In this document: positions 1-64,000 of the stretch, one piece after another | How the letters are laid out: each line of letters begins with the position of its first letter | How positions within the stretch are numbered: position 1 is the first letter of the stretch | Assembly: GCA_951406725.2 (NCBI GenBank) | Contig: OX597818.1 | Location: forward strand, 92,256,001 to 92,320,000 | Length of the DNA stretch: 64,000 nt | From: Octopus vulgaris | Lineage: Eukaryota | Reading direction: 5' to 3' | Made by a program: the position numbers and the translations under genes | The notes under the pieces: model-generated | The model's database searches: none | What the model saw: the letters and a program-made list of their open reading frames with translations, nothing else | What the model was told of the DNA's origin: nothing

Positions 1-104
1 ATGAGGAAATCTGAAGGAGAAAAGATTGGCCCACAGGAAGGTAGAAACACCAGCGCATTTGTAAACGGTCTGGAAATATATGCAAATAATATAGATATGG
101 GTGA

Positions 105-410
105 AAGCGCAATGACCCATTGGTTAGGGCAGCGGAACGCGGTCGGAGGATTGCGGTTTCGATTCCCAGACCGAGCGTTGTGTGCGTTTATTGAGCGAAA
201 ACGCCTAAAGCTCCACGAGGATCTGGCAAGGGGTGGTGGCGAACCCTGCTGTACCCTTTCGCTCCAACTTTCTCTAACTCTTTCTTCCTGTTTCTTGAGT
301 AACGCTGCAATGGACTGGCGTCCCGTCCAGCTGGGGGGAACACATACGCCATAGAAACCGGGAAACTGAGCCCATTAACCTGGCTAAGCTTGGAAAGGGC
401 GGAACAATAT
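105..410 (+). mobile_element. tRNA-derived SINE family C; other copies at 800-1083(-), 35558-35780(+) and 51085-51360(-)
   Basis: A box tggttaggg, B box ggtttcgattccc, shared core cgtccagctgggg...gaaaccggga. Confidence 0.8.
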
Positions 411-2300
411 GGATATGAAGGAAAGACTTGACCTAGTTATGATATTTTTAAACAATGTAGGAATGGACTTTGACCAGGATAAATATTATATGTCTGTAAA
501 CAGGTGATATACGAGAACATTTAGTAACGTTTCTCTATGTGGTCTCAGCATTTCTCCGATTTTGAAAGCGAAGTGCCACAAATAGTCGTGGATGCATGAA
601 AATACTCCCTATGATGGGATCTCTAACAAGGATCTTATAACTAGGGAATAGAATACCGACAAGCAAAAATAGAGCCCTTAGAACTTTCCGTTAATAATGA
701 TTTAACAGCTGATAATGCGTTTACTGTACCAGTACCCATACAAAAATTCGAGCTGCTTGACATCAAAATCGTTGTCATCAGTTCTTTTCTTTTGCACCCT
801 TTTCAAGCCTAGCAGGCTCATGGGCCCAATTTCCTGGCGTATGTGTTCCCCCCTGCTGGACATGACGCCAGTCTATCGCAGCGTTACTCAAGAAACAGGA
901 AGAATGAGTGAGAGAAAGTTGGGGCCAAAGACTACAACAGGGTCACCACCACCCCCCTGCCGGAGCCTCGTGGACCTTTAGGTGTTTTCGATCAATAGAC
1001 ACACACAAGGCCCGGTCTGGGAATCGAAACCGTGATCCTCCGACCGCGAGTCCGCTGCCCTAACCACTGGGCTATTGCGCCTCTGTTGTCAACAGTGTCT
1101 CTATGTAAAATGAAAATAGATTCAAACAGCCATTGAATATTGCATTATATTCTTTCGATACCAAATCGCTGAAGCACCAAACGTCGAAATCAAACCATGA
1201 ATTACGTGTACACATAGAAAGCCGATAAAATCATTAAGTAGGGAAGGAGTTTCTCAGACAGTAATCCCTGATCAATTTCCAGTGGCATGTTTCCAGAGAT
1301 ACTATACAACTCTACCGCAACAGATCACCAGAAACGAAGCTGTATACAAACCAGCAAAAGTTCATACATAGCTATATTTCCGAAAATTTCAAAGCGGCAG
1401 CTCCGTTGGTAACCAGTGTAATCTATTCTGGACTAACAACAGGGATATTAGCTCTTACTTTGATGAGTAAGCTTTTGCAATATAGAACTAGGAAATAATA
1501 GCGAATTGCCTGATGACCCAAATGGTAAGGGATTAAGACAAACTATTTAGATACGAGGACCGTAGATTTAATACTAATCATGCCATCTGCATCATAAAAT
1601 CTGTCCGATAATGTCATCACGATGTGATGTCATGGTTAAAATATTATATAACGAAGTCGAAAGAAAGAGCAATTTTCTGGCTTTTAATATAAGAAACTAA
1701 AGTAATGCTAGAATACTGGTAAAATGTTCCTGCCAAAACTTCGAAAACATGGAAGTATAACAGACTAGGCATAATGATCTGGAAACAGGGGTCGGGGTGG
1801 AATTATTCCTTGTAGTTGACTAGAAGATACTAATATTTAAGATGAATGAGAAAGAAAACATCTGTGTCGAACTGATGAAAAATCAATGGTTATTGAATTA
1901 GTGGTAATTCATTGACGACTATAACTTTAGACTGCTACTTATAAATATAGGTACACTTAGCTACATGACTAAACTGACTCAACAGCAGACTTAAGAACCT
2001 TGGTTTCATAAAACCGGGTAAGACACGCCTGATCAAGATAATGCAGCTACAAGCTATCAAGTGTACTGTTAAAAAGGAATAGTATAGAGTAAGACCCGCA
2101 TATAAAATAACATCCATATTTTCATCCATGTAGGCTTGGAGAAATTCCTCAAAGAAATACCGGAGAAACCACAGGTATCTGGATACATCTCGGCAAACAG
2201 AAACTCCCTACTTGAGTAAACAATAATATCCTAAAACATGACTAGACATCTTTAACTTAATAGCACCCCAGGTGGAGCTATTAAGTTGGACATGGCCTGG
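410..2300 (+). pseudogene. Heavily decayed RLE-type (Dong/R4-like) retrotransposon remnant, interrupted by a SINE
   Basis: Patchy RT/RLE-like coding remnants with many stops. Confidence 0.4.
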
Positions 2301-2653
2301 GCCAGCAATAACGAAACTTATCAAAGTTATATGCAGATGTTGCCTTCATGTTAATATGCATTGCTATTTGCCCAAGGCGGTAAAAGCATCTTCCACTTTC
2401 TGGTATGACCTGACCTCGTTAACACGACGAAAACAATACTGCTTATCTTAAAAGCAGGAACTTTTCTAGGACGTTGGATAGCAGGAAGTTGGAATCTCAG
2501 GCCAAACTTTTTGCAGTTTTTATCACGTCATATACAAACCTTTTTCCTGCGATCGATGAAATAACTTCCATACACAATAAAAATTAGCTTAAACACGGAA
2601 CATTTAGTTCCAAGCTCCTTAAATTACTGGGTATACGTTCGGTTGATCATGTT

Positions 2654-2707
<54 letters not shown>

Positions 2708-2782
2708 CTTTTATTTGTTTCAGTCATTTGACCAGCGATGTGTACCAACATTTGATAGTCTGGTCGGTAACGGTATCACGGT

Positions 2783-2846
<64 letters not shown>

Positions 2847-4687
2847 CATGTATATATAAATTTGTGTGATTAAGATTCCTGGTGTGAACTTTTAGCCGCT
2901 GCTCGGTGATGGAATATTGGTTTTCAAAGATGGTACTCCAACATGGCTGCAGTCAAATGACTAAAACAAATAAAAGCATACATTTTTTTTAAAAAACAAT
3001 GAACACGTAAGCAGTCACAAGTTGCCCATATGCGTCACAACTAGTACAGTACGAGGGGAGGCAACTTTTCTTTACTTCTCAGAGAAAGGATTATTTTTAT
3101 TTGATTTATATTGTTTTGCTCTTCACCATCAACTTCGCAAAGATTATCTATTTACATTCAGCATTACAGAGACTGTGTGCTTTCGGTTATCGTGTTAGAT
3201 GAGTAGCTCGTATTGACAAGCATAAAATAATTGTTCGTGCGTAGCATCAACATATCCGATCACAGATACAGAAGAGGAGATAACCACTCCAAAATGCATG
3301 CATCAAAAGTCTGGCCAGAGAAAGTTGCGAAGTGATTCACTGCGTTTACATATTTCCTTCAAAATGCAGTGAGTGGCTTTCTTGCGGGTTCGAATATACC
3401 TCAAGCATATTTGAACTGATAGCAACTTTGCATTTATACAAAATAAAGAGTAACTTTATTCGGAGTTGTATGCCATAACCAACGATACACTGCTCGACAA
3501 AATAAAAATATACCTACCTACCTACATACATACATACATACATACATACATACATACATACATACATACATAAACGCAGGCACATACACACACACATACA
3601 CATACAGATATATATATATATATATATATATATAGGGAGAGTTTTAGAAAAAGACAAAAGACGAAGACAGTTGGTGTACAAAACAAACAGATGTATTAGT
3701 ATAACGCTTAGGAATAGAAAAAGTATTTTACGTTTCGAGCCTACGCTCTTCTACAGAAAGGGACACAGAAAAAACAAGCAGAGAAAAAAATGTGTGTAGT
3801 GGCTAACGATCTATCATGGCGACTGACTTCGGACAGAAGGGTCACACACGAGAGGGAAGAAGTAGGGGAGATAACAAAGTAAAGATGACAAAGTAAAGAT
3901 GACCCCCAACATGAAGGTGCGTGTGTGTATAAGAGAGTATGTATGTGCGTGTGAAAGAGGGCTGGTGGTCTGGATGTGTGCGTGTATGTATGTGTAGGTG
4001 TGAAAATGTGGGGATGAGTGTGTGGGTGGTGTGCTGTGATGTGATGTGTAATGTTGTATGGTGTAGTGTGGTGTGGTGTGATGTTGTTGGGAGGTGGGGG
4101 GAGGCGAGAGTGGAGAAAGCACGGGTGGGATGTGGGTTTGGCTGAGGGTTGGGGTTTGTGGGTGTCAAAGACGACGTGTGGGCGTTCAGCTTTAGCCGAA
4201 CGAACTGCATGAATGAGTTCGTTTTTAGTGATCAAATATCAAATGTATGTGCTGTGCATTAGCGAACTCCCTACATCAAATCGACGTTGCCTGAGAAAGT
4301 TCGCGATGTACTACACTTCAGGTGTCGAGGTGATCGCAGAACAATGTGAGATGAAGTGTTTTGCTCAAGAACACAATGCACTACCTGAATTGAAAACACG
4401 ATCTCGCAATCGTGACTGCAACTCCCTAACCACTAGGCCATACTCTCACACACACACGTACACACGCATGCACGCATACTCTTTACTCTCTCTTTTACTC
4501 TTTTACTTGTTTCAGTAATTTGACTGCGGCCATGCTGGAGCACCGCCTTTAATCGAGCAACTCGACCCCGGGACTTATTCTTTTGTAAGCTCAGTACTTA
4601 TTCTATCATTCTCTTTTGACATAAACACACCAGCATTGGTTGTCAAGCAATGCTAGGGGGACAAACACAGATACGCAAACACACACA

Positions 4688-4727
<40 letters not shown>

Positions 4728-5378
4728 TACGACGGGCTTCTTTCAGTTTCCGCCTACCAAATCCACTCACAAGGCTTTGGTCGGCCCGAGGCTATAGTAG
4801 AAGACACTTGCCCAAGGTGCCACGCAGTGGGACTGAACCCCGAACCATGTGGTTGGTAAACAAGCTACTTACCACACAGCTACTCATAATTAAAAAAAAA
4901 AACCTTTTAAATCTGTATAGCATTTATGTTGGTCATAAATTTTGGCACAAGTCAAGCAAGATCGGGGGATAGGGGTAAATCGATTATATTAACACCAGTG
5001 GTTAAATGGCACTTATTCTGTCGACCCCCAAAGAGATAAAAGGTAAAGTCGACCTCGACGGAATTTGAACTCTGGACGTTAAGACGCACGAAATGCTATG
5101 TATTTTGCCCGACATGCTAACGACTCTGCCAGCTCGCCACTTTGCATTGTATGTATATTTTTTCTACTCTAAGCACAAGGCCCAAAATTTTGGGAGCGGG
5201 CCAGTTGATTAAATTGATCCCAGTATGCAACTGGTAGTTAATTTATCGAACCCGAAAGGATAAAAGGCAAAGTGGACCTCGGCGGAACTTGAACTCAGAA
5301 CGTAAAGAGAGATGAAATGCTGCTAAACAGTTTGCCCGGCGTACTAACGACTCTGCCAGCTCGCCATCTTGTATAGTA

Positions 5379-5916
5379 TTGGGTTGTCCGGAAAGTTCTT
5401 GCCGATTTTTAAAGGAAAGTAAAAGGTCAATAAATACTTGCCATTACATTTTTAATCAGCATAATATGGACCATTTTGTTGCACAATGCGTCTCCATCTT
5501 TACTTTAACTTGAAAATACCCTCTTCACAGAATTGAGATGGTTTCATGGCAAAGAATTCATCAAGGTATCTTTTAACGTCATCCAAGGAATTGAAATTGA
5601 AATTCAGAGACCTAAGTAAGTGGAGCAATATCTGGTGAATATGGAGGGTGGGGTTACACATCCCAGCCGAGCTGCAGCAATTTTTGTCTGGTTCCCAAAG
5701 CATCAAGTGCCGAAAACGAACTTTCTTATCTTCCATTTTAAAGGGTTACAAAATTAACACAGGTTATAGGAACATAAACATTCTTCCACGAAAAGATAGC
5801 TTAAACTGTGCTCTAAATGGAGGTGTAATCAAATCCTATTTTATGGAGTCAACCATGTTCTAAAATTAGTCGAAAGGTAAGCTACTATAAATCGGCACGA
5901 ACTTTCTGGACTACTT
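5379..5916 (-). mobile_element. Internally deleted mariner element
   Basis: TA then TIR ttgggttgtccggaaagtt; degenerate right TIR; transposase C-terminus DDVKRYLDEFFAMKP on minus strand. Confidence 0.85.
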
Positions 5917-7990
5917 ATATTGCGTACAGAAACATAGAACGCCGCTTGCTGTAATATTATTTTTGGTCACTATCAACAGGAAGTATCATTAGTATCGCCC
6001 CTGCGACGAATAAAGGAATATTTATTTATTTATAATATTCTACACTCCAGACCGGATATTTAGGGGTCAAAGGGGCAATTGCCCCAGGTATTCGTTAGAT
6101 ATAGGGCCTCCCTGATATGAAGGGTAAGTAGTACTCAATACAGGTGAAGGACACTTCTCAGCAATCTTTTTTCCATAGGCTCTCTTTCAATAAACAAACA
6201 TATCTTTAAAAAATGAAATAAATCCTCTCTTTTAGTAAATAACAATAGTTTTAGCTCCACCAGTGACATCGGTTCATTTAATTAAAAAACACCCGGTCCC
6301 AAAGCAGCTTGAGAAAAGAAATGTATATATGAACGTATCTGTGAGTGAATGTATGTGAGTGTGTGTGCGTGTGTATGTGTGTGTGTGTGTGTATGAGTGT
6401 GTGTGAGAGAGTGTGTGTGTGTGCGTTTGTGTGTGAGAGAGAGAGAGTGTGAATGTATATAAAGATAAATATATTGATAGAAGGGAGTTATCTATTGCTT
6501 CTAACGCATGACTGAGCAGTGACCTTAGATTGACCAATGGCGATTAAAGCCACACACATACACACACACACGCACAAACACACACACATATTGCCATTTG
6601 TAAACTTCATTATTTCAATGAAGCTCTGAAAACTGGACTTATTTTACGAAAGAGCAAGTGAGTAATGAATATGATCCAAAATTTTAATTTAGAATTTAGT
6701 TTTTATTATAAAACTACATCTCTCAACAACTCAAAGCTTCTTTTTTTTTTCAGCTTTAGAATTATTACCTTTATGCTCACATGTTTTTCTTTAAACGGAA
6801 CCTTTTTCTTGCTTGCTTTTTCCCACTATTTTTCGTCATTTTATCAAATAGTTGGGCAAAATTGCTAACTGGGGCAAAATGAGTAATTACCAATTTCTCA
6901 TTATTTTCTCACTATTTGTTTGAAATTATTACATTGCGAGTATTGCATCACCATTTTGTATTCTTGCATCATCTTTGGGAGTAAATACTAGCCCCTATTG
7001 TTGTTGTTGCAGTTGAGGCAGGTACTTTATTTTCAAGAAATTTTTTTCCTCAAGTTTGACCCAGATGTAATTGAGGTTGCTAATAAAATATCTAGATAAT
7101 TTTTGGTGTTTAACAATCCAAGTTCTTTTCTCTGTTGGATTCCAAGTCAATTTTCCCTACACTAATGTCTTATATGATAATTTTCAAATTTCAACGGCTG
7201 ATTTCCTAACTGGAGCAAAATGAGTAATACCTAATTTCAATAATTTCTTCTTTTTAACTGCATAAATTTATCAGGAAGACGGCCAGGTGGAATTCTGCTG
7301 TAAGTACCCCATATAATCCCTCATAACATATTTTTATTGCTACTATTTAAGAAGAGTGGTCCCGGTGCGCGCACTCGTGTACTCGCACATCCGCGCTAGC
7401 TAGTCGTGACTAGTCGATCCCACTACCTAGCAAAGTAAATAAAACACAAAAACACAAAATAAATAATTTTTTTACAGAAAGTAAATAATTTTTTTAAAAC
7501 AAAGTAAATAAAACACAAAGTAAATAATTTTTTTAAACAAAGTAAATAAAACACAAAAACACACGCGGATGCGTGAGTACTCTTCTTAAATACTACCGTT
7601 TTTATTTTTGGAATTTTCACAAAATTTTCGTTGATTTGTATTCTACACATGGAAATTCATACGACTATGAAAAAAACAAATTAAAATTTTTGTGTATGTG
7701 ATTTAAGGTCTATTTAGCTGTTACTTTTAGCACATCTCACGACAACCTGATACGCCCCTTGTTTCTTTGTCACTCTGATGTATTCATCCTCTTCGTATCT
7801 TTCTCCTCATAAACACGCTTAATGGCCTATTGCTGGAATTTAAGTAAAACAAAAACATTCGAAAAATTAAAAACAAAATTTTATTCATAGTTATATGAAT
7901 TTTCGTGTGTAGAACACAAATTCGCAAAAGTGTTTTGAAAATTCCAAAAAATTTTTTAAAGCCTTGAGGGGTTAAATAGGTTGCTTAAAC

Positions 7991-9103
7991 CAGGCCCTTT
8001 CGGAACATTCACGATGTGAATTTTCCGAGTCCTCTCCCCATCACCACCCCTTTCGCGAGCGCGCAATGTTTTCGTCATATTCGTTTAGAGCAAGTTGTTT
8101 TACACCTATTACACAATTTTCTTTTTTTTTTTTTTTGTTCCCAGGTCAGACCCTTAGGCCCTTTCGGAACATTCACGATGGGAATTTTCCGAGTCCTCTC
8201 CCCATCACCACTCCTTTCGCGAGCGCGCAATGTTTTTGTCATATTCGTTTAGAGCAAGTTGTTTTACACCTATTACACAATTTTCTTTTTTTTTTTTTTT
8301 GTTCCCAGGTCAGACCCTCAGGCCCTTTCGGAACATTCACGATGGGAATTTTCCGAGTCCTCTCCCCATCACCACCCCTTTCGCGAGCGCGCAATGTTTT
8401 TTGTCATATTCGTTTAGAGCAAGTTGTTTTACACCTATTACACAATTTTCTTTTTTTTTGTTCCCAGGTCAGACCCTCAGGCCCTTTCGGAACATTCACG
8501 ATGGGAATTTTCCGAGTCCTCTCCCCATCACCACCCCTTTCGCGCGCGCGCAATGTTTTTGTCATATTCGTTTAGAGCAAGTTGTTTTACACCTATTACA
8601 CAATTTTCTTTTTTTTTTTTGTTCCCAGGTCAGACCCTCAGGCCCTTTCGGAACATTCACGATGGGAATTTTCCGAGTCCTCTCCCCATCACCACCCCTT
8701 TCGCGAGCGCGCAATGTTTTTTGTCATATTCGTTTAGAGCAAGTTGTTTTACACCTATTACACAATTTTCTTTTTTTTTTTTGTTCCCAGGTCAGACCCT
8801 CAGGCCCTTTCGGAACATTCACGATGGGAATTTTCCGAGTCCTCTCCCCATCACCACCCCTTTCGCGAGCGCGCAATGTTTTTTGTCATATTCGTTTAGA
8901 GCAAGTTGTTTTACACCTATTACACAATTTTCTTTTTTTTTTTTTGTTCCCAGGTCAGACCCTCAGGCCCTTTCGGAACATTCACGATGGGAATTTTCCG
9001 AGTCCTCTCCCCATCACCACCCCTTTCGCGAGCGCGCAATGTTTTTGTCATATTCGTTTAGAGCAAGTTGTTTTACACCTATTACACTATTTTTTTTTTT
9101 TTT
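7991..9103. repeat. ~162-bp satellite, about 7 near-identical copies
   Basis: Unit starts at 7991, 8155, 8319, 8478, 8639, 8801 and 8964; differences are mainly poly-T length. Confidence 0.95.
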
Positions 9104-9230
9104 ATGACCGTTTAGTTTGGCCGGTTATTCTTTATTAAACATATCTAGTCCGGTAACGTTTTGATACTACGAGATAAATGTACAGCATTTCTTGAAACTA
9201 AACGACGCCTATTTATAATTCAAGAGTCGA

Positions 9231-9287
9231 GACAGAGTATTTTCCCTTTGAGAGCAATCACTGCTCTCAAAGGGAAAATACTCTGTC
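9231..9287. repeat. Perfect 26-bp hairpin with a 5-nt loop
   Basis: gacagagtattttccctttgagagca-atcac-tgctctcaaagggaaaatactctgtc. Confidence 0.9.
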
Positions 9288-9404
9288 CTTTGGAACTACT
9301 AACGCGTTTTTTTTAATGCGACGTATAACTAAATTTTTAATATTTCTCTGTACACACGCAAATAGACACACATAGAGACAAACACGCACACAAACATTCC
9401 CATA

Positions 9405-9456
<52 letters not shown>

Positions 9457-9504
9457 CGTGCGTGTACAAGAATTCGTATGAATGCACTCATAATAATAAT
9501 AATA

Positions 9505-9871
9505 ATAATTGATGTATCAATACCGGCAGATGACAACGTGTCTCTAAAAGAAATGGAGAAACTCTCAAAATACAAAGACCTGGAAATAGAGGTAACTAGA
9601 ATGTGGAATCTGAAAACAGAAACAATTCCTATCATAGTAGGTGCATTAGGCATGATAAAAAAATATTCAGACAAATACATAACAAAAACACCAGGACTTA
9701 CAAACACATATAACATACAGAAAATTGCACTACTAGGCACTGTACACATCCTACGCAGAACACTTTCCATACAATAACCATCAGAGCATCACAACAAATC
9801 ACAGCACATACCCAAGGCACACAGAGCTGCGCTAGGTAGTGAAGTGAAAGCACACTATAAAAATAAAACTA

Positions 9872-9935
<64 letters not shown>
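9505..9935 (+). mobile_element. Dong/R4-clade non-LTR 3' end (restriction-like endonuclease) in (TAA)n
   Basis: IDVSIPADDN...EKLSKYKDL...IPIIVGALG...QKIALLGT then stop, 3' UTR and (TAA)n tail. Confidence 0.88.
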
Positions 9936-9936
<1 letters not shown>

Positions 9937-10228
9937 AATTATTGTATACAGTGCTCAGGTGCACCACAACTTGTCAAAAGTGCATATAAAGCATATGCAG
10001 TAATGTACAAATGTCTGGAAAGCGAACAGTGAATGAGTCAGATACATGCTTGCGTGTGTATGGAGGGGGGAAAATCATGTGTAGTGATGGCGAATCTCAG
10101 GAAGCATGGAAGTTTTGAAGGATGCAGTGCTCCGACAACTAACAACTGATGCTGGCAGTTTGTTCCATGCTTCAGCAACTCTTAGCGTGAAAAAATGTTT
10201 CCGAAAGTCATGGGAGCTGTGCTGTATA
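9935..10228 (-). mobile_element. CR1-type LINE 3' end fragment
   Basis: Minus strand reads FRKHFFTLRVAEAWNKLPASVV...SFK, typical of a CR1 ORF2 C-terminus. Confidence 0.75.
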
Positions 10229-10825
10229 TGAATGTATGTGGCTAATCGGAGTCGTGTTGATTCACTGTTTTTTTCTCTTCGCCTACGTAAAAAAGGGTGT
10301 TACTGTTGTGGAGATTCTTATAGTAGTAGAAAAGGAATTTTTAGCTCCTATTTCTAAATTCGGTATGTGGTGAAGCAATTAGCTGACCCCTAATTATAAT
10401 TATTCTTTCATTCTTTTATTTGTTTCAGCCATTTGATTGCGGCCATGCTGGAGCACCGCCTTTAGTCGAGCAAATTGACCCAAGACTTATTCTTTGTAAG
10501 CCTAGTACTTATTCTATCCGTCTCTCTTGCCGAACCGCTAGATGATGGGGACGTAAACACACCAGCATCAGTTGTCAAGCGATGTTGGGGAGACAAACAC
10601 AGGCATAAAAACATAGATATATATATTCCTCCCCACCACTACAAACTCAATACCACTATAAAATGGTCAAAACTTTTCACACAGGAACTTAGTTTGATTT
10701 GAAAACCCCACTAGAATGGGAGAAAGCGCTAATACATGATCTAAGTTATATGATGTATAAAAAATGTAATATACAAATAAATATATGTAAATATAAACCA
10801 TCCGATTTTCTGAGTACCTCATTTC

Positions 10826-10864
<39 letters not shown>

Positions 10865-11952
10865 GACGGGCTACTTTCAGTTTCCGTCTACCAAATTCAC
10901 TTACAAGGCTTTGGTCGGCCCGAGGCTATTGTAGAAGACACTTGCCCAAGGTGCCACGCAGTGGGACTGAACCCGGAACCATGTGGTTGGTAAGCAAGTT
11001 ACTTACTATACAGCCACTCCTTCGCCTATAACAACTTACCTCACAGCCACTCCTGCGCCTATAACAACTTACCACACATCCACTCCTGCGCCTGTTTATA
11101 ATTTTAGAATGTATGTATGTATGTATGTATGTATGTATGTATGTATGTATGTATGTATGTATGTATGTATGTACGTATGTATGTATGTATGTACGTATGT
11201 GTGTATGTATGTATGTATGTATGTATGTATGTATGCATGCATGATCTCTCCGTTTTTAATTTGGAGTAAATTTTGTCCGGCAACATACTTGGTAGCAAGG
11301 TTATTCTTGAATCGCATGTTGTTCATCGTCCTTTAAATCTCAAAAATGTCTTGCAGATTTTTATTGGCCAATATATCGTAACTATATGCAGTGTACAAAT
11401 TAAGTATTTGTATTCTCTTCCCCAATAACCCATGTTTAGCCATATTTTGCACTAGGCGGTTTAATATATATCTTGTTCCTCCAATAATGACAGGTATGAA
11501 ACTGAAAGTTTATCTTGAGAACTGTATTTGGAAACCCCTTATCAACAGTTCATAGGTGTCCTCTTTTCCTCTTCTCCGAGATTAGGAGCCCTAAAGCCTA
11601 AGCTTCATTAGTTTTATGGTAGATCCACCACTGATCAAGACATGCAATTCGAAACTTGGTGGTTAAAAGATGTTGCCGAAAGGATATGATACGACATTCA
11701 AAGACAGTTTTAGGTAGTGGGTGTCTACGTTGCTGTTGATGTGGAAATTAGGTGCGCTGGCTAGTATCTCAGGGTTGCAATTATCTTCGTCAGTTTCCGT
11801 GAAAAATGTTTATTCGATAAGAAAACAGGATTTGAAAGCACGTATTGTCATGTGAACAGTTAACACTCCTCTCGAAGTGGAAGAGGCAAGCGGGTGTGTA
11901 CGTGCTTGCTCTGTTTGCCGGGTCGAAGCGGAAGTGGAACCTAATCGGTGTA

Positions 11953-12064
<112 letters not shown>

Positions 12065-12737
12065 GTGCGAACGTGTTCTGTTTCATGTATTTATGTGTGT
12101 GGAATGTAGATAACAAAAACAATGTCGCATTTTAAACTTGAGAAAAACCTTGTACATTTGTTCTTACTTCCTTCACTTGTGAATGTAAAATCGGATAATT
12201 TTCAAGAAGAAAACGAGATCAACATCGAAATAATTGCTCCTGATGCGACCGCAACTTGCTTCATCACAACAGACTGTTTATAGTCCATTTCGGCCCAGTA
12301 ATAGAACAAATTTACGAGCCAAGATTCTTGCTTAGCTCACCAGAGCTTTTCTTAGCATCAAGTGGTTTGCCAAATTACTTGCAGGTATTGATCAGTTTCA
12401 ACTGTCCAATGATGGGTTTGCAAAACTTTGCTCCCAACGCGGGAAAAAAAACCCATCTCTGCATGCAGAGCCACCCTATAGTTATATAAGCACCAGTTTT
12501 CAGCATCGCTTTGTCATTCTTTCTAAATTGTAGGATCCGCTCGTACACGCTTACATCAGACCTTGGACATTAAATTTCAGAATGGATGGACGATATCGAA
12601 TTGTTGAATTGACCATTGCTATTAATCATTTGACTCAAAGAAATTACTTCCTGAGTGACATTCAACGAATAACATAACTTCGACAATTCAATTCCTGGGA
12701 TCTATGGGATTCATCCACAATTCTTTCGCGAATTATA

Positions 12738-12923
12738 ATAGGCGCAGGAGTGGGTGTGTGGTAAGTAGCTTGCTTACCAGCCACATGGTTCCGGGTTCAG
12801 TCCCACTGCGTGGTACCTTGGGCAAGTGTCTTCTACTATAGCCTCGGGCCGACCAAAGCCTTGTGAGTGGATTTGGTAGACGGAAACTGAAAGAAGCCTG
12901 TCGTATGTATGTATATGTATATG

Positions 12924-13008
<85 letters not shown>

Positions 13009-13216
13009 TTGTGCGTCTGTATTTGTCCCCCCAACATCGCTTGACAACCGATCCTGGTGTGTTTGCGTCCCTGTGACTTAGCGGTTCGGCAAGAGACCGA
13101 TAGAATAAGTACTAGGCTTTAAAAAGAATTAGTCCTGGGGTCGATTTGCTCGACTAAAGGCGGTACTCCAGCATGGCCACAGTCAAATGACTGAAACAAG
13201 TAAAAGAGTAAAAGAG
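12738..13216 (+). mobile_element. tRNA-derived SINE family A; other copies at 4478-4887(-), 10403-11095(-), 14203-14610(+), 23560-23890(+, partial), 33156-33562(+), 40625-41030(+), 44465-44810(+) and 44861-45281(+)
   Basis: A box tggctgtgtggtaag, B box ggttcagtccc, central (TA)/(TG) tract, (gtaaaaga)n tail; many dispersed copies. Confidence 0.9.
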
Positions 13217-13299
13217 CCTATTTTCCTTACACCTCGGAAGAAAGTATCTGAAGGAAGACTGTGGAGATGTTCCATTTGCAAGTGATATCGGAGCTTAAT

Positions 13300-13930
13300 G
13301 CAAGATACCTATTTCTCAGGTGCCCGACTACCTTTGATGTGGCCTGTAAATTTGATCTTTTACTGGGCCAAAATGGACTGTAAACGGTCTGTTGTGATAA
13401 ACAAGCGGGGATCGCGTCAGAAGCAATTATTAACTGGCATAATTACTTCCGCAACATTTATGCCATGTGGTGCATCGACAATCCTGTCCAACTTCGCGGA
13501 CAAGATGTTGTGGAAATTGATGAATCCAAGTTCATGCACAGAAAGTACCATCGCGGTCGTTACCGGGAAGGCCACTCGTTACTTCGAATAGTAGAACGCA
13601 GCACACTAAGGTGTATTTTAGTCCTTGCCCCGGATAGAAGCGCCACCACATAATTACCAGTAATTAATAAACGTGTGCTGACAGGAACTAGAATCGTAAA
13701 AGACTACTGGCAGGCATATAATGCTCTCCCAAATCATTCCAGTAGTGAACTACAGTGTGAATTTTGTCAACCGCAATGGCCCCACAATCCACAAGAATAC
13801 AGTGGAGGGGATGTGGAGACATGTTAAGAGGAAATGTCGTAACATGTATGGCGCCTCAGATGCTCTATTTTCTACTTATCTATTAGAATATTGACGCCGA
13901 CAATACAACACAAATAATACTTTCATGAAT
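13300..13930 (+). pseudogene. Merlin/ISXO2-like DDE transposase pseudogene
   Basis: VVEIDESKFMHRKYHRGR, IVER, PDRSATT, DYWQAY, NTVEGMWRHVKRK; stops and frameshifts present. Confidence 0.85.
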
Positions 13931-15804
13931 TTCTTAAAATGCGTCGTATAGTTCAACAGATTTTATTTAATTTAGCTTAAAATTAATAGAAATCATTGTC
14001 ATTTATATTTCTTTCTCTCGCATTATCTTTAATCAAAGTGTAAATTTACATTTCTTTCTTTTCTCCATTCATGTTGTAATATTTCGGCTCTTTGTTAGTT
14101 AAAAAGAAACACACGGTTTATTATAGTCAATACGGCTTTTTCGATGTTGATCTCGTTTTCTTGTTGGAAATTACCCGATTTTACATTCACAAGTGAAGCA
14201 ACATAGGCGCAGGAGTGGCTGTGTGGTAAGTAGCTTGCTAACCAACCACATGGTTCTGGGTTCAGTCCCACTGCGTGGCATCTTGGGCATGTGTCTTCTG
14301 CTATAGCCCCGGGCCGACCAATGCCTTGTGAGTGGATTTGGTAGACGGAAACTGAAAGAAGCCTGTCATATATATGTATATATATATATGTATGTGTGTT
14401 TGTTTGTGTGTTTGTCCCCCAAGCATTGCTTGACAACCGATGCTGGTGTGTTTATGTCCCCGTTACTTAGCGGTTCGGCAAAAGAGACCGATAGAATAAG
14501 TACTGGGCTTACAAAAAGAATAAGTCCCGGGGTCGAGTTGCTCGATTAAAGGCGGTGCTCCAGCATGGCCGCAGTCAAATGACTGAAACAATTAAAAGAG
14601 TAAAAGAGTAAGTAAGAACAAATGCACAATGCTTTTCTCAAGTTTAAAATGCGACATTGTTTTTGTTATCTACATTCTACACACATAAATGCATGAAACA
14701 GAACACGCATGCACACACACACACATACACACACAGAGCCATTAGCTTCCTCCAATCACATAAATACACAAGCACATACACGTACACCCATTAGCTTCCA
14801 CCAAGCACATAGATACATAAGCACACACGTACACCAATTAGCACCCTCCACACACATAAATGCATATAAGTACACAGGTACACCCGTTAGCTTCCTCTTC
14901 TACTTTGACACGTCCAACAGAACAAGCACGCACACACATATACACCCGTATGCCTCTTCCACTTCAACTGGAGTGTTTACGAACTCGCAGCGAACCGAAA
15001 CGTAAGCATAAAGCATTCTATCCGACCCTCTAATGACTCCGCCAATTGGCCACCTCCCGATGTTGTATGTTGTTGTTACCAATTTAATATATAGCTCTAT
15101 ATGCATGGAATAATTCTGATGCTGGAAAGGCGTGTTTCAACTCAAGAAATATTAGAATATTAGTCCTCCCTTGTCAAAACCCAATATAACAAGCTTGATA
15201 AAGATGCCTGGTACAGTAAAATAAAGTATATATTCTGTTAAAGAGGTCAATCTTCAGATGAGACCAAGTTTTTTAAAATCATTGAAAATAAGTATATTTA
15301 TTAAGTAACTGCTTCAAACCAGCTTCTCGACACAAATTATAACTTTCTATTTGTAATCATAACTGTTCCGTTGATTTGAAATTTTGGCAGAAGTCCAGCA
15401 AGTTCGGCGGATAGGGTAAGTCTATTATATCGACCCCAGTAGATAACTGGTAATTTTATAGATCTCGAAACGCTCGGCAGAATTTGAACTCAGAACGCAA
15501 TGACAAATGAAATGCCACTGAACATTTTACCTGATGTGCTAACCGTTCTCCCAGCTCATCGCCTTACAGTACTTAATGTTAGTTAGTATCTAGGTCATTA
15601 TCTCAGAAACCAGAGGTTTTCAGGCAAAGAAACTAATCAACTCATAAGGACTCTATAAATTCTGTGTGGAACTAAAATTGTGAAAATATGCAAGTATTTA
15701 TGTTTAAATTCCAACAACGGAAATTATGTAAGCCAACCTCTAATTTACATAACGAACTCAAATAATTCAACAATAAAACTACATTGCTATCTAGTGGAAG
15801 TTAA

Positions 15805-16031
15805 GGCGGCGAGCTGGCAGAAACGTTAGCACGCCGGGCGAAATGCGCAGCCGTATTTCGTCTGCCGTTACGTTCTGGGTTCAAATTCCGCTGAGGTCGA
15901 CTTTGTCTTTCATCTTTTCGGGGTCGATAAATTAAGTACCAGTTACGCACTGGTAATCGACTTAATCCGTTTGTCTGTTCTTATTTGTCCCCTCTGTGTT
16001 TAGCCCCTTGTGGGTAGTAAAGAAATATATA
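15805..16031 (+). mobile_element. tRNA-derived SINE family B; other copies at 4920-5370(-), 15370-15565(-), 16820-17052(-), 28690-29243(-, multimer), 35880-35990, 36420-36605 and 53720-54498(-, multimer)
   Basis: B box ggttcaaattcc, core tttcatc(c/t)tttcggggtcgataaattaagtaccag; target duplications tagtggaagtt (this copy) and atcgctagataatacc (16820 copy). Confidence 0.9.
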
Positions 16032-16375
16032 TAGTGGAAGTTTAAATGGCCAAGTAATTGACAAGTTCGCTTTACAATGTCGAGATTACGAGCGACGCAA
16101 CAAACTAATCAAGTCTTCATTAACATTATGTACAGAAGAGATATCTTGAGAGAAAAAGCAGGGGTATTCTTGAAAAATAAATCTTGAAGATTCTTAAGAA
16201 GTCTTGAAGAATTTTGAATGAGAAATAAAATATCATCTTGAGAAAGAATTTGTAAAATCATGATTTGTGAAGATCACATACGTTGATATTGGTTGTTTTA
16301 AGTACCGTAAATCCTCGTGTATAATCCGCATTTTTTTCCCCAAGATTTAAAGGTCAAAATCCCTGGTGCGTATTA

Positions 16376-16415
<40 letters not shown>

Positions 16416-16459
16416 ACTTACACACACACACATACACACATATGTATGCCACAGAACCT

Positions 16460-16620
16460 CAATGACCCCACAATCCACAGGAATACAGTGGAGGGGATGT
16501 GAAGATATATTAAGAGAAAATGTTGTAACATGTATGGCACCTCAGATGCTCTATTTTCTACTTATGTATTAGAATTTTGATGCCGACAATACAACACAAA
16601 TAACACTTTTATGAATTTCA
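16460..16620 (+). pseudogene. Second fragment of the Merlin transposase 3' end
   Basis: Diverged copy of about 13775-13932 (ccccacaatccacaggaatacagtggaggggatgtg...). Confidence 0.75.
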
Positions 16621-18059
16621 TAAATCCTTTAAAACGGCATCAAAAATTATTGTATATCGCAGAAGACATCTCGAAGATATTTGAAAGCATTAATATTAAA
16701 TATTCCACAACTGTACACAGTTTCTCTTCTCTATACCAAATTATTAAGTCAGCTCTATTATGTTTACATGTTACGCAGTGTCCTAGCTACAAAATCATGT
16801 CCCATCGCTAGATAATACCTATTTCTTTATTACCCACAAGGGACTAAACATAGAGGAGACAAACAAGGACAGACATAGGGATTAAGTCGATTGCATCGAC
16901 CCCAGTGCATAACTGGTACTTAATTTATCGACCCCAAAAGGATGAAAGGCAAAGTCGACCTCGGCAGAATTTGAACTCAGAACGCAGCGGCAGACGAAAT
17001 ACCGCCAGGCATTTCGCCCGGCGTGCTAACGATTCTGCCAGCTCGCCACCTTATCGCTAGATAATACCGTGATGAAGAATAGATTTTCGAAAGGTAACAT
17101 CAGATAAACATCGGAAAGATCCTTAAATAGAGTTCTTCACGAAAAAAGTAAAACATTGATGGAATAATGCAAACGAGATTTTGATAAGGCAGGAAGCTGC
17201 GCTTTATGGTAGCATTATATCTAGATTAAATGGTTAAATTTAAAAAGTTGTAATGTTAGATCTATTTTGATTTTTATATCTTTGTTCTTTCTTGTTTTCT
17301 TTTTGGTATCATATTCGTTCAGCTTCTATGGAATTCTGTTTTTAACCTATATTTTATAAACTTTCACAACCCCGCTATACACACATGCACATACGCAAAC
17401 ACATACAGACACAATCACACACGCAAACACACACACACAGTGTAAACAGACTCCCCACTATCTAGGGGTGAGAAAATCTAGAATCAGTGAAAATCGGTCG
17501 CAAAACATTGACTGCATACTCCTTAACACTAACAGTGTCAGAAAAACAGTCTTTATAGTCTTCCCTCTTCTCTGGTTCAGTGTCAAGGATTCTTATTACT
17601 ATAATTTCCATTTCTTTCTTAATTCTTTTTATACCCTTCTTTCGTTTAAACTTCCAATTGTAAACAAGAGTCACAATTCTTAACAATAAGCAACAAAACG
17701 TATCGTGGCAATCTGCTAGAGAACAGAGGTCAACAACAAATGTTTTAAGATAGAAAACAAATTAACACATTTTAATGTAGGCATGCGCCCCTCACAAAAA
17801 AAACTCAGTTCTTGATTTGCTAGAAATAGCAGCCAAATCTCCCTCAAATGACACCTTACTGCCATAAAATAATGAGTACTCATTTAGTTATTCAAAAAAA
17901 GTACTTTAATCCTTTATGAGCCAGAAATAGCATCCAAATCTCCCTCAAGCCACACTTTCCATTTTTCGACGTTGATCTCGTTTTCTTCTTGGGATGGAGT
18001 ACATTCAGTCTTTGGTCATATTCCCTTCTATTGGTGGTTTTACTCGAAGGAGATATTTG

Positions 18060-18325
18060 CGAAGTGTTGTATTACTCCATCCCATGCAGCTGTGGTTGGA
18101 TATACAAAGGCGAAATATCCTGCCCCTCAAAATAAGGGTAGACGAACATCGCAAAGCTGAGACACGATGAAATATTGATAAATCGGGTATAGCTGATCAG
18201 GTATGGAAAAATGGAGACCACCTCCCCCTGTGGGATGAAGTTAAAATAATAAATAGAGAACGCAACTGGAATATACGAAAACTAAAAGCAACAGCACTTA
18301 TGTTAGGACACAACAACCTCCTAAG
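18060..18325 (+). pseudogene. Penelope-like GIY-YIG endonuclease fragment
   Basis: Frameshifted YSIPCSCGWIYKGE...IRVDEHRK...SGIADQVW...WDEVKII...RKLK. Confidence 0.8.
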
Positions 18326-18532
18326 TAGACCGAATGCAGATATGAGTAATGTAGGGGAAGGATAGGAAAATATTAGATTTATAAGCCCTACAAATTCTTT
18401 CTATAATTGCCCACGAGCATATGGCGTAGTGGTTAAACGCGAGGACTACTAACTCCAAGATCCCGAGTTCTATCCCTAATAATACCAGCTGATGAACGCT
18501 GGTGGGTGTATCAGCCGAAACTTTGTGTTCAC

Positions 18533-18563
<31 letters not shown>

Positions 18564-18564
18564 A

Positions 18565-19702
18565 TATATATTTATTTCCGTTTTATTTTTTGATTTTTGT
18601 ATTTATATTCGTGTAACATCGTCCGTTTTTCTGTCCTTGTTTCGTATACATTCGATCCTTTTTCCAAGAAATCTAATGCTCGTAGCTTAGTTTTTCCTTG
18701 GGGCTGGCCAGATCGGAGCAATCTCAAGATTAATCAGCCGAAATTGCGAGGATGATCTGGTTCTTGACTGAAGATTAGAGGCTTCGAATGACCCGTCCGT
18801 TTTTTTGTATCGTCTATTTGAATGTTTTGCGTTCTTGTCCCATTTTGTATTTATATATATATATATATTATTGCGGCGTACGCACACCTTATTCTCTTAT
18901 ATGTATGTAAGCATTCCACTAAACTTTGTACGACTTCTACACACACTTCCTCTGTCTTTCTTACTTTGTACTTCACTGTCTCTGTCTTTCTCTTTTCTCG
19001 CCTTCTTGATTCTTCGGTCTCCTCTTTCCCCCACTCTCTTACATTTCTCTGCCTTTCTTACATTGCACTTCACTGACCCTGTCTTTCTTTGGTCTCGTCA
19101 ATCCTTGGCACGCTCTCTTTCTTCCCCCCTCCTTGATTCCTTCTTTCTCTCTCTCTTCTCCCCCTCCTTAATACCTTTGTTCCTCTTTTTCTCTCTTTTC
19201 TCTCTCTTTAATTCCTTTGCCCCTTTTTTTCTCTCTCTCTTCTCTTCTCACGTGACCGATGGCAATAGCCTTTCCGCTTCTGACCAGCGCCACGACAACA
19301 TCACGTTCTTCGTCTGCCGTAAGGCATTATTTTTCAAATATGCCAGCTAAGTTCAACTGTCTAAAGTCGAAAAACGCCTGTTGTTTTGTCCTGTTATTAT
19401 TATTATTATTATTTTTGTATTTAAATTCGTATTATTTTTTGTTTTTGCATTTATATTCGTGTAACATCGTCCGTTTTTGTTTTTGTCCTTGTTTCGTATA
19501 CATTCGATCCTTTTTCCAAGAAATCTAATGCTCGTAGCTTAGTTTTTCCTTGGGGCTGGCCAGATCGGAGCAATCTCAAGATTAATCAGCCGAAATTGCG
19601 AGGATGATCCGGTTCTTGACTGAAGATTAGAGGCTTCGAATGACCCGTCCGTTTTTTGTATCGTCTATTTGAATGTTTTACGTTCTTGTCCCATTTTGTG
19701 TT

Positions 19703-19705
<3 letters not shown>
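18565..19705. mobile_element. Direct repeats of ~280 bp (18580-18855 and 19430-19705) around a pyrimidine-rich spacer; Penelope pLTR-like
   Basis: Near-identical attcgtgtaacatcgtccg...gttcttgtcccattttg copies, each ending in (TA)n. Confidence 0.6.
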
Positions 19706-19744
<39 letters not shown>

Positions 19745-19946
19745 GCAATAATAATTCTCTAAAAGGGATATAGACAGTAACTGCTCGATAACATAAGGGA
19801 CTAAAGCCATCTGAATATGGCTAGGGACAGGGCAGGGTGGTGGGGGTGTTACTGTTGCATTTAGCCCCAGGCGAACATCGACGTCACCAGAAAGGCTCGA
19901 CACCGTCACGGTGCCCTAAACCTGCAAAGGGAGGTAATTCCCCGAT

Positions 19947-20020
19947 GAAGCGGAAACCACACACGGACCATGGTTTCAAGGTGTATTGCCTATCATCGGC
20001 GTGTGGTAGGCCTCCGCTTC
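19947..20020 (-). ncRNA. Type I hammerhead ribozyme, minus strand; further copies at 20307-20380, 20667-20740, 21027-21100 and 21386-21459
   Basis: Reverse complement of the 21721-21794 motif in each 360-bp unit. Confidence 0.75.
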
Positions 20021-21720
20021 CTCGACGAATTCTCCCTCTGCAGGATTTTCTTATATAGATTTTCAAGCAAAATACATTTGCTGATTTCGAAAATCTGTTC
20101 GAAAGCAATAATAATTCTCTAAAAGGGATATAGACAGTAACTGCTCGATAACATAAGGGACTAAAGCCATCTGAATATGGCTAGGGACAGGGCAGGGTGG
20201 TGGGGGTGTTACTGTTGCATTTAGCCCCAGGCGAACATCGACGTCACCAGAAAGGCTCGACACCGTCACGGTGCCCTAAACCTGCAAAGGGAGGTAATTC
20301 CCCGATGAAGCGGAAACCACACACGGACCATGGTTTCAAGGTGTATTGCCTATCATCGGCGTGTGGTAGGCCTCCGCTTCCTCGACGAATTCTCCCTCTG
20401 CAGGATTTTCTTATATAGATTTTCAAGCAAAATACATTTGCTGATTTCGAAAATCTGTTCGAAAGCAATAATAATTCTCTAAAAGGGATATAGACAGTAA
20501 CTGCTCGATAACATAAGGGACTAAAGCCATCTGAATATGGCTAGGGACAGGGCAGGGTGGTGGGGGTGTTACTGTTGCATTTAGCCCCAGGCGAACATCG
20601 ACGTCACCAGAAAGGCTCGACACCGTCACGGTGCCCTAAACCTGCAAAGGGAGGTAATTCCCCGATGAAGCGGAAACCACACACGGACCATGGTTTCAAG
20701 GTGTATTGCCTATCATCGGCGTGTGGTAGGCCTCCGCTTCCTCGACGAATTCTCCCTCTGCAGGATTTTCTTATATAGATTTTCAAGCAAAATACATTTG
20801 CTGATTTCGAAAATCTGTTCGAAAGCAATAATAATTCTCTAAAAGGGATATAGACAGTAACTGCTCGATAACATAAGGGACTAAAGCCATCTGAATATGG
20901 CTAGGGACAGGGCAGGGTGGTGGGGGTGTTACTGTTGCATTTAGCCCCAGGCGAACATCGACGTCACCAGAAAGGCTCGACACCGTCACGGTGCCCTAAA
21001 CCTGCAAAGGGAGGTAATTCCCCGATGAAGCGGAAACCACACACGGACCATGGTTTCAAGGTGTATTGCCTATCATCGGCGTGTGGTAGGCCTCCGCTTC
21101 CTCGACGAATTCTCCTCTGCAGGATTTTCTTATATAGATTTTCAAGCAAAATACATTTGCTGATTTCGAAAATCTGTTCGAAAGCAATAATAATTCTCTA
21201 AAAGGGATATAGACAGTAACTGCTCGATAACATAAGGGACTAAAGCCATCTGAATATGGCTAGGGACAGGGCAGGGTGGTGGGGGTGTTACTGTTGCATT
21301 TAGCCCCAGGCGAACATCGACGTCACCAGAAAGGCTCGACACCGTCACGGTGCCCTAAACCTGCAAAGGGAGGTAATTCCCCGATGAAGCGGAAACCACA
21401 CACGGACCATGGTTTCAAGGTGTATTGCCTATCATCGGCGTGTGGTAGGCCTCCGCTTCCTCGACGAATTCTCCCTCTGCAGGATTTTCTTATATAGATT
21501 TTCAAGCAAAATACATTTGCTGATTTCGAAAATCTGTTCGAAAGCAATAATAATTCTCTAAAAGGGATATAGACAGTAACTGCTCGATAACATAAGGGAC
21601 TAACTGTCTATATCCCTTTTAGAGAATTATTATTGCTTTCGAACAGATTTTCGAAATCAGCAAATGTATTTTGCTTGAAAATCTATATAAGAAAATCCTG
21701 CAGAGGGAGAATTCGTCGAG

Positions 21721-21794
21721 GAAGCGGAGGCCTACCACACGCCGATGATAGGCAATACACCTTGAAACCATGGTCCGTGTGTGGTTTCCGCTTC
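21721..21794 (+). ncRNA. Type I hammerhead ribozyme (core variant CCGAUGA, GUC site); further + copies at 22080-22153 and 22440-22513
   Basis: accacacg CCGATGA taggcaatacacctt GAAA c catg g TC cgtgtgtggt; distal stem I gaagcgga/tccgcttc; predicted cleavage after 21775. Confidence 0.75.
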
Positions 21795-22668
21795 ATCGGG
21801 GAATTACCTCCTTTGCAGGTTTAGGGCACCGTGACGGTGTCGAGCCTTTCTGGTGACGTCGATGTTCGCCTGGGGCTAAATGCAACAGTAACACCCCCAC
21901 CACCCTGCCCTGTCCCTAGCCATATTCAGATGGCTTTAGTCCCTTATGTTATCGAGCAGTTACTGTCTATATCCCTTTTAGAGAATTATTATTGCTTTCG
22001 AACAGATTTTCGAAATCAGCAAATGTATTTTGCTTGAAAATCTATATAAGAAAATCCTGCAGAGGGAGAATTCGTCGAGGAAGCGGAGGCCTACCACACG
22101 CCGATGATAGGCAATACACCTTGAAACCATGGTCCGTGTGTGGTTTCCGCTTCATCGGGGAATTACCTCCCTTTGCAGGTTTAGGGCACCGTGACGGTGT
22201 CGAGCCTTTCTGGTGACGTCGATGTTCGCCTGGGGCTAAATGCAACAGTAACACCCCCACCACCCTGCCCTGTCCCTAGCCATATTCAGATGGCTTTAGT
22301 CCCTTATGTTATCGAGCAGTTACTGTCTATATCCCTTTTAGAGAATTATTATTGCTTTCGAACAGATTTTCGAAATCAGCAAATGTATTTTGCTTGAAAA
22401 TCTATATAAGAAAATCCTGCAGAGGGAGAATTCGTCGAGGAAGCGGAGGCCTACCACACGCCGATGATAGGCAATACACCTTGAAACCATGGTCCGTGTG
22501 TGGTTTCCGCTTCATCGGGGAATTACCTCCCTTTGCAGGTTTAGGGCACCGTGACGGTGTCGAGCCTTTCTGGTGACGTCGATGTTCGCCTGGGGCTAAA
22601 TGCAACAGTAACACCCCCACCACCCTGCCCTGTCCCTAGCCATATTCAGATGGCTTTAGTCCCTTATG

Positions 22669-22752
<84 letters not shown>

Positions 22753-22788
22753 AGAGAGGAACTGATAGACAGATAGATAGATAGAGAG

Positions 22789-22839
<51 letters not shown>

Positions 22840-23389
22840 CAGATAGATAGATAGATAGGTCATCTGCTATAGCACCAGACAGGCCAATTCCTTGTGAGTG
22901 AAATTGGTAGACAGAAACAATGTGGAAGCCCATCATATTTGGGTGTAAGTGAGCGTGAGTAGGTGTGTGTGTGTGTGTGTACGTACGTGCGTGCGTATAT
23001 ATATATTTGCGCTCACCACCGTTTGAGACAGACAAAAATGACCGACGGTACAAGTACCAGATTTTAAGAATGTTAGTCTTAGGGTTGATCCTTCAAGGTA
23101 GAGCACACACATACACCCACAAACATATACACACACACACATACACACACATACACACAAGCACACTTTCACACACGCGCACGCACACATACATTCACTC
23201 ACAGACACATATACACACTCGCGCACCCACATGCATATATACATGCACATGTACACATACAGACACGCACACACGCATTCACACACACATACACGCATTC
23301 ACACACTTCCACGCACAAACACATAGTCTCACACACAAACACACTTAAACACACATTCATACACATACACGCTCTCTCTTTCTTTCTTT

Positions 23390-23427
<38 letters not shown>

Positions 23428-24513
23428 TACACACATGTATGCCACAGAACCTTGCAAAACCAGACACCGATATCTAAGCGTTATCTGAGCCTAATACAAT
23501 TACTTAAAAAGAACCAATATCAATGTATGGGATCTTCACAAACCATGATTCTACAAACTATAGCCTAGGACTGACCAAAGCCTTGTGAGTGGATTTGGTA
23601 GACGGAAAGTGAAAGAAGCCCATCGTATATATCTATCCATATGTATATATATATATATCTGTGTGTGTGTGTGTGTGTGTATGTTTGTGTGTTAGTGTGT
23701 TAGTGTTTGTCCTCGCAACATCGCTTGACAACCAATGCTCGTACATTTATGTTCCTGTAACTTAGTGGTTGGGCAAAAGAGACTAATAAGGATAAGTACC
23801 AGGCTCACAAAGAATAAGTCCTGGAGTCGATTTGTTTGACTAAAGGCAGTGCTCCAGCACGGCCGCCGTTAAATGACAAACAACTAAAAGAACAATATAT
23901 TGTATATTGTATGTTATATGTTATGCTTTAAGAAAAAAACATTTTTACTCAGATGAAGGACAACTCAGAATAACGGATCTGAGATTTGCGGCATTCATAA
24001 ACAATTGTACTACCATCATCAGCGGCAAACAGATATCGTTGTGGTTTCGACACTTGAACAGCATCATTTAATCCGGCGGTTTGAACGGCGTTAAAAACAT
24101 AAACACTACTTGGGGATCAACAGTATTCAGCAGGAACGAAGCATTAACGTAACATGTCCAGTTTGCCAACACTTATTACTACAAGTAACAACATCAACGT
24201 AAACAAATGTTATTAACTTCTAGTTACGAAACAGTACGTGTAAAACAAAGAACTTATCCTTAAAAGATCACTGTGATCCTAAAGTTATAATAGAAACTAA
24301 GGAGCCAAACTTACCAGGAAATAGTTCAACTCCCAATACTCGACGTAAGTGTTACGCAAAGAAGAGAAAACCAAGAATATAAAACATATAAACTACAATC
24401 AACATAGATTACTAGGTACTTTGTTTCTCAATCTATATCACATCACAAACATACACGCACAGACACATACACACATGCACACACATACACGCACAAACAC
24501 ATACACACACACA

Positions 24514-24547
<34 letters not shown>

Positions 24548-24681
24548 TATACACTCTCACGCACATATATACAAGCTTCGCTTTTCATTTGACAGACATC
24601 TATTTACTAATGAACGTTAATGCATTTTCCATGCAACGGACTCGTACCTTTCCATAAATTTATATAGCAAGAAAAGCGAAA

Positions 24682-24712
<31 letters not shown>

Positions 24713-24749
24713 GTTGTTGTTGTTGTTGTTGTTGTTGTTATATTTATTA

Positions 24750-25306
24750 TTGAATGAGAGAGCAGTGCATGCCATCAAAGTGACACTGGGTTAAAATATA
24801 CAAAGCCCAGTATACACATCATGACTACCCCTCTGATAAGGGTACACTAGGCACATGCATCACAACCATATGTGCGCGACGTGGTGATCTCATATCAAGA
24901 TAAACAGCACATGACCTTGCAGGTGGGGCCCAGTTAGAATTTTCTTCATTTTGAGTAGCCCATCCTGCTCAAACGGTCCCTGAATAAGGGTTGTTTAAGG
25001 ATGTTGAAAGAACCACCCATGTTTCCAGAGGTGAACTATTCAAACCCCAAAGAATCCCTCTCAACACATGGCTATGATGCTCCCCCACTACTTCTGCTCG
25101 TGATCAGAGATGCACATATCGTCAGCCACTAAGGGACATGCTCAACTGGTTAAGGTCAAACAACTGACAAGCAAATCTGTGGTATTGAGCAGAATATTTG
25201 CTGTAGCCCATCTTTTATACCAAGACAAAACAATGTACATGATAACACTTCCAATCAGTTAAGATCAGAAGCCATGAGAGCCACTGCCTGGTACTGCATC
25301 AGGGCA

Positions 25307-25308
<2 letters not shown>
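24750..25308 (-). mobile_element. Non-coding interspersed element inserted in (ATT)n
   Basis: Higher-GC ~560-bp block bounded on both sides by (ATT)n/(GTT)n tracts. Confidence 0.5.
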
Positions 25309-25379
<71 letters not shown>

Positions 25380-25679
25380 TTCATTATCATCTTTCAATTT
25401 TGTTTCCATTTCTTGCCGAGTGACTTCCTTACACCTAGGACAGAGAAACGTACTGTATACGTTGGTAGGCCATTTAAATAAACATACTAAATCGTCCATT
25501 TACAAAGTCATGTGATAGAGAAAAGGGGCAGAAAGACAGAGAGAAAAACTAAAAAAAATAAAAAGAGAAACAAAGAAAATAAAGAGGGGAAAGGAAATAA
25601 TGCTATTCTCAATACGTGTAACGTACGAGTTAAGACAATCTTTTGTACTTCCTGTATGGACGGTTAGCCAGGGATCATG

Positions 25680-26080
25680 ATATTGGCCACCTCTGTCATC
25701 TCTTGATTTGTACCCAACAGGTGCTAAAACCTTACATCCAGAAATTAGGTGGTCCACTGTTTCTATCCTATCGTTGTAATGTCGGGGCTTTGGGTCTACA
25801 CCATTTTTCCGCACATTGGCCTGATAGTTCCGCGTCAATAAGCTCTGACCTTGGGCAGACAAGATAAAATCGTCACTCTCTGCTTTTAGCCCTGAGCTCC
25901 ATAGCCACTGATGGTTGTGCTTCTGGTCTACATCAGCTTGTTTGCCACGTGCTACATATTTGCCATACAGATGTTTTTGTTCCCACCTATTAGCCAATTT
26001 CAAAATGCATTTTGCTTTGCTATTGATTTAACCTTTGCAACTACAGTTGCTGCACTTCCATCATGCTGTTCAAGCTAGGT
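25680..26080 (-). pseudogene. Dong/R4-clade fragment (zinc-knuckle region)
   Basis: LYGKY...QWL...LKAES...FILSAQGQSLLTRNY...ETVDHLISGCKVLA. Confidence 0.8.
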
Positions 26081-27683
26081 ATTATGCATAAGCTTACTTG
26101 AAAATATTATTATTATTATTGTTGTTGTTGTTGTTCTGAAAGACTCTCGGATAGTTCTTAAATACCGGTTATCCACTTGAAAGCAGGCAATAAAAAAATC
26201 ACCAAAGGTTTCAAGTGGTGCCTTCTCCTGTGACTCAAAGAAAATAAGTGTGCGTGTGTGTTCTGCACGAGCATGCGTACTTGCGTATGTGTGTGTTCTG
26301 CACGAGCATGCGTACTTGCGTATGTGTGTGTATGCATGTCAGAATAGAAAATGGATGATCAAGAAGTTTCAAATTTTCAGTTGTTTTGCTCTACACTTTT
26401 TTCAATAAATTAAATGCAGATATAGTCAACTGTATAATTATTACAAAATTAATACATAAGACCATGAAGCAGAGCTATAAGAATCCGGAAGGTAGCACAG
26501 CAGAGCCAACAGGGCCAGTGGACAGCATGGGAAGGTGCACTTCAGAAGTGTCCCAACTGGAAAGACTAGATGAAATCCCAAAATAGTTTAAGCACTGAAA
26601 TCTCCGATATCCAACTGTCTAAAAAGCGACAGCAGAAGGGCAACCAATGGTCATAACTTGGATGCGGCCTGGTCCCTCGGAGAGTAAGAAGTTAAGGACC
26701 GGAACACTTGCCTGAGTGGGGTTTCTTCTCTAAAGAACATCTAGTGTTCAGCCCCCTTAAACGTTTCTTACTACTATAATCGATATAATGACATGGTGTC
26801 TTAATATAGTATATCCGATAGGCTTCTGCACAGTTTCCATCAACCCACTTTCTCTGAAAACACTTGGGTCGACCGAGATTATAATAGAAAGTATTTGTCC
26901 AAGATGCCCTTCCGCAGAAAAGTCACGAAATTCTTAACCTCTCGTGTATCCCTATAAACACGCACGCATAAGTATTTACGAATTCAACGAACGAATAAAT
27001 TTGTGTTTTTGTGTGCGCATCCACATACAAGCTCGCAAACATGTATGCTTGATTGAGAGGGTGAATGTGCATGTGTTTATATAATTTTTTGAATAATGAT
27101 TGGTATAATACTTAGTTCTCACATTTTTTTATGTGCCTATCATTCGTCATTTTCTTTAGCTTTCGTTTCCTCGTGTGTTTGTTTTGTTTTTTCATGTCCA
27201 ACAATTCTAATTTGTCGGTGTGTTTATATATTCTACAAATTGCATGAATATATCTGTCTGCGTTGTGTAACTTCAAAACATTTCTTTTGGCCAATCATTT
27301 TCGTCTATTTTTTATCTTGCTTGACAGATCCTGCTTTGGCTAATGTTCCCACGATATCAAATCGCTTAGATTTTGTGTCATGATTGTAGCAGGAGGAGTG
27401 TATATGCGAATGTGTGAATAATTGTCTATGTATGTATGTGTGTGTGTAAGTGAGTGTGTTTAAATGTTCATATAGAGAGAGAGTGAGACAGGCAGATATA
27501 TATATATTTTTTTATATAAATATGAATTACTAAACAATTTTTCTGTTGCATATATGTTTAACTGGGAACCACAACGTTCGAGCTAATGATATTTTATTAA
27601 GTCTGAATACCATCAAAGAATTATATAATTATTTTAATTAACAGTAAACCGAAGCAGAAGTAATTAAACGGATCGCCAACAAG

Positions 27684-27758
27684 ATGGTACCTCGCCAGTT
27701 CCTGATGTTCGTTGTTGTTTTCCATTTGGGTATAACAGCCTATGGAAACCAAAATCCG
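27684..27758 (+). CDS. ITIH-like gene exon 1 (signal peptide MVPRQFLMFVVVFHLGITAYGNQNP)
   Basis: ATG at 27684, hydrophobic signal-peptide-like stretch, donor CCG|gtaagt, phase 0 matching exon 2. Confidence 0.75.
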
Positions 27759-30700
27759 GTAAGTTAATTTAACAGTACTTAATTTGAGAGAGTAGTTTTG
27801 TGAATGTTATATGTAATTTTAATATTACTAATTTATACAATCAGTCCAGAGGGAGCTGATCTCTTTTCAAAAGTATATTTTCCTTAATTCTACAATATAT
27901 TTTCTGTAATATATTATTTTACAGACAGTTGTGTTTAGGTTAAACAAAATTGAAATTAAGAAGAATCGAACTGTTAGCTTTAAACTATAATACTGCTTTA
28001 TTGTTATAATAATATCGAACTTAAGGTATATTTAATATTACACCTTCAACTAATATACACTATTAAACATAGAATATTATCATCTCGACACCTGCGTCTC
28101 TTATGAAATATAATATATTTATGAAATATAATTGCACACTCAAATATAATTGCACTTCTACAAGTGTGAGCTATTGCGTTTAAGATGGTTATATGTATTT
28201 ATTCATTTATTTATTTACTTCTTTCTTTTGCAAATGTACTGTTTGTCCAATAAGAAATCCTGGAATCTAAATTCTTCCGGAATCACCAAAATATTATTCC
28301 TTTGATGATAAGGCGGCGAGCAGCCAGAAGTAGAGATATTTATTTACGTAGCATTCTAGATATTATTATAGCATTGAATAAAAATCTAATCACCAGATAC
28401 ATACCAACATTTAAATAGGAAAATATTGCTAAATAAAATTTACATATAATTCTACATTTGCCATTAAAAAATCTATATATTCTGTATATTTAGGCACATT
28501 CGTGAATTCAAGTAGTTACCGGAGTTCTACTTACATTTAGATTTTCTCTACATCTGAATGCATGCGAATTAACCCCAAGGTTGATGGGCAATTTTCTCCA
28601 CTGAGAAGATTAACATATGAAATCGTGTTGTCTTTATTGATTACCTTTAACCCGTGGTCAAACGAGATGTAATTTAATAATCTGAAATTTTACGGGAGCG
28701 GGTTAGTCTATTACATCGACACCAGTGCTCAACTGGTACTTATTACATCGACCCCAAAAGGATGAACAGCAAAGGTCGGATGAAACACCATTAAGCATTT
28801 TTCCCGGCTAACAATTTTTATTTCTTTATTGCCCACACAAGGGGCTAAACAAGGAGGACAAACATACAACAAGGACAGACATAGGGATTAAGTCCAATAC
28901 ATCGACCCCAATGCATAACTGGTATTTAATTTATCGACCCCGAAAGGATGAAAAGCAAAGTCGACCTCCGAGGAATTTGAACTCAAAACGTAACAGCGAA
29001 CGAAATACCTATTTTTTTACTACCCACAAGGGGCTAAACACAGAGAGGACAAACAAGGACAGACAAACGGATTAAGTCAATTATATCGACCCCAGTGCGT
29101 AAATGGTACTTAATTTATCGACCCCGAAAGGATGTAAAGCAAAGTCGATTTCGGCTGAATTTGAACTCAGAACGTAACGGCAGACGAATTACGGCTACGC
29201 ATTTCGCCCGGCGTGCTAACGTTTCTGCCAGCTCGCCGCCTTAAGATATATAATTATATAATATGTATAAAACAAGAAAGGGAAGCCAATTATATGCACT
29301 TTGTGCTTATTATTTGTGAAGGCATGTGGCTTAGTGATTTAGGTGTTATACACACGATCGCTGGATCATGGATTCGATTTCCGGACACAGCTGCACGAAG
29401 TGTTCTTGAGCAAATACTCCTTTTCATGTGATGTGTGTCACACTTGTGCACTTGTACAGGTAATGTCAGTTTGATGGAGAGAGAGTGAACTAATTGTACA
29501 GCACATGCATCTGATCACTATAAACAGGTCGTTCAGCAGAAACTGAACACTTATACGTCGTTTTCAACGGGAGAGTCCATTGTTTGACCCAATAGAAATA
29601 TTTTTTATAAATCTGATACTGTTTGTTTTGTGGAGCACACAATATCTGAAAGTTTCTTTATGAACATATACTAGCATTTCGTCTTCAAAAGCCACGCGAA
29701 ACGTAGTAGCTAGCAGTTCTTTACCATATTCTTTTCTAAGAACAGACTACATGTAAATCATAGCTTCCCAAAGTGTGCTGTGACACACTCGTAGTCGGTG
29801 AAAATTTTTCAATGAGTACTAGAGACAAAAGAGGCGACCGATGCATCTATTTAGTTTATCATTTTTATTTTTGTATTTTGTCATTTATTAAAATTTTTCA
29901 TCTGTATCTTTTACTTGTTTCAATCATTGGACTTCAAGGTGGTGCCCTTTCTGGGACACTACCTTAAAGGGCACCGTCTTGAAGGACGAACAAATTGATC
30001 TCAGTACATAGTTTTAAGTTTGATGCTTTCTCTATCTATTTTCTTGAACAGAATGTAAACAAACATTGGCTATCATATGTATGTAACATATAGATTTGTC
30101 ACATACCTGTGATAAATATAAGAAATAGAGATAAATAATATAAATAAATAAATTTATACAAAGGGTATGGATACAAACAGCATACGAAGCGAAGCAATAC
30201 ACACTCACACAAGGACTTCACGGCTGGTCACAATAACATCAGCAACACAACAATGACAGCAGCCGCAGCGTCAACAAAGATGGCAATAACAACAACAACA
30301 GCTACCACGATGGCAACACAGTAGCCGAACACACAAACACAGAGAAATACAGGAACTGAACCAAATTTTCGGGCCGTAAGAGAGCAGCAGCACAATGGGA
30401 TAAGAAAATGGAGCTGAGGAAAAGGCTATACTGCTGCTAAGAACAATGATACACACACAAGCATACACACGCACACACACACAAACACACACATGCACAG
30501 ATACACACAACACGCACGCATACAAACACAACACACACAAAAACACGGATGCAAATGTATGCGCACATAGAAGAGCAGGATAGTGTAAGAGGAGCAAGAG
30601 CTCACACGAATATGAAAAGTGCTACTGAAGAGGTCACAGGTGTGTAATGAAAGATTTCCAGACAATGGACATAACTTCGAATTTTTAAAAAAGTAAGAAC

Positions 30701-31178
30701 AGTAATAAATGTGTGAGGAACAAATATATAGTATGTGTGTTTATTTGGCAAAAAAAAAAAAGACCGTCCCGAAATGCAACAATATCATTTTCAACACACG
30801 ATTTACATCAGGTATCTCGCAGCACAAATTCATAAATGTATAACTATATATATTAAACTAAGAATGTCTGTCTGTCTATCTGTCGGTCTGTTTGTCTGTC
30901 TGTAAGCGTGAATCACTAAAACTCCAAAACTACCCAACGGATTTCATTCAAATTTTACACATGCCTTACTTAGGGTCAATAGAGTGTCATGGGCCCAAAG
31001 AATGTTCAACTTTTTGCATAAAGCCAGCCCGGAGCAATTTCTTAACCCTTACGCTGTTTCCGTGTTACATGTCAAAAGTAAAACAAAGACATTTTTATTA
31101 ATACTTTCAGTATTATAAGGTTTAAATTTCAATTACTTCATTATGCATATATAGATATTAGTTTCATTTCTGTTGCTC

Positions 31179-31238
<60 letters not shown>

Positions 31239-31407
31239 GTGTATATCTGTGAATACATATGTATATATGTATGTATGCATATGTATGTATATGGGTATAT
31301 ATATTTCTATATGTACATGAGTGTATATATGTATATATGTGTATATGTATATATATATATGTATGTATATGTATATTTGTATCTATATATATTATATGTA
31401 TACATGC

Positions 31408-31444
<37 letters not shown>

Positions 31445-31621
31445 TATAAAAGGGCTTAGTAAAATAAATTACTTTGCCGCATACTGAACTCATTAGAAAT
31501 AGCAGCCAAAAAAAACTTTTTTAAAAACTATCTCCAATACTTAAAGAAAATCTCTCTCGTATAGTGTTTGCTCAATTCAACTCACGAAAGTATGAGGGTA
31601 GAGACATTAAAAAATCAAATG

Positions 31622-31693
31622 CAAAGGTTATTTGAGAACGTACGTTTCAAGATTAGTCAAATCGACACTTCTATCATCAGCTCAGAACTCCCT
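31622..31693 (-). ncRNA. Type I hammerhead ribozyme, inverted copy
   Basis: tgagaacgtacgtttc...tcatcagctca is the reverse complement of the 32128-32200 motif. Confidence 0.8.
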
Positions 31694-32127
31694 GGTTTGG
31701 ATTTGAAAACACTGAAAGCGGGAACATACCCTTTCGGCCTGTTATCGCTTCTGAAGATCTGTTCAAAACTAACAGTGTTAGCAAATTCAAATATGCAAAC
31801 GAAGAATTTCTGCTCTCCTTTCCACCAGCGTGGGTTAAAAACAGCAAACATCATGCTTTTTTTCGGTAAAATCCGAGGCATTATATGGAGAGAGATGAAT
31901 TATAATTGTTGAAATTATAATTCATCTCTCTCCATATAATGCCTCGGATTTTACCGAAAAAAAGCATGATGTTTGCTGTTTTTAACCCACGCTGGTGGAA
32001 AGGGGAGAGCAGAAATTCTTCGTTTGCATATTTGAATTTGCTAACACTGTTAGTTTTGAACAGATCTTCAGAAGCGATAACAGGCCGAAAGGGTATGTTC
32101 CCGCTTTCAGTGTTTTCAAATCCAAAC

Positions 32128-32200
32128 CAGGGAGTTCTGAGCTGATGATAGAAGTGTCGATTTGACTAATCTTGAAACGTACGTTCTCAAATAACCTTTG
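32128..32200 (+). ncRNA. Type I hammerhead ribozyme (canonical CUGAUGA/GAAA, GUU site)
   Basis: tgag CTGATGA(32142) tagaagtgtcgatttgactaatctt GAAA(32174) c gtac g TT ctca; stem I tgag/ctca; palindromic CGUACG stem III. Confidence 0.8.
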
Positions 32201-32686
32201 CATTTGATTTTTTAATGTCTCTACCCTCATACTTTCGTGAGTTGAATTGAGCAAACACTATACGAGAGAGATTTTCTTTAAGTATTGGAGATAGTTTTTA
32301 AAAAGTTTTTTTTGGCTGCTATTTCTAATGAGTTCAGTATGCGGCAAAGTAATTTATTTTACTAAGCCCTTTTATATAATGTAATAATTTGAATTCGCCT
32401 TAAATGGTCCCTTTGTATACTGAATACTTGGTGAAATTGATTAATTAATTAATTTTACCCTCAATTGTTGAAATTATAATTCATCTCTCTCCATATAATG
32501 CCTCGGATTTTACCGAAAAAAAGCATGATGTTTGCTGTTTTTAACCCACGCTGGTGGAAAGGGGAGAGCAGAAATTCTTCGTTTGTATATTTGAATTTGC
32601 TAACACTGTTAGTTTTGAACAGATCTTCAGAAGCGATAACAGGCCGAAAGGGTATGTTCCCGCTTTCAGTGTTTTCAAATCCAAAC

Positions 32687-32759
32687 CAGGGAGTTCTGAG
32701 CTGATGATAGAAGTGTCGATTTGACTAATCTTGAAACGTACGTTCTCAAATAACCTTTG
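32687..32759 (+). ncRNA. Type I hammerhead ribozyme, second tandem copy
   Basis: Same motif; CTGATGA at 32701, 559 bp after the first copy. Confidence 0.8.
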
Positions 32760-33296
32760 CATTTGATTTTTTAATGTCTCTACCCTCATACTTTCGTGAG
32801 TTGAATTGAGCAAACACTATACGAGAGAGATTTTCTTTAAGTATTGGAGATAGTTTTTAAAAAAGTTTTTTTTGGCTGCTATTTCTAATGGGTTCAGTAT
32901 GCGGCAAAGTAATTTATTTTACTAAGCCCTTTTATATAATGTAATAATTTGAATTCGCCTTAAATGGTCCCTTTGTATACTGAATACTTGGTGAAATTGA
33001 TTAATTAATTAATTTTACCCTCAATTGTTGAAATTATATATATATATATATATATATATGCATGTATATATATGTATGCATGTATATATATATACATACA
33101 TACATATATATACATATATATATATATATATGTTTATCTAAATCTATATATGTATATAGGCGCAGAGGTGGCTGTGTCCTAAGAAGCTTGCTTGTCAACT
33201 ACATATTTCCCGGTTCAGTTCCTAGGCAAGTGTATTCTACTATACCATTGGGCCAACCAAAGCCATGTCAATGGATTTGGTTTGAACGAAGTATGT

Positions 33297-33344
<48 letters not shown>

Positions 33345-35045
33345 GTGTGTGTATATGTGTCTGAGTTTGTTCCCCACAATCGCTTAGAAACCGATGTTGG
33401 TGCGTTTACATCCACGAAATTAGCGGTTCAGCAAAGATATCGATAGAATAAACACTAGGTTTACAAAGAATAGGTCCAGGGGTTGATTTCTACAACTAAA
33501 AGGCGATGCTCCAGCATGGCCACTCTCAAATGACTGAAACAAGTAACAGAGTATAAGAGTAATATATATATGTGTGTGTGTGTGTATGTGTGTATATGTG
33601 TGTATATGTATATATATATATATAGAATATAAATATGCATATATGGGTACAGGACGTCACCAACTGTAAACAACATGAAGTATAAAAAAAGAAACGTCTA
33701 AATATCCACACAACGAGAAAGAATTGGAAAACAGGACAAGTAACACAAAGAACGACACTTCATCAGTTGTCGGCTGTCTATCTACTTCTCACTTCGAACA
33801 TTCAACGACAATATGAGTCTTCGAACACAGTTGCTCCCATAACCTCCAAAATAAAACTTTGGATTTATGGAGGATCAATGTTGGGAACAAAAACAGGACA
33901 GTGGAGACATACAAGGAAACCGAAAGAACACAAATATGGACGGTCATTGGACCAGAACGAGGGGGAAATAGTGTTCGCTGGTAGAAAAGTTTTCTTTGAA
34001 AAAAGAAAAGATAGAAGAGAGAGATAGAAGGCGTCCAGTCCTTAGAACGTACGTGCAGGAAAAGAAAGATGGTCACGTGAGGAAGAGAAGGATGGAGGAT
34101 GGGCACATGTGAGTAACGAGAGAGAGAAAATCAGAAAGAGGGAGAGAGAGATAGAAATCTTCATATGACACTATAAATCTATCCTAAGGAAATTCATCAA
34201 ACTTAGAGCAACATATGCAGAGGATTAACAACCGTAAACTGAGGCGAAGATTAATCAGCACTCAAAATAAACTTCTTGACACCAACCATAACTCATATGA
34301 GCAACCTAAAGACAACGTTTACAACTCGAATTATACTACCAACCAACAGAGCAATAATTACAATGTCCATGATAGCCATCCAAAAAACAACACTCACAAC
34401 AATTCAAATATTAAACTGAGAGCACCTAATTTCGACAACCAAAATATTATTCTTCTTGAATTTTTCCACCAATACTTTCAGTTGTCTCCCTAGACAATCA
34501 AAGGAGAGAGAGAGAGAGAGAGAGAGAGATTTTCTGTTATTGTATAATTTGCCAGAAATAGCAAGCAAATTATCCTCAAATCACATCCAGCTGTCTTTAA
34601 AAAGGGAAAAGCTTTGGAAACTGTTTTCCAGAAATCCCCCTGATATTAACGCTTTTGAATATAGGTAAGAACGAGAAAGGATGATCTATAACTGAACAAG
34701 ACCAAATTCTTACTATGAGTATACCAATAACCTCAGTCCTCTGCAGTCACTACGATTTCACATCAGTTATATGAAAGGTAACATGATCGCAATTGATTGT
34801 ATAATCATCAAAATACAAGCATGTGGGAGACACAATTCACGCTTCACTTGTGGCTAATTATTGAAATATACACTCCCATAATGTTTGTAATTGTTGTTTT
34901 TATATACCCAAAATCTTTTAAATCTGTCGATCTTATTTATAACAAAAATGAAACTGGCTTTGTAAAAAATTTTAATTCTGACATAAATGTTACCATGAAA
35001 TGAAAGTCGCATTAAAGAGTTATATTATACTTTTTGTCTTTTCAG

Positions 35046-35203
35046 AAAGCAACCCTGAAATCCATTCATGTAATCAGCGATATTAAATATCGATATGCTA
35101 CCACTCTAGTTTCCATGAAGTATTATAACACATACAATTCTGCTGTCACTGCAGACTTACATGTAAACATGCCTCGCCATTCATTTATATCAAATTTCTC
35201 CAT
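35046..35203 (+). CDS. ITIH-like exon 2 (VIT domain start: KATLKSIHVISDIKYRYATTLV...MPRHSFISNFSM)
   Basis: tttgtcttttcag acceptor, AT|gtaagt donor; VIT-type motifs RYATT and FISNFSM. Confidence 0.9.
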
Positions 35204-37039
35204 GTAAGTATAGTTTCATGGGGCTAAACAGCAATAACAATCGTCCCTTCTAGGACAACCACATTATGTTGACAAATAGCCTTTACTATAAGTATAATTC
35301 ATTTTCTCAAAATGTACATCTACTCAATCTTACTTTACAATAAGTTATCAAATAAAGGGCCATAAAATGCATGAACCTAAAGTTTTCTTAAGAAGTCTGT
35401 GACAATATTGTTGGTGCTCAATTAATGACCCTAAATCTTTTGAAGAATAGAATATTTTATTAAAAGAACAGTAAATGGAAAATAGGATATTCTCACAAGA
35501 ACTGTGGCTGTTAAAAGTTATGTTTATCTTATTTTTAAATAATATTGTATGAGAGTGGAGGCGAGTGATCGTAAGATTGTGGTTTCGATTCCTAGACCGG
35601 GCGACGCGTTGTGTTCTTGAGCAAAATACTTCATTGCACGTTGCTCCAGGCCACTCAGCTGGCTAAAATGAGTAACGCTACGATGGATTGACATCCCGTC
35701 CAGCTGGGGAACACGTATGCCATTGAAACCGGGAATCCGGGCCCATGAGCCTGGCTAGGCTTTAAAAGGACGCATTTATTTATTTTATTAATATTGTATG
35801 AGAACGGAGTGCAGGGTGTATATTTTTGAAGACTTCTTTATCGTCAGTTTACTGATATTAATAATCTTATTAATTTGAGCTAAGGCGGTGAGCTGGCTGA
35901 ATCGTTGGCATGCCCAGCAAAATGCTCATGGGTAAATCGTCTATACGCTCTGAGTTCAAATGCCATGGGGGTTCATTTTTGCCTTTCATTCTTTATGTAT
36001 TTATGTATGTAGATATATATGTATGCTTATGTGCGCGCGTGTGTGTACTAATCTGTCACTTGCGAACAAATAAAGCTTCGTAACATTTACCATTCTAGTT
36101 GTTTTAAGTGACAATGAAGTCGCGAACCTTTTGACGCAGCGAGACATCCAGGGTGTGACAGCTGATAAGAGAAATAGAGGCAGGCCAGAGCTGCACTAGA
36201 GTTCAATTGATAGTCATTTTCAGATAAGTAGATTTTGATAGAGCAACGCAAAATGAATTATTTCATTCTAATATAAAATGCCTTGCCCTGTTCGGGATCT
36301 GAACCCAACTCTATAGTCGTGAGCCGAATAACTTAATCACTAAACCTTTTTTCCACTCGTTTGTCATGCTCGCTGACCAGAATAACCTTTGCTAAATAGC
36401 TCTATTATGATTGAGTTGTTAAGCTGGCCTGCTGGCAGAATCGTTCGCAAAATTCTTAGCAACATTTCTTCTCAAATTCCGAATAGGTCGACTTTGCTTT
36501 TCATTCTTTCGGAGTTGATAAAATAAGTGCCAGTTTAACATGGGTCGATGGAATCGACTTACCCATCCCCCAGAATTGCTGGCTTTGTGCCAAAATTTGA
36601 AACCAATGACATTGTGCTATGTCTATTACTTTAACTTAGTGGCTTTAAAATCATGTTTGCCCCTGTACACCTATACATTATTTTCTATATTTTACAAAAT
36701 TTCAGATGATGATTTTAGAATTATCTGCCTTTCTTGATTTTAGAATTTAAACAGTTAATTTTGGTCAGTGAAGTTCATGAGTAATCTCATTTAAGAGAAG
36801 CTTTATGGCTCATCTCAAATCCTACACTTGCTTACTACATTAAGTTGTGGTGCATTCAAGAATACAGTACCTTGAAGAACCATTAACTTGGAGTAGATGG
36901 AAGGAGTGAAACATGATAAAAGTAGATTTGAGTAAACTGTAAGCTTTTACAACCGAGCTTAGTGAAGTAACGCAGTAGACACCTGCAGAGAGGTGTGGTG
37001 ACTGTTACATGGAATAAAGCTATTATCGTAACAATATAA

Positions 37040-37082
<43 letters not shown>

Positions 37083-37482
37083 GGTCGATGGTTTGAAACG
37101 AAAAAGCTGCATAGAGAAGTAGCGACTATTGTGCTAATAGCAAAAGGGACATGCACGAAGAAGTAAAGATTTCTAACAAAAGAAATCATCTGGTATATTT
37201 TCGTTCAAACGCTTCAAAATATAGTAATTCTAACTGAACAGAAACTATTATGAACTATACCATAATTGAGCATAATTTGAAATGGACATGATTATTGCTT
37301 ACCGTCTTCCGAATAATTAATTCAAAATATTTTTGAAAGTAAAATAAAGGCTGAAATAAATTATAAAAATTACAGGAAGATATTTTGTCTTCGTTTTGAA
37401 ACGTAAATATGGGATAAATATTTTAGATATTATAAAATAATTATGATGATGATTATTTAAAGAATGTTATTGTTAATTTCAG

Positions 37483-37593
37483 GGAAATTGATGGAAATGT
37501 GACTGTGGGAGAAGTAAAAAAGAAATCGGAAGCAAAACGTATTTTCGACTATGCCATTGAAACTGGGCAAAGTGCTGGCCATGTTGCTGTGGA
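37483..37593 (+). CDS. ITIH-like exon 3 (EIDGNVTVGEVKKKSEAKRIFDYAIETGQSAGHV)
   Basis: tttcag acceptor, GA|gtaaag donor, 111 nt phase 2-2; VIT motif GEVKxKxEA...GQSAGHV. Confidence 0.9.
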
Positions 37594-37694
37594 GTAAAGT
37601 ATCATTTTCTCTTACTTGACACTTATCAATCTAAGTTTTCCAATGAAAATATAACTTCAACATGTTTTAAACAATATTTTCTATCATTTTCCAG

Positions 37695-37945
37695 ACACCG
37701 CTTCACAAATGTTTTTGATATATCTGTTAATGTTGAACCACAAAAGTATGTAGTTTACAACTTGACTTATCAAGAACTTCTGACACGAGAGAACAATAAA
37801 TACAGGCACGTCATCCATTTGACCAATGGTGGAATTGTTGATGACTTTTTAGTTGAGGTTTTCATTAGGGAACCGCAAGACATTATTAATGTGTCTGTAC
37901 CAGAAATTAAAGATGATAAAGCAACAAATTTTTATGAAACCAAAG
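37695..37945 (+). CDS. ITIH-like exon 4 (FDISVNVEPQ...LTYQELLTR...)
   Basis: ttttccag acceptor, G|gtaggt donor; VIT end motif LTYQELL; overlaps ORF 37762..37953. Confidence 0.9.
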
Positions 37946-38131
37946 GTAGGTAAATCATTTCTGCTCGGATTTACTTCATGTTATATTAATTAGATTTGCT
38001 CTAAACTTCATAAACAAGTATACTCATATGATCTACTATGTGGGTGCTCACCGAAAATTTAGAAAATAGTATAGCTGATATAAAAAATAGAGTTTATGTG
38101 CAGAATATTAAATTTTTTTTTTGTTCTGGGC

Positions 38132-38460
38132 TCATCATCATCGTTTAACGTCCGCTTTCCATGCTAGCATGGGTTGGACGATTTTGACTGAGGGCTGGTG
38201 AACCAGATGACTGCAGATGATCTGGCAGAGGTTCTACAGCTGGATGCCCTTCCTAACGCCAACCACTCCGAGAGTGTAGTGGGTGCTTTTTATGTGGCAC
38301 CGGCACGGGGGCCAGCCAGGCGGTACTGGCAACGACCTCGCTCGAATCTTTCTACACATGCCACCGGTACAGGTGCCAGTAAGGCGACGCTGGTAACAAT
38401 CACGCTCGAATGATGCCTTTTACGTGCCACCGGCACGGAAGCCAGTTAGCCGCTCTGGTA
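38132..38460 (-). mobile_element. SINE/LINE fragment with RTE-type 3' tail
   Basis: (cat)n tail followed by cgtttaacgtccgctttccatgctagcatgggttggacg, an RTE-like 3' end. Confidence 0.6.
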
Positions 38461-40429
38461 ATATCTATGGGCTGTAAAAAAGAAGTCAACAGAAGTATAT
38501 TTAGTAAATGAAACACTCATATAAAATTTACTAATCTTATATCGAATTCCATACTTGTATAACTTATTATAAATACCCTGCAAGTAGAAGAAAAGGATAG
38601 TAAATTGAAAAAAAAAACATAGTCGTAGGATTAAAACGAATAAGGATTTAACTAGATTGTTAAATGTAACACAAAATTAAATTATATAGGAATGGTAAAC
38701 TATATCAATGATAAAACTCACTACTTTTCTTGATTATAAATTGCTATGTCTTCTTACCTGTTATTAGTATGTGGGGAAAGAACATATTTTTAATCAACGC
38801 TACACGTGTTTCTGCGCTGGTGGTGTGTTTATGTAAGATGTAGTTCTCTATATATAATCGAGAATCCCAGAGTAAGAATAATAGTGTACTTAGGAAAGAC
38901 ATTAGTACCACATCATTAAATTATAGACTTTGAATTCTCTAGTTTTGGTGTTAATAACCAAAACATTTTTCAATTACTAATTTCCTTATTAGAATATATT
39001 TATCTGTTTCTTTAGTTATCACCTCTACAGTACCTCAACAGAAATTACAGTAAACCTTATGTAACACTTTTTAGCCGAAATAAAACTTTGAATATATATA
39101 TTTAATAGGCTCGTGTACACTTAAATGCGAAAAGACATATGTCGCAGTAGCTGTTTTGGAAGAGAAATTCTTATTAAAAAATGCTTGTCAAATGCTTTGG
39201 TAGGGTTTTGAATGACGTCATCGAACTGTAGGACAGATGTTTCTGTGCCGTACTCTTCATCAGCTACAGATGCCGAGTCCATTGTTGATTACCCATTAAG
39301 AACAGCTGTTATATGCATACAGCAAAAATTAATTAGAGGCACACCAAGCAGTAATGTTTGAAACAATACAGCATATTTAAGCGGCTCGTGTATACTCAAG
39401 ACCTTCACAATGTACTTGTTTCGGAAGAGAAATTCTCTTTGTAGACAAGATATCTGAACACACACGGAGCTGGACTACGACTGAGGTCAAATGTTTTTCT
39501 GTCACTATGCTTCATCACTTACACAAACCGAACCGATCGGTCATATCCTCTAGGATATTATATTCGTATATGCAAATAGTAATATTAATTTTTAGTTGAA
39601 TTAGATTTCAGAGGTGTATCTCCCTATATTTGCTAACAAAAACAAAACAAATGGTTTGAGGAATCATTCCAAACCACTAGTTATTCTCCAAAATACAAAA
39701 CCCCATAGTCAATTAAGATTTTAAAGATGCTCCCCGTGGCTTCTTAGGAGTTATCATTAATGTCAATTATTTTCCTTTAATGTGTATAACAAATTCTTTT
39801 TTTTCCTTGTTACATTGAAAATGTCAGCCTCTACACAACTATAACTTCATATAATTCCACAGTTAGCAGTGTGCTGTCATTCGGCTGATATAACAACGAG
39901 CTGCTATGACATTACATTATTCTTGTAATATAATTATGTAATGCCTCAGATAACATTGCCTTATACAGCGGATAATACGACTTGAGTAGCATTACATCGT
40001 CACTAAGCGGATATGATAATTCTCCTTCAGTATTATGGTACAAATACTTAGATATGTTTAAAATAATACCCTTGACGTGAACCAAGTAACATTATATTGT
40101 TCTTTGGACAGCATATTTAACTTTGAAAAGGCCACTTGTATAACATTATACCTACTTCTAAAAATGTACTAGGTTAGCACCATATTCACCCCGCTTATGT
40201 GTTGTAATCTAACGTCGAACTGTTATAACTTTCACCCCGGTATAGCAGTACTCTTAGTTAGACAAGTAAAGATACGACTATCTATGACCGACTTCGCCGA
40301 CTTCTCAACCACGCAACTTCCTAGGTCACAGTATTTGTAACGACCATCACATACCGCTCGTCACGTAGGAGGGGTGTTCCATTATTATTATTGTTAACCC
40401 CATAACTTCAGCTAGTATTCCTGGATGTA

Positions 40430-41180
40430 TTAATAACACACACCAAGTATGGATTCAGGACATCCATATAGCGGAAGCCGACCTTCACTGGACAATACTT
40501 TAACTTCAATTCCCACCATCCATACAGTGTAAAGAAAGGGATTGCTCAATGCCTAAAACATCAAGCAAAGAATTTAAGTAGCGATCGTGATACCCACCAC
40601 AAAGAATTGATCAAACTTAGTAACAGGCGCAAGTGTGGCTGTGTGGTAAGTAGCTTGTTTACCAACCACATGGTTCCGGGTTCAGTCCCACTGCGTGGCA
40701 CCTTGGGCAAGTGTCTTCTACTATAGCCTCGGGCCAGCCAGAGCCTTGTGAGTGGATTTGGTAGACGGAAACTGAAAGAAGCCCGTCGTATATATGTATA
40801 TATATGTGTGCGTGTATGTTTGTGTTTGTCCCCCTAGCATTGCTTGACAACCGATGCTGGTGTGTTTATGTCCCCGTCACTTAGCGGTTCGGCAAAAGAG
40901 ACCGATAGAAAAAGTACTAGGCTTACAAAGAATAAGTCCCTGGGTCGAGTTGCTCTATTAAAGGCGGTGCTCCAGCATGGCCGCAGTCAAATGACTGAAA
41001 CAAGTAAAAGAGTAAAGAGAGTAAAGAGTAACAATGCATTAAGCAACAACTATCCCCAAAACATGCTACCCATTCCAATTATGAAGAAAAGAGAGGATGA
41101 AACCAATAAATTGTCCACAGTCTGTCTACCATATGTGAAAGGCCTCTCCGAAAAGATACAAAATATATGCGGCCCAATAT
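40430..41180 (+). pseudogene. Penelope-like RT C-terminal/linker fragment, interrupted by a SINE
   Basis: RKPTFTGQYFNFNSHHPYSVKKG ... NNYP ... CLPYVKGLSEKI; SINE 40625-41030 with agtaaca target duplication. Confidence 0.8.
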
Positions 41181-43529
41181 ATGCGTTGAAAAATCTGCAA
41201 AAATGCGTAACCTATTATCTTTCCTTTTTACGTAGACCGTAGGTGCTGCCCAATCTGAGTGGTACGCAAACCGGCCAACATAATTTTACAATTTTGAATA
41301 CCGTAAAATTCGTACAAAAAACTTTTGTGAGTTTCATAGCTTCTTGTAAGTCTGTTTAATCATCGTGAGTTTGTTAATTTCTCATCGCCACTGTTGTAAT
41401 CCAACAGTGCTATAACTGTCCACTCCGGTGTAGCCGTATAGTTAGTTAGTTAGACAAGTAAAGACACGACTATCCATGACCGACTTCACCGACTTTTCAA
41501 TCACTCGACTTCCTATGTCACCGTATCTGTAACGACTCCACATACCACTCGTCACATCGAGTAACACGACAGTGTTTTGTCCTATATTTCATGGAACTTC
41601 GGGTAGAATGAAAGGATTTCTTGTCTCAAATTTAAACGTCTCTCGAGTAACTTTGCAATGCAACTAGATTCGCATTTCACAGTACCTCCGGTAACATTAC
41701 AGTGTATCTCGTCCCAAATTTAACTCTACCTTGCATAATATGACAGTTTCTCGTCTTGTATTATGTTTCCGGGGCATACCATATTTCACTGTACTTCAAG
41801 TAGCGTGAGAGTGTACTTCAATTAATATAATTATACCTCACTTGTCTCATTACGTTGCCTATCGAGTGACATTACAGCACTCCACGTTTAGCATGATTTA
41901 ATTATTTTAAGTAAAATTAAACGACCCGTAATCTAATATTACAAAGCCCATCACTAAACCTACATATTCCCTTAATTAACAATGCATTACCTCCTCACTA
42001 AGATCGCATCATTCTCAACTAACCTTGCACTGCGACACTTCTAAGATTATAGAGTTTCTCAGGTAATATCGGATCATCTTTAGTTTAATATTGCACGGCC
42101 CATCTCTAATATTACTCAGTCTCTCAGATAGCAATACATTGCCCTTAATTTTGATTGCGTTGTTCTGAACTAACGAAAATTGGATCTTCCTTGAGGTAAT
42201 AGAGCATTAGACGACAGTTAATTATGAAAGAATTAACGATAACATTAACTCACAACCACTTCACCTAAATTAACATTGTCCTACGAGTACCTTCGCGCTG
42301 ATCCTCAGCTAACATTGCATTGACCCTTTTATAAAAGTCTAATTTCCACAGCACAAACCTCTTTGAGACAAGAAATCATCTTCATTTCCCAAACAAAAAT
42401 GGAACTAATTTGATAGGACTTAACTGTACTCTAGGAGAAGAGGATGAAGGGGACGAGGGAGAGAAAGGGAACTAAGTACCAGGAGTTGGTGAAGGACATC
42501 CGCAAGAATGAATAGAAGAAAACTATATTTTTGCGGTGGATGTTGGCTGTCGAGAGTTCGTAGGTCGTACTCTGAATAAGACCTGTAGAACATTGAGTAT
42601 TGAAAGAATGAGCAGAGGAGCTATCAAGAACAAGGTAAGCTACTGAGAAAGCATCTAGATAGCTCCCGTTGAAAGTTAGAAGAATGCCACTTGGAAAAAG
42701 GTTTAGACTCGAATAAATTATGTTGGATCGCCTAGATGAAAGTCTGTATTGTAAGGCATAAAACAGCCAATACAACACTGACGACATGTTCTGCAAGCGC
42801 ATCTATAGATGTATGTTGAATTACTGCAGGTGTTATCAGAGGTTTAGAGGTTTCTCAGATGACGATGTGAGCTCCGTCTACCAATATTAGACTTCCCTTG
42901 AGTAACACAATACTATTCCATAGTAAATGTGATTCCCAGCGTGTATCTTATTGTAAATGTCATACTTTCCTGTATACAATAGACTTACTAACACTTAGCT
43001 TTACAGTTTTCCATAGAAAATTTGACTCCCCTTCATTTAATATTGCACAGTTAACAATGGTGAATAGTTTACACTACAGTGAACTATTGTAAATATAAAA
43101 CTGTTCCACAGTAAACATTTTGCTTTTCGTTTCCATTAAACATTGCACTATCCCACTTTACAGCGTCAGCAAATATTACACTCTACAGGAGTCCATTATC
43201 CTATTTCGAAATAAATATTGCTGTGTCCCACATAATGCAATGATTGTGTCTCAATATAAATATTACACTGTTTTTTTTAATCAAATATTGCAGTATCTTA
43301 TAGTATCAAAAGACTGAAGAAATTTGTGAAAAACATGCCTTACAGTAACATTTTGCTGTGAACGTTATATTATTCGAATCTTCACTTTATACCATCCCAC
43401 TTTATGTCATCGCATTCCATAGTAAAACATGAAAACCCTCTAATGTAATATTTGTATTGGCTTGGTAATCGTGAAATAACAGGCATTCATTCATGTCAGT
43501 TACAATACTATTATTTGGTTTTTGAACAG

Positions 43530-43693
43530 AGCTGGAATATGCTTCAGTTGACTACATCAACAGTAAAGAAGTTTACATCAAATACAACCCAAATCGTGAA
43601 CAACAAGAAGAAATTTCAAAGGAAAATGGTATTGTCGGCTTGTTCAAAGTGGCATATGACGTGGATCGTGCAAATAATTCAAATTTTATATAT
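43530..43693 (+). CDS. ITIH-like exon 5 (YIKYNPNREQQ...GIVGLFKVAYDVDR)
   Basis: tttttgaacag acceptor, TAT|gtaagc donor, phase 1-0; ITIH motif GxFxVxYDVxR. Confidence 0.88.
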
Positions 43694-46217
43694 GTAAGCT
43701 GCTATTTTTCATTAATTTATTAACCTGTCATTTACGAACAATTATTATACAAATTACTACGTTACCATCATTTCCTTATACTATGAAATGTATTGTAAGG
43801 AAACCAACAAAGAAGCTCTACGTAGTCTACAACATGTAGTGGTCCCATCTACGTGAAACCAAAACCTTCTGTCTCAAAAAAATTACACTTTGATTAATGT
43901 AATACTTGTTATGCAATGCCTAAGAAACTATGGAACCATCATGGCTAGAAAGCTTTCAATCATAGATTTATCGAACGAGGGCTAACCAGAAGTTAAAATC
44001 ACAGCTACAATTTGCAAATTACGATTACCCTCTTATCATTTAGAAATTATTGATTATTATGCTATAGTTATATCTATCATAATTTACATCACCATTATAT
44101 ACAATATGGCATACAAAATGTTTATGGATACATTGAATAACATACACATTGTTATGAATTAATTAAAAATTTCCTAAAAAGTGGAAAGAAAATAAGCAAT
44201 GGCTATCTATATGTTACTTACAAGGACAAGGGAGACAACTTTAAAAAATTAAGAAGTAATTTTAAAACAAAATAATTTTCAATCTTAAGAGAAAATTTAA
44301 TCATTGTTAGCGTAGAAAGATTCTCTGATTACAAAGAGAAAAATTTAAATCTGTAATCAATACTACGCATACGTCACTCAAGTATATCCTTACGTTCTTC
44401 ATTTATCACATTTTATGTATTGGCTTATATGAGACATTTCTCTTCAATAAACAAACACACATTCTTCAGGTTCAGTCCCATTGGATGTCACTTGGGCATG
44501 GCATTATAGCTTCGGACCGACCAAAGCTTTGTGAATGGATTTAGTAAGCAGAAAATGAAAGAAGCCCGCGATGTATATCTATCTATCTTTCTATGCGTGT
44601 GTTTTGTGTGTGTGTTAACCACACCCCACCGCTTGAAAATCAATGTTGATTTGTTTACGTCCCCGGAACGTAACAGTCCGGCCAAAGAGACCGATAGAAT
44701 AAGTACCAAGCTTTAAAATAAAACGTACTTGGCTCTATTCGTCAGATTATAAATCTTCAAGTCAGAGCCACAGCATGACCGCAGTCAAATAACTTAAACA
44801 AGTAAAAGGTAAATGGTAAAACGAAGTTCATTTTCATTTTACTATGTATAACGATCATATATAGGCGTAGGAGTGGCTGTGTGGTAAGTAGCTTGCTTAC
44901 CAACCACATGGCTCCGGGTTCAGTCCCATTGCGTGGCACCTTGGGCAAATGTCTTCTACTATAGCCTCGGGCCGATCAAAGCCTTCTGAGTGGATTTGGT
45001 AGACGGAAAGAAGCCCGTCCTATATATGTATATATGTGTGTATGTGTGTATGTGTGTGTATATGTTTATGTGTTTGTGTTTGTCTCCAACTCCCAACACC
45101 GCTTGACAACCGATGGTGGTATGTTTATGTCCCCGTAGCTTAGCAGTTCGGCAAAAGAGACCGATAGAATAAGTAATAGGCATACAAAGAATAAGTCCTG
45201 GTGTCGATTTGCTCAACTAAAAGGCGGTGCTCCAGCATGGCCACAATCACATGACTGAAACAAGTAAAAGAATAAAAGAGTATTCGTTTATAAATATACA
45301 ATGGGAGACCGCAAAATATAACAATAAGCAATCGCTTATTGTGTTGTCATTAACAAAAAATGTACATCTAAATAATATTTCTGTAAACATTAAGCCCCAC
45401 AGGACTTGCTGAGTCACGGAAAAAGTACAGCAATATCTCGCTTAACGATCTACAGTTTAACGATTCCCGCATGAATGGTATTTCTATAATTTAAAGGAAA
45501 ATGAAACTTTAAAAGGTAATTGCCAAAACTGAATTCTAAACATTCATAATGTTTGCTTTAAAATTTAAATTACGACAATGTGCATCGATGATACACGCGT
45601 GAGTATTTGTTCGTTCATTCAGTAATTCAACTGGTGCCATGCACCCATACAGTGTTCACAATCTCTCCACTACACCTGTATCTTAAAACTGTTTAAATTA
45701 ATTCAGTTTTTAATCATAGCACCAAAATATGGCATAACGACAAATAGTAATGATAATATACAGAAATAAAAACAATAACCTAAAAGCAAAATGCGATATC
45801 ATAAATGAACAAGCAAACTGGAAACGAATCAAGACTTAGCTTCAAAGAATTTGGGCGGGGTGGCGGGGTCAGTTAATTGTAGCTGCAAATTTTATGAAAA
45901 AGGAATATATTTGAGTCAAATTAATGAAAGCACATCTCTGGTAATCTACGGGGTGCATAGTAAAGTTCTGGTCAGCCTTGATACAGTTATCTATACGAAC
46001 AAATGTTAAACGTAACTTTAAATGTCTATTATGCAAACTGTTATCTTGATCTATTCTTAAAAAGCTTGAAGGTAAGAAGAAAACAACCGTGATGAGAAAA
46101 AAGAGGGTAAAATTATCAGGAATTGTAATATTCAAGCTAAACATTAGGGGGAATTCTTCTCTGTGAAGAGTTAAGTTAAATTATCGTTAATGTTTTATTT
46201 TTCTCCCAAATTCATAG

Positions 46218-46506
46218 GCAGTTGATGGCTACTTTGTACATTTCTTCACTGCTGATTTCTTAAAACCTCTTCCAAAGCACATAATATTTATACTTGATGT
46301 CAGTGGATCAATGTCTGGTACTAAAATTCAACAACTGAAAGAAGCTATGGAAAATATCCTCGATCAACTTGACCCAAAACTTGATAAATTTCTCATCGGA
46401 AAATTCAGCGGTGATGTCAATTGGATGGAGATTAATTTTTTATTCGCAAAAGAAGAAAATATAAAACGAGCAAAAACTCATATTAAGAATATTAGCGCCT
46501 CGGGAG
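46218..46506 (+). CDS. ITIH-like exon 6 (DGYFVHFF...vWA MIDAS DVSGS)
   Basis: ttcatag acceptor, G|gtaagt donor; GYFVHFF and FILDVSGSMSGTKIQQLKEAM are ITIH hallmarks. Confidence 0.95.
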
Positions 46507-47796
46507 GTAAGTTGAAGCATATATATATATATATTGGTTTTCTACTTTTAAAACAATGGACTAAACTTGAATTTTGCTTCTAAATATTATATATTAAGGT
46601 AATATATTACTACTAGGCAAGTTAACCATAGCATATTTAATAGAATTGAATATTAAGCAATGACTAGTATTTTATAGATCTCACAAAGGCATTAAACTGC
46701 GATCGTTGAAAGTTTCTGTGAAATATCGCAAATATAGGATTCCAGAACAATACATCTCAATTTGAGTGGGTGTGCAATTTCTTAACTGGAGTTTGCTACA
46801 TAAAGATGAAACGTGGAAAGATTAGGCACCTTGACATCAGTATTGGGATTCTGCAGAAATGTTTACTGTTTCTATTTTTCTTTCTATTTATCGTGGATTT
46901 TGTAGAAAAAAAGGCGGTTGACTCAATGCTTGAGTGAAATGGGGAAGAATACAGGACTGAGAATGAACGCAGAGAAAGCGAAGGCAATTTTTTGGCCAAG
47001 AAAGAAAGAAATCCACTTTGACGGTTAAAGATGAAACTGTTGACTCAATGAATAGATCAACATACATTCACAGTGTTCCGTACATTGATAGAGGCACTGA
47101 AGCTCGTTGCATGTCAAAATTGGTGGAGCCAAAGTATTTCAACTGGTAACCAATGTCAAGAGCTGCTATAAAAGTACTCTTCCACTACCAACAACACTAT
47201 ATGCCAGCGAATTGCGTAGGAAATATCATCTTGACAACTCCAAAACACAGTAACGGATCGAAAAATATTCTAACCACAAAACAAACTCTAATTCGTAACA
47301 GTCGTTCTCTTATCACTAGATATTGATATTCATAACAGAAAAACATCACCGTTAGTTTGTGAGGAAGTTATTATTTAAGATACTCTTGATGCATTTTCAA
47401 CGTTTCTTGCATGAGAAACTTTTGTTTGAATTTGTGCAAGTTTACTGTTTAAGTAAATTGCTGCCTGTCTCACATATATCATAGGTATACAAAAATAAGG
47501 ATACGATCAATGTCAGAAGTTGAAGAGTCTACATTAAGCTAAACAATGTTAAAACCAACTGACGCTGTATTATGATGTTGCCTTATCGAGGCCCAAACCA
47601 GAAACACATGCTCCGTTTCTATATATGTTCCTTTTACCGTTAAAGTTAGCTTATTTTCATATCAAGTAAACTATGTTTAACATTTAAATATAATATTTGC
47701 ACCTCTCACACACTTTTTGTCCCACTGTTTTTAATCCTTTGTTTCTAGAGTTACTGTATATGTATATTATATATTTTAATTTTGCTGGTATTCCAG

Positions 47797-48506
47797 GTAC
47801 AAATATAAACGCTGCTCTCCTTGAAAGTATAGACAAACATAAATCCGCTGCTGAAAGAGTTTTACCCACCAAGACTAAAAATATCATCATATTTCTCACT
47901 GATGGTCATCCAACAGAAGAGGAAAGCTCTACAGAAAATATCAAGAGAAATGTAAGAGAGGCCAACAAAGAGATTTCATTATTTACTCTTGGTTTCGGAG
48001 AAGATTGTGACCATAAATTTCTACGTGAGATTGCCATGGAAAATGGAGGCTTTAGTAGGAAGATCTACGTTGACTCTGACAGTAGACTTCAAATTGAAAA
48101 TTTTTATAAAGAAATATCTAACATTTTATTAAAGGATATTACGTTTGTTTACTTAGATAGTGCTGTTAATACTAGTTCTACGTCATTTAGCAGCTACTTC
48201 AAAGGATCAGAATTAGTTGTTTCAGGTGTTTTGAAGGATAAAACCCAATCGACCATGCTACTAAAGGTAAACAAGACAGACAATACGGGACGAAATACTG
48301 ATATATTAAAATTGAATATCAATCTGAGTGGAATTGGAGATGACTTTACTCTATACGATGATCTTCCTGAAAATCCAGAATTGACAAGTGTTCAGTCATT
48401 TTCTGAAATTACTGAAAAGAGTTATGCTTACCTCACCCTGAAACAACTTCTCAAAAAAGAGAGAACAAGCCATGTGAAAACGAAAATTCTTAATCTGGCA
48501 CTTAAG
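47797..48506 (+). CDS. ITIH-like exon 7 (vWA: GTNINAAL, IIFLTDG, SLFTLGFG, YFKGSELVVSG, YAYLTLKQLL)
   Basis: ttccag acceptor, AAG|gtgagt donor, 710 nt phase 1-0; lies within ORF 47697..48551. Confidence 0.95.
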
Positions 48507-49289
48507 GTGAGTAAAAAATTAATGAAGATTAATAGCCATTTTATTGCCTAAATTTTAAAGATAACAGCTTTATTTGTTTCAGTTACCAATATAACTAATT
48601 AATTCTGGCCTTGTGCCAAAATTTGAAACCAATATAAATAACTACATTTATTCACTTAAACGGAGCTTTCACGCACAAGTATCTTTTAAAATGTTCTGTA
48701 AGATGATATATCACAAAGTGTCATTCCATGTTTGTATGAAAATTATGTTATACAGACTAGTATTTTTATCTAAGACTATTTCACATGCTTATAATAATTT
48801 GATTCTGCCTGGCTAGCTTTCGCACAGATACATAATTGCTTTGTTTACCGATTCCTGTATCGGAGCAAGTATTTTCGGCTTAACATACAACGTCTGGGAC
48901 TGCCGTCATTGAGGAAACCAAATCAGGTTGAAACACCATGATGAAGACTATACTGAAATTCTGAGCGAAGCCCTGTGTTTATAACATGCTAGCCATTGAA
49001 ATATGTTTTTCCACAACATATGTTAAAACTACAGATGGTCCACGTTTGTAAATACAAGTTTAATCCAAAGTTGTTTAAAGTGCGTAAATTAAATTAACAA
49101 ATTAATTATTTTAAAATCGTACACAATTTATAAATTACCATTGAGATAATTTCTATTAAAATTTGTATTAAGTCAAATCGAAGAAATTTAAATAGATGTA
49201 ATTCTTCTTCACAACATAAATAACATAATTTCCGTTAAAAATGTTTGCCATATCATGTTGATTATGATATCTAGTTTTCAGATATGATA

Positions 49290-49855
49290 TTGGGTTGTCC
49301 GGAAAGTTCGCACCGATTTATAGTAGCTTACCTTTCGGCTTATTTTAGAACATGGTTGAGCCCATAAAATAGGATTTGATTACACCTCCATTTAGAGCAC
49401 AGTTTAAGCTATCTTTTCGTGGAAGATGGTTTATGTTCCTATTACCTGTGTTAATTCTGTAACCCTTTAAAATGGAAGATAAGAAAGTTCATTTTCGGCA
49501 CTTGATGCTTTGGGAACCAGACAAAAATTGCTGCGGCTCGGCTGGGATGTGTAACCCCACCCTCCATATTCGCCAGATATTGCTCCTTCGGATTTCCACT
49601 TATTCAGGTCACTGCAGAATAGTCTTAATGGTAAAAATTTCAATTCCTTGGATGACGTAAAAAGATACCTTGATGAATTCTTTGCCATGAAACCACCTCA
49701 ATTCTGGGAAGAGGGTATTTTCAAGTTAAAGGAAAGATGGAGTCGCATTGTGCAACAAAATGGTTCATATTATGTTGATTAAAAATGTAATGGCAAGTAT
49801 TTATTGACCTTTTACTTTCCTTTAAAAATCGGCACGAACTTTCCGGACAACCCAA
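49290..49855 (+). mobile_element. Internally deleted mariner element (same family as 5379-5916)
   Basis: TIRs ttgggttgtccggaaagttcg / cgaactttccggacaacccaa; HPPYSPDIAPSDFHLFRSL mariner motif. Confidence 0.92.
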
Positions 49856-50261
49856 TGCATCTTTTAATTTGTTTCTTTGTTATGACGGACTCATTGTATC
49901 TGTAATTTATTCCATCATGAATTCTTTATCATTTATTCCTTACATAATGACGTCTTGCTTACAGAAATATTTCTTAGGCATATTTCCAACTTTTTCCGCA
50001 AAATATTTTGTATTAAAAACCTCTTGGAAAAGTCGACCTTTTGAACAAAGAGGCAAAATTAAATGTTTTTATTCCTTTAGTCTAGCAATCTTCAATCTTA
50101 GCCATTCAAAGTTCCTGAAGCTTATTCATTACCATCAAAAATATACCAACAATGAAAGCATGAAATATAAAGTTGATGGAGTTTTAATCGTCATTGTTAT
50201 GTATTGTAACATTGTTTCATATTTCTGTGGTACTAAAATGTAATATTCTTCCTTGTGACAG

Positions 50262-50337
50262 TATAATTTTGTAACACCATTAACATCAATGGTTGTCACC
50301 AAATCTACAGTTAAAGAGAAACATTTTGGCCAAAACG
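50262..50337 (+). CDS. ITIH-like exon 8 (YNFVTPLTSMVVTK...)
   Basis: gtgacag acceptor, G|gtaagt donor; conserved ITIH motif YxFVTPLTSMVVTK. Confidence 0.93.
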
Positions 50338-50510
50338 GTAAGTTTTTACTTTATACCACTTTAATTTATTTACAGAGAGATCTTGTTGAAATAAAGTTTT
50401 CACGCTCCGTTATATATTTGTTTTGCTCTTTTTTATGTGGAGTGGACATAAATAATTTGTCTTATGAAATTGGTAACTATATTCTATTCCTTATTTAATG
50501 TTGATCACAG

Positions 50511-50699
50511 CTTTTGAGTATTACCATAGTCCTCGTCGTCGTCGTTGTCACCATCGTCATCCATTTGCATCATCACCATCACCAGAATCATCATTATCCT
50601 TATATCTACATCACCATCTTCCTCGTCATCATCATCGTCGTCGTCATCATCTGCTCAATCCATCTGTTCAAAATTTTCTTTCCAAAAGGTCCCATGACA
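50511..50699 (+). CDS. Candidate His/Arg-rich exon 9 of the ITIH-like gene
   Basis: atcacag acceptor, A|gtaaag donor (same donor type as exon 3), 189 nt phase 1-1, stop-free in frame with exon 8; low complexity, so uncertain. Confidence 0.4.
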
Positions 50700-50974
50700 G
50701 TAAAGTATTAAAGTACATCATTTTGGCAAATTTCTGTTCATCCCATCAGTTTTCATGGGATAGACGAGAACAAAGTAAAATTATACAAAGTAAAATTGTA
50801 ATGGCGGTCTATATAATATAAGTATTGTTCTTTATATATGTTGTCCTTGGTATACACTCTCTGTGAGGTTTTCTTGACAGCAATCACTAATTCGATAAAT
50901 CATTTATTCTGGTGCAATATCAGATATATATAAATATAATTATATACATATATATATATATATATATATAATAT

Positions 50975-51087
<113 letters not shown>

Positions 51088-51380
51088 TACGTGACCGACC
51101 AGGCCATCATATGTTGCTACATACATCGCTGGTCACAATGCGCTTCGCATTGTTTTGGCCTTCAATGACGCCACCCCGCTGGATAAGCGAGCAGGCCAAC
51201 AGAAGAAAGAGTGAAAGAAAGTTGTGGTGAAAGAGTACAGCAGGGATCACCACCAACCCTTGCCGGAGCCACGCGAAGCTTTAAGCGTTTTCGCTCAACG
51301 CCCTGTCTGGAAATCGAAACCACGAGTCCGCTGCCCTAGCCACTGGGCTATTTTGCCACCACGTATATATATATATATAT

Positions 51381-51448
51381 ATATTTATTTTAGTAGTTTT
51401 GACTTTAAGAGTCCCTGCTAGCGTGTGGCATTTATGTGTAATAATGCC

Positions 51449-51490
<42 letters not shown>

Positions 51491-51528
51491 CCTGCTAGCG
51501 TGTGGCATTTATGTGTAATAATGCCTTC

Positions 51529-51583
<55 letters not shown>

Positions 51584-51940
51584 GGCATTATTACACATAA
51601 ATGCCACACGCTAGCAGGGGACTCTTAAAGTCAAAACTACTAAAATAAATAAACATATCGTACCGAATGCAACTCTCGAAGTAAGTCATTTAAAAACAGA
51701 ATTTCTGTTTTTAAATGACTTACTTCGAGAGTTGCATTCGGTAATGATATGTTTATTTATTTTAGTAGTTTTGACTTTAAGAGTCCCTCCTAGCGCGTGG
51801 CATTTATGTGTAATAATGCCTTCTATATAATATAAATATATCTAAGTGAAAAAATTGGTAGATTTTTTTCTCTTATATGAGGTTTTTCACGCTAACTACT
51901 TGGTAAATTCTTATGAAGATTTTATCCTATTTTTAAATTA
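51381..51940. repeat. (TA)n-embedded palindrome with ~120-bp arms (51581-51823, centre 51702) plus two truncated copies
   Basis: gaaggcattattacac...aaaacagaa t ttctgtttt...gtgtaataatgccttc; partial copies at 51381-51451 and 51488-51528. Confidence 0.85.
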
Positions 51941-52065
51941 TATATATATATATATATATATATCATATCATATCATATCATACATAAACATGCTCGCAAT
52001 TGCATTCGGAACATAGACACTCGTACACACATGTATGTATGTATGTATGTATGTATGTATGTATG

Positions 52066-52138
<73 letters not shown>

Positions 52139-52156
52139 ATGTATATGTATATATAC

Positions 52157-52194
<38 letters not shown>

Positions 52195-52575
52195 GCACAC
52201 GCACACGCACACACACATATATACATATATATATAGAGAGAGAGATAGACAGACATACAAACAGACAGAGACAGAGAGCAATCACTGGCCATATCGCGGT
52301 TCACCTATTGCATCCTCAGTACATCGCGGATTTTTCTGGGTAATATATGTAAATTTATATCGCGGGTTTCTGCAGCCGATAGGTATTGTTATTTTTTTAA
52401 TATTTTTATTATTTCTATGGTAAAATAAGCATTTTCACGCCTAAGATTAATAAATTAATAAATAAAAATAATTTTAAAAAATATATACTGTAGTATTGCT
52501 TCTTTTTCATGGATTTTCACCTATCGCGGGTGTTTTGGAACGTAACACACGCGTTAGCTGAGGTATTACTGCATG

Positions 52576-52648
<73 letters not shown>

Positions 52649-52674
52649 GTGAGTTATTATTATTATTATTATTA

Positions 52675-52960
<286 letters not shown>

Positions 52961-54498
52961 GTTTCAAACAAGTATGTTGTTGAAAATGACTTCTTCGAAG
53001 TTTCGGCCAGCTAAATCATCGTCGGACTGTCCGACGATGGATTAACCGGCCGGAATTTCGAAGTGACGCTCAACAACATTCAGGTTTAAGAATAAACTTC
53101 TGGTCCACAAAAGTAAACATTAATTCCCAAATTAATTATTTTTATTATAACTAAACATTAAAACACACATAAAAAACTTAATACACAAACACACACACTC
53201 CCAAGGGAAAGATCGTTTTCGTTTGCTGTGACCGCTTCCCGTAAATATAATGAGGTTAGTGGTTTTTGTGGCTTTCGGAGTTAAGTTCAACTCTTATTTT
53301 TAGCAATCGCTGGGCTTCTTTCTGTTTCTGTCTACCAAATTTACTTTCTTTGGTCAGCCCGTGACGATAGCAGAAGACTTATCATGGAACCATATAGTTG
53401 GGAGGCAAACTTCTTACCACTCATTCAGCCCAGTACGTACACATATTTCGCACATATTAAAAATGTTCGCGGGCAAAGATGCCGTGTAAAATGTAATCTC
53501 GAAAGAATTAAAAATCTACTTTTAAAATTTTTTACTGATTAAGACTTATACAGAAAGTAAAAGGAAATAAATGAATATTCTACTTACCAACATTGGCAGG
53601 TCTCTCTGAAATTTGAGGAATTTTAATTGTTAGGAAATGCGTTTCAATATTCAAGTTCTATTGTTTTAGTCATATTAAATTAAGGAAATTCAAAATTAAT
53701 TAGTTGATATAAATCAGTGAAAAAGAATAAGTCAATTACATCGACCCTGGCGCTCAAATGGAACTTATTTTTGTCGACCCCAGAGACAAAGTTCACCTCA
53801 TCAGAATTTGAATTCAGAACATAAAGACGGGTAAAATGCCACTAAGCATATTACCCGGCACAGTAACGATTCTGCCAGCTCACTACTTAAGTTTCAAATT
53901 TTGATACAAGGCCAGGAATTTTGGAGAGCGGGTAAATCTATTGCATCAACCCCATACTCTACTGTTACTTGCTTTATCTACCCTGGAAGGATGGAATGTG
54001 AAGACGATCCCAGCGAATTGATGATAACAAAAGGCACAAGGCCTGGAATTAAGGGGAGGGCGGATAGTCAATTGCACCGAGTCCAGTACGAAACTGGTAC
54101 TTGTTTTATCGACCCCAAAATAAGGAAAGGCAAAGTCGAACTCGGCAGCATTTGAACTCAGAACGTAAAGAACGAAATGCCGCTAAGCATTATACCCGAC
54201 GTGCTAAAGATTCTACCAGCTCATCGCCTGAGGTTTCAAATTTTGGTACAAGGCCAGCAATTTTAGGGAAGTGTGTTAGCCGATTACATCAACCCTAGTA
54301 ATCTGCTCTTACTTAGTTTATCGACCCCGGAAGGATGAAAGAAAAAATCGACCTCGGCGAATTCGTAATAATAATTATTATTTCGAATTTTGCCACAGGG
54401 AGCTTGAGGGAGGTGGAGTCGAGTCGATTACATCGACCCCAGTGTTCAAGTGATACTTATTTTAATCGACCCCAAACGGATGAAAGGTAAAGTCGACA

Positions 54499-56356
54499 TC
54501 GCTTTACTGAAGTCAAGGTATATGACGTCAGAGTTCGAACCTGTTCCCAAGGCTTTGAGTACATCTTCAATGTGGTGTAAGAGCTGTGTTAGACAGTCCC
54601 TGCCACAGCGAAAGCCATGTTGATTTGAATTTAGGAGTTTGTGGGTCTCCAGGAAGTCAGCTATCCTTGATCTTAACACTCTTTCAAACACTTTAATGAT
54701 GTGGGAGGTGAGTGAGATTGGGCGATAGTTGACTGCGAGGGATCTGTTTCCCTGTTTGAAAACCGGGATGACCGACTGGGATAGAAACTTATTCGGTATA
54801 TAACCTGCGTCTAATGAGTTTCTCCAGAGGTTGGTCAGAGGGACTGCCAGTTGATATCTACATTCCTTCAGGAGACTGGCGGGAAATCTATCAGGGCCTA
54901 CAGCGGAGTAATGTTTGACCTCATTTATTGCTGCTACGATGTCGGTGGCAGTGAAGGTTATGTCTGCGATTTTGTGTTGGGAGTCAGCTTCGTTCGTTTC
55001 CCTCACATCAATATCAGTGGGAACACTGAAGACAGAGCAATATTGTTTCTGCAGTATTTCTGCCATTTCTTTAGCATCGTGTTGGGGAATGCCGTTTTCA
55101 TCAATCAATGGCCCAATAGGTGAGACAGTGGTTCTATGCTTATTTGCATAAGAATAGAACACTTTTGGGTTCTGTTTGATGTTTTTGATTACCCATTGTT
55201 CCTCCACAGCTCTTTGATTTTCAATGGAGGTTTTCATGTTAGTCTGCAGATGAAGTTTTTCCAGCTCTAGTCTTTTCATTGTTGTTGAATGTGGATGTTG
55301 CGTGTGGGAATATTTTAATTGGTTGATTTTTTTGTTGAGTCTTTTGATGCGCCTGATGAGTGTTTTTTTCTTTTTAGGGAGCCGGTTTCTGTTTGTGTTA
55401 GTAGATTTCTTGGGAGCGTGTTTAGAGCATGTGTCGGTGACAATGGTTTCAAAGTGCTGCCACGCGGTCTCAATATGAGGGGAATTGAGAGTAAAAGACC
55501 AGTCGATGGAAGACAGATCCTTTCTGATTGTTCCCCAGTCCGCTTTGTGGAAATTTATGTTGTCAAATGGGTGCCATGGAGTGGGATTGGCTGGTTTGGT
55601 TTTTATACGTCGGGAATTAAGATTGCAGAGTACCATGTCGTGGTCTGAGAGGAGAGTTTTTTCGACTGAAATGCTGTGAACGTAGCTAGAGTGATTGGTC
55701 AGTACCAGATCCAAGATCGTTTTATTCTGTCTCGTTGGTTCAAGCACTAGCTGAGTCAGGAAATACTCATCCATCAGATTAAAGAGCAGTTCTGCTGCTG
55801 CCCTATCTGATGTAGAGCACTTGCCTAACTTCGGAGTATTTGTGGGCCAGTTCACATGAGGGAGGTTAAAATCACCCATCACTATTATGTTTCCGGAGTG
55901 GTACTTCCGAAGGAAGGACTTGACTTTGCTAAGGCACTCTTCAAAGTACTTTAGAGGTGCCTGGGGAGGCCTGTAAAGACCAACAATGGTTATGTCCTTG
56001 GCTTTGTTGTATACTGATACCGATTCACAGTAGCCATTGGAAAATGTGTCCTTGGCATCAAGTGAAAAGGAGTCATGGATAAAGATGGCTGTCCCTCCCT
56101 TATTTCGGTCTGTGCGATCTGCACGAACAATGGTGAAATCTTTTATTTTCACCTCTGCGTCCATATGGGTGTTGTTCAGGTGAGTCTCGGTAAGGATAAA
56201 GAAAGGGAAGCAATGTGCCATTTCGGCAAGCCAACTCTCTATATATGGGATCTTCCATTTTTGGGCAATAATTGATGGGTTGATGCCACGTACATTTAAC
56301 AGGAATGTCGAGGTAAGGGAAGTTGGTAATGGGTGAGTGGTCCTTGTGATTTGCAT
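54499..56356 (-). CDS. LINE ORF2 (APE endonuclease plus N-terminal part of RT), CR1/L2-type, 3'-truncated
   Basis: LNVRG, LTETHL, GGT, YRPP, MGDFN, LDLVL, SDH (APE); GPD, NYRPISLTS, QHGFR, DVIYLDFSKA (RT); then breaks into SINE sequence. Confidence 0.92.
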
Positions 56357-57567
56357 AGATGGTTGGTGATGGCTCGCTGGATCTCCTGGCTTAGGTCGGC
56401 CTTCATATTTTCCAGGTATGTCAGTAAAAAAGAGTTACTTGTTTGGTTTGCCACTTGGTCAGAGGATACATATTTCAAGTTGGCGTTATTTGGTGTTTTT
56501 TCCTGGTTCTGTCTACGTAGTTTGATTGTAGGAGGGGAAACGTGGTTGTATTTTGTTCTTGTTGTTGTCCTAGATTTCCTCTGTTCCTGTTCATATCTAT
56601 TCTGTGATCGTTTTGTGCCCTTCAGATGGTGGTTGTTGCATTCTGGGTTCAGGCACATCCTTTGTGAGACAGAAGTTTGGCACAGTTTAGGATGGAATAA
56701 GGTGCATCTATTGCCTCTTATGCATCCGTATTTAGGGTCAGAACCATAGATTCTGTATTTAGGACAGTATTTGGGGTGGAGGTGGGGGCAATTTTTTCCT
56801 GTTATACCGTATGGACAGGTGCCCATAGCAAGTCTACGACATAAGGTCGGGTGGGGAAAAGCACAGCGTCCATTTTTGTTTGTGCCGCTGGGGCCAAATC
56901 TACAAGTGTCTTTAGAATAGTAACGGCAGGGGGTTTTATTTGGTTGTAGTAGTGGTTTTTCTATTTTGGCAGTAGTAGTAGTGGTGGTGGTGGTGGTGGT
57001 GTTAGAAGCAGCTTGTTGATTTTGTGATGGTGGGTTCTGGCTTGCCAGTATGTGGTCAAATCTGCAGCTGCCTTGAGAGTAGTAGTGGCAGATGGTTTTA
57101 CGCGGATGTAGTAGTGGTTTTCCTATTGTGGCAGTAGTGGGGAGTTGTAGCAGCATTGGAACTTGACTAGTGGTAGTATTAGAGTGTTGTTGTTGTTGTT
57201 TTTGTTGCTGTAGCGAAGGTGAGACTTGACTTGGTTCATCAGGTGCTGTTGTCAATGGAAGTAGGTCAGTTGATTGTTGCTGTTGAAGTGACCACTGACC
57301 TGTTGGGATTTGGTCATTTGTTGTACTGGATTCGTTGGCAAGAATGGCTTTTAGTGTAGCCATGTGCGCGTGAAAAATAGGGAATATCCTAACAATTTCT
57401 TTTAATTTATTTTCTATCTGTTTTACAGATCTGTGAAAGGATTTTTTCGTTAAATCCTCAGTTATTTTGCTATAAACATTAGCTTCGTTGTGATGGATGA
57501 ACCAAGCGTTAATCATTGCAGTAATTTTATTTTCAACCCAGCGGCGTTTTTGAAAATTATTGGCCAT
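56296..57567 (-). CDS. LINE ORF1 with repeated CCCH-type zinc fingers and Q/T-rich linkers
   Basis: Open frame from MANNFQ; motifs CRYYSKDTCRFG...CAFPHP, CRRLAMGTCPYG...CPHLHP, CPKY...C...CTLFHP, CQTS...C...CNNHH; overlaps ORF2 by 61 nt. Confidence 0.8.
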   Translation of the reverse strand: MANNFQKRRWVENKITAMINAWFIHHNEANVYSKITEDLTKKSFHRSVKQIENKLKEIVRIFPIFHAHMATLKAILANESSTTNDQIPTGQWSLQQQQSTDLLPLTTAPDEPSQVSPSLQQQKQQQQHSNTTTSQVPMLLQLPTTATIGKPLLHPRKTICHYYSQGSCRFDHILASQNPPSQNQQAASNTTTTTTTTTTAKIEKPLLQPNKTPCRYYSKDTCRFGPSGTNKNGRCAFPHPTLCRRLAMGTCPYGITGKNCPHLHPKYCPKYRIYGSDPKYGCIRGNRCTLFHPKLCQTSVSQRMCLNPECNNHHLKGTKRSQNRYEQEQRKSRTTTRTKYNHVSPPTIKLRRQNQEKTPNNANLKYVSSDQVANQTSNSFLLTYLENMKADLSQEIQRAITNHLCKSQGPLTHYQLPLPRHSC

Positions 57568-58489
57568 ATTCAGTGGGGTAGTGTTGTCTAATATATATAT
57601 GTATGTATGTGTATGCGTGTGTATGTATGTGTACACCAGTTATTGATGGCTTGATGTAAAATAGTGAACACACTGTTGAAAAGTTTGTGTCGATATACTC
57701 GGTAAATAGTGAATACACCGTTGGAAAGTTTGTGTCGATATACTCGGAAATTCGTGGCTTGTGTGTGTGAGAGTTCAGTGTAATTAGTACAATCTAATTT
57801 AATTAGTACAATCGGGATGAGCGGTGTGTTTGATACAGACCAAGAAAAAAGAATTGTACTCACGGGACTAGTTTTAGAACTAGTCTTGGGTTTAGTATTT
57901 AGTTTTGGGTTGTTCCTCTTTCTTCAGGTTGTATATAGATTTGTATAAATTTATCCTCCGATGGTAGTAAAAGAGTAGTATAGTAGGATTGTAGAGTTCA
58001 AAAGTCTTGAGATTAAAGACAAGGAGAGATTATGTTAGCTTGAGTTGAGTTGAGTTGAGTTAAATTGAGTTGAAAAATGCTTCTTTGGTTAGTTACTGAC
58101 GGGAGCTATAGAAAGTACGTCTTGTCACGACGACTGCCTGACTGGCTACTATATATATATATATACATACACATCTATGCATACACAGTACATATTCACA
58201 AAAACCCATACAGACACCCACAGATACACTCAGACATGCACACACAAGGAGACAGCGGTAAACACACACACACACACACATGCAAACACACATAAAAACA
58301 CACAAACACCAATACACAAACACACAAACACATGAATATGCAAAATACATACATACAAACATAAACACATACATGAATACCTACATACATAGCGCCCACA
58401 CACACACATTCATACATGTATACACACACTTACATGCATGCATGCTTACATACATACATACATACATACGTACATACATACATACATAC

Positions 58490-58550
<61 letters not shown>

Positions 58551-58555
<5 letters not shown>

Positions 58556-59072
58556 TATTCTAATGACAAATATGCCGAAACAAAAAATTGTTGATAACCA
58601 TTATAATTTATGCGTCGAAACAAACCGATAGAAATCTCTAAAAATTCGTTATTACCGTATTGGTCCAATTTACCGTATTGGTCCAATATATTAATTATAA
58701 ATAGATTAGTGTTCACTCCCGGATTCTATCACTCTGTGAAAGTTTCTAGTTCGAATCACACGTGCCTCGAGGTGCGCTGAAGATTTTTCTATTTTGGATA
58801 TATTTGGGGTACTTAGGTCTGCTCAGGACTTAGTGCTTGCTTTTTCCATGGGTATAAGTAAGTATTTCATTTATATCTCGCGTATCTGCCGCTGAAGAGG
58901 GGAAAATTTCTTATGAATTAACCCCGAAATTGGACCAATACGGTAATAACGAATTTTTTAGAGATTTCTATCGGTTTGTTTCGAGACGCATAAATTATAA
59001 TAGTTATCAACAATTTTTTGTTTCGGCATATTTGGCATTAGAATTTTTTCTTCTGCCCTTATCTTGTAAACT
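58551..59072. mobile_element. (TA)n-embedded fold-back element with one HHR
   Basis: 58558-58669 is an inverted copy of about 58927-59045; (TA)n on both sides. Confidence 0.75.
58879..58951 (+). ncRNA. Type I hammerhead ribozyme (CUGAAGA, AUA site)
   Basis: cgtatctgccg CTGAAGA gggg...cccc GAAA ttggaccaa TA cggtaataacg; stems I, II and III all pair; predicted cleavage after 58940. Confidence 0.8.
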
Positions 59073-59075
59073 ATG

Positions 59076-59106
<31 letters not shown>

Positions 59107-59179
59107 ATATATATGTATGTATATATATATGTATGTATATATATATATGTATGTATATATATATGTATGTATATATATA

Positions 59180-59227
<48 letters not shown>

Positions 59228-59500
59228 CACGGAGTAGACGAAGCAGAGGCGGCTGAAGAAGGGGAATTTTCCTTGTGTTGTATGTCTTGTACTCTGTTTT
59301 TTCGTTGTTCAAAAAAATGTCCGTTTCCATGGTTTTGTTTTTATGTTTTCGTTTCTCATTGTGTTCGACGTTTGTTTGGTGTCGTGTACCCATATATACA
59401 TGTATATATATTATATAGATATAGGTACGTACATATATGTATGTACATATGCATATGTTTTATTTATTATGTTGTTATATATATATATATATATATATAT

Positions 59501-59866
59501 ATAATCAAAAATAAGCAACAAGAATGGATCCGGTAATGTAGTACAATTGTTTCATACTATAACATTTTATTAAAAGCTGTAAATATTACAGCAGATATAA
59601 TGTTACTAATTGATTTGAGAATTTTATATTATTGGAAAACCTATATGAAATTACCTGAAGATTACTTGACATATTATATCTGCTGTAATATTTACAGCTT
59701 TTAATAAAATGTTATAGTATGAAACAATTGTACTAAATTACCGGATCCATTCTTGTTGCTTATTTTTTATTATAATCACCCCGCATATTTTTATGGGTAA
59801 TACCATAAAAAATTCTGGTGCATCTAAATTAAGTACCATATTCATTTGAACCTAAATTGTTTGCTG

Positions 59867-59869
<3 letters not shown>
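59501..59869. mobile_element. (TA)n-embedded fold-back element with a degenerate HHR (59648-59740)
   Basis: About 59501-59603 is inverted relative to about 59668-59773; CTGAAGA(59655), long stem II, GAAA c aatt g TA; first pair of stem I is mismatched. Confidence 0.6.
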
Positions 59870-59937
<68 letters not shown>

Positions 59938-60631
59938 CATACATACATACATACATACATACATACATACATACATACATACATACATACATAACATACA
60001 TACATGTATGTTTATGCGTGTCTTTGCGTCTGTGTTTGTATCCCACCAACGCTGGGGAGTAGTTTTGAAAAAAAATAGTCGTCTTGCCTTTTGCAATTAG
60101 TCCTACTTAATTTGATTTGGTGTTGAATTCAATGTGTTTTATTTTAATCTCTTTATATTTCGCATCGTTTTTTCTGAACATTTTCTTGTATATGTTTCCT
60201 GTTATTTTAAAACCTAATAGTAAATATGTATTTCTTCAGAAATTATTTTCACAAGCACGGCATAACTATTTTGTTGCGGTTCAACATTCCTAAAATATTT
60301 ATTGTCAGATATTTCATATTTAGTATACAACATTAATGGAAATCAGGTTTATGAAAAGTGGGCATAAAATATTTACATAATAGAAATAACATATCACTGT
60401 AAAATTTATGATATAATATAGTTGTGAAGGAAATATCACCGTTGAGCAGTAAACACACCACTAAATGACCACAAATAAGAATTACATTTCTTAGTCAAGC
60501 AGTGGTATTATTCCTTTCTAACAGATTTACATTAAACAACTAATTTAAACTATATGTAGCTTAATACGTTTAAACGACCGTATATGACAATTGATAAGTA
60601 TTTCCTAATAATTAAAATTCTTACATTTCAG

Positions 60632-60658
60632 GTAGGCGTAATCCATTCAGATTTAATC
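60632..60658 (+). CDS. 27-nt microexon (xRRNPFRFN) of the ITIH-like gene
   Basis: ttacatttcag acceptor and C|gtaagt donor, phase 1-1, compatible with exon 8 or 9. Confidence 0.6.
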
Positions 60659-60779
60659 GTAAGTAGACTATTTTGTTGTTTCATTTCACTTTATGTATGT
60701 TTCTTTAGTTAAAATCTTAAACAGCCGATTTTTATTTCTATCAACAAACACGGCATGTGTCTCTACGTAAAAAAATTAA

Positions 60780-61487
60780 TATATTCGAAATACACATTAT
60801 CGAAACAGCGTATATTGTTACAAAGCCCGACGGCTTAGAAGGTATGATAAAAGATTCTAATTTTATTATCAAAGCAAAATATTCAAAACAGACGCGAAGA
60901 AATTTTATAGGCAAATTGGTAAAACGATGATAGATGTAAAGGAGACATTTAAAATTGAAGACCTGGAAGAGTTCTGGAAGAAGATAACAATGAAAAGTTT
61001 AATGCTAAAATTGACGGGATAGAACGTGAGAAGGGGGCCACAGGATGTAATTGAAAAGATAGGGTTAGCTCTTATAAAGTCTTATTAATGGAAAATCCCG
61101 CGACCTGACTTCTAGCTGAATTGTTTGGGAGATGTACACGAAAATTTCACTATATCTCTAATTATCATTCAGAATCCCGAGCAAATATCTACCAAAATCT
61201 CATGATACAAAATTCCTGAAGAATTACCGACAAATGACATGTCTCAATACCACTTACATGACTCCTAAATCTATAATAACTGAAAGAATGTACACTTTCC
61301 TTGCACAGAACGTTATCCTTCCACAAGCACAGAAAGACAGTAAAATAATTCTTATGGGTGCAAAGATCAATTACCATAAATAGAACGAGTTTAGAAAGTT
61401 GCCGCAGCAAAGTAAAATACTGTGTACGCCGAAGATAGACTACACGAAAGCATTTGATAGTGTCCCACATCGATGGATACTCGAAGT

Positions 61488-61524
<37 letters not shown>

Positions 61525-61940
61525 ACTTCGAGTATATATAAGATCTTTCTTGCCATCTCCAAAAATTTACGAAACAGCATGCCCAAATAGACCACGTCTT
61601 TTTCTTAACCATAGTAATGGAATAAGCCATTCAATAGCTTCAGTATCACGCGAGGCATCCATTAAAGTGACTCCATGTCCTCATTACTTCTCTGCATGGC
61701 ACTAGTCCCACTTTCAAACCAATTGAACAACATCGGAATGCCTACAAAAGTCTTAGGATAATAAACCATTTCTTTTTGCATGGACAATCTGAAACCGTTT
61801 GCAAGAGATAGACGGGCTGCGAATAAGTGTTAAAGAGTTTAACAATGATATCTGGATGGATTTTGGCCTTGAGAAGTTTGCTAAAGCAAATTTGGATTGG
61901 ACAGAAGCTCAGACAAACAACATCCATTAAATTAGACACT
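60780..61940 (+). pseudogene. Decayed Dong/R4-like RT remnant
   Basis: IDYTKAFDSVPHRWILEVL (about 61435-61490) and a GLEK-like segment; many stops. Confidence 0.6.
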
Positions 61941-62570
61941 AGCATCAACTTGGCCCACACGAAATGCATAAACACGTAGGTATAATGCAGAGTTGGCATC
62001 AATTTTTCTTGCGAATCTACAAGCTTCCTTGACAACAGAATATAATTGTTTTCTTGTTCGTACACAAGTCGCAGCATATAGACCTCTGCACTGCATAAAT
62101 ACATGTTCATTCCTATAGTGGAGTTTCCATAGCATAACAATCCTTTTCCTTCAGTACTTTTATGTTGGTAAAAACCGTCAACGTCTGCCTAAAGGCAGTG
62201 AATGTTAGAGATCAATCATTTTCTTGTCTTCTTGCCCTTGCGTTGGAGTCCCAGAGGCGAGCAATTAATGATATCGAACTGTACTCGACAACTGGATTTG
62301 ACTACGTATGTTCTAATATGTTTAAACAGTAATATACTTTTTTTAAACAGTAATATACTTTTTAAACAGTAATATACTCTTTTGAAAGCGTTTTATCGAA
62401 CGTTTTAAGTATATTAAGAAATTTAATAGTAATTCACTTTAGCAGATAATGACTTTATTTGGAGGAAAATATTAAATAATTTCCTTTGAGCGACTATAGA
62501 TAAACCAAAAAATGTATATCTTAATAGCTTCAAAACTTATATATACATCATTCTTCTCTATTTTTTTCAG

Positions 62571-62585
62571 TTCGTCCTTCACATG
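62571..62585 (+). CDS. 15-nt microexon copy 1 (xRPSH)
   Basis: ttttttttcag|TTCGTCCTTCACATG|gtatgt, phase 1-1. Confidence 0.6.
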
Positions 62586-62872
62586 GTATGTAACTATTTA
62601 AATATTTCCAATTGCATTTTCCAGTTTAAAACAGTCATTTTCTAGTTTAAAACATTAAGTTGAGGTCTTAAGTCACATTATTGAATTCATAAGATGCTGT
62701 GTATATATTTTCAGATTGATTTGATTGTAATTCACTTTAGCAGTTAATAATTTTATTTGGAGGAAAATATTAAATTATTTCCTTTGAACGACTATAGATA
62801 AACCAAAAAAATGTATATCATAATAGCTTCAGAATTTATATGTACATCATTCTTCTCTATTTTCTTTTTCAG

Positions 62873-62887
62873 TTCGTCCTTCACAAG
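62873..62887 (+). CDS. 15-nt microexon copy 2 (VRPSQ)
   Basis: ctttttcag|TTCGTCCTTCACAAG|gtatgt, phase 1-1. Confidence 0.6.
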
Positions 62888-63168
62888 GTATGTAACTATT
62901 TCCAATTGCATTTTCCAGTTTAAAACAGTCATTTTCTAGTTTAAAACATTAATTTGAAGTCTTAATTCACATTATTGAATTCATAAGATACTGTGTATAT
63001 ACTTTCAGATTGATTTGATAGTAATTCACTTTAGCAGTTAATAATTTTATTTGGAGGAAAATATTAAATTATTTCCTTTGAATGAATATAGATAAACCAA
63101 AAAAATGTATATCATAATAGCTTCAGAATTTATATGTACATCATTCTTCTCTATTTTTTGGGTTTTAG

Positions 63169-63183
63169 TTCGTCCTTCAAAGG
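63169..63183 (+). CDS. 15-nt microexon copy 3 (VRPSK)
   Basis: ggttttag|TTCGTCCTTCAAAGG|gtatgt, phase 1-1. Confidence 0.55.
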
Positions 63184-63389
63184 GTATGTAACTATTTATA
63201 TATTTCCAATGGATTTTTCTCGTTTAAATCAGTTATTTTCTAGTTTAAAACATTAATTTTAGATTTTAATTCATATTATTGAATTCATAAGATGCTGTGT
63301 ATATATTTTCAGATTGATTTTATTATATTAACAATCTGAAAATATGGATAACTAATAATATAACATAAACACAAAAGATCATACACGTA

Positions 63390-63900
63390 CAGGGTGTTCG
63401 GACTAAATTTAACAGTTTGGATACAAGGAAGAGAAAATACAATATTCCATACTGAATTAGAAGGATTTTTAAATAACTAAACTTATCAACAAGATGGCTA
63501 GCAAATGGGTGTTTACTGAAAGGAGCCGTCCTCAGCTCCCATCTAAGCCTCACAACGGATCCGGAACCTGGTTCATGCGTTCCTCACTGTGTTCCTGAGA
63601 AGATTTTTGAACACCTTCGTCTTGACACCCAGCCTGGCCTCTGTGTTGAAAGCAGAGTAGATAGTTATCTTTCTCACCTGCTTCCATACACGGTAATCCA
63701 TTTGATTAAAATCGGAGAATCAGGATGCCCGAAACTGGGGTTGGTGTAGCCATAAGAATTCTCCGACAGCCATTTCTGATTCTTTCCAGTATTATAACAA
63801 AGAGCTAAATCCTGCAGCTACACACATGGCCTTCACGCAGCAGCCCTATACAGTCAGGGGTTGACTGCTTCACATAGTCGTCTGAACTGAGATTAAGGGG
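63390..63900 (-). mobile_element. Degraded Tc1/mariner-like relic
   Basis: ta-cagggtgt TIR-like end; decayed transposase-like sequence on minus strand. Confidence 0.4.
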
Positions 63901-64000
63901 TCTATTTAAAATTGTAGCAATCAACCCATGCGTGCGAACGCAGTCGTAAGTGACCATTCATGAATGTCACAATTTTGTAAACTCCGATGCAACTGTCCAG

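Follow-up and report, generated by a model that had tools for sequence, protein, structure and literature searches.

How a tandem array of ribozyme-bearing units comes to lie head-to-head with an inverted copy of itself is the question raised by a 2.9-kb array in the genome of Octopus vulgaris, whose two arms of 360-bp units stand within (TA)n. It is located in a stretch of 64,000 nucleotides of contig OX597818.1 (positions 92,256,001 to 92,320,000 of the forward strand), the whole of which was analysed and is referred to here as the window. A first-pass annotation, made from the letters alone, had described the array as a fold-back satellite. Here, we show that the head-to-head layout is the usual product of insertion in a dispersed family. 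We think it probable that the array represents one two-armed insertion of a young non-coding hammerhead retrozyme, mobilised by a Penelope-like element (PLE) and copied from a 360-nt RNA circle. Its classification as a PLE-mobilised retrozyme and its origin in a single event are very likely; the putative passage through a 360-nt circle is the weak step of the explanation.

The near-identical 360-bp units in (TA)n were recovered by TRF at period 360, and a sequence scan reproduced the five minus-strand cores followed by three plus-strand cores that had been annotated, with the first plus-strand GUC ending at 21775 (Table 1). Positions within the unit are given as phases, phase 1 being the first base 3' of the predicted GUC cut (window 22135). 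The left and right arms are mutual reverse complements, 100% identical over 863 nt, and the pairing of the inverted arms spans only 19788 to 22672, leaving unpaired a 44-nt tail, which sits between the two inferred start sites of reverse transcription. At the opposite end, the final 2-4 bases of the right arm are likely target TA. The unit is without LTR-type structure and without an ORF, its longest stop-free run being 98 codons, and a coding function was dropped on this ground. A role as miRNA precursor was likewise discarded because matches fell far below gathering scores, and so was host regulation via dsRNA, which would be possible only given read-through from a flank.

Table 1. Features of the two-armed array and of its target tracts, in positions of the 64-kb window
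Feature	Position	Strand	Details
Left (TA)n target tract	19703..19743	.	TRF row 19703-19744
Left arm, 5.2 units	19744..21603	-	Ribozyme-sense minus; TRF (5.2 copies, 99%) and end mapping; ends at phases 222 (outer, long start site) and 162 (inner)
44-nt tail	19744..19787	-	Phases 179-222, left arm end only
Type I hammerhead motif	19947..20020	-	Predicted cut after C 19966; sequence scan and descriptor
Type I hammerhead motif	20307..20380	-	Predicted cut after C 20326; sequence scan and descriptor
Type I hammerhead motif	20667..20740	-	Predicted cut after C 20686; sequence scan and descriptor
Type I hammerhead motif	21027..21100	-	Predicted cut after C 21046; sequence scan and descriptor
Type I hammerhead motif	21386..21459	-	Predicted cut after C 21405; sequence scan and descriptor
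Head-to-head junction	21578..21603	.	25 unmirrored bases, 1-nt overlap at 21603, phases 162/188
Right arm, 3.0 units	21603..22672	+	Ribozyme-sense plus; TRF (3.0 copies, 99%) and end mapping; ends at phases 188 (inner) and 178 (outer, short start site)
Type I hammerhead motif	21721..21794	+	Predicted cut after C 21775; sequence scan and descriptor
Type I hammerhead motif	22080..22153	+	Predicted cut after C 22134; sequence scan and descriptor
Predicted 360-nt monomer, cut to cut	22135..22494	+	Predicted highly self-paired
Type I hammerhead motif	22440..22513	+	Predicted cut after C 22494; sequence scan and descriptor
Right (TA)n target tract	22673..22750	.	TRF; TRF row 22670-22750

A structural descriptor that required stem I, stem II, and a palindromic stem III found exactly eight motifs in the 64-kb window and none in each of 10 shuffles. 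The eight are identical, and all site-spanning units (8/8) contain one. Each is composed of a long stem I interrupted by an internal loop, the core CCGAUGA, a 3-bp stem II, GAAA, and an 8-nt palindromic stem III. The assignment of one type I hammerhead to each unit thus stands as far as the overall shape recognised by the descriptor is concerned; as to its details, core position 4 holds a C, against a U in the Rfam consensus (U4C), and a U.U mismatch opens stem II. In the covariance-model check, neither the array region nor the single motif gave a hammerhead match in Rfam, only hairpin or microsatellite noise, and four older copies of the family gave no hammerhead match there either. The U4C change was reported to lower hammerhead activity considerably in vitro while still allowing viroid infectivity (PMC3088659). 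The axolotl hammerhead HHR_Amex2, whose stem II has a basal U.U like that of the 360-bp unit, is described as giving 22% monomer cleavage and cleaving better as a dimer (PMC7229834), and among Xenopus retrozyme dimers 8/9 were reported without cleavage (bioRxiv 10.64898/2026.07.22.740005). For the octopus unit, an intermolecular stem III duplex is predicted at -11.2 kcal/mol, in line with the annotated view of a young retrozyme-type family with a hammerhead suited to dimeric cleavage. The predicted monomer fold is one without a formed core (stem II probability 0.08, stem III 0), and the unit is strongly self-paired, with a fold z of -5.6 for the permuted linear unit and -5.9 when folded as a circle. 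Two loci (L036 and L227) carry, in single units, a 2-nt insertion right after the predicted cut, at phase 1, which might reflect dinucleotide slippage or a ligation scar.

A genome-wide count places the array in a dispersed young family: the 34-nt core has 817 exact matches in the genome, against none for its reversed control, and copies are 97-100% identical over the unit among the matches listed. We mapped 52 loci, comprising the window, 39 from a DNA search, and a further 12, which complete contig C1 and include two from C2; since the first 40 were picked as the best-scoring of 647 candidates, they are skewed to long, intact copies. Two arms were present at 37 of the 52 loci and a single arm at the other 15. 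All 37 two-armed loci are head-to-head with RNA 3' ends outward, so that the term fold-back satellite gives way to that of an ordinary insertion product of the family. At 35 of these 37 loci, a short outer end at phase ~178 is paired with a long one at phase ~222, ~45 nt apart. Short-short pairs do not occur among the 37, the only long-long pair has a second arm of 34 nt, and one locus is degraded. The short start really lies at phase ~174-176, because arrays with a phase-177 variant still end in a target-like base. In none of the 35 short-long loci does an outer end coincide with the ribozyme cut. Almost every family locus has a TA-rich flank at its outer end, and the same transition from phase 222 to TA is found in contigs from other public runs (X1, X15, X19). 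Inner ends are scattered across phases; the median arm measures 2.15 units and the longest 14.7. Few long, locally homogenised arrays with arbitrary ends are the hallmark of a satellite, whereas the family consists of many short dispersed arrays with fixed ends. Target site duplications (TSDs), which in dispersed metazoan retrozymes are longer than 4 bp, measured ~10-12 bp here and were present at 3/9 loci checked, namely those where both ends lie at non-TA sites (L050-L052).

These paired ends bear on the idea that the array grew where it lies, one unit having been inserted, expanded by unequal crossing-over, and inverted on site through fold-back or repair. Local duplication does occur after insertion, as periodic variants at one locus (L035) indicate, and the junction at 21603 lies 26 nt from symmetry, within a post hoc excess of junctions less than 45 nt away (16/37 vs 9.25 expected, p 0.012). 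However, junction offsets over the 37 loci are overall not distinguishable from uniform (KS p 0.09), and local growth cannot yield one orientation at 37/37 loci, nor a short and a long end at 35/37. We consider this account improbable and largely refuted. The palindromic fold-back junction of the first-pass annotation also finds no counterpart, phase 162 of one arm meeting phase 188 of the other with 1 nt shared, and junctions within 15 nt of symmetry number 4/37, where 3.1 are expected. Self-priming fold-back as the origin of the junctions is overall unsupported, given offsets near uniform; an overlap of 1-8 nt was found at 21/33 clean junctions.

Fixed ends and recurrence also speak to whether the inversion might be a long-read or assembly chimera. 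No contig of four public runs bridges the 21603 junction, and a missing contig proves nothing. A read fold-back would mirror its own flank, whereas here the flanks are unlike each other and one end exceeds the other by a constant tail; the same pattern recurs at 37 loci, in the sister family C described below, and in an ORF-bearing PLE family. We therefore take the annotated inversion to be real and regard a chimera as barely credible.

If the array arose in a single event, its two arms should have a common source, and this is what the haplotypes suggest. The arms share a family-level haplotype at 24/26 loci, against an expectation of 5.3 +/- 1.7 and a maximum of 12 in 10,000 re-pairings. Two of the 24 concordant loci had only 1-2 informative sites; the two non-sharing loci are an alignment-gap case and a 1-of-2 tie. 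By inspection, 10 later two-armed loci contain no discordant arm. Haplotypes are nested and fill whole arrays (L217, L062). At L217, with arms of 14.7 and 8.4 units, four variants are present in every covered unit, bar a target-derived terminal base and one ambiguous gap, and variants confined to one locus among those sampled fill all covered units there (8/8 at L214, 4/4 at L216, 3/3 at L058). Because both nested haplotypes and single-locus variants fill whole arrays, a one-unit bottleneck followed by re-amplification is indicated, a combination that rolling-circle reverse transcription would simply yield. Among the longest arrays, two on C2 (L061 and L062, 57.27-57.30 Mb) lie 20 kb apart and have similar left flanks and different haplotypes, which suggests independent insertions into a duplicated target.

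The same twin-priming by a PLE might also have acted on a linear multimer, uncut or partly cut and derived from a homogeneous source array, with no circle involved. We hold this to be unlikely, though it draws on several observations. In the PAc system, the hammerhead was described as protein-assisted and dispensable in vitro, with unprocessed RNA as the main substrate (PMC11167929), and in the octopus unit the U4C core and its failure to form in the predicted monomer fold would fit an RNA that is seldom cut. Several haplotypes are common to many loci, as a few source arrays would give, and four loci hold mosaic arrays (L035, L040, L061, L213), for which a single monomer circle would be insufficient without later recombination. 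Five arm ends lie one base inside the cut, compared with two at one control position, a weak hint of cut linear 5' ends: inner ends fall at phase 2 in 3/89 sampled cases, a count that two other phases also reach, and true truncations among genome-wide pattern matches were 5/15 at phase 2, 1/4 at phase 1, and 2/5 at the one control position, in a post hoc comparison. Against a linear template, 5'-truncated copying only shortens arrays, yet arms reach 14.7 units; nested new mutations fixed in every unit of both arms need a one-unit bottleneck; and the hammerhead motif is maintained by compensatory change in three families. A circular template thus remains our preferred reading. In 4/4 public runs, of uncertain run type, contigs were found in which the unit closes on itself; we do not take such self-closing 360-nt contigs as evidence of a circle, since tandem DNA also produces them. 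Among the runs carrying the unit, none is recorded as RNA and 14, from 5 studies, were guessed to be RNA.

Two sister families in the same genome shed light on the significance of the ribozyme motif. Family C is ~78% identical to the young family, with 147 matches of a 27-nt tag in the genome, and its insertions end at the same two sites as those of the young family. Its motif has U3-A8 in place of C3-G8, a covariation known in hammerheads (PMC4209133), together with a 4-bp stem II of other sequence and another palindrome, and matches Rfam Hammerhead_HH9 at E 3e-5, below gathering score. Family S is older (3012 candidates) and combines the canonical core with a third set of stems; its motif matches Hammerhead_1 in Rfam at E 5.4 only. 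Because these homologous families keep the fold by compensatory changes, the sequences provide evidence that the hammerhead fold is under selection, and the core covariation across genomic copies to which the first-pass annotation had looked is present between families. In the young family, the CC core is probably the derived state. A conserved region common to the three non-autonomous families covers both start sites and holds a hairpin and a stem; its predicted pairing is compensatory in 3/18 pairs, with a covariation term of only -0.1, and judged from its sequence it is a candidate protein-binding element.

Older copies at four loci (L229, L236, L237, L239) have UU at core positions 3-4 with G8 and are in this respect intermediate between family C and the young family. 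One two-armed insertion of family C harbours, inside its TA flank, a small two-armed insertion of the young family (L205:1473-2004), whose arms reach phases 222 and 178 though each is shorter than half a unit.

The architecture of these insertions closely recalls that of PLEs. Insertions of endonuclease (EN)-containing PLEs are described as a tandem plus an inverted 5'-truncated copy, head-to-head, with a tail of 30-40 bp on one side and a bias to microsatellite or AT-rich targets (PMC8557442; PMC3846280; PMC11167929), all of which has its like in the octopus family. Frangieh 2024 identified the PLE tail as the stretch between two internal start sites of the reverse transcriptase (RT), reported that both DNA strands are cut and extended, and predicted a dimer (PMC11167929). 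EN-containing PLEs are further described as having TSDs of 8-10 bp and a hammerhead upstream of the two internal RT starts, similar to what we find here. Unlike PLEs, the 360-bp family has no ORF, a tail of 44-48 nt, and arms of many identical units. PLEs with an N-terminal EN are said to lack canonical hammerheads (PMC8557442), whereas the hammerhead described here has the canonical type I shape. Unlike in the self-priming model for Adineta PLEs, the junctions are mostly non-palindromic.

Young PLEs, a potential source of the enzyme, are present in the same genome. A GIY-YIG search returned 6136 candidates, of which 150 were scored, and the same intact 781-aa RT and GIY-YIG ORF was found at 16/16 such loci fetched. 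A second PLE family, represented by L117 and also having an RT and GIY-YIG ORF, comprises 1184 candidates and is very young, with 40/40 scored copies identical (100%) over 426 bp. The L117 copy itself (L117:2790-5985) lies head-to-head within (TA)n, its inverted arms matching perfectly over 766 bp and only one of its ends bearing a tail; in this family, all fully seen two-armed copies (4/4) have the head-to-head layout within (TA)n and carry a tail of 30 nt on a single arm, and the 3' end lies at (TA)n in 30/30 sampled copies, the query itself having ended at the TA junction. Its hammerhead has the CC core and the U.U mismatch, as in the 360-bp unit. The cysteine motif of the linker suggests that the PLEs belong to the Neptune or Nematis clades.

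No similarity between PLE pLTRs and the 360-bp unit was found at 50 GIY-YIG loci drawn from the 150 scored among the 6136 candidates, in which respect the unit differs from the sampled PLE loci of this genome; two weak unit matches among these 50 loci fell on adjoining family S copies. The flanks of 39 family loci contained no helper PLE similar to the unit beyond pieces of the sister families. The unit has no autonomous PLE ORF, and PLE protein matches in the family loci searched were located only in the flanks. Non-autonomous PLE derivatives of Chlamys offer a parallel: MRC1 likewise forms multicopy insertions, which are head-to-tail (PMC8557442). Unlike the octopus family, for which no such partner was seen at 50 PLE loci, the Chlamys elements are described as resembling autonomous partners at the 3' end.

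The young PLE family at L100-L116 and L077-L094 contains many intact 781-aa ORFs and a direct pLTR of ~500 bp, together with an overlapping frame upstream that reaches 479 codons; related loci carry a U3-A8 hammerhead variant. A short PLE RT-like fragment in the window (40418-40618) shares 37% identity with the 781-aa protein across 67 aa (E 7e-6).

A probable course of such an insertion can be pieced together. Tandem units would be transcribed, and hammerheads acting as dimers would cut the transcripts slowly, after which ligation would yield monomer circles. An RT-endonuclease dimer of a PLE would then bind the conserved region, which lies 85-225 nt downstream of the cut, and cleave both strands of (TA)n with a stagger of ~10-12 nt. 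One DNA end would prime reverse transcription at the short site (phase ~174-178) and the other at the long site (221-222). Each cDNA would make as many as ~15 turns round the template before the free ends of the two were joined through 0-8 nt of microhomology. Whether a PLE dimer indeed holds one circular ribozyme RNA at sites 45 nt apart, with each subunit priming from one strand of the cut TA tract, both rolling round that circle, and the cDNAs then being linked end to end, we consider evenly balanced. If true, such a symmetric twin-primed rolling circle would explain together the tandem and inverted structures of PLEs and their one-sided tail, and would constitute direct genomic evidence for retrozyme circles as a transposition template.

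Retrozymes, their circles, and their proposed origin from PLEs are already known from the literature, and in giant squid 235 hammerhead loci were counted (PMC6962438). In class and PLE link, both published, the octopus element is thus ordinary. Like metazoan non-LTR retrozymes, it consists of non-coding tandem units, theirs being of 150-450 bp, with one type I hammerhead each (PMC7229834; bioRxiv 10.64898/2026.07.22.740005), and like them it shows a weak palindromic stem III, a self-paired monomer, and PLEs co-occurring in the genome. Two-armed head-to-head insertions, fixed paired ends, and targeting of TA set it apart from metazoan retrozymes as these two papers describe them, and the main text of bioRxiv 10.64898/2026.07.22.740005 makes no mention of a tail, a target site, a mollusc, or a cephalopod. 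A further difference is the U4C core; expression and circles were shown for metazoan retrozymes, while the present family is known from DNA. In the main texts of a mostly open-access literature, we found no description of this family, nor of retrozymes whose short and long ends are strictly paired and whose arms share haplotypes.

The way in which PLEs generate their tandem and inverted insertions, and the status of retrozyme circles as true transposition templates, are both stated as open questions (PMC8557442; PMC11167929; PMC7229834). A very young 360-nt element that encodes no protein, is present in hundreds of copies, and offers two precisely mapped start sites along with haplotype tags provides a small, defined substrate for addressing them, and the family gives rise to countable predictions, namely the pairing of a short with a long end, a single haplotype for each event, and multi-turn copying.

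The window contains further repeats and reading frames. A 162-bp tandem array (7991-9103) has 6.9 copies that are 97% alike, and an AT-rich 294-bp tandem array (62421-63320) has three copies that are 90% alike, with internal 21-bp repeats; the hammerhead descriptor was negative for both. Two stop-free frames that overlap on the minus strand, of 662 and 447 codons (54449-56434 and 56299-57639), show a LINE ORF2/ORF1-like arrangement.

What the first reader, a model, noticed from the sequence alone, without database searches (positions are those of the whole stretch)
58551..59072. Third HHR family (AUA site), sense-oriented in a downstream ITIH intron
Seen: gccg CUGAAGA gggg-(19 nt)-cccc GAAA uuggaccaa UA cggu with extended stem I, preceded by an inverted copy of its own 3' part and a 16-bp junction duplication (taccgtattggtccaa twice), all inside (TA)n. 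Stem III can form 3 bp plus the A-U pair intramolecularly, so it might cleave as a monomer (inference). The inverted copy ends within the ribozyme stem III, which suggests template switching during reverse transcription.
Basis: partly seen in the sequence, partly recalled or inferred. Interest (0 to 1): 0.7.

Follow-up and report, generated by a model that had tools for sequence, protein, structure and literature searches.

The report
Intronic hammerhead retrozyme, antisense-locked copy
This is one of hundreds of copies of a small protein-free repeat carrying a hammerhead self-cutting RNA motif, a known kind of genomic parasite likely pasted in by Penelope-type enzymes, and in this intron copy a back-to-front arm is predicted to pair over the cutting site and switch it off.

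Summary
The motif is real: a type I hammerhead at 58887-58945 (+), AUA site, cut predicted after 58940 (1 of 200 shuffled windows gave such a hit). It lies sense in intron 50338-60631 of an ITIH-like gene. It belongs to a 468-nt non-coding, (TA)n-inserted repeat family: 299 exact core matches, plus a sister family with 761; 5 of 16 helix pairs change on both sides between them. This is a non-LTR retrozyme with Penelope-type insertion scars: 79 of 112 loci are head-to-head, and 53 of 57 classable loci use one each of two fixed 3' ends about 88 nt apart. Corrections: the duplication is 18 bp; junctions are not enriched at the ribozyme (9 of 158 against 6.1 expected); stem III folds poorly alone (+1.8 kcal/mol; dimer duplex -8.9); and the inverted arm is predicted to sequester the cleavage site in the pre-mRNA. 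No parent Penelope ORF was found; cleavage and circles are untested. This scan already noted such retrozymes and the two-ended insertion pattern on other DNA of this genome. Known kind, low interest.

The parts
58491..58550 (.). (TA)n left flank, the likely target site
   Evidence: 158 of 191 outer ends of family copies lie at (TA)n
58551..58671 (-). Inverted, 5'-truncated arm (monomer positions about 241-360), whose outer end carries the motif of 3' end site B, probably after an internal deletion of about 110 nt
   Evidence: 95% to 58927-59047; end letters against the commonest B ends; the deletion is inferred
58652..58687 (+). Perfect 18-bp direct repeat at the arm junction (second unit 58670-58687 is a re-copy of the inverted arm's last letters)
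58687..59079 (+). Sense arm: positions 1 to about 390 of the 468-nt monomer, ending at 3' end site A (exact end blurred by TA microhomology, 59072-59079)
   Evidence: 94-96% to the 29 other best genomic copies; monomer period from tandem copies
58887..58945 (+). Type I hammerhead: stem I 58887-91/58941-45, core 58892-98, stem II 58899-902/58922-25, GAAA 58926-29, stem III 58929-32/58936-39, AUA triplet, predicted cut 58940/58941
59072..59227 (.). TA/TATG microsatellite right flank
50338..60631 (+). Host intron (GT..AG, 10.3 kb) of an ITIH-like VWA gene, between exons 50262-50337 and 60632-60658

Best explanation
This is a single, inverted-plus-direct insertion of a 468-nt non-coding hammerhead repeat (a non-LTR retrozyme), likely copied from a tandem or circular RNA by a Penelope-like reverse transcriptase/endonuclease working in trans, and its ribozyme is predicted to be locked shut in the host pre-mRNA. 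Shown: the motif, the family, the tandem monomer, TA targeting, head-to-head arms, two fixed 3' ends used one per arm, intron position. Inferred: the enzyme cuts both strands of a (TA)n, primes one cDNA at site A (about monomer 389) and the other at site B (about 88 nt further on), both cDNAs stop at variable points and are joined by short overlaps or short templated inserts, here an 18-nt re-copy. Inferred: in source arrays the ribozyme cleaves multimeric RNA, more likely as a dimer through the palindromic stem III than as a monomer. Predicted: in this copy the inverted arm is transcribed first and forms a duplex of about 120 bp over stem III, the cut site and the 3' strand of stem I, so the intron is not cut.
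For: Family size: 299 exact core matches, 154 forward and 145 reverse, control 0; sister family about 70-78% alike, 761 matches, control 0. Period 468 and no ATG-started frame over 60 aa in a natural tandem copy, GC 32%. Core conservation in 44 copies from 34 loci chosen by DNA similarity: 5 of 528 core letters differ against 387 of 12907 elsewhere, p 0.0016. Structure: 96.5% of 432 cells paired, changes on both sides in distal stem I, stem I, stem II (two pairs) and stem III; slid controls give 0-1 such pairs. Architecture: 79 of 112 loci head-to-head, 1 tail-to-tail; ends 72 A, 92 B, 27 other; 53 of 57 loci with both ends classed are A+B, 4 B+B, 0 A+A (28.4 expected if independent); junctions 43 overlapping, 8 blunt, 28 with extra letters. 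These match published Penelope features: inverted 5'-truncated copies, a tail at one end only, TA bias (PMC8557442, passages), two reverse-transcription start sites and extension of both strands (PMC11167929). Intact Neptune-like ORFs of 781 aa with RT and GIY-YIG exist in the genome. Folding: whole element -229 kcal/mol, cut site paired with the inverted arm at probability 0.9999; stem I probability 0 at all five prefix lengths with the arm, 0.03-0.29 without.
Against: No autonomous element shares the monomer: none of 30 GIY-YIG loci, 11 longer stretches, 30 Hydra-like loci or 36 further loci showed it as a terminal repeat of an ORF, so the enzyme is unidentified. Cleavage, circles and RNA ends could not be seen: only contigs were available. 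Stems are hardly more conserved than the rest within the family (26 of 967 against 3.0%). The count of pairs with two-sided change is reached by 85 of 500 shuffles, and the changes reflect only two or three subfamily splits. The tail here (about 88 nt) is longer than the published 30-40 bp. Most loci hold under two full units, unlike typical retrozyme arrays. Equilibrium folding does not model co-transcriptional kinetics, proteins or splicing. This copy's left end was classed 'other', and its assignment to site B rests on about 12 AT-rich letters.
Confidence: 0.8

Rival explanations
1. The copies are 5'-truncated solo pseudo-LTRs of an autonomous Penelope-like element that my samples missed, not an independent retrozyme.
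For: Insertion scars are those of Penelope-like elements; hammerheads with a long stem II and dimer-type stem III sit in pLTRs (PMC4209133, part 1 of 4); only the best 150 of 6136 GIY-YIG and 150 of 6998 Hydra-linker candidates were scored.
Against: Upstream of a monomer there is always more monomer, an inverted arm or unrelated flank, never shared coding sequence, in the first 30 loci; arms run through the unit end into the next unit; Penelope fragments near copies are separated by (TA)n and have unrelated 3' regions.
Confidence: 0.12
2. The copy is an active monomeric ribozyme that cuts the ITIH-like pre-mRNA and so affects the host gene.
For: All 12 core letters are canonical, the orientation is sense, stem III can form 3 pairs plus A-U, and the hammerhead fold of the 59-nt motif is within 1 kcal/mol of its minimum (-10.4 against -11.4).
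Against: Stem III probability at most 0.04; this copy has a C at 58886 where 41 of 44 copies have T, losing a stem I pair; the inverted arm is predicted to sequester the site; transcripts spliced across this intron exist in RNA-like contigs, though those animals may lack the insertion.
Confidence: 0.05
3. The inverted arm arose by a fold-back template switch provoked by the stem III palindrome or by a cleaved 5' end.
For: This arm does stop at 58927 and the 18-bp re-copy covers the palindrome; a few other copies (L020, L028) also stop in the ribozyme.
Against: No enrichment of arm ends there; outer ends of the two arms differ systematically (A+B in 53 of 57), which a fold-back from one cDNA does not explain.
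Confidence: 0.08

Closest known systems
Metazoan non-LTR retrozymes (Cervera and de la Pena 2020, PMC7229834, passages seen; Li, Clavereau and Pollet 2026, 10.64898/2026.07.22.740005, parts 1-2 of 5 seen)
   Same: Type I hammerhead in a short, low-GC, non-coding unit found as monomers and partial tandems, dispersed genome-wide, coexisting with Penelope-like elements; intronic copies are common in Xenopus (about 43% of copies).
   Different: Unit 468 nt, above the 170-400 nt of the 2020 paper but inside the 51-972 bp of the 2026 preprint; mostly under two units per locus; head-to-head arms in (TA)n with no recognisable target duplication; circles and cleavage untested.
Penelope-like element pseudo-LTRs with hammerheads (PMC4209133, part 1 of 4; PMC8557442, passages and section 11)
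   Same: Inverted 5'-truncated arm, partial tandems, tail at one end only, microsatellite target, palindromic stem III suited to dimer cleavage.
   Different: No RT/GIY-YIG ORF attached; tail about 88 nt rather than 30-40; no sequence likeness to the Neptune-like or Hydra-like elements sampled here.
Poseidon element of Anolis, in vitro mechanism (PMC11167929, parts 1-2 of 4 seen)
   Same: Internal initiation at two sites, AT-rich target, both strands cut and extended; ribozyme cleavage not needed for insertion, in line with junctions ignoring the cut site here.
   Different: That is an autonomous element; the strict one-A-one-B use of start sites on opposite arms was not in the parts I read; here both ends share AT microhomology with the target.

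Membership tests
Type I hammerhead ribozyme | Core CUGANGA, GAAA, UH in type I order | tested here: met
   5 of 528 core letters differ in 44 copies
Type I hammerhead ribozyme | Three helices supported by compensatory change | tested here: met
   5 of 16 pairs change on both sides, at least one in each helix; few independent events, and stem III was fixed by the search patterns
Type I hammerhead ribozyme | Match to an Rfam hammerhead model | tested here: not met
   no hammerhead family at gathering or E<=10
Type I hammerhead ribozyme | Self-cleavage 3' of H17 | not testable with these tools
   needs an assay; folding predicts a weak monomer
Non-LTR retrozyme | Short non-coding low-GC unit with one type I hammerhead, repeated in tandem | tested here: met
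   468 nt, GC 32%, longest ATG frame 60 aa; full dimers or partial tandems at other loci; this copy has one ribozyme only, so it fails the 2026 preprint's 'active' criterion of two complete units
Non-LTR retrozyme | Dispersed multicopy family without LTR, PBS, PPT or ORF | tested here: met
   299 exact core matches on many contigs; no attached ORF; PBS and PPT were not searched for specifically
Non-LTR retrozyme | Expression as unit-length linear and circular RNA | tested here: inconclusive
   contigs of four small runs (three guessed to be RNA, one of unstated kind) cover 28-29 of 29 bins of a monomer; one contig joins unit end to start, which genomic tandems also give
Penelope-like element (autonomous) | ORF with RT and GIY-YIG between pseudo-LTRs | tested here: not met
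   none attached in the loci examined
Penelope-like element (insertion signature) | Inverted 5'-truncated arm, tail at one end, microsatellite target | tested here: met
   79 of 112; 53 of 57; 158 of 191

The most novel reading that the evidence does not exclude
Twin-primed retrozyme insertions carry their own antisense lock: when the inverted arm reaches past the cut site it disarms the ribozyme in any host transcript (36 of 79 head-to-head loci here), which would let sense copies survive in introns and turn them into long double-stranded editing substrates; and the strict one-A-one-B rule would record an ordered two-step priming by the Penelope enzyme on one RNA.
Probability: 0.2. Interest if true: 0.5.

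Novelty: new member of a known kind. Interest (0 to 1): 0.22.

Why it matters
As a single copy it matters little: animal retrozymes and Penelope hammerheads are described, and this scan has noted such families many times in this genome. The family is useful as a natural read-out of how Penelope enzymes copy non-coding RNAs (two fixed start points used one per arm; junctions that ignore the ribozyme cut site), and the predicted antisense lock offers a simple testable reason why sense hammerheads can sit in introns without harming the host transcript.

Tried and rejected
Rfam scans gave no hammerhead. An apparent cluster of inversion ends at the ribozyme, seen by eye in the first 30 loci, vanished in 112 loci (7 of 44 against 5.3 expected for arms lacking a full ribozyme). 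One search's first tally (94 of 112) was inflated by TA matches in the reference and was replaced. Partner search: the young 781-aa Neptune-like family has its own 3' repeat with only chance 8-13-nt matches to the monomer; 30 Hydra-like loci gave one 21-nt match at E 0.036 and no canonical hammerhead within about 1.5 kb of the linker; Penelope fragments beside copies are separate insertions at shared TA sites. A mixed pattern (sister stem I with this family's stem III) had 0 matches. Motif search for later ITIH exons by protein motif failed in the window and 36 kb beyond; the exon was found through RNA-like contigs. No holder on record as RNA was listed; only contigs could be laid, so ends, strand and level are unknown, and no molecule ends were listed. 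Earlier-finding look-ups by sequence and by nearby place returned nothing. Literature searches 'hammerhead, Penelope, octopus' (5 papers, 4 listed) and 'cephalopod, hammerhead ribozyme' (4 papers, 2 listed) showed no paper on this family by title or abstract start; supplements of PMC7229834, PMC4209133 and PMC8557442 were not opened and may list cephalopod hammerheads.

Full report
Observation. A structure-aware scan of both strands finds one type I hammerhead in the window, core at 58892, with 5 pairs in stem I, 4 in stem II and 3 plus the A-U pair in stem III; 1 of 200 block-wise dinucleotide shuffles of the window gave a hit of that strictness. The cut would fall after the A of AUA at 58940 (AUA fits the NUH rule; recalled). 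The inverted copy 58554-58671 is 95% identical to 58927-59047. The junction repeat is 18 bp and perfect. Rfam has no matching hammerhead model at gathering or at E up to 10, and the 96-nt region is not unusually stable (z -0.34).

Host gene. Exons at 46218-46504 and 47796-48503 carry VWA domains, and the second matches ITIH4 and ITIH1 in the PDB. Contigs of four runs guessed to be RNA splice 46504 to 47795 and 48504 to 50260 with GT..AG ends; one contig continues after 50340 with 26 letters that map only at 60635 in the window. This gives an intron 50338-60631 and a 27-nt exon 60632-60658. The element is therefore sense in an intron. The stretch from about 58124 to 64000 is duplicated in tandem just beyond the window (98% over 4956 columns), so a second copy of the element (521 identities, one gap) and of the exon follows.

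Family. A DNA search scored 40 of 3072 candidates and listed 70 matches, the best 30 at 94-100%. An exact core pattern gives 299 matches with 0 in the reversed control. Tandem copies define a 468-nt monomer, 32% GC, without an ATG frame over 60 aa; a unit cut at the ribozyme folds at z -2.2 (5 of 100 shuffles as low). Loose ends of contigs revealed a sister family, about 70-78% alike, with 761 exact matches.

Is the ribozyme under selection? In 44 ribozyme-spanning copies from 34 loci chosen by DNA similarity, 5 of 528 core letters differ from the column majority (0.95%), against 26 of 967 in stems, 28 of 835 in loop II and 387 of 12907 elsewhere (p 0.0016 for core against rest; copies are related and were chosen by closeness to a query that holds the core). 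On 27 aligned copies (13 of this family, 14 of the sister; three length variants of the 30 listed were left out) 96.5% of 432 cells pair and 5 of 16 pairs change on both sides, spread over all helices; slid structures give 0-1 such pairs, but 85 of 500 shuffles reach five pairs, the events are few, and core and stem III were fixed by the patterns that chose the rows. I read this as good support for a real hammerhead in the family.

How the copies were inserted. Of 112 independent loci (30, 30, 60 fetched, one, minus 9 repeats of the same insertion), 79 have head-to-head arms and 1 tail-to-tail. Of 191 outer ends, 72 stop at site A (about monomer 389), 92 at site B (about 88 nt later) and 27 elsewhere; 158 lie at (TA)n. 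Among 57 loci with both ends at A or B, 53 are A+B, 4 B+B, none A+A (28.4 A+B expected if independent, p 2e-12); 23 more loci have one end elsewhere. Junctions overlap in 43, are blunt in 8 and hold extra letters in 28. Arm 5' ends are spread along the unit with no excess at the cut site or stem III (4 and 9 of 158; 2.4 and 6.1 expected). The window's copy fits: sense arm from A, inverted arm ending in the commonest B letters after an inferred deletion of about 110 nt, joined through an 18-nt re-copy. Published Penelope work describes inverted truncated arms, a 30-40 bp tail at one end and TA bias (PMC8557442, passages), and in vitro two internal start sites, extension of both strands and no need for ribozyme cleavage (PMC11167929). 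Priming from both cut strands at two start points is thus the simplest inference.

Partner. The genome holds a young Neptune-like family (781-aa RT plus GIY-YIG; clade assignment from the linker, recalled pattern) and a Hydra-like family with the CxCX5C linker. Neither shares the monomer. Copies found beside Penelope fragments are separated from them by microsatellite. The mobilising enzyme is unidentified.

Would this copy cut? Constrained folding puts the hammerhead 1.0 kcal/mol above the minimum at 59 nt and 2.7 above at 96 nt; stem III alone is +1.8 kcal/mol while two copies of its palindrome pair at -8.9, the dimer arrangement described for animal hammerheads (PMC4209133; PMC7229834). This copy has also lost one stem I pair (C at 58886, T in 41 of 44). 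With the inverted arm present the element folds into a hairpin of -229 kcal/mol, the cut site pairs with the arm at probability 0.9999 and stem I has probability 0 at every prefix tested, against 0.03-0.29 without the arm. The copy is predicted to be silent in the pre-mRNA. The same overlap holds at 36 of 79 head-to-head loci. These are equilibrium predictions.

Comparison and verdict. It works like, and meets the sequence-level definition of, a metazoan non-LTR retrozyme (PMC7229834; 10.64898/2026.07.22.740005, which argues these derive from Penelope pseudo-LTRs); cleavage and circular RNA are untested, and contigs only show that family sequence is present in four small runs. It is not an autonomous Penelope element. 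Two library searches showed no paper on this family, with supplements unseen. Earlier notes of this scan (8 shown of 249 that fit) describe 359-360 and 485-495 nt retrozymes with the same two-armed, two-start pattern on other DNA of this genome; I had reached that reading before opening them, and they are not independent support. New member of a known kind; interest 0.22.

Noticed in passing
window 19744-22672: 360-nt unit, 5.2 copies in one direction then 3.0 in the other at 99% identity, between (TA)n runs; holds a CCGAUGA motif on both strands; looks like another head-to-head retrozyme insertion, no canonical hammerhead found by my scans.
   Followed up: partly
window 58124-64000 and G000:C5 about 92320000-92325600: Tandem duplication of about 5.87 kb (98%) that copies the element and the 27-nt in-frame ITIH exon 60632-60658; recent duplication or an assembly of two haplotypes.
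   Followed up: partly
L096 1745-4090 and like loci L095, L098-L103: Young Neptune-like Penelope family: intact 781-codon RT/GIY-YIG frame preceded by a second, overlapping open frame of up to 479 codons, with a variant minimal hammerhead-like motif near the 3' end.
   Followed up: partly
L104 2340-4161 and L166-L195: Hydra-like Penelope family with CxCX5C linker, long asparagine runs and a long 3' region without a canonical hammerhead in the 1.5 kb examined.
   Followed up: partly
L095, L227-L231: Several family copies sit in the (TA)n at the 3' end of Neptune-like elements; enrichment over background was not tested.
   Followed up: partly
window 58903-58921: The 19-nt 'loop II' is probably an internal loop plus a small distal hairpin, which varies in a pair-keeping way in the sister family (seen by eye).
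   Followed up: no
window 59500-59775: A perfect-looking inverted repeat element of about 280 nt (self-match 87% over 282), MITE-like.
   Followed up: no
window 54446-57639: LINE-like element on the minus strand inside the same intron: a zinc-finger ORF of 447 codons and an endonuclease/RT ORF of 662 codons.
   Followed up: no
window 7991-9103 and 62421-63320: Tandem arrays of 162 nt (6.9 copies) and 294 nt (3 copies) with no hammerhead core in the first units.
   Followed up: partly

Follow-up and report, generated by a model that had tools for sequence, protein, structure and literature searches.

Described bait regions and tandem microexons

By function, the nearest described counterparts of the octopus locus presented here are human ITIH4 and the bait regions of invertebrate A2M/TEP proteins; by architecture, the nearest are SmPoMuc of Schistosoma and the schistosome MEGs. 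In the accessible part of its published account (PMC7793589), ITIH4 has a VIT and vWA core with MIDAS and no bikunin-linkage motif, and right behind the FVTPLTSMVVTK motif it carries a long, variable Pro/Arg-rich segment that leads into a C-terminal domain; the octopus gene is alike in these respects. The same excerpts describe ITIH4 residues 633-713, which follow the FVTPLTS motif and vary strongly between species, as a segment cut by many proteases, with MASPs and kallikrein cutting at RR/RL sites, and report that cleavage leads to a MIDAS-dependent inhibitory complex and a freed C-terminal fragment (PMC7793589). The octopus segment, unlike that of ITIH4, is built from tandem exons of 15-30 nt, with skips, copy-number change and at least six paralogs; its C-terminal domain has no ITI_HC_C match, and protease trapping is argued here by analogy. 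For a paralog, the best match among solved structures is human ITIH4 (E 1.6e-86, versus 1.6e-68 for ITIH1), in an alignment that runs through FVTPLTSMVVTK.

Alternatively spliced bait regions are described for BgA2M, BgTEP2, Drosophila TEP2 and shrimp A2M in the available portion of PMC7016707, where this splice diversity is put forward as a way of catching a broader range of proteases. A secreted protein with a splice-diversified, protease-exposed region would be common to these systems and the octopus, but the A2M/TEP proteins form an unrelated thioester family with mostly mutually exclusive, larger exons (PMC7016707, as far as available), whereas the octopus microexons are additive. In SmPoMuc a 27-bp exon is repeated together with its introns (PMC2576457, in part), and the accessible accounts of SmPoMuc and the MEGs (PMC2576457; bioRxiv 10.1101/2023.06.21.545858) give several features that recur in the octopus: a short exon plus its flanking introns as the tandem unit, introns more similar than exons, and unequal crossing-over that changes the number of units. 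The schistosome genes differ, according to the same partial sources, in encoding parasite mucins or secreted proteins for which such exons supply most of the sequence, while in the octopus a conserved animal protein has the array inserted between its two folded parts. With 321 of its 2679 coding nucleotides in microexons and a conserved ITIH as host, the octopus gene is not of the schistosome-MEG type.

A literature search, mostly outside subscription journals, turned up neither a paper on microexons in cephalopod ITIH genes nor one on invertebrate ITIH acting as a bait, and the literature searched held nothing on the role of invertebrate ITIH-like proteins or on their cleavage, binding or inhibition. 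PMC11703226 and bioRxiv 10.64898/2026.09.05.749416, as far as available, likewise had nothing relevant.

The host gene

The window analysed here is a stretch of 64,000 nucleotides of the Octopus vulgaris genome (contig OX597818.1, positions 92,256,001 to 92,320,000); its features are collected in Table 1. The best protein matches of its large exons are octopus ITIH-like proteins, exons 6 and 7 match Pfam VWA, and the window exons align by tblastn onto an ortholog and paralogs that carry VIT and VWA domains in Pfam. By sequence, then, the gene is a member of the ITIH family, with VIT followed by vWA, and the protein matches and Pfam domains bear out an earlier, sequence-only reading of this DNA that had proposed an ITIH-like host.

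Table 1. Features of the octopus ITIH-like gene and its microexon array (window coordinates)
Feature	Position	Strand	Evidence
Exon 1: start codon, signal-peptide-like N-terminus	27684..27758	+	tblastn with ortholog; GT donor, open frame
Exon 2: VIT domain begins	35046..35203	+	tblastn with ortholog; Pfam; open frame
Exon 3 (VIT)	37483..37593	+	tblastn with ortholog; open frame
Exon 4	37695..37945	+	tblastn with ortholog; open frame
Exon 5	43530..43693	+	tblastn with ortholog; open frame
Exon 6: vWA first half, MIDAS DxSxS	46218..46506	+	Pfam VWA; motif; joined to exon 7 in 4/4 runs
Exon 7: vWA remainder, with the Thr and Asp positions of the MIDAS, plus the core region behind it	47797..48506	+	Pfam VWA; both sides spliced in 4/4 runs
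Exon 8: last exon of the core, with the FVTPLTSMVVTK motif; phase 1 end	50262..50337	+	tblastn with ortholog; RNA contigs X1 and X2 run on into the 27-nt exon
5.9-kb tandem duplication, first copy, with 27-nt and three 15-nt exons	58124..64003	+	4-nt microhomology, 2 SNPs, microsatellite length differences, one 294-bp deletion
27-nt phase-1 microexon (RRNPFRFN)	60632..60658	+	scan; present in RNA contigs from two studies; 6/8 residues as in ortholog
Three tandem units, 294-302 bp: intron piece, microexon, intron piece	62421..63320	+	TRF; unit comparison
15-nt phase-1 microexon (RPSH)	62571..62585	+	splice-site scan; peptide in ortholog RefSeq isoforms
15-nt phase-1 microexon (RPSQ); missing from downstream duplicate block	62873..62887	+	splice-site scan; peptide in ortholog
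15-nt phase-1 microexon (RPSK), acceptor weakest of the three	63169..63183	+	splice-site scan; 3/4 residues as in ortholog

The residues of the MIDAS are present in the window gene (motifs DVSGS, GGTNI and FLTDG) and line up with the ITIH4 positions S282/S284/T350; DxSxS is kept in all eight cephalopod proteins checked. DPHF is the processing motif of the bikunin-linked ITIH1/2/3/5 type. The window gene and the same number of cephalopod proteins checked (8/8) lack the DPH motif, and the cephalopod proteins searched with Pfam gave no match to ITI_HC_C (PF06668). Because DPH is absent and PF06668 is unmatched in the cephalopod proteins, the sequence places the window gene outside the bikunin-linked ITIH1/2/3/5 type, which requires both a processing motif and the ITI_HC_C domain according to the available part of PMC7793589.

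Twenty-six exons form a single open frame of 892 aa without a stop, or 785 aa when the microexons are left out. The protein search matches included no identical annotated protein. An 855-aa ORF in row 213 of the ink-proteome supplement (PMC10142993, seen as an excerpt) corresponds, by eye, to the next paralog but with exons 3-4 (37483-37945) of the window gene, and is either an assembly chimera or a product of gene conversion.

Two mobile-element-like stretches lie in the introns. Intron 7 holds a repeat at 49340-49860, to which many contigs from other copies align; its PYSPD motif is presumably that of a mariner-type transposase. The intron preceding the 27-nt exon contains a 447-codon open stretch on the minus strand (56299-57639), probably part of a mobile element.

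The 15-nt microexons and their repeat units

The three 15-nt exons sit in a tandem repeat that TRF resolves as a period of 294 with 3.0 copies and 90% matches, the three units differing pairwise by 5.9, 7.5 and 10.1%. Each unit contains a pyrimidine tract, a YAG, a 15-nt phase-1 exon (starting at 62571, 62873 and 63169) and a GTATGT donor, and the exon copies vary at the last full codon alone (CAT/CAA/AAG) with their splice sites kept; on both points the sequence-only reading was confirmed. Its proposal of exon-by-exon duplication likewise agrees with the copies, which comprise exon plus flanking intron. Like the 27-nt exon upstream, the 15-nt exons are in phase 1 at both ends, and skipping would, as proposed, be frame-safe throughout the array, in that all 136 possible forward junction codons are sense codons. 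One element of that reading was wrong: it had placed the repeats in a "tail" of the protein, but three further coding exons of a 173-aa domain lie beyond the array, making the encoded segment a linker.

The 15-nt exon with its splice sites has five matches in the 2.8-Gb genome, every one at this locus, and neither the reverse strand nor a reversed control pattern yielded any match in the same genome. The 296-bp unit has at least 11 genome matches, those listed falling within about 32 kb; with this clustering, a dispersed transposon or satellite was ruled out as the source of the units.

Two other repeats occur in the window. At 7991-9103 lies a 162-bp tandem repeat (6.9 copies by TRF), in each unit of which translation of the letters behind a T-rich tract and CAG again gives VRPS; at 19744-22672 a 360-bp repeat, 99% alike between copies, runs for 5.2 copies and then 3.0 in the opposite orientation, flanked by TA microsatellites.

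The full array and its 5.9-kb duplicate

The array is made up of about 15 symmetric microexons of 15-30 nt and extends about 28 kb beyond the window. All 15 candidates (321 nt in total) are flanked by AG/GT, begin and end in phase 1, and are multiples of 3 no longer than 30 nt. As the weight matrix behind this list was trained partly on these same exons, chance was judged with a generic splice scan that was not trained on them and that recovers 11 of the 15. Downstream of the 15-mers, 18-nt and 30-nt exons form four alternating pairs (contig 92330965 to 92348133). The 30-nt exons share homologous intron flanks with the 15-mers on both sides, and for that reason they are taken to be older members of one family with them.

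Decayed units are also present. One microexon copy at contig 92334629 has lost its donor, in another (contig 92349635) a repeat occupies the place of the exon, and a third, in the next paralog (contig 92413699), has a CT donor.

The second copy of the 5.9-kb duplication begins at the last base of the window (64000, contig 92320000) and holds the 27-nt exon again but only two 15-mers, one 294-bp unit having been cleanly lost. The two copies meet at a 4-nt microhomology and are apart by 2 SNPs, microsatellite length differences and a few 1-nt indels; loci across the junction agree with the assembly. The duplicate may be very young, or it may consist of two alleles that the assembly placed in tandem.

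Transcripts and the O. bimaculoides ortholog

Contigs from four runs of four studies, their kind guessed as RNA, were compared with the gene; for 59000-64000, no run recorded as RNA was listed. In all four runs exons 6-7 and 7-8 are joined at GT-AG, and, among the loose ends listed, contigs X1 and X2 pass from the end of exon 8 into the 27-nt exon, which is spliced in O. vulgaris. X2 continues 2 nt past that exon and reads TT where the genome has GT. TT starts the 15-mers but also the 30-nt exons, and X2 consequently does not single out a 15-mer. The 15-mers are likely included in transcripts, as judged from the ortholog models and these 2 nt of RNA.

The closest relative is a gene of O. bimaculoides with 518 of 609 core residues identical (85%). 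Its RefSeq isoforms XP_052823894-6 read NPFRFNY-FRPSQ-VRPSH-VRPSH, which, together with the loose ends of the RNA contigs, supports the reading NPFRFN-xRPSx-VRPSx predicted from the octopus letters. The RPS exons themselves are thus already present in public RefSeq models of this relative; an older UniRef model of the ortholog, on the other hand, ends before them, so that gene predictors can indeed miss such exons, as had been foreseen. The three isoforms vary by a 6- or 10-residue linker block, with the junction residue shifting as phase-1 skipping predicts, while all three RPS blocks are kept in every isoform; skipping is seen for neighbouring linker exons and not for the three 15-mers. The two species are alike in the NPFRFN and RPSx repeats with optional 6- and 10-residue blocks, but the downstream linker exons have diverged from O. 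bimaculoides (1-3 matches per 5-9 residues), and peptide similarity and loose splice scans gave no counterpart here for the ortholog blocks NDSSGVRR, KITLT, VLPAL and GKPATT. Searching the short proteins with the ortholog linker region gave none among 20 candidates.

The O. bimaculoides models further differ in ending soon after the linker by read-through of a donor. In O. vulgaris, read-through of the donor after the first C-terminal exon meets a stop within two codons (contig 92353400-92353425), and the resulting ending, KYASK, is that of all three O. bimaculoides RefSeq isoforms; it represents either an intronic-stop isoform or a model artefact.

Paralogs and other ITIH linkers

Six close paralogs lie on the same contig, with microexons in their linker intervals; annotated O. 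vulgaris proteins match paralogs there letter for letter. In 172 kb of these linker intervals, one of which was covered in part, the generic scan found 50 candidate short exons, 44 of them multiples of 3; the opposite strand gave 5 candidates (3 multiples of 3), and 225 kb of other forward sequence gave 21 (12 multiples of 3). Because 50 candidates (44 in frame) stand against 5 (3) and 21 (12), the linker microexons are not attributable to chance. Half of the candidate peptides (25/50) are present in the annotated proteins compared. Different paralogs have expanded different motifs (RPS, GLPP, PEAE and Thr-rich runs), and one is represented by five models whose sole differences are 5, 6 or 11 residues in the linker.

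For the next paralog, peptides were detected in O. vulgaris ink, and a transcript-derived ORF in the supplement of the same study (PMC10142993, available in part) holds six of eight predicted microexons. The junction residue expected from skipping one 18-nt exon is seen in this ORF, one other junction residue is unlike the genome, and one short segment is unmapped (PMC10142993, same excerpt). RRNPFRFN is absent from that supplement, where sequences are cut at about 400 residues, so its absence carries no weight for the window gene. At contig 92417489 the ink-proteome transcript in that excerpt (PMC10142993) has Arg at a junction codon for which His is predicted from the genome, as would result from an A-to-G difference, whether an allele or A-to-I editing.

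Seven linkers compared contain 10-33% Ser plus Thr and 8-26% Pro. One paralog linker is acidic, with 3% Arg. In Argonauta, a related linker with repeated VRPP..SH blocks occurs in one protein, and a linker with 33% Ser/Thr is mucin-like. Farther afield, ten Planococcus isoforms have the linker as their sole difference, in larger blocks of 19-82 residues, and ITIH-like isoforms of oyster differ in the linker by 2-4 residues.

Divergence of the exon copies

Divergence was expressed as minimal changes per site in the exon against about 100 nt of flank, a rough measure without a tree. The 15-mers do not differ significantly from their introns (3/15 versus 11/92, p 0.31), while the 30-nt exons (14/30 versus 24/100, p 0.017) and the 18-nt exons (18/18 versus 41/96, p 1.6e-6) diverge faster. 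In the next paralog the first class shows 5/24 versus 7/105 (p 0.047) and the 18-nt exons 1/18 versus 15/104 (p 0.94). Pooled over the five classes, replacement to silent changes are 35:3, where 74% replacement is expected (p 0.0045); this pool omits two other paralogs, in one of which several exon copies are identical. Gene conversion of introns has been proposed for SmPoMuc, in the part of PMC2576457 at hand; such conversion could account for the contrast between exon and flank but not for the scarcity of silent changes.

The linker and the C-terminal domain

In the linker of the window gene 19 of 107 residues are Arg. An AF2 model of the ortholog has a folded core, pLDDT below 50 at residues 600-703 (in part a result of the few aligned sequences that cover this stretch) and strands that resume afterwards; the linker is thus predicted to be unfolded between the VIT-vWA core and a C-terminal beta domain, and the 15-nt exons likely encode part of this disordered, Arg-/Pro-rich segment. 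The 173-aa C-terminal domain is encoded by the three exons past the array (contig 92353309-92356153) and shares 54% identity with its counterpart in an O. sinensis paralog. Compared with ITI_HC_C it gave a non-significant HHalign result (probability 0.55%, E 0.11). Profile searches recovered 13 proteins, the named ones from cephalopods, and no solved structure. With a model of pLDDT 56, Foldseek returned no match at E 0.001; the weak matches of this model at ranks 2-5 and 7-10 are VWD-bearing mucins (E 0.06-0.21).

What the array may do

In the mechanism we propose, exon and flanking intron are copied in tandem, as the copies themselves display, and unequal exchange would add or remove units. 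As every exon is phase 1-1, any subset would leave the frame intact; the 27-nt exon is spliced in, the 15-mers are likely included, and the ortholog and paralogs skip some linker exons in gene models and one transcript. The linker, predicted to lie unfolded between core and C-terminal beta domain, could then be cut by a protease, upon which, by the example of ITIH4, the C-terminal domain would come free while the protease stayed held by the core with its MIDAS, so that exon choice and exon divergence might set which proteases get caught.

The linker is a probable bait because of its ITIH4-like position, the MIDAS residues, the missing DPH motif and its Arg content. Whether the array is a splice-variable protease bait is, in our estimate, an evenly balanced question. 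In its favour are the intact 26-exon frame, the RNA joints and the isoform skips in ortholog and paralogs, as well as the predicted linker disorder and the 35:3 excess of replacements. Against it, the RNA contigs listed fully span no 15-mer, X2 stopping 2 nt in; the three RPS blocks are constant in the three ortholog isoforms; the 15-mers and the 18-nt exons of the next paralog are without a significant excess (p 0.31 and p 0.94); another paralog has identical exon copies and intron gene conversion is possible; and some paralog linkers are acidic, one with 3% Arg, or Thr-rich, and an Argonauta linker resembles mucin. With Pro after Arg, the RPS, RPH and RP sites make poor targets for trypsin-type proteases, the Arg-Pro bonds in the RPS repeats resisting such enzymes, and this counts against a bait. 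An ITIH4-like function of the window gene is thus proposed by resemblance.

Several other explanations share parts of this evidence. If the microexons are real but the linker is a spacer or tether, possibly O-glycosylated, in a matrix, mucus or ink protein, its length would matter and its sequence would not. Each paralog having grown its own motif, the Ser/Thr and Pro content of the seven linkers, the weak resemblance of the C-terminal domain to mucin VWD domains and the presence of the next paralog in the ink proteome (PMC10142993, as far as available) all fit such a protein, but the replacement excess in the 18- and 30-nt classes is unexpected if length alone matters and the linker position and MIDAS match ITIH4; we consider a spacer unlikely, though a serious contender. 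A linker that serves as a processing region, with cuts at basic residues that free the C-terminal domain or short peptides and no trapping by the core, appears quite improbable: the segment is Arg-rich and predicted to be disordered, release would need a protease as there is no DPH autocleavage motif, and ITIH4 cleavage likewise frees a C-terminal fragment (PMC7793589, accessible part), yet the MIDAS residues are kept in the window gene, as is DxSxS in 8/8 cephalopod proteins, and the many diverging exons exceed the needs of one processing site.

The decayed copies in the array (92334629) and in the next paralog, and a 5.9-kb duplicate that is very recent or allelic, would also be produced by near-neutral turnover, by which microexons that leave the frame intact are copied, drift and disappear within a tolerant loop, giving variation without function. 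The 35:3 ratio of replacement to silent changes and the maintenance of frame and GT/AG sites in 15 of 15 listed exons oppose this explanation, which we regard as decidedly unlikely. Finally, that no read was seen to span a whole 15-mer would be expected if the 296-bp units were an intronic tandem repeat and the 15-mers were not exons in O. vulgaris; but the ortholog models hold the same peptides at the expected place, the flanks are homologous to those of the 30-nt exons, and the 27-nt exon is joined in RNA to an exon that starts with TT, and this last explanation is very improbable indeed.

Implications for the family

To our knowledge, bait-and-hold inhibition by ITIH4 was described only in 2021, and in mammals only. 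What is new at the octopus locus is a family-wide, repeatedly rebuilt and partly fast-evolving microexon cassette at the position of the ITIH4 bait. A broader proposal, tentative and on balance doubtful, is that octopus ITIH-like proteins are protease traps with a hypervariable bait cassette, whose microexons are duplicated, positively selected, combined by splicing and allele-variable in number, such that each animal would have its own bait repertoire in secretions such as ink; the insect and oyster isoforms would then point to a wide occurrence of splice-variable ITIH baits among invertebrates, in parallel to the alpha-2-macroglobulin/TEP bait.

In this single array, exons of several ages can be seen arising, diverging and being lost. 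Should the linker be no more than a spacer, the locus is one more microexon array. If the protease-bait reading is right, the linker would make ITIH a second family, besides alpha-2-macroglobulin/TEP, with a splice-diversified invertebrate protease bait, and its natural isoforms, which differ by cassettes of 5-10 residues, would make specificity testable exon by exon.
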